From positions 248,001 through 312,000 of the forward strand of contig NW_019028989.1 of assembly GCF_002105155.1 (NCBI RefSeq): a DNA stretch of 64,000 nt. The letters are read 5' to 3'. The stretch comes from Lobosporangium transversale (taxonomy: Eukaryota). Numbering within the stretch: position 1 is the first letter of the stretch; each line of letters begins with the position of its first letter. Of this stretch, positions 1-64,000 are shown in pieces. A program made the position numbers and the translations under genes. The notes under the pieces are model-generated. The model ran no database searches. It was not told the DNA's origin and saw nothing but the letters and a program-made list of their open reading frames with translations.

Positions 1-526
1 GTCTGAACATTAAAACATAGCAACTGTAGGTCGGAATCCGGTTTGGGTGAATATGTTGAACTCAAATTATCCAGGTACTGCATTTGTTGTGTTTGGACCT
101 TACTCAAAGAAGTATTGTCAGTCCACCAAATGCCATTTAAAGACCTAGAATTGTATTGTAAGCTAGTTATCCTTCTAAATATCTTAATTATCCAATTATA
201 TTACAATTGTAGCAAAAATACTTACAAAGCTTCTGGAAGCAATGACGATATATCATGATAAGGAACAACACGTTTGCGCGAAGTAATTTGAAATGTTCTA
301 AAGGCAGTTTTCAAACTTGAAGTTGGAGAAGATGGGGATGGATTGGGTATGTCGAGCCATTCATCATCATCATCAGTAAGAAGCTCCTTATAGATTATCC
401 TAAATGAATTCTTTTTTCGTTTTGTTGATCTTGTGGAGTCTGCTGATCTTGTTGAATGTTCTCGAGTAAGTCTGGATATTTTTGATGTAGATGATTGATT
501 TGATTGACTAGATTCTGTGGATTCTA

Positions 527-2129
527 TGGTGCGTGCCAAAACTGATGCAATAATTTGCATTTTTTAACATTCATTCCTCATTCTCCTTTTCCTTTCTAAT
601 GATCTTCCCTACCATCACCGCTTCTCATTCTCATTTGTCTCACCTTCGTAGACTGTCATCGCTGTTCTCATCAATGACACAATTAGCGAATAATCGCCAT
701 TTGTATAGTCATGTCTCATTGCATCAGTTTTGGTAAAAAGTACATGTCAGGTTTGTCCATCCCTTACTTCTTTCTTATTCTTTATTCTTTCTTTATAGCA
801 CCATCACCACTGATACACCAAGCGACACTCTACATATCTGCCATATCTTTATCATAACATGAAATCATTATCCAAATCAACTATCCAAAATGCAACTGCT
901 CTACTTCATCAGGGAAAGTCTTCCAGAGAAGTGTCAAAGAGTTTAGGGATATCTGTTACCTCAGCTCAAAGGATTAGGAAAAGAGGCAAAGAAAGTATTC
1001 CAGTGCTGAGAGGGGGCCGACCCTGCAAAGTTACTAAGAAAACGAAACAGCTTTTATCAAGATTTTTTGACATGGGTGTATTGGAGACCCTAAAAGATGG
1101 CCAACAACTTGTTCAATTGAGGGAAGGAGTGCAGGTTAGTAAATCGAGCATCAGGAGGTTCCTTATGCAGGATGATATGGGGGCATATGTAAAACAGAAG
1201 CAGCCTGATCTGACGAAGAAGCAAATCTATGCTCGATATAATTTTGCAAAGGATCACTTGGACTGGACTCTAGAAGACTGGAAGAACGTCATGTTCTCAG
1301 ATGAGACCATCTTTAGCAGAGTTGGGTCCTGCGGAAGAAAGTACTACTACAAGCATCGATGGGATAAAACTCTACGAGCACATCATATCAAAAAGACAAG
1401 GCAAGGCGGTGGAGGCAAAATGATGTTCTGGGGTTGTATAACTTACTACGGACCAGGCGATGGCTGCTGGCTCCAAGAGAAGGTGGATTCGGTAACATAC
1501 GTCGACGTTCTCAAGGATTATATCTTTAAGTCCAGGGATTACTACTTGATGGATAAGGACAAATTTATATTTCAGCAGGACAATGCTAGGATTCATACCG
1601 GAAGAATAGCAATGCCCTATATCCAAAAGTCTAAGATACCTCTCATGGAATGGCCAGCAAACTCTCCTGACATCAACCCAATAGAAAACATATGGGCATA
1701 CATGAAGGTGCAGTTGGATCATTATCCAGACAAGGCAAAGAATATGGAGGATCTCTGGGAGAGAGTCCAAGACGTATGGACACATATCCCTCCTGAATTC
1801 TTACACAAACTATACTGCGGTATGCCGAAGAGGATGAGGGAGTTATATAAGGCTAAAGGAGGGAACATCGTTAGGGGAAAGGAGAAGTAACAGGAATAAA
1901 TAAAAACAAGAAGTTGTTAATTGCCATAATAGATGCAATGAGATGCTGAAAGCAAATTGCAATTAAATGCTAATTAGGCCACTGATGGCGATGACGATGA
2001 GACTCCATGGAGGTGAGACAAATGAGAATGAGAAACGGTGGTGGCAGGGAAGATCATAAAGAGGAAGAAGGAGAATGAGGAATGAATGTTGAAAAATGCA
2101 ATTTATTGCATCAGTTTTGGCACGCACTA
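527..2129 (+). mobile_element. Tc1/mariner (DD34E) DNA transposon, ~1.6 kb
   Basis: Imperfect TIRs of ~200 bp (527-733 vs ~1924-2129). Termini TGGTGCGTGCCAAAACTGATGCAAT and ATTGCATCAGTTTTGGCACGCACTA. TA at 525-526 and 2130-2131. Confidence 0.93.
859..1890 (+). CDS. Tc1-family transposase, intact ORF of 343 aa
   Basis: N-terminal HTH with GRP motif; catalytic FSDET, FQQDNA and SPDINPIEN with 34 residues between the second D and E. Confidence 0.95.
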   Translation: MKSLSKSTIQNATALLHQGKSSREVSKSLGISVTSAQRIRKRGKESIPVLRGGRPCKVTKKTKQLLSRFFDMGVLETLKDGQQLVQLREGVQVSKSSIRRFLMQDDMGAYVKQKQPDLTKKQIYARYNFAKDHLDWTLEDWKNVMFSDETIFSRVGSCGRKYYYKHRWDKTLRAHHIKKTRQGGGGKMMFWGCITYYGPGDGCWLQEKVDSVTYVDVLKDYIFKSRDYYLMDKDKFIFQQDNARIHTGRIAMPYIQKSKIPLMEWPANSPDINPIENIWAYMKVQLDHYPDKAKNMEDLWERVQDVWTHIPPEFLHKLYCGMPKRMRELYKAKGGNIVRGKEK

Positions 2130-3099
2130 TATAACAACAGAGCCCGTTCCAGTTCCAATGACAGTGGAAGCTGAAGTTCCTAAACCAGGTTCTTGAACCA
2201 ATAATATTACTATTAACTATCACATAATAAATAACTAAAAGGACTAAACACATTATAATTACCTATACCATCAACACCATCATCACCGGCTGTTGCCCAA
2301 CAAACAACCATCCTTCTTGTCATCACCAGTGCATTGGCGGCATAATCCCTCCATTCTGAGGAATCACAAAACTTAAGCTGAGCCATATATTCATTCCACT
2401 CTCTAGCAACTTCACTGGCATTTTGAAGTGCAAAAGAACTACGAAAGATAACGTATTTCTTTGGATCAGTATTTTCAATAATTTCTTGGGAAAGGAAAAA
2501 TCTCGAACCTTTTGAATTGGGGTGAAAAATTTCAGATAATCGTTTCATCTAAAAAATAAGTTGTAATGGTTAGTAAACTACTCGAAACAATATGATCCAT
2601 ACTATAAGAACCAACAAGCGAAGACAGCATGACGGTATTGCGAGGTAACATCATGATGGTCATAAGCTATTGTACAAGTATTTCAGGCCACCCTGTAGTG
2701 CACGCAACGAACTCAACATACAGCATATTTTCCCCTGAAAAGGCCTATACAGCCTCACTTATTCCATGAATAAGCTCTTTACTTGTCAGACGACATGACA
2801 TGACCTGTCATATTCATAGATAGATGAATAATTACTACCATTACCTTTATTGCTGGATGCCAACCAATTCAAGTCAAGATTGAATGAATTGTAGAAGCAG
2901 ATAATGGAAGAGGAGTAGAAAGAGTGAGTGTATATGTGTAAAAGTTAGTAATGATAATAGAGAGAGGTGGGAAAGTGGAGCAGAACTAGAAGACAAGAGA
3001 GAGAGAGACAGAAAGGAAAAGCCAAAAAAAAATTAACCATATAATGTTGTGTAAGAAATACGATTAAATTTCCTTCCAAATGACCAAATGACGCACCCC

Positions 3100-5814
3100 T
3101 TATTTTTGCCACCATTTCAACTATAAAAACAACAGCGCCTGACTCACGCCCGAATTTCTTATTCCTGGATCTCCCAACTCCTTCCGCTGACAATATACCC
3201 GAACGATTCAAATCAAACGTCATACTTCAGGAGTTGGAAAGGACTGAATCACAAGATGTACCAGTCTTTGGGGTGTCTGTAAGTCATAAGCATGATAGGT
3301 CGCAGTAGAGATTGGCTTGTTATTTGTTAATATTCTAATATGTGACTTGATTTATGATTGATTGTAGGGGTGTGGCAAGACTCGATCAGTAGTAGAGATG
3401 CTCTGTTTACAGTGGGGTTTCTATTTCAACGCATCGGACAAGGACCTTGGCAGTGACGATCTCTCCTACTTGGCAACCTCGATCCTTGTGAAGACGCGCG
3501 ATGGACTAGGCCGAAAACACAATACGGATTTCGCAAGAAACATGACGCTCTTGCTCTTTCTCTCCCGTCTGATGATCCTCAATTACTGCTTATCGATACC
3601 GGGCTGCGAAAGGACATTTTCTAGTTCCAGATGGGCTATCCTTCAAGTATGCCCAACCATGTTCGAGGATGTGTTTATGTCGCTCTTCAAGATCCTCTTC
3701 GGGAGACTGCAAGAGCGTACCATTTCCGAGTTATCTCTAACGGCCGTTGTCAGTGAAGAGCTCTTGTCAGTATGGAGTCACCTCGCTTCCCTTAGCTATC
3801 CTAATTTTACAAAAAAGTCCAAGCTACGGCTTGTTGTAGACGAGGCACAGATTCTAGACGATCAAGGCTATAGTTTGTTCGAGTCATCATATTTAGAATC
3901 GGAGCTTAGACCGCTACTTTCACCTGTTCTACATGGTTTCAGAAGACCGGGAGATCTATTGCGGCACAGGACTGAGCATCAGAACTCTCCATTGGGCACA
4001 GTCTTCAGGCGATGGTGTGAAAGAAGAGGAGTCAATGACATTTCCGTAAGTCCTTATTGAATTTTTTTTGAATCTTTGAACTTTCCAACTTTTCTTTTAC
4101 TACTTTATTTCTAACATAATTAACGTCATCACCCACATGCAGTTATTTAGAATTCCCTGGGTGGGCCAGTCAAACATCAGTTCAGTCATTTATTGATCGC
4201 GTAAAAGATCAACTACCGAATGACGAATCGAAAAATGCGGTGGATGCCTTACTCCCAGCAGTCAGCGTGTTATATCAAAGGCTTGGAGGAAGATTTGGAC
4301 CCATATGCACGTAAGGCTCTGTATTATTTGTTTTACACACCGCACCAATTTGCATCTCATCTTTGTTTCTAACACAGAGCGTAAGGAACACTGTGATGTG
4401 GAGCATTTATTCGTGCAAGGAGGCAATGTTCCTCCATGGGGTGAATTTGTGTACTTAAATCATTATTACAACTCTAAGCCAATGTGCTTGAGATGACTAA
4501 CTTATCCATGTATTTGTTATAGAGCCACCGAAGGAATAATCAGGACAGGCGACCCAAACAAATGGGAGAGCATTATTGATGATACTGAATCAATGTTAAC
4601 ATCATGGAAGGAAAAAGAACGTCGAGGAAATCTCATTAGGGAACTTTTAAGTACGCGCGAATAGTTTTTTTTTTTTTTTTTTTTTCAAAATATATTAACA
4701 CTTATTCCACAAATTAGGGGTCCAATCAAAGATCGCTAAACACCAAGAACAATTCAAATCATGCTCAAATATGGAGGAGACGCTTGAACTATTCCTCTTC
4801 CATTGGTATCTACTTGGAGAGACTGAGTTTATTCTAGAGGATGATGCGCAGCTAGTCGAAGCTGCATTTGGCCGCATAAGGATTCTTGGAAACAAGGCAA
4901 TAACTACTTTGGATGAGCCTTTCGTGCTACAGTATGTGCCTTTATTAAAATTGTGGTATTTTTAACTTTTTTATTTTATTTTTTAAAAGTACCCTTACTC
5001 ACTAATATTGAATATCACTCACCTCTAGCGCAGCCAAAAGCTACTTCATGGAAAAAGACCCTTTATTCATTAAAGCCGCGGAGCGAGTAATGATAACATC
5101 GACCAACGCCTCAGTACATGGGACAATGTGGGAGACATGTATGCCGCCAGTTTTCATTGAGACATTCAGAACTATGCCTTTGTCTAAATGGCCATTACCA
5201 AGTGGCAACAGTATTCCCGAGGAACTCAGAGGAGATGTGACGATTGTAGGATACAATAAACAGGAACAACTTGCAATCACATACCATGACATCTCGACTC
5301 ATGGCTTTATGGAAGCACATGTTAATGGCAACTCAATGCGAGGAGACAAGAGTATTCCTCCGTTTTATTTCCCATCCCCTCGCGTGTCAGGCCCGGATAT
5401 CATTTTCATTGTTAGTGTCAACGGAAAGAAGATTCCAATATTTGTCCAGGTATACAACATGTTTTTTTTTTTTTTTTCTTTCTATAAGATATCTCCACCA
5501 TCATATTCGTTCGCTTAACTTTTTTATTATGATCTTTTGCCCAACTCTAGTTGAAATTATGCGTACGTCTTCCACTTGTTGATGCACTTGCCACTACCAG
5601 TGATGAATATATGCAAGAAAAGATAAATAAGGAACACCAAAAGGAAATATTGGAAGAGATAAATCTACTGCAGACGACTTTTAAGCAACGGTGTACTGTA
5701 AGCTGTAGAGTAGCCTTGTTGCTACGATCAGCTGAGGTTAAGCACTTTGTTGCACAGATTTGTTCGAAAGAACAACATCTCTTATTTTTTTTATTTTCTG
5801 TAGACTCTACTTAA
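3100..5814 (+). pseudogene. Crinkler-related P-loop NTPase + PD-(D/E)xK nuclease gene, apparently frameshifted and truncated
   Basis: Walker A GVS|GCGKT split by an intron (3279-3367); Walker B LVVDEAQ; frameshift near 3955 (YCGTGLSIRTLHW is in another frame); C-terminal GPDIIF...IFVQ|LK motif; no clear N-terminus. Boundaries approximate. Confidence 0.65.
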
Positions 5815-6163
5815 GGGTTGTAGATAATAAAAAGAGGTCTCATAAACAGTAAAAAAAAAAAAAAAGGTAAGACTAGACAGCGATCAAAAGAAATGAAAAT
5901 TAATAGCAAAAAAGATGGCTATTAAAAAAGATCTAAAGTAAAAATTATGTCACGTCACCTCTGTCTCACATTAATTTACTCGCCAAATACTGGGGCCTGG
6001 GGCCTGAAATTTCAATAGCTTTAAGGGAACACCGAGCTCTCACAGCTAGTAAAATTTGAGGTGATACTACATAGTCGATGTTCGTTCTCCCCATCCTTCC
6101 ATCCATGTGGAGCAGAATTCTAGTACTAAGCGTTTATTTACGCGTGATTTACACGCTTAAAAC

Positions 6164-6729
6164 CAGTGACTCGTACTGATGTACTTTGCATACGTACTGA
6201 AGTTTTTTTTCAGTAAATTTTTACTTATTATTTACTGATTTTTTACTTATTATTTACTTAAACAAAAGTAAAAAAAAAGTAAATTTTGAGTAAATTTTGA
6301 GTAAAACAAAAGTATATTTTGAGTAAAACAAAAGTAAGTACTTACTGAAATTTACCGAAAATATACTTTTTACTTACTTTTGTTTTACTGATATTTACTT
6401 GAAATATACTTTTGTTTTACTGAAATTTACTGAAAATTTACTTTTGTTTTACTCAAAATTTACTTTTGTTTTACTCAAAATTTACTTTTCTTACTTTTCT
6501 TTTACTCAAAATTTACTTTTCTTTCAGGGGGGCCTGCCTTGAATTCCCCGTATATGCACGAGCAAACGAAGTCACCTACTGATGGGTCTCCATATATGCA
6601 TGTGGATAGGCTGTCATGGACACACGTTGTTCAGAACATGAGATCAACTTCTATCAAGTATTCAGCATGCTACCATGATTAAAAGCGACCACCTTCATTT
6701 CATGTTGATAGACATGCTTTTCAGGACTT

Positions 6730-6769
<40 letters not shown>

Positions 6770-6838
6770 AGACATAGTATATATATGAAATATATCCTGA
6801 GGGTCCTTGTTATCAAAATATATATATATACTATGTCT

Positions 6839-6874
<36 letters not shown>

Positions 6875-7440
6875 AAGTCCTGAAAAGCATGTCTATCAAC
6901 ATGAAATGAAGGTGGTCGCTTTTAATCATGGTAGCATGCTGAATACTTGATAGAAGTTGATCTCATGTTCTGAACAACGTGTGTCCATGACAGCCTATCC
7001 ACATGCATATATGGAGACCCATCAGTAGGTGACTTCGTTTGCTCGTGCATATACGGGGAATTCAAGGCAGGCCCCCCTGAAAGAAAAGTAAATTTTGAGT
7101 AAAAGAAAAGTAAGAAAAGTAAATTTTGAGTAAAACAAAAGTAAATTTTGAGTAAAACAAAAGTAAATTTTCAGTAAATTTCAGTAAAACAAAAGTATAT
7201 TTCAAGTAAATATCAGTAAAACAAAAGTAAGTAAAAAGTATATTTTCGGTAAATTTCAGTAAGTACTTACTTTTGTTTTACTCAAAATATACTTTTGTTT
7301 TACTCAAAATTTACTCAAAATTTACTTTTTTTTTACTTTTGTTTAAGTAAATAATAAGTAAAAAATCAGTAAATAATAAGTAAAAATTTACTGAAAAAAA
7401 ACTTCAGTACGTATGCAAAGTACATCAGTACGAGTCACTG
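6164..7440. mobile_element. Non-autonomous foldback (palindromic) DNA element with 8-bp TSD; hAT-like ends
   Basis: Arms ~6164-6786 and ~6822-7440 are reverse complements, differing in the T33/A29 run. Ends are CAGTGAC...GTCACTG. CTTAAAAC is duplicated at 6156-6163 and 7441-7448. Confidence 0.9.
6200..6525. repeat. Subterminal array of AT-rich TTTTACTCAAAATTTAC-like repeats in both orientations (mirrored at ~7080-7400)
   Basis: Repeated AAAAGTAAATTTTGAGT and TTTTACTCAAAATTTAC units are directly visible. Confidence 0.85.
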
Positions 7441-7597
7441 CTTAAAACATTACGAGTTTACATTTATATTTAATACGTTCACCATCTAGAGTTTAAGTTT
7501 ATAAATAAAAGGGGTTTAATTTGAGATTGGTTTGACAAGGAAGACTGGTTGTTTACACGTTTATTAATGGGATAAATTAAATTTCCGCTCTCCATCT

Positions 7598-9205
7598 TTA
7601 TATTTTTACGTGTTTTTGTAAATCTTTTATTTTCTGTTTCAACTTTGTTTTTTCCCACCGATCTACAGCAACACTTTTCCAATCATTTCCGCATGGGCCA
7701 ATATAATATGGTGTTTGCTCATCAAGGCTGTCAATCTCCCATACATGTCCTTCAAAAGGCAAAATGACGATGATGTGGTTGCCTCGTCCACGATCTTCTT
7801 CATATTGATAAACATCTCTCTTTCTTTTGGTTCCTTTGTTTTTTTTCTCTTCTTGAGGCTCGAATGTCTTCACCGTGTGTTTGTCAGAAAAGATTGTGTG
7901 GTGAAAATAGAAAAGGTCAGGGCTGTTATTGACAGCCAACTTACAACTTTTCTAAAAGAGGAAAAAAAAAGGAAAAAGGACTTTTATATATATATATATT
8001 TTTTTATTTTTTTATTTTTTTATTTTTTTTTTTTTATTTTTTTTTCATTTGGAGATCAATTTGTTGCATGAAATTCCATACCTTATTTTTTACCAGAGTT
8101 GGAACAATCTTTCCTTGAGTCTTAAGAGGCTGATCCAAAAGGAAGTTCGCCAAGCAATGTGTTGCACAAGATCCGTTGTCATTCTGTAAAAAAGCTTTAG
8201 GTCTTTTAACATCAGACCCAGCGTTTTTAGATTTTTTTTTTTTTCATGTGCTCTTCCTCAGAATACAACTTGCTCATGATCTTCCTTATTTGAAAAGAGT
8301 TCCAGTAACATACAAGGTACACTTCATGATTGTGAGGTTTGTAGCTTCGAATATGGACGCCGTCAGCCTTGATGGAACAATGGGAAGGCGCCTCCATCAT
8401 ATAAAACCAAATGTTGATTAATTCTGCACGTGGAAAAAAAGTTTGATTAGTTTGGAAAAGACTAACTCTTAATAGAAATGACATATTTTTCAATAACGTT
8501 CTTTTTCTCCTTTTTTTACCTTTGTCATAATATCCATCTTTCCAGCCTTCTGTTTGATACTTCTCCACAGCATCGTTCTTTTGATCTGCTATTGATTTGT
8601 CCGCCATTCTCTTATCGACTCCTTTGGAAGAAAGCGACAATACGGCGTCTGAAATGTTGCATTTTCGATCATCCAAAGGATTAAGTTTGTGATTACAGAC
8701 AAGAAATCCTGCTTCTATAACAGAAGCGTAATCGTCCTGGTGTACAAACTGCCCCATTTCCTTGGCAGCCTTGTCAAATCGCCCTTCTTTCATAAAACTT
8801 AATATAGACTCCAATTTCGCCATGTTCCATCTTCGCGGTTGCTCTTCGATCTGTTTTGAGCGAATAAAATAAAAATCTTCAGCTTTTTCGCGCATCATTT
8901 TTAAAGCGAGATCTTCCTGCTGTTGTAAGAAAGTTTTTGAATTGGGTTGATGTTGTCTCGAGATGATGATGTCGGCCTGTTTAATCAATTTCGGAACATT
9001 TGCTGTTGTTTTTTTATTATATTGATCGTGAAAAAAATTGTATAGATTTTCCACAACGAAAATTCTGGTCGGTGCTTGTTTTTTACACGTTCTTCAAGGA
9101 ACATCATAGCATTGCAATAAGGACACCAGACCATCTGCTCTAAGCGGTGTCTATGGCACCCGATATTGGGGCTCGAGATTAATTCTGGTCGGAACCTCCT
9201 TCTAG
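7598..9205 (-). pseudogene. Helitron-type zinc finger + divergent ubiquitin C-terminal hydrolase (peptidase C12/UCH) gene, with frameshifts
   Basis: CPYCNAMMFLEERV..PEFSL (CPYC at 9114-9125); FLQNDNGSCATHCLANFLL (~8135-8190); LAVNNSPDLFYFHH; NHIIVILPFEGHVWEIDSL...GPCGNDW. Introns 8424-8519 and ~7952-8081. Frameshifts at ~9053 and in an A13 run at 8232-8244. Confidence 0.75.
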
Positions 9206-9336
9206 CTAAGAGACAGTATCCATACTATTATATTGGAAAATAGAATCACGAATTTTTATAAATATTTTATAAAGCTTTCCGACTTTTTATCACTATATTT
9301 TTATACTAAATAATAATAAGGGGAAGTCGGACTTAC

Positions 9337-9985
9337 TCTTTATCGGGACATGTGTTTCGGTTATGTCCTGGGCGGTTGAATATACTGCAATGCCGTTGCA
9401 CAGACCGACAGGTGGCTGTAGCCTAGAGGGCAATGATAATGATGTTAAGCTAAAAATGTAATACGTAGTAAATTATACATTCAATAAAATGTGAACCAAG
9501 AGTAGCTTACCTTCGCCTTCGCTCCGTCTTCCGATTTCACCAGGATCCTCAAGGCTAATGCTCCTGCGAGTCGCCACAGGCTGGGCTCGATTTTGCATGG
9601 GATCACTAACGATGCCATTGCAAAAGAAACTGATAATTTAGGATTGAAAAAAATGTATTGCTAAGGATTACAAATTGAAACATCAAATATTGGATTGGAG
9701 CTCACCCTTCAATGCTTGCACATGTACTCCGGTTGTGTCCTAAGTGGCCACAAATACTACGTACCTTCGCCTTTGGGGTGCTATCAAGATAACGATGCAG
9801 AGTTAAAAATGTAATAAAATAAAAATAAAACCTCCCAAAAAAAAAAAAAAAAAAAAAAAGACTTTATATTGCATACCTTTGCATCTGTATGGGAGTAATG
9901 TCCTGTTCAGCGCTTTTAACAGTGCAACGGAGGTAATAAAGACGTTTGTTCGGAATCAGCAAACACCAACTACTATAGTGCCAAC

Positions 9986-10016
<31 letters not shown>

Positions 10017-11104
10017 AAGCGCAAGGAGATTCAACAAACCTTGTATTTTGAGGGCAGGTACATCTATCATGACTGTTGCTGTTGCACGGAATATGGGTGT
10101 AGGTCATGTATTTACAATGCTACAATCAAATTTTGATGCTGAGAGCACCGTTGAAAACGAAAGATATTGTAGAAAAATGAAAGAATGCAAGAGACAGCAG
10201 AAAATTCCAACATCTAATTTGAGCATTGCTTATTTTTATTGGTCTTGGGCGAAGTCATTTCCTTCAGGCAACTATTAAAAAAAACGACCTATGAAAGCAA
10301 ACACGGGGTTATGGCCATTTCAGCCTTTAGGTGGATAAAGAAGAGGGTTCTATTGATAGCCAACGCTTGGCTTTTCAGCCTCTACTACTTATATCTGCAA
10401 TTCCAAAGAGGATAATTCAAGCCCCACAGACCCACATTCCAGCAGCAACTCTGCCGAACAATTGGGGCAATTGGTATAGAACCTATGTTAGTTATAGCGT
10501 GATATTTATGCTCTCCACACCTTTTCCGCGGAGGAGACTGTGGTTCAAGGTAAGCTGGTGGAGGGGTTGGAGTGGCGGGTTTAGCAGCAACTTGAAGGTA
10601 TAAGCTTGGCGTAGCCGAAGGGACCAATGTTTCCTGCAATTGAGAGAGTTCTAAGTAGTAGTCCTCTTGAGTAGGACAAACACAACTGCTCTGAGAAGAG
10701 CAACCTGTGTCCATGCAAACAACACAGCCAAGCTTGGCTGCAAGCTCAGCTCTCGTTACCTCTTCTTTACGTCCTCTTTCCTCCTGTTCTTTTTTTCTCC
10801 CTTCTCTCTCTTGTTCAAGGAATTCAAGTAGGGCGCACTCGTCAATGGAGCCGTATGTCATGTCATATAGCTTCTCTTCATCCCGCTTGCTGGCCTGGTA
10901 ACCCCTCTTTACCTCTACAGGTTGTGCTTGGATGATACCTAGCACAGCCCATCGAGATCGTCGTACACCTGATGTGAAGCTGTCCGACGGAGAAACGGCT
11001 TCCGAGTGGTTCGAGTCACCATAAATAGAGCGGGGGCACTTGGTAGGCAACTGACTTCTGGGAGATACAGCCGACGACGAACGTGTAAAACGTTTGGCAG
11101 ACAT
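9337..11104 (-). CDS. Unknown ORF/exons (MSAKRFTRSS...), possibly the 5' part of the zinc finger-UCH gene
   Basis: Long ORF 10385..11155 with ATG at 11104. Several minus-strand GT donors (9336, ~9510, ~9764). Exon structure uncertain. Confidence 0.35.
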
Positions 11105-11932
11105 TTTTTTTTTTTTTTTTTTAGCAGATAAAATAGACGAAAGCAATGAAAACAAAGGTCTGAGTAAAATTAAAGCAAGGATCCAGAATATAGGCGTGTT
11201 GAGGAATTAGAACAGTAAAACAAAGTGAACAAGTTTACTTTTTAAATCTACAGTGCAGCGTGGACGCTGATTTAAAGTTTCAAAATAAGAGCTGTGTCAC
11301 ATGAGAAAAATAAATTAAATTAAGGGACAACGAACTCTAGGTAAAAACAGCCAATATCCAATCACTCTATACTGGATACCCATTCTCCAATTAAATGAGA
11401 TCCTTGCCACCCAGATTCTTGCTACCCGCAGATGAGTGAATGCTCAAGCTGTTGCTTATTTATGTTTGATTATTTATGGTACCCGAAGGCAGTCACCTAA
11501 TTTCGCAGTCGCCTATTTTTTTATTTTATTTTTTTTTAATATATAGAATATAGATATATCAATTGACATAGTTTCAGATCGAATAGGAGCACTGGGTAGC
11601 ACCACTACAAAATGCGTGCCATGCATAACAGCACCTCTCAAACACTAGCAAGACTGAGCCTTCAGGTCACCTTGTTCGTTGGCCATCCCTGAAGCGTTTC
11701 ATCATCAACCTCTCGGTGGATCGACGCGGTCAGGCCTCAGGCATTCAGGCATTAGTTAGGAAATTACGACCTGATATTGAGTGCAAGATTGGAGAACCCT
11801 GATGTCAATTATGGATCACCACCAAAATGTAATAAAAGCATACCCCACTCAATTCGGAGTAAAAGCCGCAGGTTATATTACTTTAAAGAAGTGTTGCTGT
11901 TCTACTATATTTAAGCTTGTATGATTCTGTTT

Positions 11933-12482
11933 CTATGCGTCAGCAACTTGAACATTCACCTTTCCAACAAAGGCTCCATTCAAAAAGTCGACATATGTTT
12001 CACCAATTTTGTCGACGCCATGTTTGAGGACAGCGTCTTTGTACTTGACTTCACCGTTGGCCACCAGAGGTGTCAGCTCCTCAAGAAACTTTCCAAATCT
12101 CTCATAGTGACTAAAGACAAGGTAGCCTTCATAACGGAGTTCCTTAAAGAGGATGTTGATCAGGTTCTTAGGCGCATAAGGCTCAGTATTCTGATGATAT
12201 GCCAAGGCTCCGACTGCTAGGACACGACCGCGTGGGTTAAGCAAGTCTAATACGATCTCAGTAGTGTCGTCTCCAACAAGATCGTAATAGATATCCAGTC
12301 CAGCTTCACCTACTGCCTCCGTTAAGGCTTTACGTTTGTCCTGGGTCTTGTAGTTGAATGCAGCATCAAAGCCGAGCTCATCCTTGAGGAATGTAACCTT
12401 TTCATCCGAGCCAGCAGATCCAATTACGCGAAGGCCTTTTCTCTTGGCCAATTGGCCAGCCAACTGTCCCAGAGTTCTGTGG

Positions 12483-12516
<34 letters not shown>

Positions 12517-13191
12517 AGCAATAGTTTAGATGCAATGTTTGAGAGGTTGCAAATCTGTTAATTAAAGGCCCATCATTTCCAATTTAGCTTTTACCCTGCG
12601 GCACTAGAGATATAAATGGTCTCTCCAGCCTTGAGGTCACCACGCAAGTTGAGTGAATCCCAAACAGTGAAGCCAGGAATACCCAGGACGCCGGTGTAAG
12701 CTGAAAGGGGCACCTTGGAGTCAACCGCATTATCCAAGACATTAAGATCGTTAATGTATTCAGGTTCATAAACATGTGTGTATTCTTCCCAGTGAGAAGG
12801 AGAATGAACTAAGGCACCGACAGGAAACTTTGGGTTCTTGGAATCAACCACTTTTGCTATCGCAAATCCAACCACCCTTGATTCCTTCTTGTCATTGCTG
12901 AAGTCATGACGGATATCTAGTTTCGATAGCCATACAATGCCAATAAAGAAAAATATAGGGCCTTATTCTTTTTTTTTTTTTTTTTTTTTTTTAATAAAAT
13001 AAATAAGTATGGCTCTACTTACAAGGATCCAAGGAAAAGATGAGATTCTTAACAAAGACCTCATTGTCTTTAAGGACAGGTGCAGGCTCAGTGACAGTTA
13101 CAGAGCGAAAATGGCTTTTATTAGGTGTGACTCCTTCAGGGATCTTTGAGATGAGGATACGATCTTGGGTGATTTCTTTGGAGAAAGTCAT
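11933..13191 (-). CDS. NADP-dependent oxidoreductase, PTGR1/YncB-like (MDR family), 3 exons
   Basis: SLDP|YIR, GVLGIPGFT, ISSAAG|TLGQLAGQLAK, GSAGSDEK, GFDAAFNYK and GKVNV motifs. Confidence 0.92.
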
Positions 13192-13966
13192 CTTTCTTTC
13201 TTCTTTGATGTTGATGGTGTTGTTGTTGTTGTTGTTGTTGTTGTTTTTTTGGAGAGAGGGAAGGGAGTTTGGCAGTGATAGTGTTGGGTTGTTTTCGGTT
13301 CCTTGAGGTAATGTGGTCTCTTGTTAATTGTAGAATGACCTTTTTATACATTTTTTTTTAAAAGAATATTAATAATCATTATGCGGTGAATCTAGAGTCT
13401 GTAGCCTCGGCCAACTGAAAGTCGATCGATCGTTTACACATTCACAGCTTATTTCATACGTTGAGATGGATTTGACGCGACGCGTAATTTCACCATGTAT
13501 AAATCAAGAGTAGTACAAGCTGATTATAAATCAAAGATGAATGCCAAATCTATTTGTTCTATTTCATTCGTCATTATCGAGGTAGCACCACTACAAAATG
13601 CATCCTAAGGTTTGGGCGCGCCGCATTTTTGTCCATATTGATCCGTGCCATGCATAACAGCACCTCTCAGTTTCTTATCAAATTTACACTTTTCTTAACA
13701 GCTTCAACAAAGAAATTGTTTCAATTGGACTACGTACATTTCCTTGAGCTCGTCATAATTAACCCCAATGCGCAAATATCACTTGTTGGTTCAAGAGCTA
13801 TACATGTAGGCACATCATGTAACGCTGCCAGTTGGATGATAGATTTTAATTCGCCTTGTAATGATCCACACACTCTATCTCTATGATTATACACCCCACA
13901 CTCTCACACACTTGATATTCTCATACACGCTAATTCGTAATGCTCATTCCAGCATGTTTAGTATCC

Positions 13967-16154
13967 TTAAATCTCTTTTGCACATGCAGTGAAGAACTTG
14001 CGAGGATTGCCACCTGATGTGATAAACTTGTTAAGAAAAAGGGCTTCTGATGGGGCTTTTTTTTTTTTTTTTTTTTTTTTTTTGTCGTTGTTAATATTGT
14101 TGCATAAAATGTATAGTTTTGGGATGTCATTAGTATCCAATGTTGCATAATGTATTTCAATGACCCATAATTTCTTCTTCCACATCAGTGCATGTATAGA
14201 CACGCTTACCATCATAGATAATGTTGCCTTTTTTGTAGTAATTAAAGACGCCTTTGGCTTCTGGTCTTGTATAATTTGGTACTTCAAATCTAGTGAAGCC
14301 TTGAGTCCATGGCAAAATGGTCTGGGACAATTTCTTGTAGGGTGAGACCACTTTGACTCCTAAGCTGACATCGAGGGTCTCACTCTTCCTCGGCCAATGT
14401 GTTTCACTCGTAGCAGTGACAATGGCTCCATGACTCAGTGAGTTCTTTCCTGAAATATACCGCAAAAACAAATTGGGGAGTTTCAAATGCTCAGGATTGA
14501 GCGCTTTGGCATCCTGATTCAGGTATTCTGTAGGGCGAAAGAAGGTGTTGATTTCGTCCACAGCAATCAATGTGGGGACCCTAATGTGGAGAATAAAAGG
14601 CATGAGCATCCTCGACTCAATTACGAGGCAAAAATGATTCCGGGACTGATTTGACTGAGGTAGGCATCACGCTTTTTTTTTTTTTATGATGTTCGTTATT
14701 TGATTACATACCCCTTTTGAGCCCCCAATTCCTTCAAGAAGAGTTCCATGACATCCTGCGCAGCGAATTGGTTCTTCACAGCGATTTCAAGGAGAGCAGA
14801 TAACGTAGTTCCTTTTGCAACCTCCTGATGGCCGATCATGGCATTCTCTGAAACAACAATTCCGTTGAGGGTTGATTTGTTAGCGCCGTGGATCTGCCCA
14901 GCAACGTTAGATGCGAGCAAAGGCTGAACAAACGATGTTGAGCCCGGCACCTTGTTGTAGGCGAAAGAGCTATTCATCCAAGTACTTGCTGTTCAAATTG
15001 AGTCAGAAAATATATGTCAATTATGATAATAAAATTGATTTGGTGGTCCAAACTTATTATCATATCATGTCATATCGTACCTTTAGGGACGTAGATCACA
15101 ACCCATCCAGCAGAGAGGCAGTGGCTTACAGCTTGTAGCAATACAGCGCTCTTTCCTGATCCAGACTCCCCTGTAAGTACGATCCTGCTTTGCGCTGAAG
15201 GCGTCTTCATAGCCTTATCAACCCTCTCAAGCAAATCGACAGTCGACTCACGGACGACCAATGCAGCAGACTTGACCAAAGCGAACTAGATGATGAGAAA
15301 TATTGAGGATATCCACAATGAGTATAGGTGTCTCATGTCGAAATTATAGCTAGGTATGAGATATTGTATGGTGATGCGCGACCCTGATCTGTACCTGCTC
15401 ATTCAAGAATGTTGGGAAGGCAGTTTGGCTCAATGCTGGCGTTACGACCGAAGGTATTCCAAGGACTTTTCCAATGTTATCCTTGGTAGCGGTAGACTAT
15501 AAATCACCAATGTATCAAAAAAAGAGAGGATTTCTGTTACTCCTAGTAAAAGACCCGAAAACTACATCTCCCGATACAGCTGCTGAAGGCGCTTACAGGA
15601 AGGAATTCCTCAACTTTGACAGGGATTGCAGCTTTATAATATTTCTCATTCAAGCGACCGGCTCCTGTTGCGCCCTAAACAAGTTAACAACCATCATATC
15701 AAAGCAAGACACCAAGTGTGATCGAGAGTTAAATTAGCTGTGTATCTCAATGTTGTATCCCGAGTCCCATTAAGCTAGGTTGTACCTCATTGCTGTCATC
15801 GTCTACTACTCCCTTCTTGCGAAAGGAGTTGGAATGTCCTTTGGCACGGGTAGGAGCTGCACCTATATTGATTGATTGGTGATCAGGAATCGCAAGGGTA
15901 TAAGAGAGGAAGGATGCGGTATTAATATGTCAAGGCTTGTCCTCAGTACTGATCAGCCACCTCGATGAACTACCAGGAACTAGGATAGGTAGTTGATAAA
16001 AGCTACCTTTCTTGGCCTTTACAGCGGCCGAGACGACGGCGGAAGCCGTGACATAGTTGGCGTACTGAACAGGCACAGTAGCTTTGATACGTGCTGCAAG
16101 AGTCTGCTGTGTCCTAGGCAGCAGAGAAGTCGAAGTGAGCAGTCGGTGTGCCAT
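13967..16154 (-). CDS. RSM23: Mitochondrial ribosomal small subunit protein mS29 (DAP3/Rsm23), multi-exon
   Basis: P-loop LTGESGSGKS, GWVVIYVP, PTLIAVDEIN, C-terminal SGGNPR; N-terminal mitochondrial targeting-like sequence. Confidence 0.9.
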
Positions 16155-16492
16155 GAATGCGAGCGTGCCAAGTACTGAGGCCGATGGAGGTTTTCCGAGT
16201 GCTATGGAAGTGTAACAAAGCGAGGAGAAGGAACACTCGTTGTTGTTACCAGGAATAAGGTCTGAGCAGGACTCATGTTTACAGTGACTGTCTTTACTGA
16301 AGAACGGATGCATGTAAAATGGATTTAGTGTTAATACTTGCGATTGGAACGAAATCAATGGCGTAGGTTTGTTTGGAGAAGGCTACGGGTCGTGCCGTGG
16401 TGTGGCCCTGAATACCACTAGCACAGTGGGGTCAGATTCACATCTCTTTTTCCTCTCCTCATCACTCCACTCATCAGCACTCATCTCTCACC

Positions 16493-18069
16493 ATGGCCCT
16501 CCGTCTTTTGACCAAGAGCTCCTCGGGTAATTCATTGCCTCCATTCAATCGCTATCGCCTCCGATCCTTCACCCCCTCTTCATATACGCGTTATCCATTT
16601 TTTCACCAGTTAAATCTGTTGTTGAAAAAAAAAAAAAAAAAAAAAAAAAAACGGATTAAATCTGTCCTTGTAGGACCCCAATACTGTCCATTAAAATTGA
16701 TAATTAGACGATTTCATTCAACAGGCAGACTGTTTGACCTCTTACGCCCACTCTTCTAACAATTGTCAAACATGCACACGTTAATACAATACTCTCACCC
16801 TCTGATTTCGCATTTTTCGCCCCTGATCAGGAATCTGCAATCTCCTTCCTCGTCATTCATTTCTTGACTCAGCATTACCTTTAATTTATTGCTTCCATTC
16901 CAACTAATATGAGAGCATGTTCCTTTTTTACCATCGCCTTTAGTCGCCGCCGTGCGCCCCATGCTCGCTGCCCAGCGCTCCAGCGCCTCTGCTGCGTATG
17001 TATCTTTTTTTTTTTTTTTTTTTGTCTTTTTGTTTTTTGTTTTATATATTTATTTATATCATTTTGCCAACAGATGGTTTGTTCGATCGTGATATATTCT
17101 AACATTAATGTCTTTTATTGTATTCTATCGATGCAGCATCCGTCACATGACTACCTCGACTGAAGGTTCGTTACATTGATCTTTTTCTTTTTTCAAATGG
17201 ACTATTTTTTTTGTGTCGTCACATAGAAACGCTTGGATGTGTACAAAAATCACAATTCATATTTGGACAGTTGCAGCAGATACCAAACAGGACAAAAAAA
17301 AAGGAATTGAAGTTGCACAGTACACAGCACAGCTCAATTGGACGCTCGGACCATGCCATTGCTGCCCAGAAAAAGGAAATAGAATGGATAAGTAGTCCTT
17401 TCATCTCACATGTCAAAATGGCTTCTTCTATTGTTCAATTTTTTTCCTCCTTCAGAGAAGCAAGTTTCCCCTGAGAACAAGGCTCAGAGCATCATCGACT
17501 CGCTTCCCGGCAACTCATTGCTTTCCAAGACCGCCTACGTCACCGCCCTTACTGGTGCTGCCACCTACTTGATTTCCAAGGAGATTTACGTCTTCAACGA
17601 GGAATCCTTGGTCCTTTTGGCTTTCGCTGCCACTTTCGGTGGAATTGTGAAGTCTGCTCGTGAGCCCTTCAATGAGTGGGCTGATGGCCACATCAACAAG
17701 ATCCGCTCTGTTCTTCAGAAGGCCCGTGTTGACCACAAGGCTGCTGTTGAGGAGCGCATCGATCAGGTTGGCCAGATGAAGGACGTTGTTGATGTCACCA
17801 AGGCTCTGTATGCTCTCTCCAAGGAGACTGCCAAGCTCGAGGCTGAGGCCTTTGAGCTCAAGCAGAAGACTGCTTTGACTTCTGAGATCAAGTCTGTCCT
17901 TGACTCTTGGGTCCGTTATGAGACCTCGGTCCGTGAGCGTGAGCAGAGCAAGCTTGTTGCTTACATGATCGAGAAGATCAAGGCTGATCTTCAGGATCCC
18001 AAATTGCAGTCCAAGATCTTGGAAGAGTCTATCAGTCAGGTTGAGAAGATTGCTTCCTCCAAGGCTTAA
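16493..18069 (+). CDS. ATP4: Mitochondrial ATP synthase subunit b (subunit 4), 4 exons
   Basis: KAQSIIDSLPGNSLLSKT, ISKEIYVFNEE, KSVLDSWVRYE; short presequence exons upstream; strong codon bias. Confidence 0.95.
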
Positions 18070-18290
18070 TTAAATACAAAGTTTTGATTTCTTTTCCTTT
18101 TACATTTTTCGTGCGTAGTGAAAAAAGAAAGATAAAGAAAAAGAAGGGTGTCCTCTCTTTTTTGTTTTTAATTGTTACGCGCCACTCTTCCCTCCTCCCT
18201 TCTCTATCAAATACAGAGCTCCTCTCATTTTATTTTCTTAAAATCATTAAAATTTTGAAAGTGATTACCAAAAAAAAAAGAAAAAATTTT

Positions 18291-21200
18291 CTATGGTTGG
18301 CCTGGCGTTTCTATCACTTCTCCTTCTTCAGTACCGCTAGCTAAGGCAGCCTCTGTCAACGTTGCGGCTTCTACCAAAGGCTCTTGCTCATCAACAGTTT
18401 TTTGTTTCTATTGAAGGCGAATTAATCAGTTGGTAAACTTCAGCGTAATAGTTGTAAAAAAAAAAAAAAAAAAAAAATTGAATACCTTGGCTTTGCGATC
18501 GGAGTCTTCAGAGGTTTCAGCTTCTCTCACATTAGCGTTGTCTCTATCATTTTTTCCATTGGGTTGTGAATCTTTAGCTGATTCGGATGATGGAGGATGC
18601 TCCCGTGTGTTGGTGATGCTCCGTCGGTGATGATCTCCATTTGAGTGGTGATGATGTCCAGTGCTGCTACTGCTGTTACCGTAGTGATGTCTACTGTTGC
18701 TCGGTGCAGAACGCTTGCGATCTGACATCGACCGTTTGCCATAATAGTCGGCATCATCTTCCAAAATTGACCCATCTTCATCATCACTATCATAATTCTT
18801 AGAAATTCGTTCCTGCAAAACAGTAAAATGACAATAATAACCATTATGACAGAGCACATTAGGGGCCAAATCGTGACAATGCCAGCAGACGTGACTAATG
18901 CCTCAATAAACCTCATGCTATCATACCTTGAGTCGTTCTATATATCGATCAAAGACTTCTTTCCTCTTCTCGTCTGTTTCAAGAGCAGCATACTCGGCTG
19001 TAGATTCAGCTCTTGCTCTAACCTTGATTGATCGTTAAATGATATAGTTGCATTATTATCACTGCAATAGATACGTGAGCCTGGAAGGAACAATTCTTAT
19101 AAACTTACGTCATCCCAGGATGATTCGACAGTGACAGCTGGATTCAATGACCTCAGCATTGATCTAAATGACTCTGCCTTCTTGCGCGCCAGTTTTTCTT
19201 GACGTCGCTTTTCTTCTTTGGCATGGTGGAGAACTTTGCCTAAAAGTTGCTCGAAAATCAAACGGAGGTCATCTGTTGTTAAATGGCTGACTTTCGCCTG
19301 TTTCGAGATTAAATTTTGGAACTCTTCGAATTTCGACTCTGGTAGAATCTCGTAGTTAATATTCTATCGGTGATCAATCAGTTAACTGGAGAGTTAATGA
19401 CTAATTTTAGAGTACACACTTCCAGTTCATTTGCGTAAAAATATTTCTCTGTGACAACTAACCCTTAATAAGTCTTGGACCATCTTGCGATCTTGGTATA
19501 GCTTCTCATCCAGGTCCTCGACTAGATCCCAGAAAAGCTCCATGGGTGTAGAGCCAGGCTGTCCAAGAATATCCTGGTATCGAGGGTCATCTTTGATCAG
19601 CGGATGGATCTGCATCCAATAGGTCTTTGCATTCAACTGGCCCTTGCTTTTTAATTCATTCAGGAGATCTTTGAATGCCTCTCGCCTCTTTCTCTCAGCA
19701 CGCTTTCGAAGTGTGCGTTCCCGAGCACGGTTTTGGTCGTACTTTTCCTCCAAGTGTTTGATATGGTCTTCATAGACCGTCAATCGATTCACTTTGCTTA
19801 GACTTTGTATCAGATCTGATTCTTTGAACTCTTTATTTTCCTGCAGCAGATCCTTGGCCTCTGCCCAACGAGTTGTCAAGGTGATCTCGTCCATTGATTG
19901 TAAAATTGACAAAAGTGCCGCCATACCGGCTTTCCGTTTCCGCCTTGACTCTTCTTTCTCTTGGCGGATCAATTCGCTGACATAACCGTCAAAGATTCGA
20001 TAGCGCTGGCGATCGTCTGTGATAGCTTTGAAGGCTGGTTCATCTGCAAGAAGTCTGGAAACAGTAGTGTATCGACTAGCATGTGTTATCTTCTCATTAC
20101 TCTTAAGTAGGTCCAAAAAGTCCTGCTTCTGCTTTTGTTGGCGGGCTTTGTCTTCTTGCTTTTCTTGAATGCGTCGTTCGTCTACATACTCTTGGAATGC
20201 GGCCTTGCGCTCTGCAGTGGTTTTAAGCGCACGATACATTGGGTTTGTTACAACAGCACGCATGGTCTGCTCCCAAGTCCATGTTGACGTGACACCCTAG
20301 TGTGAAACATATAGTAGTTGACAGATATTGTTAATACCCTATTATGTATGTAACTGTCTGATACACACTGAATGATTATCATGACAGTCACTCACTGTTT
20401 CCTTAAGCATATTTTTGAACGCTTCCTCGGCTTCTTCTTTAGTCGCAAACTCTGGTGTTTCATTAACACTCCTTTCACGTCCCCGATTATTGCTGCTATC
20501 GGTTGGAACAAATGATTGTTGAAAGCGAGGCCTAGGTCCGTGCTGATGATGGAATTGTGGCCGTTGTGATGGATTCTGGGTAGGTATGAAAGGTGGGCCA
20601 TTGCTTCTCATAGGATCCTGTCCAAGCATGGGAAGAGGCGCCCCTTGATGAAGTGGTGGTTGTTGATGTTGTATTTGCTGTAGTGGTTGTGGCTGTGATT
20701 GCGTTTGTAGGTGGATTTGCTGCTGCTGCTGCTGCTGAGGTGGGTTAAGTGGAGCTGAAGGTTGCTGTGTTCCTGGGATGATTGTTTGGTGTCTTAGAGG
20801 TGAGGGAATTGAAACTACGGACGCGGACGTGGGTGTCAATGGCTTCACATGTGTTTGATGCGGTGGTGTAGCAGCTAAAGGGGTAGTAGTCACTACCGCT
20901 GTTACTGCAGGCGCTTTTGCCCCTTCCCTAGTCTTTGTTTCTTCTGCAAGTTCGTCCAGCAGCACCTTATACTCCTCTGGCATGGTCCATACGGTCTCTT
21001 TGGAGGTTGCATTATGGTAGTATTTCTTCCCTTCAGGTGTCGTGTACTCCTTCCAAGGACTTTTTTCAAGTGCCAGCTAGTGTTCAAGTATAATAATGAG
21101 GTTACCAGATTAAGAGTTTTATTGAGGAACCCACCGTCTCAAAACCAGTTTAGTTCAGACGGCTTACCTCTTTTGGTGTTTTTAGTTCATCAGGCTTCTG

Positions 21201-21296
21201 CCAAACTGTCTGTCTAGTCGTCTGGTGATAGTAGTACTTTCGTCCGTCCTGATGCGTGTACTCCACCCATAGACTCTTTGATGGTGAATCAGCCAT
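18291..21296 (-). CDS. PRP40: Pre-mRNA processing factor Prp40 (2 WW + FF domains)
   Basis: WW motifs WVEYTHQDGRKYYY...WQKP and WKEYTTPEGKKYYH...WTMP; FF repeats; LGQPGSTPMELFWD. Confidence 0.93.
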
Positions 21297-21444
21297 GGCG
21301 TCTTTGGCGTTATGTTGAGTTGGTGCCTTTTCAAGAACAGTGGGAGTTGCTTGATCTCGTTTATTCTGTGAGGTGGCTTGTTACCAAAGCCAAAAAGCCT
21401 TGACCTTGTTAAGATGCACGACTTTGGACTGGAGAAAGAATTCA

Positions 21445-23400
21445 ATGCCTCGGATCACATCTCAGGAGCTAGTCTCAGGAATCGTGCAGGAATGCCACAC
21501 TCAGTTCAGTAAACTTCCTAAGCATGGGAAGCCAGCCAAGAAGACCAATGGTCAGACAGAATGGACTATTCTTGCAGGAATTGTCATGGCAATTCCTGTA
21601 AACGACACTGAACAGAGTGCTGATAAAAAGGGCGAGGGAGATGAACTATGGGACATAGCATGTATATCACTTGCGTAAGTATTGAAGCATCGTTACTATT
21701 ATTTCGGTTACCTATCGAGTTTTCATCAAGATGTAGGGCGGGACACTGTTTGACGCAATGTCGTCTTCAACATATTAGAACAGGAAGCAAATGTTTACCT
21801 CAAAGCAAACTGAGTCCTCGTGGGGATGTCGTAAACGACTGCCACGCAGAAGTCCTTGCTCGCAGAGGATTTAACAGGTGTGTGAATCGAGGCACCACGT
21901 ACCGCTTAGTAGCACCAATCACTATTGTTACTAGGAAATCTTACTTTATTATATCTTTTGATCGCTATTTTCAAATCCGACAGATGGTGTCTGGCGCAAA
22001 TGCAATCGTGCATTGGCAATCCCGACAATCCCAAGAATATATTTCGCTATATAGGAGAGCAAAGTACAGGGCAGGGCGAGAAGTGGCCATTCTTCGAGCT
22101 TGTAAGCTCGCGTACTCAGTTCCATCTGTATGTCAGCCAGTCACCTTGTATGTACGACTTATAATAATAGCCCTTTAGATCTTCCGCTCAATCCAAGATG
22201 TCGAATGAATTGAGCCTAATATTAGCCATTGGTTATGGTTTATACACTAGGTGGCGATGCCACAACAGCCAGCCTTGCTTTGACTCAAACAGCAGAATCT
22301 AAACAAGCTTTCATGAATGGCCAAAAGCTACAGACTAACATGGGAACACGAATATTCGCACCAGCTCTTGAAATCGGAGTCGTGGGATCTAAACGCCAAC
22401 GCGAAAAGGATATTGAAAGCTTGCCAGTTGCTATAAAATGTCCAAGGCTTGATGAGATGGAAGATATCTCTACCGTTAGTGCGTCGCTAATTAATTGCGA
22501 TCATGTTCTTGAGCTTCGGCGGGGCCGGGTTGATTATGACTCAGTGGGTGTGCTGCGGACAAAACCTGGTCGAGTTGATTCAGAGCCAACCCTGTCCATG
22601 TCTTGTTCAGACAAGATTGCACGATGGAACGTCCTTGGAATCACCTCAGCATTAGTTGCGCCGTTTCTTAAACCTATTTTTTTGCAATCTATTGTGATTT
22701 GTGAGCTATTTGACACTACTGCACTTGAGAGAGCGCTTTTTGGCCGAATTAAGTGCTGCAGATGTTCTGATAATTCTTTACAGCCAACGCAACTGCATCC
22801 AATTGACATTCATAAGACTACATCCGTGTTCGAGTTCAGTAAAGAATCAATTACAGCAAAGAATGAACAAGAAGGGGTTATGACCCCTCCAGTTGCATGC
22901 CCTTCTAGTATGAATGTTAATTAATAGATTTTTCATGCTTATACTTGTTAAGGCATGCCAAGGCCTTACTGAATCATATGCATTTTATCTTTGCTAGCTC
23001 ACCTATCTAATATTCACTTGCTTTCATTGTAGGTATCTCATGGATCGCATCGGAGTCCTTGACAACGGAGGTCCTTGTGAATGGCTGTAAAGCTGGTGCA
23101 TCTGCTAGACAACCGCTACAGTCAAAATCAAGAAGTCGGCTCTGTAAACTTAATATGTTCAAAGCAAGTGTTGCTCTTTGGAAAAGTCTTCCCTCATTTA
23201 ATCTGAAATCTTCAAATCAAGACAATCTTGTGCAGCGTTTGATGAGCGAGGATTCAAGCAATATAATTTATGCAGATTGGAAAGCACAGACTTCAGAGTA
23301 TAATACTGTGAAGCAGCAGCTCTTTCAAGGCGTGTTCCAAAATTGGGTTAAAAACGATAAAACATTAGAAATGTTTAACGTTGATGGAGAAATAAAGTAA
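21445..23400 (+). CDS. TAD1: tRNA-specific adenosine deaminase 1 (ADAT1/Tad1)
   Basis: [47 protein letters not shown] and SRLCK motifs. Confidence 0.92.
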
Positions 23401-23528
23401 GCATCTTACATGCAGATTATAATTTAATGCAGTTGATGATACATTCCTGTAATATATAAATAGCTTTATGTGTAATAAAAAATCTTCTTTTGATAATGAG
23501 GATGAGTACTTTTTTTTTTTTTTTTTTT

Positions 23529-26500
23529 TTAAGTGGCTTCGTTAATGATTGTAAACGCATTCTTGTAGACATCGAGCATGGCCTTGCACTTTGCACGCTC
23601 TGCACAAAGATTATCATCCTCCTGGAGAAGGTCATTAAACAGTTCTTCCTTGTAAAGTGTGGCAACCAAACGATTTTGTACAGCTTCGCGCGAGTAATTC
23701 ACCAGTAGGTGCATGACAGCCTTCGGAACTAAGTCCTGGATTGATTTGCGTGTAATGTTGAAGTATGAAACAATAAGAGAGCGAATGAGCTGCGTCTCCA
23801 TATCCTCGCGTTCACTCAGGTTTGTGAGCTCCTCAACGTCCGATGCATGATCTAACTTCTTTTCATAATCGAGAGACTCTCCATCCAAAAGAGTCTTAGG
23901 CATGATCATCTCCTTAGCGACATTATGGACGTTCCCCGACTTGTAAGGATTTTCTTGGGGACCAGGGCGATCTATACGCGGCTGTGGACCACCAAAGAAA
24001 TAATTCAAAAACGTATCCTTACTACCAGTACTTGATCCATGAGGTGATCCGTTCAAAGATGCCATTGACACATTGCCGGATACACTATGCTGGGCCGAAT
24101 GACTCAATCTTTCGCGATCACCTCTCTCTGCAGCCTGTACAGAGAGATTGTTCAAATGGGCGGTGATTGTCTTCTCACCATTCTCCTCTCTGCTGATAGG
24201 GGAATCAGTACCATTACCGCCAGCCAAGGCCATGCTAACGGTGCTCAGCCTTCTCGTCCGGTCAATCTCCTTCTTTTTCTTCTGGGATGCTCTCTCGAGA
24301 GCCGACATGGCTCCTCCACCGCCGATAAAATCGGGATGGTTGGTGTTAATATAAGATCGTTGAATACTGATCAAACTCTCGACATACTCCGATGTAGGAC
24401 CAAGACGCTCTCGCAAGAGGTCAGACACAACTTCAATCAATTTTGCGTGAAATCTAGGGAAGCGAGCAAGATCCTGGAAAAAATTTTGATACTGTAAGAA
24501 ATCTTGCGTTCAAAGACAAGCTTAAACATACTATATATATATATAAAGGAGGGGGAGAGGGAAGAAGAGAAAAAGAAGGGTTTGTTACCTTTCCACCACA
24601 GTTATGACAGATCTTGACCAATTCCTCATAAGCCAACTCAACACATCTCAAACTAGGAGGCTCGAGAAGCTTGATCTGAGGCTTGACCAAAAGATCGAAT
24701 GCAATCTCTGGCACGAAAAGTGAGGGGCGTGGTCCTTTTGAGTTGCGAATGGCCGTACGGATATCCTGGACGGTCAAATTTTCGCAAGGGTTAACTGAAT
24801 CCAATGCAGCGCCAAAAACATTGTTGAAGATGTAATAAATCCTGGCGCCACCGCACAGTTCTTTGGTTGAAATATCTGCAGAGGTACCATCAATGGCAGC
24901 AACAAAATCGGTAGCGAACTTTGTAAGCAGTTGTAAAATCAATGTACCCTAAAATAATCATATATCAGACGACATAGTCAGTCCCAATTTTTAGACAGAA
25001 CTAGTAGCGAGGGATCTACATATGTTTAGTTTTTTTTTTTTACCCTGTGAGCCTTGCCAGTGAAGGTAGGATCACCATATGATGTTAATTCCTGTTGAGT
25101 CTGTCCTATCAGAGAGTTCAGCTTGGCTTTGATATCTGGCAATTTATCACGGATGTGATTCATCAAGATCTATCCAATTTAAAAGAAGGTAAAAAAAATG
25201 TATAAGTTGTAGTTTCAGCGTATTTCGACGCATCAATGCTGATGCATATCACATTCTCTACTTACAGTATTGAGGGTTTTTGCCAAAAAGTTAGTACCAC
25301 AGCGGTGAGCAATAGCGCGATATGCTGGGTGACTCTGGAAGAATTCGGTTTCACTTTTGAGTGCTTCCGCCATGGGCTTATTATTCTGAATATCAGCCTG
25401 ACTTCTGTTCACAACTCCGATGAAGCCCAGCTTGAGGGGATAAGCTCTTCCCGCAAGAATATCTAGAGAGTTGGTTCCTGCATCCATCAAATCCAGCTTT
25501 GTCAAGACACCAATAGTACGCTTTGCTTCGGGATCAACTTGGCGAGCAAGCTTGAGACTGTCCGAATTTGCAAGATCGACATTTGCAGGAGAGACGGCGA
25601 GAATAACACTATGTATTTTAGACAAATAAAGCGTTTTTTAATAAGCATTCATACATATAAACACATTCAGCAAAACTAATTAGCTGAATATATGGGTACG
25701 GCTTAAAATGTACGTAACCACTTTGGTCCTCCACCTCATTTTATTGATTACCTGTTAGGTTTGGTAATGTAATCCAGGATCAAAGTACGAGTTTGTTTTT
25801 CAATGTCCGTGGGTTGGTCACCTAATTTGGATAATCATTTTCAAATGAAAATATTTTAACAACAGTTGTCAGACATGTGAAAAGATCTTGATCGCCTCCT
25901 TTTGACAGTACTAGATGACTCTGCTTTTTTTTTTAAAAAAAAAAATAAAATAAAAAAATAAAAATAAAAAAACTTAATACATACCAACAGGGATCTAAAT
26001 TGCCAGTGTATTGAAAGAATGAACCAAAGTGATGATTGAGGTCATTTCGCTGTTAGTCATCAATAGCAGTTACACACCGCCATTCAAACAAAAGTACTTT
26101 TAGAATCAGCAGAAAAAACGAGGATGAGTAATATTACTTTGGTTACTCCAGGCAAATCGACCAGTGTCAAGTTGAGGACGTTCTTCGAAAAGATCTTGAG
26201 GTTAATGGGTGTCCTTGAGATACCCTTGTTCTGACCAGCGACTCGGGCAGTTTCGGCCTCAATTTCTTTACGGACTTCTTCAAAGTCAAAGAATTGTCTG
26301 TTGGGTAAGTGCAAGAATTCCGCACGATCAGGAGCATCATTCAATGTAGTATCGGAAGAATTGGATGATGGAGGCATGTTTCCGATATGTGTGTTGACGA
26401 GCTGTAAGACCAAGGGACGTCGAGTGACAATTCCGTTTCCTCTAGGTAAGAAGTCCTTTTGTACAATAGTCTCCAGTACTGACGACTTTCCAGACGATTG

Positions 26501-26599
26501 AGATCCGACGACAACGATCTGAGGTAAGTCGATCTGGTCGCTTCCGATGGTATTGAACACATCCTGAAGCTTATTGACAAGGGGAATTAGGTCATTCAT
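23529..26599 (-). CDS. DNM1: Dynamin-related mitochondrial fission GTPase (Dnm1/Drp1)
   Basis: [36 protein letters not shown] insert and GED domain. Includes a 10-nt microexon at 25985-25994. Confidence 0.93.
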
Positions 26600-27279
26600 T
26601 TTGTTAAATTAGTCCGTAAGCTTAGGTTGCACAAAAAAGGATGTTAAAGAAAGCCAGATGTTCGGAGTCGACGGATTCCTTGTGCCTGTCAATTGAGAAC
26701 AATAACAATTAAAGAAAAAAGAGAAGAAAAGAGAAGTAAAAGTATGAGTAATATGTAGCAAGGTGGCGAAACGGGAGAGGGGAGATGAGATTCCGTGTAA
26801 TCGTGCAGTGGTATGACTTGTTTGAATGTCTGTGATCAAAATAAAAATAATAAAAAATATGCGCGTGGCATGGAGCGGCTATGAGCATGGGTGTTTACAG
26901 GAACACGACACAAGTGTGCTTACCAAAACAAATAGTAATAAAAAAAAAAATAAGAAAAAAAAACACGGGGTTTTTTCTTCACTTCTGCACATTAAAATGT
27001 ACACTCCTGTCTCACTCTTTTGCAAAATTTGCAAAAAAGTGGATTTTATATATGTTCTGCAACGCTCATTGGCTGGATTAACTTCAATTCAAAAATACTA
27101 TTGTAAAAAAAATCAAGCGATTCTATTGGCCTACTGTTTTTTCTCTAAAGGCAGGGAGACTTGCACTTACAGAGCCCTCATTCATGTGACCATTGATGAA
27201 GGAGCGTCTCATTTGACAAAATAATCCTGCCCTTCTTTCTCACACAACACCCTCACACAACACCCACACTCAGGAAACT

Positions 27280-28733
27280 ATGACTAATAATCTTTCAATC
27301 TTCTGCATCCTCGACGGACACACGGTTTCGTCTTCTTTTTCCGTGGAGGTTGCACTTGGTGCCACTGTCGATAAGCTTAAAGAGTCCATCAAGGCCACAA
27401 TGAGTGCCGGGCTTGAGGGTGTAGATTCGAACACTCTTACCCTTTGGAAGGTCTCCATACCCGTTACCAAAGAAGACATGAACAAGGTCATTTCTCTGGA
27501 AGAACTGACTGACAAAGAGGTTCTACTCCCAACCACTCCACTCAGAGTTGCTTTTGAAGGACTGAAGGAAGGCGAATTTATCCACATATTCGTTCAATGT
27601 CCACCGAAAGGTACAACCCTACATTTATGAATTTCACTGCTTTTTATCCACGAGCGTCATATCATATCATACACTTATTTTCTACTCTTTCTCTTATTCA
27701 ATCATAGGACCTTCTCAACTGATGCTCAAGATCTATTTTCCGGAGAAGAAACAAAAGGTTTCCTGGACCACTAATCATACTACTGTCCTCCTCGAGGAGC
27801 TGAAGACCATTGTCATTAATAACCATGACGGCATTGATATCGGAAATGTAAAAATATCAATTCAGCATCGCCGAAGACTTTGCCACGCCTCGTCATTGCC
27901 AGAAACACCCGCCACCGACAAAGACCTGCGTAACATCCTCTGCACCTATTCCGAGAGGGGACTCGGAACGCTTTCCGTCCGTGTCCCAGACCATATTCAT
28001 CGTTCAGGTTCCAGGAGGTCTGCGAGCTTTCAACCCAGAAAAAATTCCTCTTGAAGAAATTTTCCCCGAGGAAGAGTCATCAGATAGAAAATTGGAGGCT
28101 CTGGCTGGGCTTTACGAACAATTGGCTACTTATCAAGAGACAAAGCGGCCTCGAGAGTCTGAAGCAGAGGTGTCCATTTGGGTCGGAGCCTTCCTCAGCC
28201 ATGCTCTAAATGTATACAAGGGTCAATTAATTTTAAGGGTGGAGAAAACATTGGAGGGTCAACGAGGACGCGGTTCCATTGACTTCGCATTCGAATCTCC
28301 AGACGACGCATTACTTCTTGGCGTTATTGAAGTAAAGCATGATGATTGGCTACAAGGGTTAGCACAAAACTTGGTCCAGTTAGAATCGTGTGCGGTGGCG
28401 CGCTTAGCAAAATACCCCTCTTCAAGCTCGAACATGAAGCGATCAATGTGCTATGGGATCATCACGACCGGCGCCCGCTGGCATTTCGTGAAATGTTATC
28501 TCGAGCCTCCGTCTGAAGTACTCAAGTTCCGATACTCCGATGCCCTATATTTTACCCTCGAAAGCGCAGATTGGAAGGATGAAGCAAGGAATATCCTCAT
28601 GCATCTCCTCAAGATGATCGAGGAAATGCTAATCATCGACAGCGAAAACAACAGAAGAAATCTCACGCCATCCATTCGTTCCAATGATTCTCTAGTCTCA
28701 TCCATACAAGTCAAAAAAAAGAAAAATTTATAA
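27280..28733 (+). CDS. Crinkler (CRN) effector-like protein: CRN ubiquitin-like header + PB1/Ubl-like region + PD-(D/E)xK nuclease; frame break near 27990
   Basis: LSIFCILDG..SFSVEV...TVDKLKESIK, LTLWKV (LxLxLAK-like) and IHIFVQCPP (HVLVxxP-like); intron 27611-27707; GSIDFAF...VIEVK...GLAQNLVQLE...YGIITTGARWHF. Confidence 0.85.
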
Positions 28734-28887
28734 ATCGCCGCATTGGCTTCTTTAAAACCCCCAATAACTTTTTTCAGATGACAGAATGACTATAAAGGAA
28801 GGGTCGTCGTTGACAACGTCTTGCCCATTTTCGAATGGAACTAGTAACAATTTTCAAAGTAAAGTTCCATAGTACCAAATTTAATTA

Positions 28888-31584
28888 TTATTTACCCCCA
28901 ATATTATGGGGCCGAAAGATTACGCCGGGAAATCTGGCCTTAATATGCGCATCAATCCGCTCCTCCTCCTCTCTACGTTCTTGTTCACGCTTCCGAACCC
29001 CCGCAACATACTCTCGGCTGGCCTCAAAGACATCGCTGCCAAGATGGGCATCGGCTAACAACTCAAGTTTTTCTTTGATCTCCTTGTACTCTCTTCCCCG
29101 CAACACCTGAGCCGCAGCCATGAGCTTGTCGTGCGCTTCGGGCCTATCTCCCTTTCGCCCTTGGTCTCCTCAGAGTCCGAATATGAAGAAATCGTCGTAG
29201 AGCTCAGTTGAATAATGACAGAAGGTTCCTCGCCACCTTCCTCCAACTCTGTATCACTAACCGCCACATGAAGGAACCTGCCGTGTTCATCAAATACAAG
29301 ATCTTTTTCGTCGCTGGAGCCGAGGAAATCATCATCGGAATCAGTTTCAGGATACTCGTAGAGCCCCAAAGAGTAATCTCCCTGCTGCTTGAAGTGCGCC
29401 TGGAAGTACTCGTTGCTTTCTTCTTGTTCTTCAATAAACTGGCAAAGAATGGGGGCCCCGTCAAGCAAGCTATGTAATGACGCCATCTCTTCCTCGTGCA
29501 TCAACTCTACCACAGTTTGAGGCACATGCTGGATACTTATTGAGTTTGACAGGACTGAGGGTTGAGGCATGTCAGATGGCAAAGACCGAAGCTCTGCATC
29601 CATGATGTCGTTCAGCTGATAAAGTGATAGAACATCGCTTCGGAAATATTCTAGCGCCTCAGCAATATCAGAGCCATCAGTTTCACTTGCCAAGAGTAGC
29701 TCCTTTTGCTTGTCTTCGAATATCGGAACATGGTGGAAACAATGTCGGATACACTCTTGTTTGACCTCATGCCAAGCCTTCACAATATAGCACCAGCCTT
29801 GGAGATTGGTGATCTTGTAAGGGCTACCTTCAACAGGATTTAACGCCTTCCGAGCCCTCTCAATCGCTGTTTTACGGAGGACGGAGGCTCGATACTTCCG
29901 CTTGAAAACAGCAATCACACCAACGTCAAGCGGCTGCGTAACAGAGGTGGAGTTGGGTGGAAGCGCCAACAACTGAATACTCGGATACAATTGAGGATAC
30001 CTCGATGCGAGAGTATGCGCTGGGGCATTGTCCATCAGTAGCAGGATGCGACGAGAAGGATCGGCTCTCGTAATTGAATCATGAAAGCATTTGAGCCAAT
30101 AAAGGAAAAGTACCCCTGTCATGTAGTCGGCACGTTTGTGAAGATCGATTTTTCTGTATCCATCTGGAAGACCATTTAACAATTGATTAAGAACATCTCC
30201 CAAGGCTTTGGTAAGTGTCTCTGATGACAAAGGCTGGATGTCAACATCTTGCATTAAAACCTTGTTTTGTTTAAAGTCTTTCGGCAAATGCTGGGCTAAA
30301 ATACATAAATAAAAGAAAGAAAAAACGCATGATAAGCATGGCAAAGAAGCAAGAGACATCACTAAGATACACTACCTCCTTACCCATGATGAAAGGCTTG
30401 CGTTTATCAGTTCCCAGAGCATTGGAGCAGAACAATATGGACACTCTTGAGCTTGCAGGCTTTGTGCCTGCTTTCAGTTCCTCAGCCGGGTCAAAGGTCC
30501 ATTGCGTAACGGTCTGTAGAAAGAGACCTGTCTCGTCCGCATTGTAAATATCAGCTAACGAAAACTGGGAAGTAATCTTTTTGATATTTGCAATCTGAGG
30601 CGCAAGTTTGGCAAGATCGACAGAGCCTGCTTCTCCCTTCAATCAATGATATGAGAAGCCCCAAGCCTTGGTGAAAGATGAGTTTGAAAATTTTGGTCTT
30701 GGGAACTTCAATCCACCATTACGCAATGAGAGCATCGTGTAGATTTCATTTGCCATAAATCGCAACAAAGAGTAATCGACAGGTAAACGCATACGCCTCA
30801 CGGCAAGGACCAGCTCTGTTAGAACCAGCTCTACCGGATAGAATTCACGGATTGATCCTCTGACATTATACCTGGAATCCAGCAAACCTTCGGGCATTGA
30901 TTTGAGCACAGTTCTTTTAGTAAGAAGGTGCGAAATGAATCGGGAAGGCAGATTCATCTTCTTCTCGAACTGTGATGTACTGGGTTTAATCGGTACCATT
31001 GCACACTTCTCGCAGTAGTCATCATATTCCGCCAGAATTTGCAGCTGTTGCCTCAGGGTCATCCTATTGCATTTATTATTTTGTGATAATGCAGGCAGAA
31101 TAGGCCTTGGCGTTCTTAGTCCTTCCTGGATGGTACCTGCATGAGAAGTTGTGAGGAGCACATTGCTTCTACTTCTCCTTGCACGTTTAGTATCACTTCT
31201 GTTTTTGTTTCTACTCTGCCGGCTGATATTAAGACTAGCGCTGTTATCGTCACCCTTACTAGTGTTGTCATTGTAGACTTGGAGAGGTTGGATGGGTTGG
31301 AAAGGCCGAATGGCTCGGAAAGGTCTAGATACAATTGGTGGATTAGTACTAAGTGGTGAGATAGAGACGGCAGAACTGTCGTTCCCGCCTCTGCCGACGT
31401 TGGATCGGCTTTCACTATTATTGATATAGCCTGATCGTATATTTTGAGGCGTTCCAGACATAGTTAGCCCATTGGACGTGTCATAAACTGGTGTGTGCGA
31501 GATGATATTGCCTGACCTGTTGCTGGTCCTGGTACGAGCACTATTGCTGCTGCTGTTGCCGTTGATGTTGATGTTGCTGGCCAT
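28888..31584 (-). pseudogene. pogo/Tigger/CENP-B-like transposase (HTH + DDE_1, DD34D) with an in-frame stop
   Basis: YNADETGLF, LLMDNAPAH and TQPLDVGVI; intron 30296-30383; TGA at 30643-30645 within SYH*LKGEAGSVD; further frame change near 29120. Confidence 0.88.
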
Positions 31585-32168
31585 TTTAAGGACTAAATCG
31601 GATCGTAGTAAAGGTGGATAAGCATTGATTCCTCGGCTACATGGATCAGGTAGCCCTTGCAGCACTCAAAGTTTGCAAAGAAGCACATTACTAACCTGAC
31701 GTGTGTTTACGATGTCTGTAATTGAGAAAAGATATCATTACAGCCATGGATTACTTTTGTCATATATATATTTTTTTTTGCTGGATACAGGTTTGTAAGC
31801 AGGATTTTTATTCTCTGCAAGTTAATGTGGTGCTATGGTGGGGAACTTTATCAAAGGTCACATGAAATGAGTGCTCTGTAACTGCAAGTTTCCCTGCCTT
31901 TAGAGAGAAAATAGTAAGCCAATAGAATCACTTGATTTTTTTTTACAATAGTACTTTTGAATTGAAGTTAATCCAGCCAATGAGCGTTGCAGAACATATA
32001 TAAAATCCACTTTTTTGCAAATTTTGCAAAAGAGTGAGACAGGAGTGTATTGGATGATTGGATTGGCTCTTTTTGTCCATTCAAAAATGGCATATCTGAT
32101 TCCCTTTTACGTGATACAGCCGTACGTGAATGAAAAAAATTACAAAGTGTGCAAAAAATTTATTAACT

Positions 32169-34472
32169 TTAAGAAAACTTGACGCTGCGCGCAAGACCAG
32201 TCTTGATGCCAGTCTTCTCTCCTCCGTACGCACCCTCCAGTCTCGTGAAAACTCGCTTGACAGACTTGATCTTCTTCTTGGCAGTCTCGTATCTGTTCCT
32301 ATGCTTGACACGTGGGTTGCGCTGCTCCTTCTTGCGATGAGGTGTAAGACCTTTGTTCTTGAGAATCTGCCACGAGATCGAGCGCTTGTCGTTGGGATCG
32401 ATACTTGTATCCTCAAAAGAAGTGCTATTATAAAAGAGAAGAAAACAGAAAAAAATTAAAAATAATGCATTTGCTTAGTAAACTAAATCGGTATAAAGTA
32501 TTATAGCTGAATGTGAAAAAATAAATAAAAAGGCTATACCTCTTCTCCAAATTTTCATTTAAGGCTCGACGGGCAGCTTTCTTAGCCTCCTTGGCAGCAA
32601 GAACCTCTTGGTAATAATCCTCGCCCTCTGTATCTTGTTGCACACGATCATTAAGACTCGATCTCCGATCTGCGCTGAAGATATCATCTTGGTTTTCATC
32701 TATAGGACGAGCGTCTTCAATATCCTTGGCATCCCATTCAAGATCATCCAGGTCAGTGTTCTCTGGTATAGGTGCGCTCTTAACGGCCTGTCGTTTGAGT
32801 TGTTCCTGACGGTCTTTGAACTTCTCACGATAAGGAATATCTGTGTCCCCAGAACCCCGTAAAATTTTAGATCGCTTATTAGCATTTTGATCCAACTTAG
32901 CAACATAATCTCGGAGTGATCTCTTCTTCTGTGCCTTGTCCTCCATATCAACGTCTAGTAGCTCGTCCAAATCGCCATAATCGTTCTCTAGTCTACTGCG
33001 TTTCTTATCGGCTGCAGATTTCCTATTCTTCACTTTCTTATTGTGCGATACGAATTCTTCTTCAAGTTCAACATTATACTCAAACCCCTTGGGTTTTGCT
33101 TTCTCTGCTGTCTGTTTAACAGCGGTCTTCTTTTTCGTTTTCTTATTCTTTTCGAGAGGCGTTTTTGCCTTAGAGTCTTGCTTCGAGTGCTGCTTATCTT
33201 CTTCATCCTCGCTTTTGTCAGTATCTTCAGGGTCCTCACCACTCTCCAGAAGTTCCAACAGATCCTCCATACTCTCCCTGATTGTCTTCTTCTTTTCCAT
33301 TTTCTCCAACTTGATGATTGATTTTTTCAGCTCATACAGTGCATCAATAACAGGATGGTTTGTAAGATCCGTGGTTCCATTATCGGGTGATGTTTTCAGC
33401 GTGATGTAGAATGCAATATTTGTGAGGTAATTGATTAGTGTTTGGTATTTCAAGCGCAGGAACGGCATTGGAGCCTTGTCGTCCGGATAAGGTTTGCGTA
33501 GTGAGTTTGTAAGCTGGAGTAACTCTGCCATGGCATGCAACATCTCTGTTTTCTCCTTGAACTCCTCCACAAGGTCAAGCAACTCCGGGCTCTGATTCTG
33601 TAAAACCTTTAGGATCTCCTGCTTTGATAGTTTGCTAACACCAGCTTTAGCAATCTTTTCAACAACAACTCCTCCTTGTTTGGCCTTTAATAAATCAATT
33701 CCTTGAAGTTCTTTCTCAAAGCCTTCCACAAGAGCACGATCGGCATCCTTATCACCTAAGATGCCTCGCCCAGCGACAGTGCCCCAGACAGCTTCTTCCT
33801 CCCCAGGAGCAAAATCCTCTTCTGACATCTCTGCAATACGCTTTTTCTGAAGTCTTAGAGCTTCTTCTTCTTCGGCTTTGGCCGTCTCCTCGTCAGACTC
33901 AATTTCATCCGCATCATAGTAACTGCGCTTGCTTTTCCCCCATGATGTTTCTGTTTCATGTAAAAAATATTAAATTAGAATGAAGACAAATATCAACTTT
34001 GCCATTGAATCGCTATCATACTCTATTCCAAATTAACTTACTGTCGAGATCCAACTGCTCTTCATCATCTTCTCCACGTCCAAGGTCATCTTCAAGATCT
34101 TCCAAATCTTCTTCTTCGTCCTCGTCATCTTGCTCGTCTTCGCCATCATCTAAACTGAAGACTTCCTCCTCGCTTCCCTCGTACTCGTCATATTGCCGGC
34201 GCTCAAGCTCTCTCTCATGGTCCAAATCAATAGTATTCCGGCTATCATGAACTTGATTTTTTTAAGAGGATTTAATATATGTTAACAGCAAGAATGGGTC
34301 AAAAAGATCAAATAAAAAAACCCCTTGTCAACAGTTAACTAGTCAGCTTACACTCATCTTCAGAGTCGCCTTCCATTTCATCCCAAGTATTGACAGCCTT
34401 AATACGGCTTCCCCCACCGTCGAACTTCTTCTCGATAGCAGGCCGACTTCCTTTTCTCTTTGCCTTCGCCAT
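32169..34472 (-). CDS. SAS10: SSU processome protein Sas10/Utp3
   Basis: Acidic N-terminus, WGKSKRSYY, YLTNIAFY, HPVIDAL, SGDTDIPYRE; C-terminal KGLTPHRKK...GIKTGLARSVKFS. Confidence 0.92.
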
Positions 34473-34638
34473 TTTATGGAATGTGGATGAAGTATTGTGA
34501 ATGAGAAAATCGACTTCATTCCCAAGGTTTATTTCTTTTTTTTTTTTTTTTTTTTTTTTTTGAGACTGCCATTTAAAAAAGCCACAGGTGTCAACATTAA
34601 TAATTAGCTATGCTCTATCGTCTGGTCGTCTGAGCAGT

Positions 34639-35288
34639 TCACCGCAAGCTGAGACCCATAGACTCGTTCAGAGCGGATATAACTTTGTTATACTCTTTAT
34701 CAATCTCCTTCTGCGCTTGCCGCATACTTGACTTTTGCATGTGGGTCGGTCTAATATAGCAAGGAAAGATTGAATAGAATTAAATTCTTTTCAGCTTGTA
34801 AATAAAAAACGATTGTGGCTACGATAAATGGGCCCATACCCCGAACTGTTCTCTGCTGCTATTCTCGTAATGTTGCTAATCACCGAATGCTCCACCCCGA
34901 AGCGAGTGGAGGCAATCTCGAAAAAAAACCTAGTATTATAGGCTTCGAAAGTGTAATGCGCATAAGTAGTAAGCGCCAGTATTCTTGTAAAATATTGAAG
35001 AACTGAAACGCAAACAGACAACCAACCTCGCTCCCATTGCTGCCTAATATCAGCATCAATTGTCTTTGGCTTTTGCTGTGCTTCTTCAAAGGCCTCTCTT
35101 AACTTTTGCCGGATAACCTTTGTTCCAGGGTTTGTATACATAACGGACAAACTACCTGTACGCCACAGTTGACGATATAATGAACGCGCGTCTGCTTCAG
35201 TTGGCCTGAATCCTACAGGAAGCCGCTTTGGAGCAGGCCCAAGCTTACGTGGCAGCGTTGCTAAAACGTTTAGTGGTATCTTTGGCAT
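34639..35288 (-). CDS. Small mitochondrial LYR-like protein (Irc19/DUF1763-like)
   Basis: RSLYRQLWR...KLREAF motif; last exon ends LNESMGLSLR*. Confidence 0.6.
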
Positions 35289-35389
35289 AAAAGTTACCGG
35301 GACGTTTGGAAAAAGGGAGTTATTGGAGATAAAGAAAGCTGTTCATTTGAGCAGTCCCTCATAGTGTTCTTAATAAAAAAATAAAATAA

Positions 35390-37750
<2,361 letters not shown>

Positions 37751-38306
37751 ATAAATCACTAAAGTGTTAAGCGATAAAGTAGCCTGATTGATGTCATGAC
37801 AAATGTATCGGCTTTTATACCTCGTCAGAGTCAATATGTGGGGAATGTCAATTACGAGCAGTAGCTTCAGAACTAATTGATGACCGGAACCATTGTCAAC
37901 AATGAAGCTTCATTTAGTGGTTACTCAACCTGATAAAGGTCTATAAAGACGGTCATTAAAGGGTGGAGGCGGTGCGTCAGGATCAAAAGAGGTACAAGTT
38001 GCAAAAGCGTTCTCTTTAGGGACAATCGAGAGAGGTTTGCTGCGGATACAGAGAGATTGAGACAATATGGCTATTGTTTGGAAAAGATGTAGACCAAATG
38101 GCTATGGAAGCTGGTTGAGGACAAAATGATTTTATCGTGGGAAGAAAGATGCACTATTAAAAAAAAAAAAAGAAGAAAAAAAAAAAAGTGACTGCTGAAT
38201 AGCAGGTAAACAATTTTTTTTTTATTTTTCTCTTTCTAAAACCATGTCCACATTCATTCTCATTCCTTTCTTCTAGACCTGCACTCTGTCATTCCCTTAT
38301 AATAAC

Positions 38307-40041
38307 ATGGACGCACTTGCAGAAGGACCTCAGGTCCAAGTCAAGTTTGTGACTCGCCAGAGACAGTATGCTATCCCTGAAACCCCTATCCAGACACCTG
38401 CACGCCTTAGACGATATGGACTCTCACAAATTATCAATCTTGTTCTTCAGAACGAAGGAGGCATGTTTTTAATCTTGGGACTACTTTAATGAAAGATGTT
38501 TGTTCAACATATATCAATTAAAAAGCGAATACTTGAATAATTTTTTTTTTTTTTTTTTTTTTTTGTCAACAGAGAAGCAGAAACCTTTCGACTTTTTGAT
38601 TGATGGCGAGTTCTTAAGAACTTCACTCGTTGAATATCTGGAGGAGAAGAATTTGTCAACTGAAAATCTTCTGACTATTGAGTATGTCGAATCAATGTTA
38701 CCACCAACACCTCTATCGTCATACGAGCATGACGATTGGGTTAGTGCTGTTCAAGCTCATCAACCTGGTGGCTTTTTGACAGGATCGTACGACAACCATG
38801 TTCGCATTTGGAATAAGCAGGCAGAATGCACTCACATTTTGTCAGGACATAGCGGGGCCATCAAGACTGTCCAATGGCTCACATCAAATGGTAAAGGGTG
38901 TTTGTCGCAACATCAGTGAGTCACTTTGTGGATCTGCCTAGCATAGACAGAAAGTTGACCATCTTTCATTCAATTTTTTTTCTTTCATTTCTCATACTAC
39001 AGGAGAGAGTGGCACTTTATTGTCTGGAGCATTGGATCGGTCAATCTTGGCCTGGGAGTATAACCATACTGATAGCAGCAACTCGATTTTGTATGAGTGT
39101 AGAGGACACACTGCAGGAGTAGAGAGCATCTCTTTGAACTCCAATGGAGACAGATTTGCTTCAGGATCAGCAGATTCTATGATCAAGATTTGGACCACCA
39201 CTGTTCCTACGGCCAGTGACCACTTTGATGAAGCAGCGGAAACACGGAAAAAAAGAAAGACGGCCAAAGACGATAGGATCTTTAAGGTGAAGACGAGTGA
39301 AGACTACTGTAGTTGATCATGCGCTCATTATAGGTTAAGCTGACTCGATATTGACTTGTTATTGATTTGATTATAAAAAAAAGGCTCCAATCCTTACGCT
39401 GGCTGCACATACAGGCCCCGTCTCTTCAGTTGTCTTTAATCCCACATCATCGGATACCCTGTACAGTGCTGGATGGGATCACTCAGTTCGTGTCTGGGAT
39501 GTTGAGAACCATGTCAATGTCGCCACCAAGGTACCAATTGGAAATCTTGAGAAAATGTTTTAATACCTAGATCTACTAAGATATCACTACTAAGAGAGAT
39601 ATTGAAAAAGACTACTGATGACTTTGGTTTGGGGGTTGATCATTTGAATAGAACTGCGAAAAGACTGTTCATGCCTTGGATTATTCTCAGCTTTCTGGAC
39701 TTTTAGTTTCTGGCCATGCAGATACTGTCATCCGTCTGTGGGATCCTCGCACCGAGGAATCATCTATCGTGAAGCAGACTCTTAACGGACATCAAAACTG
39801 GGTCACATCTGTTTCATGGTCACCATCATCAGCATACATGTTAGCCAGCGGATCTTATGATGGATTTATCAAAGTTTGGGATATCCGTGCTAAAGGGGCC
39901 TTGTATACATTGTCTCATGGAAAGGGATCCAAAAAGGTGCTCAGCATTGATTGGAGTAATGATTTCCTGCTGTCGGGAGGAGAAGACAATCAGATGAAGA
40001 TTCATAAAGCTCAGGACATGACAGAGCGTATAGAAGGATAG
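38307..40041 (+). CDS. YTM1: Ribosome biogenesis WD40 protein Ytm1/WDR12
   Basis: NLE domain (QVKFVT...PFDFLIDGEFLRTSL...LTIEYV) followed by WD40 repeats. Confidence 0.93.
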
Positions 40042-40381
40042 GAAGGCTGAAGTAGAAAATCATAGCACATTTATTAAAGCATTTGGGTTTTCAACCCTCC
40101 CCCTTTTTTTTACCATTTTCTCCATCACACATGTCCATGTGTTCCCCTCTATTTGTGGAGAAATAAGGGGATGGTCCGTTTTCTTTTTCCTTTTATTTTT
40201 TTCTTTCTTCCTTACAATTCAAAATCCACCTCGGTTTGACCAATATACCCATAAAGGCAGACATGTCTGATCAAAGAGCGGTTTCGTAAGATGAATAAAA
40301 TCTTTTATTGCTTTCAACAGTAAAATTTTATTAACACATGTGTTGGCATGTCCCTTCTCCTGGACCTACTCTTCGTCTTAG

Positions 40382-41314
40382 ACTCTTACCATAAAGCGTT
40401 CTCCCATTGCCATTGTTAGACTTCACTTGACCTGCAACCCTAATTATGAGCTTCGGACGCCAGAATCATTAAAGCTTGTAGCTGCAAAACATGCACCTCC
40501 AGCCAAAAAGCCCGGATTTCTGCAGCGTTTGGTAGTAGATAAAGCTTTGACAACCAACTCAGTAGCCTCGCCTCCATATGTTGAATCGCTCACCGATGTC
40601 GCTCGGGATGTCCAATATTATGCGGAAGGTGAGAAGAAATTAGTTGGGTAGTAAGGTGCAAACTATCATTGTGAAAGATTGAACTGCAAATGAGTTTACA
40701 CTCAATTCTATCTCTATTCGTATTAAAAAAAAAAAAAAAAAAAAAAAAGTTGAAATTGGTTCAAATGAGCAAAAATTTCGACTGGACTTTGATACAGGAA
40801 GCAGTGATTTGTGGGTGCCAGATTCAACATGTAAGACTCGGAGCGTTACCTTCAACAGAACCACATCCACCACATTTAAGCCATTCAAAGGCAAGTTCAA
40901 GATATCTTATGGAGATGGATCTACAGTATCGGGAATCTTGGGGCAAGATCGAATCAATGTGGCAGGACTTATCATAGAGGACCAGATTTTTGGTCTTGCG
41001 ACAAAAGAATCAACCACATTTAGTAATGATGTAGTAGATGGGGTTCTAGGTCTGGCTTATAGTTCTATATGTTCAGTACCTGGAGTCCTTACACCACTGG
41101 AGAACATGATCGAGCAGAAGCTGATAACTTCACCTATATTTAGGTGAGTAAATATTGGTCCGGGCTTCTTTTTTTTTAAAAAAAAAAAAAAAAAAAAAAT
41201 AGATGCTCACTAAACAATTTGGATTACTACAATCAGTGTTTGGTTAGGCCGAAATACTGAAGGAGGAGGCGGAGGTAAGAAGAAAGCGAAGAAATAATTT
41301 AATAGAGATATATA

Positions 41315-41349
<35 letters not shown>

Positions 41350-42160
41350 TTCTGCAAACATCAGAATATCGCTTTGGTGGATATGATAGTGAACGTTTTG
41401 AAGGCGAATTGACATGGGTTCCAGTAACAGTCAGGCGCTATTGGCAAGTAAAATGCGATGGACTCTTTTTTGGAGATGTCGATCTCAAACTGAAGAGCGA
41501 TGTGATAATCGATACGGGTAATGTTACTCAAATGTTTTGTGCTAGAAATAAGAAATTAAAGGTAAAAAAAGTACCAACACCCGGAATGCTGGACATTTCC
41601 CATAGGTACCACGCTGGTTATAGTCCCCACATTAGTTGCCGAGGCAATCCATGCTCAAATCCCTGGAGCGATTAACGATAAAAAGCACGGTTGGATCGTT
41701 CCGAATACACCGGAAGTGGCTGCTCTGAATGGTGTACAATTCGTATTGAACGGAGTCAAGTTTAACGTGATCATGAAGGATATCATGCGTGAGAGCGTTT
41801 GGGGAAAGCGAGGATATGTTTATTCTGGCATTACAAGCAACGATCAGATCGTAAGTTCATGATGCTTTGACGGAAAAGTTTTTCTTTTTTTTCTTTGAAT
41901 CTAAACTGTTTTGTTCTTTATGCCTTGATAGCCTGTTTGGATTTTAGGCGATGTATTTATCAAGGAGAATTTTGTGAGTAGGCTTTTGTATCAGAAAAAA
42001 AAAAATTCAAACACAACAAAGTGAAGTTGCACGTTTCTTACTTTTTATTTTTTTTATTTTTATTTTTATTTTTTATTCAAAAAGTGTGTATTTGATATGG
42101 GCAAACACCGTGTTGGAATTGCCAAATGCAAGCCTCCAAACAGGATTCAACCATCTGTGA
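40382..42160 (+). CDS. Pepsin-like (A1) aspartic protease; start codon not resolved
   Basis: YYAE|VEIG, FDTGSSDLWV, SYGDG, DGVLGLAY, IIDT|GTT, WILGDVF and VFDMG..RVGIA motifs. Confidence 0.88.
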
Positions 42161-42575
42161 TTCAACAAGTCAAAGACGACTTTGAGGAGTTTCAAAAAAG
42201 ACAGGCTTCTAAATGTTTAATAATGTAGATTTTACACATATAATTTTGATGTGTTGTGTGACATAAAGGACAAGAGAGTAAACAGACATAATCAGCAACT
42301 CGTCTCATCTCCCAGTGCTTTGCGCATTCATGGCACAGCATGTGGGGAATAATGCTTCCTGATGGGATCATGAACTTTAGCCGTTAGCTCTCCACAATCT
42401 CCTGTTTATTACATCAGTATGTAACAGCTGCTGCGTGGTAGTGATGCAGGAAGTTTGTGAATCCCAACAATGGGACGAGAGATCAGACTCCTCTGTCATA
42501 TCGATCTTTAATGACTCGGTGCCCAAGTACTGGCCTTGCCGGGACAGATACGGATCGTACATTTTTTTTCTTATT

Positions 42576-43357
42576 TCACCGTAACATCGTATGATTCAGA
42601 AATACTGGCGATATGAATGGTGACTGATCGTTGTCCGTTCGCAAAGGTCTATTTGCCAGGCATACATACTGGTTAGCCTTCCTATCATTTTAAACATCTA
42701 ACAACTCTGACAATCACTACTTACTCGCGTGTTGAAAGTAGCTTCAGCTGTCGTATATGGGTATCACGTCCACCAAGTTGGTTAGAGAGTATAGCCATCT
42801 GCAATAGAAAAACTTTTGGTGGACGCCCACTGAAACACAAAGCCGTTAGTCAAATCTGGGCCTCTTAGGGCAGCCGCACCTCTTCATCTTATTAAATTTA
42901 TAAAGCGTACCTGCCAGGACTGTCCTCTAAGCTGATGTTCACCCATCCTGTTTGTTTCTCCAGTTCAACATTTACGAGTTCCTTTAGGTCATGATAAGCT
43001 GTTCCACCTCTGATGCTAATTCCCAAAGGTGTATAGCTTTCGTCTTGCTTATAATCATAGTAAAATGATACTTGCTGAACTGGCATCTTCTTCTCGAATT
43101 GCATATTGATAAGATGCGGTTGTGGACCATCGGATCTGTCATGATATAACAGCAATATATTCTTAAAATTGGGACAAAACGCTATGATTGATCCTGTAAT
43201 ATGAATAATACAAAGTCAAAACCTACTGCCAATAGGTCTCAAGATCATTGTCCCAAAGTAATTCAATACCGTGGTCTATCTTATCAGAGGATACTGACCA
43301 GGTGGCTAACCGGCCTATATCCTTTTTGTCTTCTAAATCGAGTTCGCCGTAGTTCAT
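42576..43357 (-). CDS. APC10: Anaphase-promoting complex subunit 10 (Doc1); start uncertain
   Basis: ATWSVSS, LETYWQ|SDGPQPH, DESYTP and NQLGGRDTHIRQ motifs; C-terminal LR tail. Confidence 0.9.
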
Positions 43358-43858
43358 TCCTTTTAGGCTGTTTCTTTTTTTGAATTCAAGAAAATAAAAG
43401 AATAGACAACAAGGAATCAATGCGTGCCTTAATGAATGTTCGAATGGCCCAATATCGGTTTGTTTGAGCAAGGTGGTGCCTGAACTGTGACAAGACTTTC
43501 TGGTTGATACGTGGCTTGGTGTCACAGAATAAGAAGAGATCGAAAGTCAGCAAGCAGCTTTTGAATCCTCTCAACTTTGGTATGTGACCTAGCAGGATAA
43601 TTGAGAAGAAATCTATGAATCCATTGGCTCATCCCGGCACTGCCTATCAATCCATTGAATGCTTAAAGCATCGAATCATCGATCCATCAGAATCTACTAC
43701 TCAGCAACTATCAGACAGCATTAAACATCTTTATCATTGATAACGATGCGTTGGAGTGGTTATGGGGTCTTCAGTTTGAGAGAGTTCATAGGCTGACTTG
43801 ATCATCTGCGTATTTTCTTTTTCTTTTAGACCTTTAAATCCCTCGAACAGTAAACATC

Positions 43859-45040
43859 ATGTCGAAGGCAGGCAAAAAGGAAGAATATTTCCAGAAGCTC
43901 AAGACTTACTTGGAGGAGTACAACTCCATCTTCATTGTCAACGTTGACAATGTCGGTTCCAACCAGATGCACCAGATCCGTAAGGCTCTTCGTGGTGATG
44001 CCAGGATCCTCATGGGTAAGAACACCATGGTCCGCCGTGCCATCCGTATCCTCCAGGCTGAGAACCCCGACTACGAGAAGCTCATGCCCTCGGTCCGTGG
44101 CAACGTTGGTTTCGTCTTCACCAACTCTGACTTGAAGACCATCCGTGACAAGATTTTGTCCAACCGTGTCAAGGCCCCCGCTAAGGCTGGTGCTCTTGCC
44201 CCCATTGATGTATTCGTCCCTGCTGGTAACACTGGTATGGAACCCGGCAAGACATCTTTCTTCCAGGCTCTGGGTGTCCCCACCAAGATTGCCCGTGGTA
44301 CCATTGAAATTATCAATGATGTCCATCTTATCAAGGAGGGTTTGCGTGTCGGTGCCTCTGAGGCTGCTCTTCTCAACATGTTGAACATCTCTCCTTTCAC
44401 TTACGGCTTGACTGTCGTTCAGGTCTACGACAAGGGTACTGTCTTCCACCCCTCTATCTTGGATATTGAGGAGGATACTCTTATTGGTCACTTCGTTGCT
44501 GGTATCAAGAACATTGCCGCCATTTCTCTCCAGATCGGTTACCCTACTATTGCTTCAGTTCCTCACTCGATCATCAACGCTTACAAGAACCTGTTGGCCG
44601 TTTCCATTGCTACCGAGTACACCTTCCCTGGTTCTGAGAAGGTAAAGCATATTGTGATTTTATTACCTTTACTGCTATATGATTTTTTCATCTTTTGGTC
44701 TTTATTTTATTCCTTCATATGTGAGCCGTGTGATGAAAAACTCTTTGTAGCCCTTCAACAAGGCGATGACGAGAAAATCAAAACACTCTAATTTTTTCCT
44801 GATGGTCCTCACTTATTTTTTTTTATTCATCTACATTTGGTTATTATTTAACATTGAAATCTAATCCTATGTCTCTTGTCCTAAAAAAAACTACAGGTTA
44901 AGGCTTACCTTGCTGATCCATCAGCTTTCGCTGTTGCTGCTCCCGCTGCCTCAGCTGCCGCTCCTGCTGAGAAGGCTGAAGAGAAGGTTGAAGAGAAGGA
45001 GGAATCTGATGATGACATGGGCTTCGGTCTTTTCGACTAA
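43859..45040 (+). CDS. RPP0: 60S acidic ribosomal protein P0 (uL10), intron 44642-44896
   Basis: [22 protein letters not shown] and C-terminal [13 protein letters not shown]. Confidence 0.97.
44721..44812 (+). ncRNA. Intronic box C/D snoRNA with an 18S rRNA antisense guide
   Basis: Box C GTGATGA (44730-44736), C'-like GATGAC, box D CTGA (44799-44802), terminal stem GTGAG/CTCAC. Guide AAACACTCTAATTTTTTC is complementary to the conserved 18S sequence GAAAAAATTAGAGTGTT. Confidence 0.8.
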
Positions 45041-45141
45041 ATTCTTTTTAATGAGTACTGTTCTATCTCAATAAAATCTGTGGGAAAGGGTAGTTCATAG
45101 AAGCACCAAATAGGTGTCATCTAAGGGCTCTTTTGTTGGAA

Positions 45142-45183
<42 letters not shown>

Positions 45184-45296
45184 TCGCGTCAAGTTTTATT
45201 AATGTTGGGTTTTTTGTAAATTCATTTTATATAACATGTATTTTGGATTATTAAGTTATTTTTGATTTCATTTCAATTACAAAGTATATATACAAG

Positions 45297-47189
45297 CTAT
45301 TGTGCTAAGACCATGTCCTCAGTCTGAGGAGAGCCCAATGCTAATGCTGCACTAGCAATAAGGTCGAGAGGGTCGGCCTTGGGATTCGAGTCGAATTTAG
45401 TCAACGCTGGTGGGGCGGTCTTTTGCTTGTCTTCAGACTCTTCATTTGAAGAATCAGATTTAGCGTGGCTCAGTTCGGGTTCACGGTCTTGCTCAACTTG
45501 TTCAGAAGCCTTTGTTGACGACACCTTAGAATCATCACTATTCTGTGTAGCGTCATCTGTCGTGTCAGGGAGAGACTCAATGTCAGATACAGACAGAGTA
45601 TCGGAATCCATCTCATTCTCATTAGTGTTGTTATTGTTGACCTGATGGACTGAGGAAGGAAGCTCTCGGGCCTTGAACTCGTCAACAAGATCCAAAAGAA
45701 GCTGACTCTTCTTGATCAGCTGTTTTCGGCGCTTACGAATCGAAGCATCGCCTTCGCTCAAGACAGAGTCAAGCCTAAGCATGGTTTTGATCAAATTCTC
45801 CTCTGTGAGCAAGATTTGTTTTTTGTTCGCAATGGTACCAACGAGTATTTGATCGAGCTCACGAGAAAGGTCATCGAGGGAGGATTCAATCAGGTTAAGC
45901 TCAGAATGCTTCTCTTGGATTGGGTCTACTTTCTGGCTCTCTTGCTTGGGTTCTTCCATCTTCTTGTTTTGCTGCTGCTGCTGCTGCTGTGCTTGACGAT
46001 CCTGACGTTGCTTTAAAATATCAGTTGCACGAAGTTCAGGAGAAGAATGGGTAGAGGAAGGAGTCGCGGGAGCCTTTTTCTCAACAGCTTGCGGCGAAGC
46101 TTGAGCCAGAGGAGGCTGTGCTGCTGTCTTGTTTTCAGCAGTCTTTGCTGTCTTATTTTCAATAGTCTTGGTTTTGGGCATAGCAGCTTCTTGCTTATTA
46201 GTAGGCGTCTTGATTTTAGCACCAAGGAGAGCTTCAACCATAGCCTTGATTTCAGGGAACGCCAGGAAGTACTCGCCAATTAGATCTTCTTTCTTGGAAT
46301 CACCGTCTTTAGATTTGGGAGAAGTAGTAGCAGCTGCTGCCTGCTTCTTCTCTTGCTGCTCTTTGGTTTTCTTGGCTTCTTTTTTCTGCTCCTCAATTTG
46401 TTTTTCTTTCAGCTCCTCGGCCTTCTTTCGTTCTTCAGCCTTCTTCAACTCTTCAGCCTTCTTCAACTCCTCGGCTTTTTGATCTTCGGTCTTCTGGTCT
46501 TCGTCCTTCTTTGCTTCAATTTGCTGTTGGCGGCGCTTGGATGGGTACTGCTGCTCCTGTGACTGATGGCGTTTGAGTTGTGAATGAGGGAAGAAGAGTG
46601 CATTCAATAGGTCGTCCAATGCAATACCTTTGGTTCCCTCATCCTCAGTAGCAGCTTGTTCTAGCGCAAGTTGTCTTTGTTTTTTGGCTTCAGCAATGGC
46701 TTTAGCAGCGGCAGCTTCATTTCGTTTCTGGTCCTCGATTTGCTGTTGTTGTTGGACATGTTGCCAGAAGTTTTCCCAGGCAATCTGTTGGCGAAGTTGT
46801 TCCTTCTCTTGCTGCTTCTTGTACTGACGAATTGCTTCCTGCTCAGCCTCGTATTTAGCCTGAGCAATAGCCTGGGCTCGACGGCGATTGAGCTCTTGTT
46901 CGTAAAGCTGTTGCTGGAGGCGTTGTTGGCGTTGTTGCTCGAGTTGACGTTGCTGCTCGAGGAGCTGACGTTGATACTGCTGACGAGCTAATTTTTGTTG
47001 ACGCTTGCGTTCAAGTGCAGCCAACAGAAGCTGCTCCTCTTCGTCAGGAGAGTCGAGATCCTCATCGAAAGGTTGATAGGCTGTAGCGTAGGGAGAGTAG
47101 GGATGGAACATCATTGGAGTCGAATAACTTGATGCGTGTTGTCGACGGGCAGGCATTGTGGATGTAGGGTGTGAGAACAAAGTGTACAT
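45297..47189 (-). CDS. Gln/Glu-rich coiled-coil protein with a C-terminal BAG domain (Hsp70 co-chaperone), intronless
   Basis: LTEENLIKTMLRLDSV..EGDASIRKRRKQLIKKSQLLLDLVD matches the BAG consensus. Confidence 0.8.
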   Translation of the reverse strand: MYTLFSHPTSTMPARRQHASSYSTPMMFHPYSPYATAYQPFDEDLDSPDEEEQLLLAALERKRQQKLARQQYQRQLLEQQRQLEQQRQQRLQQQLYEQELNRRRAQAIAQAKYEAEQEAIRQYKKQQEKEQLRQQIAWENFWQHVQQQQQIEDQKRNEAAAAKAIAEAKKQRQLALEQAATEDEGTKGIALDDLLNALFFPHSQLKRHQSQEQQYPSKRRQQQIEAKKDEDQKTEDQKAEELKKAEELKKAEERKKAEELKEKQIEEQKKEAKKTKEQQEKKQAAAATTSPKSKDGDSKKEDLIGEYFLAFPEIKAMVEALLGAKIKTPTNKQEAAMPKTKTIENKTAKTAENKTAAQPPLAQASPQAVEKKAPATPSSTHSSPELRATDILKQRQDRQAQQQQQQQNKKMEEPKQESQKVDPIQEKHSELNLIESSLDDLSRELDQILVGTIANKKQILLTEENLIKTMLRLDSVLSEGDASIRKRRKQLIKKSQLLLDLVDEFKARELPSSVHQVNNNNTNENEMDSDTLSVSDIESLPDTTDDATQNSDDSKVSSTKASEQVEQDREPELSHAKSDSSNEESEDKQKTAPPALTKFDSNPKADPLDLIASAALALGSPQTEDMVLAQ

Positions 47190-47502
47190 GGCGAAAGCTG
47201 ATGCGTGTGTTGTGTGTTTTTAAGGATAAGAATAAGAATAAGAGTGGAGGAATTGTGTGTTTGTGTGTGGATATGCGTTGTTATTTTTTTGCTATGTTGT
47301 TTCGCTGGAATTGTTATTTGATGATTGTTCTTCTCCACAGGGCAAGTGGCGGTCTTTTATAGTGACAAGAACACTCCGATCATTGTGTTTGTGTCATCAT
47401 GCAGAGAGCTTTCCAGTTATTTCGACAAAGTTCTAATTTTCTATTTCAAATTCCATTACCTTACCGCTGTGATTTGTCATTTCCTTATTTGTAAGAAACG
47501 CT

Positions 47503-47517
47503 CGAAACTTCGAGAAC
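47503..47517. promoter_or_regulatory. Perfect heat shock element (nGAAnnTTCnnGAAn) upstream of the BAG gene
   Basis: cGAAacTTCgaGAAc; minus-strand TATAAAAG at 47354-47361. Confidence 0.65.
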
Positions 47518-47560
47518 CATCCATCCAATTATATCAAACACAGCTAATTGTTGTTGTATA

Positions 47561-47652
47561 GGCTCGTTCCCATCCCTCTTCACTTTATAAAGGTGACAGG
47601 AAATTCCATTTCCTTTTTGAGTCACCTAAAGTGAAGGGGCTGGGAACGAGCC
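47561..47652. mobile_element. 92-bp MITE-like hairpin flanked by TA
   Basis: GGCTCGTTCCCA...TGGGAACGAGCC, with inner pairs CTTCACTTTA/TAAAGTGAAG and GGTGAC/GTCACC; TA at 47559-47560 and 47653-47654. Confidence 0.7.
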
Positions 47653-47675
47653 TAGGAATGAAATTGAGGAAGTCC

Positions 47676-50600
47676 CCTTAGATACTCAAGTAAGCCAAAT
47701 ATGCGACACCCTTAAACAAAAAATAAAAGTTATTTCCATACAAGTCGTGTGGGTCATGTGGGTCATGTGGGCCAAATTATATATGGAAGTTCACTCTAAC
47801 CTGTCTCTAAGTCATATGGGAAAACCAGTTCTCATATATAAAAGTCATTTAAATGAACCTCAATCCAAACCAAACTTTGGATAATGTCAAAAGACACTAA
47901 TATAAAGCGATCTAGGGTAGTAATTGAAGTTTCTGAAGAAATTGAGTATCCGTAGTGACATAAAAACCGACTTTGGAAACCAAGTGTAGCTTGGTAGACA
48001 CTTGTTTAAAAAATGTTTCGTTGAAATTAGTAAAAAAAGCAGAGCTCTATGATAAAACCTTCAAACTTCACCATATTCTCAGATTTAAAGGACATGTCAA
48101 TGCTGAATCCAATTGTGGTATTTTTACAGCGACTTAGTTTACAAAAATAACCATCCTTACTGTTTAAAGATGGAGGAGAGACTATAAATTCCAGAAATTA
48201 CTCTATTTAGAGAGTTCAATGGGCATATTCTTGACAACCGCATTGCTAGTTCCTTGAAGTGCATATACATGACTTATAGATATAGCTTTTGGGTACCAGA
48301 ATCTATATTTTGCAATGTGTATCGCCATTACTGACAGAGTAATATTACCTTTGAACGAAAGAAGATGTACGTAATCTTGATTATTTTCAATGTACAAGTT
48401 CTTTGAATGGAGGTATCTTACTGAAGACTTAACCGATTCTTTTCAACTTTTTTTTAAATCGTACCAATGGATCTTACCTACAAAATATATGGTTTTCAGT
48501 CTTGTAGATACTCTATATCAACAGAAAATGGATTTCTTTTTTCATCATTCTGTATAAAAATAAAAAAAAAGAAATCCTGATTTCTGATTGGCTATTTCAA
48601 TTGTGCTCTCTTTGATTGAATTGGATTGAATAGTTTTTTGATCAAATATATACATGTAAATATTTTTTTTTATTGGCGCTGCCGTTTTTGGTTCCCAGAT
48701 GTATTTATCGTTCTTTGTAAAGAACAAAACCGTTCAACTATATCACTTAATTCCCTTGCTGCGTCGGAACTTCTCACAATGCTATCTGAATCATGGAGAC
48801 TCTTTTTGAGTATCACCAAAGATTCAGTAACCGCATCAGCAATCCTCTCCGCCTCAGCAACCTCCTCTGCTTCAGCATCCTCTACCTCCAACAGAGCATC
48901 ACTCATGCTGGGGTTAACATTCCCTTCCAGGCCATCTTGAAAACTCTGGATCATAGCATGTCTATCAGGGACCCTCTCAAGGACATCATGTATGATGCGG
49001 AGTGGTGGGTCTGGGTTATCCTTATGAACTTGATGCAAAAGATACATATGTCTGCATGGGCGCTGAGAATACATAAAGTACTGACAGTTACATCTTGAGA
49101 TAGTTTCATTCGTGGCAACCACGAAATAATATCCGCCAGATACGGAGAACGAGCGCACACAGTAAACGGCTCGGTCTCCCACTTGCTGCTCGTGAACAAT
49201 GCGCTGTGGAAGGTCTTCTAGACCATCTAGAAATTTTCTTTGGTGAAAGTCATCTCTCTCGCCTTTTAAATGTTGCCCATAGCGTCGCACAGTCTGCCTT
49301 GCCATCATTTGGTAAAACTCATCTACATCATGAGTTAAGATATAAACCAATCTATCTCCCCTGCAGTTTGTATAACCTCGTAAGAAGTGCGACTTAAGGT
49401 GGTTGTGCCAGGACTCGACGTAATTGTTAGTATCCATCCCGGCATAAAACTTTCCCATACGATAACATTTCATCCACCTTCTCCTTCGGTCTTCACTGAG
49501 GTAGCGTTCTCTAAAATAATTCCAGACTTTGCCCTCATTATGATCCTGCCATTTCAACCCGAATTCTGAAATAAGAGTCTCAGCTCGCGTACGGTTTGGA
49601 TCAAACAAAATTCTACGGAGCTCTCCCATCGCTTCCTCCCTCAACTCCTTAGCTGCCTTGTCTTGCGTTGCACAGATAACATTTCGAAGCTTGGCGCCCC
49701 AAGCTTTCATAACATGCCATAGACATAAATGAACTGTGACTGAGTCTCCAAACGCCAATCGGATTGCTTTGTATTCTGCTCGAGCATCATCAGTGGTGAT
49801 GTATTCAGGAGAGCCAATGTTTTCTCTGATATGTTTCAACCATTTTGCCAACGGTACATGGCTATGATCGTTCGTAAGCAAGAAGGCAACTGGGATAGCA
49901 CTCAGACTTTGTGGGTTCCGCACAATTATGGTGTAAAGCTCGTGTTTAGAGCGTTTTGTTCCATGCGTTGAATCTAGCCCAATGTGTTTAAAATTGGATC
50001 CATAAACTGATTTCTGGAACGGCGACATAAACCCATATGCAAATCTTGCATGATTCACCCCGTCTATTACGATGTGGTAGTCGAGCCTGAATACAGTGAA
50101 GCCCTTGTCCTTTAGTTTGTCCATCCAGAGCCTCATCGAGACTAAGTCATTCTTTTCAAGCTGACTCTGCCCACTTGAATATTTATAATAAATATTGTAC
50201 ACATCCTCATACTTCAGGACATGGCCACGCTGCAAAGACCCTCTTTGGTGTCGCGAGAATGCCTGGCTGCCAGACAGGTTTATCCTTGTCAGAATCTTTC
50301 TTGTACAGAGACCTAAACGGACAAGGTTTCGAATTCGCGATTTTGTTTCTTCTGTCACTCTGAGATGTTGAAGGTCCTCGAGACTGGCAAGAGTATGCCC
50401 AGTGTGCTTGTAGTAATATATCACACGCAGCTGGTTCCTTTCTCCTCTACTTGCGAACTCTTCCATATTGGGTTTTACGTCATGAACAATTAGTCTGGCT
50501 TTACAGCCTACTTTCTTGGTCGGTTTATAAACATTGCGGGTTTTCTTGGCTGGCCTCTCAAGTAGTTGATCTTGGTCAGTAATCTTTTTTTTGCGTGGGG

Positions 50601-51449
50601 CGCCTGCACAGTGGCAGAAATAAAGTTGAAATGAACGCAGTTTGCCTTTGCTATCATTGTCGTTGGTGACTTCAGAGTCTTCATTGTCTTCATTTCTACC
50701 ATTTATCTCAGAGTTGCCTTTATTCCAAATAAAAAAGTGATCGCTGCCATCTCGGTCCTTCCACAGTTCAAAGTCTCTTTTGTCCACATAGAATACGTGC
50801 GGCAAATAATCGTAGTCCTGTTTCTTAATCCTGAGGCCATCAACAATATCCCTAATCTTAGCCTCTGGGACCATCGACTCAATCCAAGAGTATTCTTGTA
50901 GCTGCGCAGACACAATTGTGGAAGCCAGACTGACTGCACGAGCCTCCTTATCTTGACTCAACCTCGATATATCCTCTACTTCTTCTACGTTATTTTCAGA
51001 TGGCGCCTCAACGAAAGTTTTCTTAAGAGATTCTGTTGCGAGGTCATTCCCGGAGGTGTTGTCTTCACCGGATGGTTCAACTGGCCCCCACACTATTTCT
51101 GGCTCGGAATCTGACACATCCGAAGAATAGTCTTCACCATCATCACAGTCGTGCTCTTCAGGATCCGTATCAACGTCGGTAGCTTCATCATGATCGTAGA
51201 ATTCGAAGCCTGGCTCAAGGACCTCTTCAGTTGCATCCTCATCGTTACTCGAGGCAACTAAGGTATCAGTAGTGAGGACCTATAACTTGCATTAAGAAAA
51301 ATAATTAATTATAAGCTAATGAACTAATCGAAATAGCTAGCATGTTCGTGATATTTATAAATACCATTGTGGAAAGGACGGCTAATATTATCTATCTCAG
51401 AGAGAAGGAAGACAGTTAGAAATGAAGTAGGCTAATTTGAATTTACGCG

Positions 51450-51482
<33 letters not shown>

Positions 51483-51727
51483 AGTAAAAAGGTTACCTGG
51501 GACAAGAGATGGACTACAGAAACACGAGAAGGGCCTGAATGGAGTCTGCAGGAGAGCTATCCTGACATAAATAAAATGGGTAATGAGCGATGGAAGAGGA
51601 TTAAATGGCGATGGTGATTCGGAAGTATCAACTGGCAGAAAGGGATGGATTTAGCAAAAAGTCTACTACGTCACCTCATTAAAAGTTATAATTAAAAAAT
51701 ACCCCTACGTAACTTGAGTATCTAAGG
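47676..51727 (-). mobile_element. Mutator-like (MULE) DNA transposon with short terminal inverted repeats
   Basis: CCTTAGATACTCAAGT (47676-47691) and ACTTGAGTATCTAAGG (51712-51727) enclose the transposase gene. Confidence 0.75.
48670..51367 (-). CDS. MULE transposase with a WRKY/FAR1-like zinc finger and a C-terminal SWIM finger, intact (~870 aa)
   Basis: CHC...KVGCKA...HTGH; LDSTH, TTDD, LCLWH and TNNYVESWH; SWIM CNC..PCRH. First exon is ATG only (51365-51367), with intron 51280-51364 in frame. Confidence 0.9.
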
Positions 51728-51832
51728 ATATTCGTTACTTAGCAGCCACCAGCACGTGATCCTATTACCCTCTCACATGGTGGAAGATTCATTATAATTA
51801 CAGACCCATCAGTTACGGTTAGAAAATATACG

Positions 51833-52752
51833 ATGGCACCTCAACCTACCGGATCCACATCGACAATATCGGGCGGAACGTCATCAGGAACACAAATAAA
51901 TGTCATGGATTCCACATCTACACACAATGAGCAAACAAGACAAGATTTGGAGTTGAAGCTTCAAGAATTGATTGAGTGTCTGCTAGAACTTAGTATCACA
52001 GTCTACGACTTTCAATCTGAGAGCAACGCTCTAGTGCACCAGAAAATGTAAAGGATCCAGGAAGGCAAAGTGATACAGAAATCTGTTTTAATTCCTAGCG
52101 ACTAAATGCTCGTTTCCTCTTGGGTCATGGTTCATAGTCAAGACCTCATTGCACAACTATCTGATATTGAAGGATTCAAAGATAAACTGGACATGATGGT
52201 GCCATGGGAGGTTTTGAGGTGAAGTATCCGACTCCTTTTTTTTTTTTTTTATGGCTGTTATCTTAGTCCGTAATTTTTTAAGGAGCTTGGTATCTGACAT
52301 CGGACTGGTCATGTCGTGAGTATAGTTATATTGAGGATGGAAAGAATCCTGATCTGTTTTCAAAGAGTTTTGTGGAAGCTGTTGCCGGAGAAAACCAATT
52401 TACAAACGGAAAAATCACAGCGTTGAAGGCAAGTAATCGCATATTATAGATGGAATAATGGAAAATGCTAAACAATAATATGCAGGCACAAGCTAATACA
52501 AAATACTTTTTTCTTTTTTCCAATTTCCCTGGATAATAGAGTTTTGAGGCAGCATTGATGCAAAATTTAGGGTCAACCTTTCCAGATGAAATGTTAGATT
52601 ATCAGCAAATCCTTAAAAACGATGAAGCCATGAAATCTGACCCAGTAGTGAATACTATGCTATCTGACGATACTTCATCACCATCTGTGCCTGAGCAGAC
52701 GGCTGAAGGCTATTCGATGTCAAATAATACCTCTGCTTCACCTCCACTATAA
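51833..52752 (+). CDS. MED10: Mediator subunit Med10 (Nut2)
   Basis: LQELIECLLELSITVYDF, VPWEVL|YIEDGKNPDLFSKSFVE..ENQFTNGK. Confidence 0.9.
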
Positions 52753-52899
52753 GCATATTAGAGAATACACCTCTCAAATTGTATATTACTTTTCGCTTTC
52801 ATTCTTGAGTATTTTAATTTTTAGAAATAGTGATAAAGTTGAAAGATTCACGATTGATTAGCTTATCTTTTTTTTTTTTATCTCTATTGAATATCTTGT

Positions 52900-54765
52900 T
52901 TATGTAATTCGTTTCGAAATACGCCGCTTTTTCATTGGATGCGAGTCGTCCCCTTGCTCTTCATGCTGCACCTCATGCTTTCCCAGCTTTGATGGACTCG
53001 TCCTCATTGCTACTGAAGGTGTCACCATTGATGGATTCGTCTGCGCGGCCTGTAGCCAGGTCAAGAGCACGGTCAATGACCTTGCTACCCACATCCAGCG
53101 AGCAGGTCCCAGGTACAAGATATGGCGCGGTATGGGCAGCGAGGGAACTCCGGTGCTGATCTGCGTAGCTGTTTGTTGGGTTCGATGTTGCTGCTGTTGT
53201 TCTGGTTGGTTCCGTAGCACCGACAAAGATGCCCCAGATCCATCTAGCTCCTTCTTTTGCTGATATACCTTGGCTTTCAAAAAGCGATGGATCCTCGCTA
53301 AGATAAATTGCCCGTGTTCAATCCAGGCGACTGCATTGTAAATACGTTTAGGCTCTCGAGGTGAGAATTCGTCTGTGGGGACCAAGAATAAGATAACAAG
53401 CTCTATTAACAAGATCTCATGTCTGTACTTTGATGGGCGGTGAAGCTGGAATTCGGCAGGGTTAGGGAGTGTGAGCATGTCAAGGCAGAAGTGAATTAAG
53501 ACAATATAGAGCCGATGGGGTGGAAGGACTACCCCAGAGATAGGGGGCTCGAGGACGACCTGGTCGTTGTATTCTGGGAGGTGCTCTTCTGCAGAGGACT
53601 TGAAGCAAAGATCTTGTGCTGCATTCAGTTGAAAATATTGCAGATATGGATGTTGGCTGGTTGTTGAAAGTGCATGAGCGTACTCAAGAAAGGAATGACT
53701 TTGTTCCCAAAGGTATCTATCTGTCATCTCGTGCTCCAATTCCTCATCGTCATCGATTTCATTGTAATCGACATTGTGTGCTCTTGAAGGTTGGGTAGGT
53801 GCTGGGCAGCGGGAATGAGTGTAATCGCTGTTATACAGTCCTACTGTTGTCTTAAACATGTCAAGGACATTAACATAGGAAGATGAGAATCGCATGCCTC
53901 GACATATAGGGCAAGAAATGTTGCCGGCTAAATCCAAAGCTTGCTCACACTTCCAACAAATAAGATGCTGGCACCCAATAATTCTTTTCATTATTGTTCC
54001 AGATCTAAAGCATATTGGACAGCTATTTGGGTTGGACTGAGCTTCATCAATGTCACGGTCAACAGACCGAGATGTTGAAATAGGGACTAGGCTCTTCAGA
54101 TAATTAAGATAGGAGACGTTGCGCCATTGCTCCAGTGCATAAGGCTCAATTGTGGTCTTGAGCCAGGCCCTGATTCGTTGAATCGATGCGTTTTGAAGCA
54201 GGTCTTTGATATGGTGATAGACACCAATGGCATTAGAGATTTCGGGGGCAAGGAACATGCATCGACCTCGGCCTCGGAAAGGGAGTAAGGGGAACATTGG
54301 GTAATGTTGATGCGCAAACGAAATCGTAGTGTTTTTCGATTTGGTCGACTCAAGAGACATTTCTTGGACATTGTCCACACAGAGTATGTGTTGTGTTGTT
54401 GTAGGAGAAGATAAGCAGCTCGTCCATTCCATAGAACTATTGCTTGAATCCGAATTAGAAGGAGGTGCTACCGAAGAGATATCCTGAGAATCAGCCCTCT
54501 CAAGCACCACGGCTGGAGAGGATGAGGATCTTAATCCAGGGCAGGTTTCTAACGCCACCTCATTCCGATGACTGTTCAGCCAGATCTGAATATAGTCAAC
54601 TCGATAGTTCGTCGCTGATTCCTCACTAGATATAGAGTGGGCATAGTCAGAAACCTGAGGACGGTATCGATTCAAGGACGACATAGACGTGGGATATACA
54701 TCCAAAAATATAGAAGGTTGGTAACCATAGTTGGTGAAAATTGGAGGAAGTTTAGAACAAGACAT
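52900..54765 (-). CDS. Intronless protein with a central RING-HC finger
   Basis: CPIC...GCQHLICWKC...CPICR; C-terminal KKRR NLS-like motif. Confidence 0.75.
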   Translation of the reverse strand: MSCSKLPPIFTNYGYQPSIFLDVYPTSMSSLNRYRPQVSDYAHSISSEESATNYRVDYIQIWLNSHRNEVALETCPGLRSSSSPAVVLERADSQDISSVAPPSNSDSSNSSMEWTSCLSSPTTTQHILCVDNVQEMSLESTKSKNTTISFAHQHYPMFPLLPFRGRGRCMFLAPEISNAIGVYHHIKDLLQNASIQRIRAWLKTTIEPYALEQWRNVSYLNYLKSLVPISTSRSVDRDIDEAQSNPNSCPICFRSGTIMKRIIGCQHLICWKCEQALDLAGNISCPICRGMRFSSSYVNVLDMFKTTVGLYNSDYTHSRCPAPTQPSRAHNVDYNEIDDDEELEHEMTDRYLWEQSHSFLEYAHALSTTSQHPYLQYFQLNAAQDLCFKSSAEEHLPEYNDQVVLEPPISGVVLPPHRLYIVLIHFCLDMLTLPNPAEFQLHRPSKYRHEILLIELVILFLVPTDEFSPREPKRIYNAVAWIEHGQFILARIHRFLKAKVYQQKKELDGSGASLSVLRNQPEQQQQHRTQQTATQISTGVPSLPIPRHILYLGPARWMWVARSLTVLLTWLQAAQTNPSMVTPSVAMRTSPSKLGKHEVQHEEQGDDSHPMKKRRISKRIT

Positions 54766-55147
54766 TGTTGTTGTGAAAAGTTGAAGACAGACAGACGAGT
54801 TTGGGATAAGTGAAGAGGAATGGAATGTAAGCAAAGATGCACATTTTTAAAGACGTTAAGGATGTTTTTATCATTTTCTAGTGATTGAAACGCGTCTAAG
54901 ATCAAGCATTTGGCAGGGTTACAAGCCACTATATCGAAATTGACAGCACTTCACTCTATTGATCGACATTTCTCAACAACTCTCAATATCTGATGAGCGT
55001 CTTCATCTTTATAGTCTTAAATGAATACATGTTTCAAGTTTATTACGTCAAAATGGAAGAAAAATGTGTATAATGTAGCAGATGAAGGGTGACACGTGCG
55101 TATCAGAAATGGCATAATCGAGCAGAGGATGGCAATGTTCAAAGCAT

Positions 55148-55889
55148 TTAAGCGCCGCCGCTATACATTAGATTATAAAAATAATAGTAAAAAGAGATAT
55201 TAGAATATTTGATTGAGTCGCTCAAAATGTCCATGATCATCTTCAGATAAAGCAAGATGACCAACACGAGGTCATATCAATGATGGTTTGATCTAGAAAC
55301 CTACACAAGGATATTGTTAATGGGAATATGGATCAACTTAACGACGAAGCCAATGACGCCCATGACGAAGAAACCCATAGAGACGGCTTGGGTGATTTGC
55401 ATGAACTCTACACATCGTTGAAAATGAAATAAATAAATTAATAAATGACGCGCGTTAAAAAATTATGACCCTACACCCAAAACAAAAAAAAACGCCAAGG
55501 ACATGAATGAATGTTATTTCTGCCAGAAAAATGGTATTTGTCAGCGCATTATACAATGTTTTCATGATAGGAGCCGGAATATTGTGTTAATTTCCAGATG
55601 AAGTCTCAAAAAACTATTGCAATACAGAGAGTTGGTTTGACATGCTGTTCCCAAAATAGTCCTTCTTTTTTTGAGTCCCTTCCATAGCAGAGCAAGAAGT
55701 ATCTTTCTATAGGGTCATCGCCGCTGTCTGTTTATATTATTCCATTCGTTCTATTCGTTATCGGCTTGAACAATTGAGGATGAATATACCTTTGCGATCA
55801 GGCTTTGTGCAACGGTTGATGAATGCAACACCATCCTTAATAAATTGCTTAGGGCCTTCGATGGCAGTCTGGGCGAGTTCATTATCCAT
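55148..55889 (-). CDS. SEC61G: Protein translocon subunit Sec61 gamma (Sss1), 3 exons; absent from the ORF track
   Basis: [71 protein letters not shown]. Confidence 0.93.
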
Positions 55890-56234
55890 TTGCGAAGATG
55901 TGAGTGTTGAAGTGAATTTAACTAAAGAGAGGGAAGGTGAGAGAGGTTTGGCAACAAAAGAAGGAGAGAGAGAGGATGAGAAGATGAAGCCTTGATTTTA
56001 GAATATGAGAATGAGAGCAAATTGAGGGCCTTAGGACAACCAATCAAAAGCAGCCAGTGAGTAGCATTGAAAATTTTGGATCCACTATTTCCATGATTCA
56101 TTTTGTTATTGCCAATCATAGAAACTGTCAAAGACAAGCCACCATAATCCCAAATGAAACAGCTTCTGGCTACAACAACACATCACCTCTTTCAACCATC
56201 GACCGCCGTAAGAATCAGCAACACAGTTACAGCC

Positions 56235-56863
56235 ATGTCTTTCTTTATGAACAGTGCAGCCAACCAGACGGTTAATATGCAGAACATGGCCATGGCCGAG
56301 CAAGAGCTTGAAATGGTGTCGGACCTGTTTAACCGGTAAATTCACCAATGATTTATCTACTATCATACCGTAAATAAAAAAGGAGTGAGATATGTTCTTG
56401 ACCAGAAACGGTGTTGCTAGCTGTAGCATGGATTGTGATAATGGGATTATGAATATTGATTGTACCCGCTAACAGCTTTCTTATACTCTGTCTTATCTTA
56501 TTTCTTATCAACACCTTTGTTTGCCCATTTGTTCTGATCTACGAACTCCGTTTCATCATTGGACTTCAAAACTATGGCTTCACATTTTCTTCTATGGACT
56601 AAAATGATGTTTGGTTATTTGAATAAATATTCTGGACTCTTTTCATATCATGGTGAACATCGCTTTGGACAATGCCTTTATTCAACCGTTACAGCATCGT
56701 GTCGTCATGCCACCAAAAATGCATCCCCAAGACCTACATCGAAGGCGATTTGAACAAAGGCGAGGCAGTCTGTATCGACCGCTGTGTTTCCAAATTTTTC
56801 GAGGTCAACAAGTCTGTAGGCACTAAACTTCAGCAAATGTCTGGAGCTGGTCTTCCCATGTAA
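56235..56863 (+). CDS. TIM10: Mitochondrial import chaperone Tim10 (twin CX3C), 2 exons
   Basis: AEQELEMVSDLFNR|IVSSCHQKCI...DLNKGEAVCIDRCVSKFF. Confidence 0.95.
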
Positions 56864-56966
56864 AATATGCACCGTAGCCGTTATCCTCAATAAACTGATG
56901 GCTTTGTATGAGGTTATTATGTGAATATTTGCTGCTTTATTATGCTACCATGTACGCTTTTGGATT

Positions 56967-57404
56967 TCATTCGACGCCAATAGCCTCGCCTACTTTCCTG
57001 AATGCATATCCAACACACTCACAAGGGACACCAACCAAATCGAGTGTTCTTATTGCTACCTCTTCACACCCAATACGAATGTAAAAGGCCCTGCCTTGAG
57101 TGTTAGCCATAAGAGTCCAGATGATAACTCCTTTCCTCATGTTGAGGCGCTCATATGCTTCCTTTAAGGCCCCCAATACCAACTTGCGACCAACACCTCC
57201 TCCTTGGACGCCAATCTTGACATAGAGTGTATCAATTTCACAATCAAAGTCATTCTGAGACCAGCCTTCATAAAATCGATGGTTGTAGGCGCGTTTCCAG
57301 TATGGTGCCATGGCTTGGGACATACCAATGACTTCATGCTCATTAGTTCTTGGATTTATCCTTTCAGCAACGACATAAACCATCTCTCGCTTCTCAACTG
57401 GGTC

Positions 57405-57442
<38 letters not shown>

Positions 57443-57942
57443 CCCAAATAGAATTGAGCAAGAAATCAGTTGAGAATCAGCAAACACATAATAGCAAAGT
57501 ACTAAAATTATCGGGGACCGCTGTAATTGTGAATGAGGTGCTTCAATGCAATTGTATTGGACAAGCGTTTCCTTCTTCAACACATTCCGACTTATACATA
57601 ACCATCTCATCACATACGAGCCATTCTCTTTGTATGATAGCCTGTCATTGAAACAGGATCCAAACTATCAAAGAAGCCTTTCGGGAGTATACCTCGATAA
57701 TGGAGGATGTAGTTTGAGAACTGCATCTCGGTCATTAACGCTGCATCTTCGGCCTTGCCGTGACGAAAGATCACTTTCTCGACAGGCCCATCAGCGAGAT
57801 TGGTTAACGAAGAGGATGCGCCCGTAGATACATTGGATAGGGCCGCAGAGCGGACAGGCGGTCGGATAGGGACGGTAATTAAGATTGAGGGTGTGCCTGA
57901 ATTTCCATTACTAGGATCTGCAAGAGTGTTATCGACAGTCAT
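56967..57942 (-). CDS. GNAT-family N-acetyltransferase, 2 exons
   Basis: EIDTLYV...QGGGVGRKL (motif A) and NTQGRAFY..IG. Confidence 0.85.
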
Positions 57943-58445
57943 GTCTGCTCGGAAGAGTTGAGGGAAAAACAAAAGAGCATCCCAACAACAACAAATTCTC
58001 TTCAAATATTGCCATCAGATGGAAGTGGATGGAGCATCATGGAAATAACCGGTGTTGATTAAACTCGGTAATGATTGTTAGCTCCAGATTGAGTTTGGTA
58101 ATGAGTCAAAGTAGCTTGTTGAGTCATTTACACCAAACAATTCTTCATTAAGCAAAAGCGCAGCGCTTTTAAGTTGAGGAGAAGAATGCCATTTTGTGGT
58201 TTTGTGTAACAGAAAAAGGGTTATGCCAAAGCTCCACTTTTGACATTCAAACAAGGAAACTGCAAGGACTATTCAAAGTATTATGCATTTCTTTCAGAGG
58301 TTTGAAGAACAGGTGTTGAGTACCCTGACTATATTCATGACAGAAGATGAGATGTTTTTAATGAGGTCATCATATCTCTAGGCGTATCGACTAAGTTTAT
58401 GTCTTCATCTGCTTCTTTAATTAAACTCATAGTTATTGCCGAGGG

Positions 58446-59729
58446 TTAGGCTAGCGTTTGTCCAGGCAAGGGTTTTCTGAATTTACCCTGCAGCCATATT
58501 CTATACATCTTGATCTTTCGCAGTCGATTGACGATCAGTCGTCTATCGACAGCATTCTGCTCTATCGTAAATCTGGACCCAAACATCTGGAAAATTTCAT
58601 CAGAGTCGAAGAAATAAACACGCGTGCCATCGCCGCGAACGTAAAAATTTTCCGAAAGCATGCGGTTCTTCTTGAAACGCAATTGCGCCATATCGTAGCG
58701 ACCATAATCACGGAACACAATCAATCCTCCTGGTTTTAGCATCTGTATCAGGCAATGAGCAAAGTATACAGTATATCAATAGGATCTTATTTAGCGATTG
58801 GATTAAAAAAATTAAAATAAAAATGGAAAGAAAACAAAATGAAATGACATACCTTCTCAAGATTTTTTACAGCTTGGTTCCATTTATCAGGGTGCACAGC
58901 AGAGAGTACGAATATCAAGACTAGAATGTCCATTGACTCAGGCTCAATTTCTGGTGGGATATCATCATCTGTCAGATCCCAGACAAACGCTTTCCCTCTG
59001 TTGGGATCGTACGCTACATTGTTTTTAACTACTTCTACTGCTGTTGAAGAAAAATCGCAGGCGTATACGAAGAGATTAGGGTTTTTGCTTTCAGTTAACA
59101 ATGGAAACATAGTGTTGCCTGCACCACACCCTATTTCCAAGACTTTCTTTTCACCAGCCTAAAAAAGACGTTAATCGTAGGTGTCAATCGATCGAAGGGT
59201 AAAAGAAATGCTAATAATATACTATTATTATCCAGGTGAAGGCATAAAAGGAAAAAAGCCTACATTTGCTTCAATTATTTGAAAGAGCTCGGGAAATTCA
59301 ATCCGGAGCCAATGCCGATCCTTAAAGAACTTATGCTCATTCTTGGTGTAGAATTTATTCCAGTACTCTGCTGCATCTGCATGGAACTTTTGCACGAGTT
59401 CCTCAGGAACAGGATCTTTACTCTGTCGTGCGATCTGGTTCCGAGCATGCTGCTCTTGTTCCTCGTCCCAGATCGCATGGTCCCTACATCATTTTGGACA
59501 CAAATTTGTGGTAAGGAATATGAGACTTGAATCACCATAATTGATTGGATTCTATTAAAATAACAATAATAAAATACCATGCGTTTTGCTCAAACACTGC
59601 AGATTCGTCCACCAGAACACGGCCCCCAAACGGCGCATTTGCAGGTGCGTTGATGTCTCGTGAGCTAGACTCACGTTTCTTTGGTTGTTCTGCTGTCGAC
59701 ATTGCTGAGAATTTGATCTTTTTTGTCAT
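58446..59729 (-). CDS. TRM140: tRNA m3C methyltransferase (Trm140/METTL2-like)
   Basis: FEQNAW|DH, YWNKFY...FFKDRHW, LEIGCGAGNT, YACDFS, FRDYGRYD and YVRGDGT motifs. Confidence 0.92.
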
Positions 59730-59838
59730 GAAGTTTCTCTGCTGGCCTTCGCCCTTCTACAGCAGTCACTGTTTTCCTTTTAAAAAAGTGTTCCTTTTTA
59801 TACACTCACCTCACTCACCATCACAACTGCACTATACA

Positions 59839-60135
59839 ATGGCGACTCCAACACAAGACTGGACAAACGAGCAACTTCTCTCAGATGCTGTCAGCAAGAA
59901 GGACATTGTCACCTTTCTCCACCTCAACGCTAGTCATGATTTTTTAGTAGAATACAAACTCACTGGAAAGTTGACTACTGTTGTCAAAAATGGTAGGCTT
60001 TTTACACAATATATTTATTTGCACAATTGAATAGGTGAACACTTATTTACTTGTCAACTTTATTGACTGGTCCGTCTTGCAAATGGACCGTAAACCGAGT
60101 TCAAAAAAACACATTCTTAGTCTTTTTCTTTTTTT

Positions 60136-60176
<41 letters not shown>

Positions 60177-60765
60177 TAAAAGCTAAGAAGGATTCTCTTG
60201 TTGATGCCTACAATTCTCTGTTTACTCGCCAGGCCTTCCGTGGGGCGGACGAACCATCGGAGGAAGAAATTATGGCAGCCAAGAACGCTGCTCCCGTTGT
60301 AGAGAAGAAAGAGGAAGTGACTACAGAAGTCGCACCACCAAAATTTACCAAGGTAGTTCTTAAGAAAGGCGATAAGCAAGGATATCCAAGGAAAGGCAGC
60401 CAAGGTATTTTTTATTTTTTTTTGATGTTGTGGCATCAGCTGTATATTTAGACGCAAAGAAATTCATATGTTTTTCTCTCTTTTCTCTAGTTGCTGTTTT
60501 CTATACTGGGTACTTTGACGATGGCACCGTCTTTGACAGCAATGATAACGCCAGGAAGAAAAATCCTCTGCGCTTCAAGGTTGGAGTTGGTCATGTCATT
60601 GCTGGTTGGGACGAAGCCATGTTATCCATGTCTCGTGGTGAAAAGGCAAAAATTACGATCGAACCTGAGCATGCCTATGGCAGGAAAGGTGTCCCTGATG
60701 CCAAAGTCCCAATCCCTCCAAATTCACGTCTCACTTTTGATGTTGAGTTGGTTTCTTTTGACTAG
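59839..60765 (+). CDS. FKBP25/FKBP3-like peptidyl-prolyl isomerase (N-terminal helical domain + FKBP domain)
   Basis: WTNEQL...VSKKDIVTFL N-terminal domain; YTG..DGTVFDS, VIAGWDEA, AYG and IPPNS.LTFDVEL. Confidence 0.88.
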
Positions 60766-61535
60766 TGGTGTAAAGTATCGTCAAAGATAAAGTGTAGATA
60801 ATAAAATAGAGTATGTAAAAAGAAAGAAAGAAAGAAAGGAAGAATTGCCTGTCCAATAATATTGGACGAGACACTTTCAAAATCACTTGTAGCTCTTCTG
60901 GCAGTCCTGGTATAAGAGCTAAAATCTTTTTTTCGAATTTATTCTCACGACTGCAATATTGGCTTCATTGCCACAGTAGCTGAAGATTTCAGGACCGTTA
61001 AGCATGAACTCAAGGTGCCTTGTTGCTGTACTTTGATGGTCCTGTTCCAGTTGGGGCCCTTACTGGAGGTAAGATGATGTAGAAACTTAGGTGATGCGAT
61101 TGTTTATTATCTGTCGATAGAGAGACATGTTACAAGTTGTCCACATAAGCCTTTAGACAAAGGAAATAGCAATCCGTTAAGATGGATTATATTTGTAACC
61201 GTTTTAAAAAGCTTTATGCCTGATTGAGACCAAAAAGGATACGCGGGTAGTATCAGAATCAGCGTCGAATCATCTTCATTGGGTAACTGCCAAGAAGTCG
61301 CATGTTTTTGAAATTTGTTCGAAAAAGAGCTTCAAGGGATATATTTTATATTTATTTTATCCAGGATAATATAATACATGGGTTAACTAGTGGATTTCGT
61401 GACAAGAGGATTATAACTAGGAAAGTGTAAAAGTCAGGAGAGGATCAAGAGTCAATCTAAACGTACGCTTCTTTTCTCCAAAGCGCTGGTGTTAATATGA
61501 ATGATATAGATGTGTAATTATTGATGCAGCCTGTC

Positions 61536-64000
61536 CTATTCTTTCCGAGCCTTTTTCGTAGCTGGACCTTCATCAGTGGTATCTTCGCCATTCCCTAAAG
61601 AAGACTTTGGTCGCGTTGTGTCTACATCAGGAGATGCACCTGCTGGGCCAGAGTTATTTGATGGAGATGAAGTATTTGGCGTCGACGTGATGCGCAGATT
61701 TGATCCCGGTGCAGAAGTATTTTTAGACGTCGAGACAGAAGAGCTCTCTCCAGATGTCTGGCCCTTTGCAAGTGGGCTTGGCTGGTGAACGCGTGACAGT
61801 TCTCGCTCCCTAGGGACAGGCCATGGGAAAGCTGAGCTAGGCTGTGCACTTGTAGGCGTCTGTCCAAACACAATTGGGCTCAGCTCCGCTTGTGAAGCAT
61901 AAAACTCTGGATAAAATGTCGATGGTGATGGAAGTAGGTTCTTAGCGAACTGAGATGGTAGCGTCGAAGACATAGGTGCTGGTTCCAACGGTTTCTTTTG
62001 GATCTTTGAGATACAGAAAAAAAAAATATACACATCATAAAAAGGTAGGCATTTGAATAAATAGAATGCAAGAAATAACGCGCATGGGAAACAATTGGAA
62101 ATAAGGAGTTTCGCAAACTTAATATACATACAGGTGGAAGTTCACTAGACTCTTCCTCTTTGATAATTGTGCCAGCAAGAGTAGCGCTTTCTTTGCTCTC
62201 TGTTGGTATCTGGACACGAAGTTTTGGCTTCTTGATACCGCCATTAGTTGGGCTGAGAACAGGCGATATAGCTCCTGATGCTGAGTTAGGAGGATTTGGA
62301 GCTGTGATCGAAGACCCATCTGTCATGGGCGAGTCTCCGTTCATTGGTGAATGGCCTGCTTTCATGGCGTTTTGAGTGCTTATAGTTGGCGAAGCTGACT
62401 GTGAAAGCGGTTGCTGCTGAACTGGGAGTGTGATAGGGGTTGGCAAAGTTGTTGATATCGATGTGTTTGTCGTCACAGGGAGCTGAATATTCTGTGAGCT
62501 CTGAGGCGGAGGCATAACTCGGTTTACGAATGGAGCAGGTTGATGAAATTGTTGTGGTTGATAGGACCGATTTTGAGACTGCATTGGATCTTGATGATAC
62601 ATAGTATCTTGGATTGCCTGTGGCTGCGGTTGTTGCTGGTGTTGCGATTGCTGTTGCTGGTGTTGCTGCTGGCGGGGTGGTTGAGGTGACGAATGCTGTG
62701 ACGCTGGAAGCTGTTGAAGATGCGGGGGATGCTGGGGTTGTTGTTGCTGATAGTGCTGGGGTTGGTAATGCTGTGACTGCTGCTGCAGAAATAAATGTTG
62801 TTGTTGATGTTGCTGGGAATACTGAGGCTGTGCAGGGTACTGCTGTTGTTGGACATAGGCCTGTGAACGATACTGAGGGTCTAGATGCTGTGGTGGCTGT
62901 TGGTATTGGATGCCGTCGTACTGCTGAGGATGGATAACCACATTCGGCGGGACCTGGAATGTGCTACGAGGCATGTGGGGTGATATGGATGAGGGTGTAT
63001 GTTGGAGAACCTGCTGTTGGGGAGGCGTATGCATGTGAACTTGAGCAGGAGTACTGTGTGGCTGCGGTGTTACTGATAGTTTACCCCTGTCATCTCCTGC
63101 CACGGATAATACATCATCATCATCGTCCTCCTCTTTGCTTTCTGTTGCATTAAGAAACTCCTTATTGGTGTAAGTCTCGCACGTGTCATTGTACTATATA
63201 ATAAATAAAAGTGACAGTTATTATTAAAATGCAATTGGATCATCCGACAATCCTCTGTTGAGTGATGTTGTTCCCGAATTAGCTGTCCCATTTGAATTGT
63301 TGTTTGATAACAGCCATATTAATGCTCTTTCTCGAATACTATACACAGAGTTCTTGGCCGTATAATCCCACTGTCTTGGCGCATAAAATGTCAGAGAACA
63401 ATTTAGCATTTATCTTATGTATTAGGTTTTTATCCTTACCTCTGTATATCTGAGAAGAATTTGGTCAATGTCGTGCGAAGAGTACTGAACTAGTTTGTTA
63501 TTCGAATTAAAAATAATCAGACCAATCTGGCAGTCGCAGAGGACACTCAGCTCCATCGCTTTTTTCATTAGACCAAAGCGTCTCTTCTGGAACGTAACCT
63601 ACATCAAAAGTCCACCAACAAGAGTGTTATTGCCATGAATGAATTGAACAAGTGGGTTAACAAACTATACTGCTTGATAATTGAAAGCGAAGAAATATGC
63701 TCCCGAAGTTTGTGCCAAGGCCCTATTCCGTTCTCCTGGAAATCCAATTGCTATTAATAAAACAAGCTATGCTAGAGAATTCCTTTAGACCAAGATGCAG
63801 GACAGGAGAGCCTCGAAAAGAAAGTTGGGCAAAGCCAGTCGGATAAAAGAATGAAGTTTTATCCTTTGTTTCTGATAGTGCTGATTGCTTATTTCTGCAA
63901 GTTACACCTTACGTGTTAAGCATTATAGGCAGTGTTTCTGCAACTAATATGTTGAGTGCTATGAAGGAATTATAAATTTCTATGAGGTTTGTACCTGACG
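61536..64000 (-). CDS. MADS-box MEF2/Rlm1-type transcription factor, 5' partial (exon 1 runs off the right edge)
   Basis: ...[32 protein letters not shown]...[13 protein letters not shown]; Gln/Pro-rich middle; KPKLRVQIP and LLPSPSTFY motifs. Confidence 0.9.

Follow-up and report, generated by a model that had tools for sequence, protein, structure and literature searches.

A likely capture of a Crinkler-family gene by a pogo-type transposon in Lobosporangium transversale

Background

The pogo superfamily (IS630-Tc1-mariner), which includes the Fot/Fot-like, Tigger, Lemi and other types, was described by Gao et al. 2020 (PMC7386202). In that description the transposase is of the DDE_1 type, has a DDD triad and is encoded by one or two ORFs; the elements possess inverted ends, cause a TA duplication and range in size between 1.2 and 5.2 kb. 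Two cases from Pyrenophora tritici-repentis reported by Manning et al. 2013 (PMC3538342) show that other genes can be carried as well: one is a hAT element in which a histone H3-like gene is found, while the other belongs to the Tc1/mariner superfamily, holds a sequestered ORF and is present in 46 copies. Crinkler (CRN, or CR) effectors whose C-termini are restriction endonuclease (REase) domains were reported by Zhang et al. 2016, as cited in a review (PMC5289972). Finally AACRNL, a Crinkler-like ADP-ribosyltransferase of teleosts, spreads via flanking hAT and mariner elements, according to Xu et al. 2026 (PMC12957317).

We have examined a locus in a window of 64,000 nucleotides from the genome of Lobosporangium transversale. 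This fungus is a soil saprotroph, and nothing relevant on its transposable elements was found in the literature. The locus is a transposon of 5.05 kb, within the size range reported for the pogo superfamily, with which it also shares the DDE_1 transposase and its DDD triad, the TA duplication and the inverted ends (PMC7386202). It differs by the addition of an unrelated gene, by ends of 200 bp rather than the <=40, 40-60 or ~100 bp given for most pogo types, and by an Asp spacing of 34 residues, versus DD35D in Fot/Fot-like elements (PMC7386202). Like the Pyrenophora transduplicating elements, as these are described, it holds a cellular gene or gene fragment beside a transposase gene between inverted ends, and the cargo is transcribed; the Pyrenophora cargo was copied with its element, and the interior depth of the window element is 1.3-2.1x versus 1x for its flanks. 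Unlike them, its cargo is of the Crinkler family, its host is a Mortierellomycota saprotroph, it is present in about two copies and both of its genes are damaged (PMC3538342).

The cargo has the layout outlined in the review for Crinkler/CR effectors, in which a ubiquitin-like header precedes a variable enzymatic domain at the C-terminus, here of the restriction-endonuclease fold (PMC5289972). In contrast to these effectors, the header and the nuclease are in separate frames, identity to the closest relative is no more than 38% and several residues conserved in the family are changed. The resemblance to AACRNL is that a gene of the Crinkler family lies between the inverted ends of a cut-and-paste element and, in the window element, was apparently duplicated together with them, but AACRNL has an ART toxin domain, an animal host and a degenerate header, and its protein is reportedly active and able to derepress the locus that encodes it (PMC12957317). 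A literature search for CRN genes inside transposons with terminal inverted repeats returned only the AACRNL (PMC12957317) and Pyrenophora transduplication (PMC3538342) papers. These precedents weaken the proposal in the original prediction that the locus is an undescribed system.

The element and its flanks

The features of the locus are listed in Table 1. The TA-flanked element is 5,046 bp long and contains two convergent genes. Its two ends align with 94.1% identity over 204 columns; the TA and the outermost 93 bases are identical, and the window contains exactly two copies of the 31-base tip (0 expected by chance). The inner 110 bp of the arms are element-specific and 91% complementary arm to arm. 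The plus-strand gene starts 79 bases inside the left end and the minus-strand gene 262 bases inside the right end. The neighbours are a dynamin gene (Dynamin_N, E 7.3e-35) and a SAS10 gene (Sas10_Utp3, E 1.2e-11). Direct reading, alignment and these domain matches thus bear out the original prediction of a TA-flanked unit between DNM1 and SAS10, with ~200-bp terminal inverted repeats identical over their first 93 bp and two convergent genes inside them. A composite of two nested elements was also considered and was ruled out because no internal copies or remnants of the ends were found within the element. None of the public runs mapped onto the window contained an empty-site joint across 27002-32047.

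Table 1. Coordinates and evidence for the features of the element in the window
Feature	Position	Strand	Evidence and remarks
TA target-site duplication, left	27000..27001	.	Direct reading; same as TA at 32048-49
Left terminal inverted repeat	27002..27201	+	Alignment to right end; outer ~90 bp common to a far larger repeat family
CRN exon 1, Crinkler N-terminal ubiquitin-like header	27280..27610	+	Pfam PF20147, E 3.8e-18
CRN intron, GT..AG, 97 nt	27611..27707	+	97 bases skipped in spliced contig, run X5
CRN exon 2, in frame with exon 1: second ubiquitin-like beta-grasp, disordered tail, stop 28052-54	27708..28054	+	
Interval of frame break	27986..28045	+	tblastn with intact relatives: homology switches frame
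Restriction-endonuclease-fold (PD-(D/E)xK) CRN C-terminal domain	28032..28733	+	Relatives, model and fold matches; out of frame with header
Pogo-type transposase gene (DDE_1, D..D..34..D), interrupted	29055..31584	-	Pfam DDE_1, E 8.7e-21
Predicted transposase intron, GT..AG, 88 nt	30296..30383	-	Frame continuity; no RNA contig covers the interval
In-frame TGA in transposase	30643..30645	-	Other copy: AGA (Arg), 9 extra bases behind 30679
Right terminal inverted repeat	31846..32047	-	Alignment to left end
TA target-site duplication, right	32048..32049	.	Direct reading

The CRN gene and its relatives

The PF20147 match to CRN exon 1 spans the full 106-position profile, and the exon is 93% identical to an annotated 250-aa L. 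transversale paralogue, P0001, whose reading frame ends at the same stop codon as that of the window gene. The P0001-type copy, a candidate for a parental gene outside the element, has a different 5' flank, and the depth of the header exon is 3.2x. The predicted product of the two exons is 225 aa long. A spliced CRN contig of 1119 nt is found in run X5, which was taken as RNA solely on account of splicing at two introns (CRN and SAS10) in its contigs. This CRN contig has 4 differences from the window copy and so may derive from the other copy. An intron-containing CRN gene with a ubiquitin-like header, as originally predicted, is thus supported by both the profile match and the spliced contig. 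The structure model of P0001 displays strands and helices at residues 139-227 with pLDDT ~90, and the best structural matches of this middle domain are ISG15 and di-ubiquitin. The earlier description of a PB1-like region is thus confirmed only to the level of a ubiquitin-like beta-grasp, not to that of PB1 specifically.

The nuclease domain has 237 relatives at E<=1e-3, and a Crinkler N domain was found in 28 of the 40 that were checked. The closest relatives of the CRN gene are CRNs of Mortierellomycota and Glomeromycota, with at most 38% identity, and the same three-part layout is seen in relatives from Mortierella, Linnemannia, Paraglomus and Rhizophagus. In related metagenome genes, from loci collected by motif pattern, the middle and C-terminal parts lie within one 350-codon exon. 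No transposase was seen at any of the 47 metagenome loci, nor were there inverted ends around the CRN gene at the nine longest. A word-index protein search with the nuclease ORF yielded no match among proteins of 161-513 aa, and the best match of the CRN profile to PDB sequences (E 0.12) was not useful.

The frame break and the nuclease domain

The header and middle domain of the CRN gene end at the exon 2 stop codon; the nuclease domain is in another frame and has no start codon. In tblastn comparisons, intact relatives are collinear with the window gene in three frames (27280-27609, 27710-27985 and 28032-28631), separated by one intron and one frame break: the middle domain is matched up to 27985 and the C-terminal domain from 28032-28047, in the next frame. 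Since these relatives hold header, middle domain and nuclease in a single protein, the split of the CRN gene is a frameshift. It is common to all copies seen in four public runs and to P0001. Runs X1, X4 and X5, from three studies, contain contigs that span 27546-29740 or 27706-28761 without a single gap, and the break is therefore not a sequencing error.

The nuclease domain keeps D84, E100 and K102 (D...ExK). Its model has a pLDDT of 86.6, and its fold matches BpuSI with Z 13.4 (rmsd 3.4, 153 aligned residues), DrdV with 11.7 and EcoRI with 9.1. Fold and motif agree with the PD-(D/E)xK nuclease of the original prediction, although the nuclease does not share the frame of the header as that prediction had implied. 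The nuclease frame is open from 27852, for 293 codons, with no ATG ahead of the catalytic core; such an open frame fits a very recent break but would also fit continued use. A further alternative-frame ORF at 28888-29169 has no Pfam match.

One could regard the CRN gene as a working module, whose nuclease would be produced by ribosomal frameshifting or an alternative splice and would act as a toxin, an addiction module or an accessory nuclease. The long open frame and the retained D...ExK residues are compatible with this, and the break, being common to all copies, did not stop their spread. Splicing at one or other of 114 GT..AG pairs could also, in principle, bring the nuclease back into frame; such a transcript could have been missed, as contigs drop rare isoforms. 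However, the joints in RNA contigs are limited to the 97-nt intron and one that goes back, and none of the X5 RNA contigs, which drop rare forms, has a splice joint across 27848-28100. The shift required would be +1, while the usual one is -1. In addition, several residues kept in the family are lost: T replaces D at 146 (D in 54/63 relatives), K replaces E at 154 (E in 51/63) and K replaces W at 194 (W in 49/63). Together with the failure to see a transposase at any of the 47 related loci, this makes a working module improbable. The suggestion that the nuclease serves as a toxin or accessory factor also fares poorly, as the domain is out of frame and without a start codon in the copies seen.

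It is similarly unlikely that selection acts on the short tandem ubiquitin-like protein for its own sake, for example as a header-only protein that serves as decoy or regulator towards full-length CRNs, with the nuclease remnant irrelevant. This short product is annotated, at least three near-identical versions with the same stop are conserved, it is transcribed and spliced, and both of its domains are predicted to fold with high confidence. On the other hand, replacements between copies (E/Q, E/K) are as frequent as silent changes in these exons, and too little time has passed since the copies arose for selection to be visible. Overall the copies differ by 9 replacement changes and 1 nonsense change versus 6 silent ones; in these small numbers there is no sign of purifying selection between copies.

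The transposase

The minus-strand gene encodes the motifs ADETG, MDNAP and PLDVG, with 34 residues between the second and third Asp, and its ESM Atlas neighbours all belong to DDE_1/tigger clusters. The Asp spacing and the Pfam match (Table 1) confirm the predicted DD34D pogo-type transposase. The window element is without the uninterrupted transposase ORF of an autonomous copy. The N-terminus may form CENP-B-like / HTH_Tnp_Tc5 DNA-binding domains, whose usual helix-turn-helix pattern it resembles by eye; no Pfam family matched at E<=1 in the first 313 aa or the next 82 aa, and no PDB sequence matched the N-terminus. A word-index protein search revealed no relatives of the transposase among proteins of 724-2065 aa. 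Transposase depth in X5 is sparse (0-8.6) and says nothing firm about expression.

Copy number and the repeat family

Copy number was assessed from the k-mer depth of short contigs, and the interior ratios (1.3-2.1x) are not cleanly 2x. In X4 the interior contigs have depths of 248.6, 249.1, 213.3 and 234.8, versus 118.5 and 122.4 for the flanks; in X1 the interior depths are 15.4-21.5 versus 11.7 and 10.4, and in X2 the inner arms have 14.5 and 20.1 versus 10.9. On both sides the flanks are 1x up to the TA, while everything from 27065 to 31984 is ~2x. An unbranched contig of ~2x depth in X4 (27546-29740) joins the 3' half of the CRN gene, the spacer and the 3' end of the transposase gene. The two-gene interior thus appears to exist in about two copies between single-copy flanks, and therefore the two genes probably moved, or at least were duplicated, as a unit. 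Two interior variants are present within the same runs: position 30680 is a break point for contigs, and the 9-base insertion is found both as a contig and as a loose end. Run X7, which carries the same species label, contains next to none of the window stretch.

Over their outer 60-90 bp the ends are part of a much deeper family: the summed depth at 27038-27051 is 34-49 times that of the single-copy flank, and most elements sharing these outer ends have a different interior. The inner segment 27094-27182 is found only in the element's own two arms. The depth of the outer-end family makes independent insertions plausible, so that a resident CRN gene might have been bracketed by two of them without any mobile unit, the twofold depth reflecting a segmental duplication or collapsed contigs. 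Compatible with this, no contig in the mapped runs joins the interior to a second insertion site, because contigs break inside the repeated ends. Nevertheless, the step in depth between flanks and interior on both sides, the element-specific and complementary inner arms, the lack of internal end remnants and the perfect TA at both ends render such bracketing very doubtful.

Origin and fate of the element

The explanation that we favour, and consider likely, is that a pogo-type transposon captured a host CRN gene and was probably copied, with both genes together, on at least one occasion, the cargo now being frameshifted and the transposase prematurely stopped. The locus is most likely a young and decaying case of transduplication, in which a pogo element captured a gene; capture of this kind by transposons has already been described from fungi. 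The CRN gene would have come from the fungus's own large CRN repertoire and would be transcribed from the left end or the subterminal region, mirroring the end ahead of the transposase gene. It would ride passively when a transposase cuts at the shared ends, and this transposase may come from a stop-free copy or from a related element. The sole product would be the 225-aa tandem ubiquitin-like protein, with the nuclease part untranslated. Of the pogo element with CRN cargo that was originally predicted, the structure stands, and the interior appears to be present in about two copies, but the reading frames of both genes are broken.

The original prediction went further and viewed the element as a vehicle that spreads CRN effectors. 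This does not agree with a nuclease that is out of frame and without a start codon in every copy seen, with the interrupted transposase of the window copy, with the mostly different interiors of elements sharing the outer ends, or with related loci that showed no transposase (0/47) and, in the nine longest, no inverted repeats. It is highly improbable that Crinkler genes generally use cut-and-paste transposons to copy, shuffle and spread header-plus-toxin cassettes in early-diverging fungi, the element being one snapshot of this route and its nuclease a selfish retention toxin that frameshifting or alternative splicing would produce under certain conditions.

CRN proteins form a large, modular and fast-changing family whose multiplication and domain swapping are unsettled; for the copying of oomycete CRNs a Helitron-mediated route has been proposed, as noted in the review cited above (PMC5289972). 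A CRN gene between pogo ends provides a concrete and checkable case in which a fungal CRN gene was probably duplicated by a cut-and-paste transposon, and the element also displays a header exon shared with a paralogue of differing 5' flank. The window copy itself looks like a dead end, since cargo and transposase are both broken. It is of value less as a new system than as a starting point for surveying the genomes of Mortierellomycota and Glomeromycota.

Boundaries and gene content of the element

The segment 27000-32049 is a bounded mobile element. Its inverted ends open with CACTCCTG..., immediately against a TA dinucleotide on both sides, and in a global alignment they share 94.1% identity over 204 columns, the TA and the first 93 bases being identical. 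A repeat finder resolved the ends into three adjacent inverted pairs of 113 nt (99%), 78 nt (91%) and 21 nt (90%). The 31-base tip occurs at just these two sites in the 64-kb window and in none of 100 shuffles, and elsewhere the 64-kb window shows no resemblance to the element or to either of its genes. Repeats, alignment and Pfam matches bear out the anatomy of the original prediction, in which an element with inverted ends and flanking TA lies between dynamin and Sas10/Utp3 genes.

Features of the element and its flanks (window coordinates)
Feature	Position	Strand	Evidence
TA dinucleotides	27000-01 and 32048-49		Directly abutting the inverted ends; sequence read
Dynamin_N (dynamin N-terminal) exon	Flank	Minus	E 7.3e-35
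Sas10/Utp3 gene	Flank	Minus	E 1.2e-11
CRN gene	Start 27280	Plus	Exon 1 matches the Crinkler N-terminal domain over its full length, E 3.8e-18
CRN intron	27611-27707	Plus	X5 contig skips exactly 97 bases; GT..AG ends
Transposase gene	Start 31584	Minus	Pfam DDE_1, E 8.7e-21
Predicted transposase intron	30383-30296	Minus	GT..AG; frame continuity only

The Crinkler gene

The cargo gene begins, as predicted, with a Crinkler N-terminal header, matched in Pfam over its full length, and contains an intron that is spliced in a contig of X5, a public sequencing run treated here as RNA because the SAS10 intron is spliced in it too. Exon 2 continues in frame through a second domain to a stop at 28052-54. 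A single close protein was found in a collection of 5.8 billion proteins: P0001, a 250-aa hypothetical protein of Lobosporangium transversale by source name, which has the same terminal stop codon as the window gene and is 99% identical to it across exon 2. The P0001 model consists of two beta-grasp domains (pLDDT about 90) followed by a disordered tail, and in structure it comes closest to ISG15 and linear di-ubiquitin (E 1.5e-07). This model and these matches bear out the first description of the region as PB1-like only as far as the ubiquitin-like fold.

The nuclease domain is found in the next frame, which is open over 27852-28733 with no ATG ahead of the core. An exhaustive search returned 237 relatives of this domain at E<=1e-3 and 63 at E<=1e-10, with a top identity of 38%; named examples belong to Mortierella, Linnemannia, Paraglomus and Rhizophagus. 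Among 40 relatives checked, 28 start with a Crinkler N domain (27 over the Pfam cut-off), and the other 12 matched nothing in Pfam. In tblastn, intact relatives are collinear with the window through header (27280-27609), middle domain (27710-27985) and C-terminal domain (28032-28631), each in a separate frame of the window, and related genes from metagenomes encode the middle and C-terminal parts together in one 350-codon ORF behind the header exon. The gene in the window therefore has the normal three-part CRN layout, interrupted by one intron and by a single frame break somewhere within 27986-28045. The break is real and common to all copies seen; DNA contigs of runs X1 and X4 and an RNA contig of X5 cross it without a gap. 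Thus the predicted CRN gene with a PD-(D/E)xK nuclease has all three parts, in collinear order, but its nuclease lies in another frame.

Residues kept by the family in an alignment of 63 sequences are E44, GxxGxGxxD84, E100-x-K102, Q112-N113, G142-I-V-T-D146, W150, E154-C155 and W194. The window domain retains D84, E100, K102 and Q112, and departs with T at 146 (D in 54/63), K at 154 (E in 51/63), K at 194 (W in 49/63) and I at 99 (T in 51/63). Its model (mean pLDDT 86.6, pTM 0.81) matches restriction-endonuclease folds, namely BpuSI (Z 13.4, rmsd 3.4, 153 aligned), DrdV (Z 11.7), EcoRI (Z 9.1) and HsdR (Z 9.0), with which Foldseek agrees; it also matches two mitoribosomal proteins (Z 14.1 and 13.3). 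An open nuclease frame of 293 codons would be consistent with a young break or, less likely, with a frame still in use. On paper the frame can be restored by 114 GT..AG pairs; no frame-restoring splice joint was seen in the run contigs.

The transposase gene

The transposase has an N-terminus of low complexity and the motifs ADETG, MDNAP and PLDVG, with a spacing of 34 residues from the second to the third Asp. Its ESM Atlas neighbours are all DDE_1/tigger clusters, and Pfam and PDB sequence searches detected no DNA-binding family in the N-terminal region. An in-frame TGA lies at 30645-30643, so the window copy cannot make a full-length transposase. One X4 contig has AGA (Arg) in place of this codon, plus nine extra bases behind 30679, and both X1 and X4 show a loose end and contig break at 30680; a stop-free version is therefore present in the same material. 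As judged from sequence, each transposase copy seems to have a change of its own that could be damaging. At 30527 the other copy has Asp instead of the Gly of the ADETG motif, adjoining the first catalytic Asp.

A 93-codon ORF in another frame of the minus strand (28888-29169) covers ~115 bases at the end of the transposase ORF and extends past it. It looks coding (charged, helical), with no Pfam match; the transposase frame may break a second time at the C-terminus, or the ORF may be due to chance.

Copy number and related sequences

Copy number was gauged from contig depth in public runs. In X4 the flanks are at 118.5 and 122.4 versus 213-249 for contigs over 27546-31984; the corresponding X1 values are 11.7 and 10.4 versus 15.4-21.5 for the interior, and in X2 a flank at 10.9 compares with 14.5 and 20.1 for two inner arms. 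An unbranched X4 contig (27546-29740, at 2.1x) connects CRN exon 2, across the spacer, with the transposase 3' end. On this depth evidence the whole interior appears to be present in about two copies, each with the two genes linked. The contigs break inside the ends, and no second insertion site tied to the interior was found among them. With both genes pooled, the copies differ by nine replacements and the nonsense codon versus six silent changes, too few for a test; on these small numbers the differences appear to give no sign of constraint. Run X7, which bears the same species label, contains next to none of the stretch, housekeeping flanks included, and matches the CRN 5' region (27252-27323) and the transposase N-terminus (31159-31199) over short, diverged segments. 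It may be a distinct lineage carrying a relative of the element.

In X4 the header exon (27299-27575) has a depth of 3.2x, versus about 2x for the rest of the element. All four runs compared have a contig joining it to a different 5' flank, which matches the start of P0001, and a 1550-nt contig of X5 has the header exon alone in common with the window; there is therefore a third gene version with a different upstream region. The greater depth suggests either a paralogue that shares the header but differs upstream, or gene conversion between CRN genes at the level of the exon. One X5 contig, with a depth of 312.6, also jumps back 312 bases (27610 to 27299). A paralogue could have its header exon in tandem repeat, or the assembly graph could contain a loop.

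The outer ends are high-copy: summed depth at 27038-27051, at 80% likeness, is 49 times single copy in X4, 34 times in X1 and 45 times in X2. Other contigs diverge from the element, some having different upstream sequence as far as about 27033 and some other interiors from about 27079 or 27089, and TA-CACTCC is adjoined by several other flanks. Most elements with these termini therefore have other interiors, and the terminal-repeat core (27024-27094) may belong to a more extensive family of elements or MITEs whose ends are related.

Related Crinkler loci

A motif pattern for the nuclease domain identified 47 metagenome contigs, of which 46 match the window C-terminal domain, 16 the header and none the transposase in tblastn. 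On the 17 contigs of at least 3 kb, 64 of 80 ORFs of at least 130 aa were scanned, the other 16 mostly overlapping or antisense to a longer ORF at the same place; Crinkler N was found in 11 and a transposase family in none. No inverted repeat surrounds the CRN gene on the nine longest contigs. These mostly short contigs, though weak evidence, do not support a recurrent CRN-pogo partnership.

CRN genes appear from these sequences to cluster. Two metagenome contigs have another Crinkler-header gene within a few kb of the nuclease-type one (L025:3478-5628 and L044:2922-5864), and behind it comes a long ORF (515-779 codons) that matches nothing in Pfam. On a third, an ORF matching Endonuclease_7 (L043:2589-3662, E 8.6e-06) precedes the nuclease-type CRN gene by about 3 kb.

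Origin of the element

Our literature search turned up no pogo element described as carrying a CRN gene. Pogo elements are described as 1.2-5.2 kb long with one or two transposase ORFs (PMC7386202). In two further reports, hAT and Tc1/mariner-superfamily elements of a fungus carry and amplify cellular ORFs (PMC3538342), and Crinkler-like genes of fish were duplicated by flanking hAT and mariner elements (PMC12957317). The simplest account of the present element is gene capture (transduplication): a pogo element would have taken up a CRN gene from the large repertoire of its host. The left end, 79 bases upstream of the CRN start, probably supplies the promoter of that gene, since it is the inverted counterpart of the right end upstream of the transposase. 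The element with its CRN gene would then have been copied at least once, and both the CRN and transposase genes would now be decaying.
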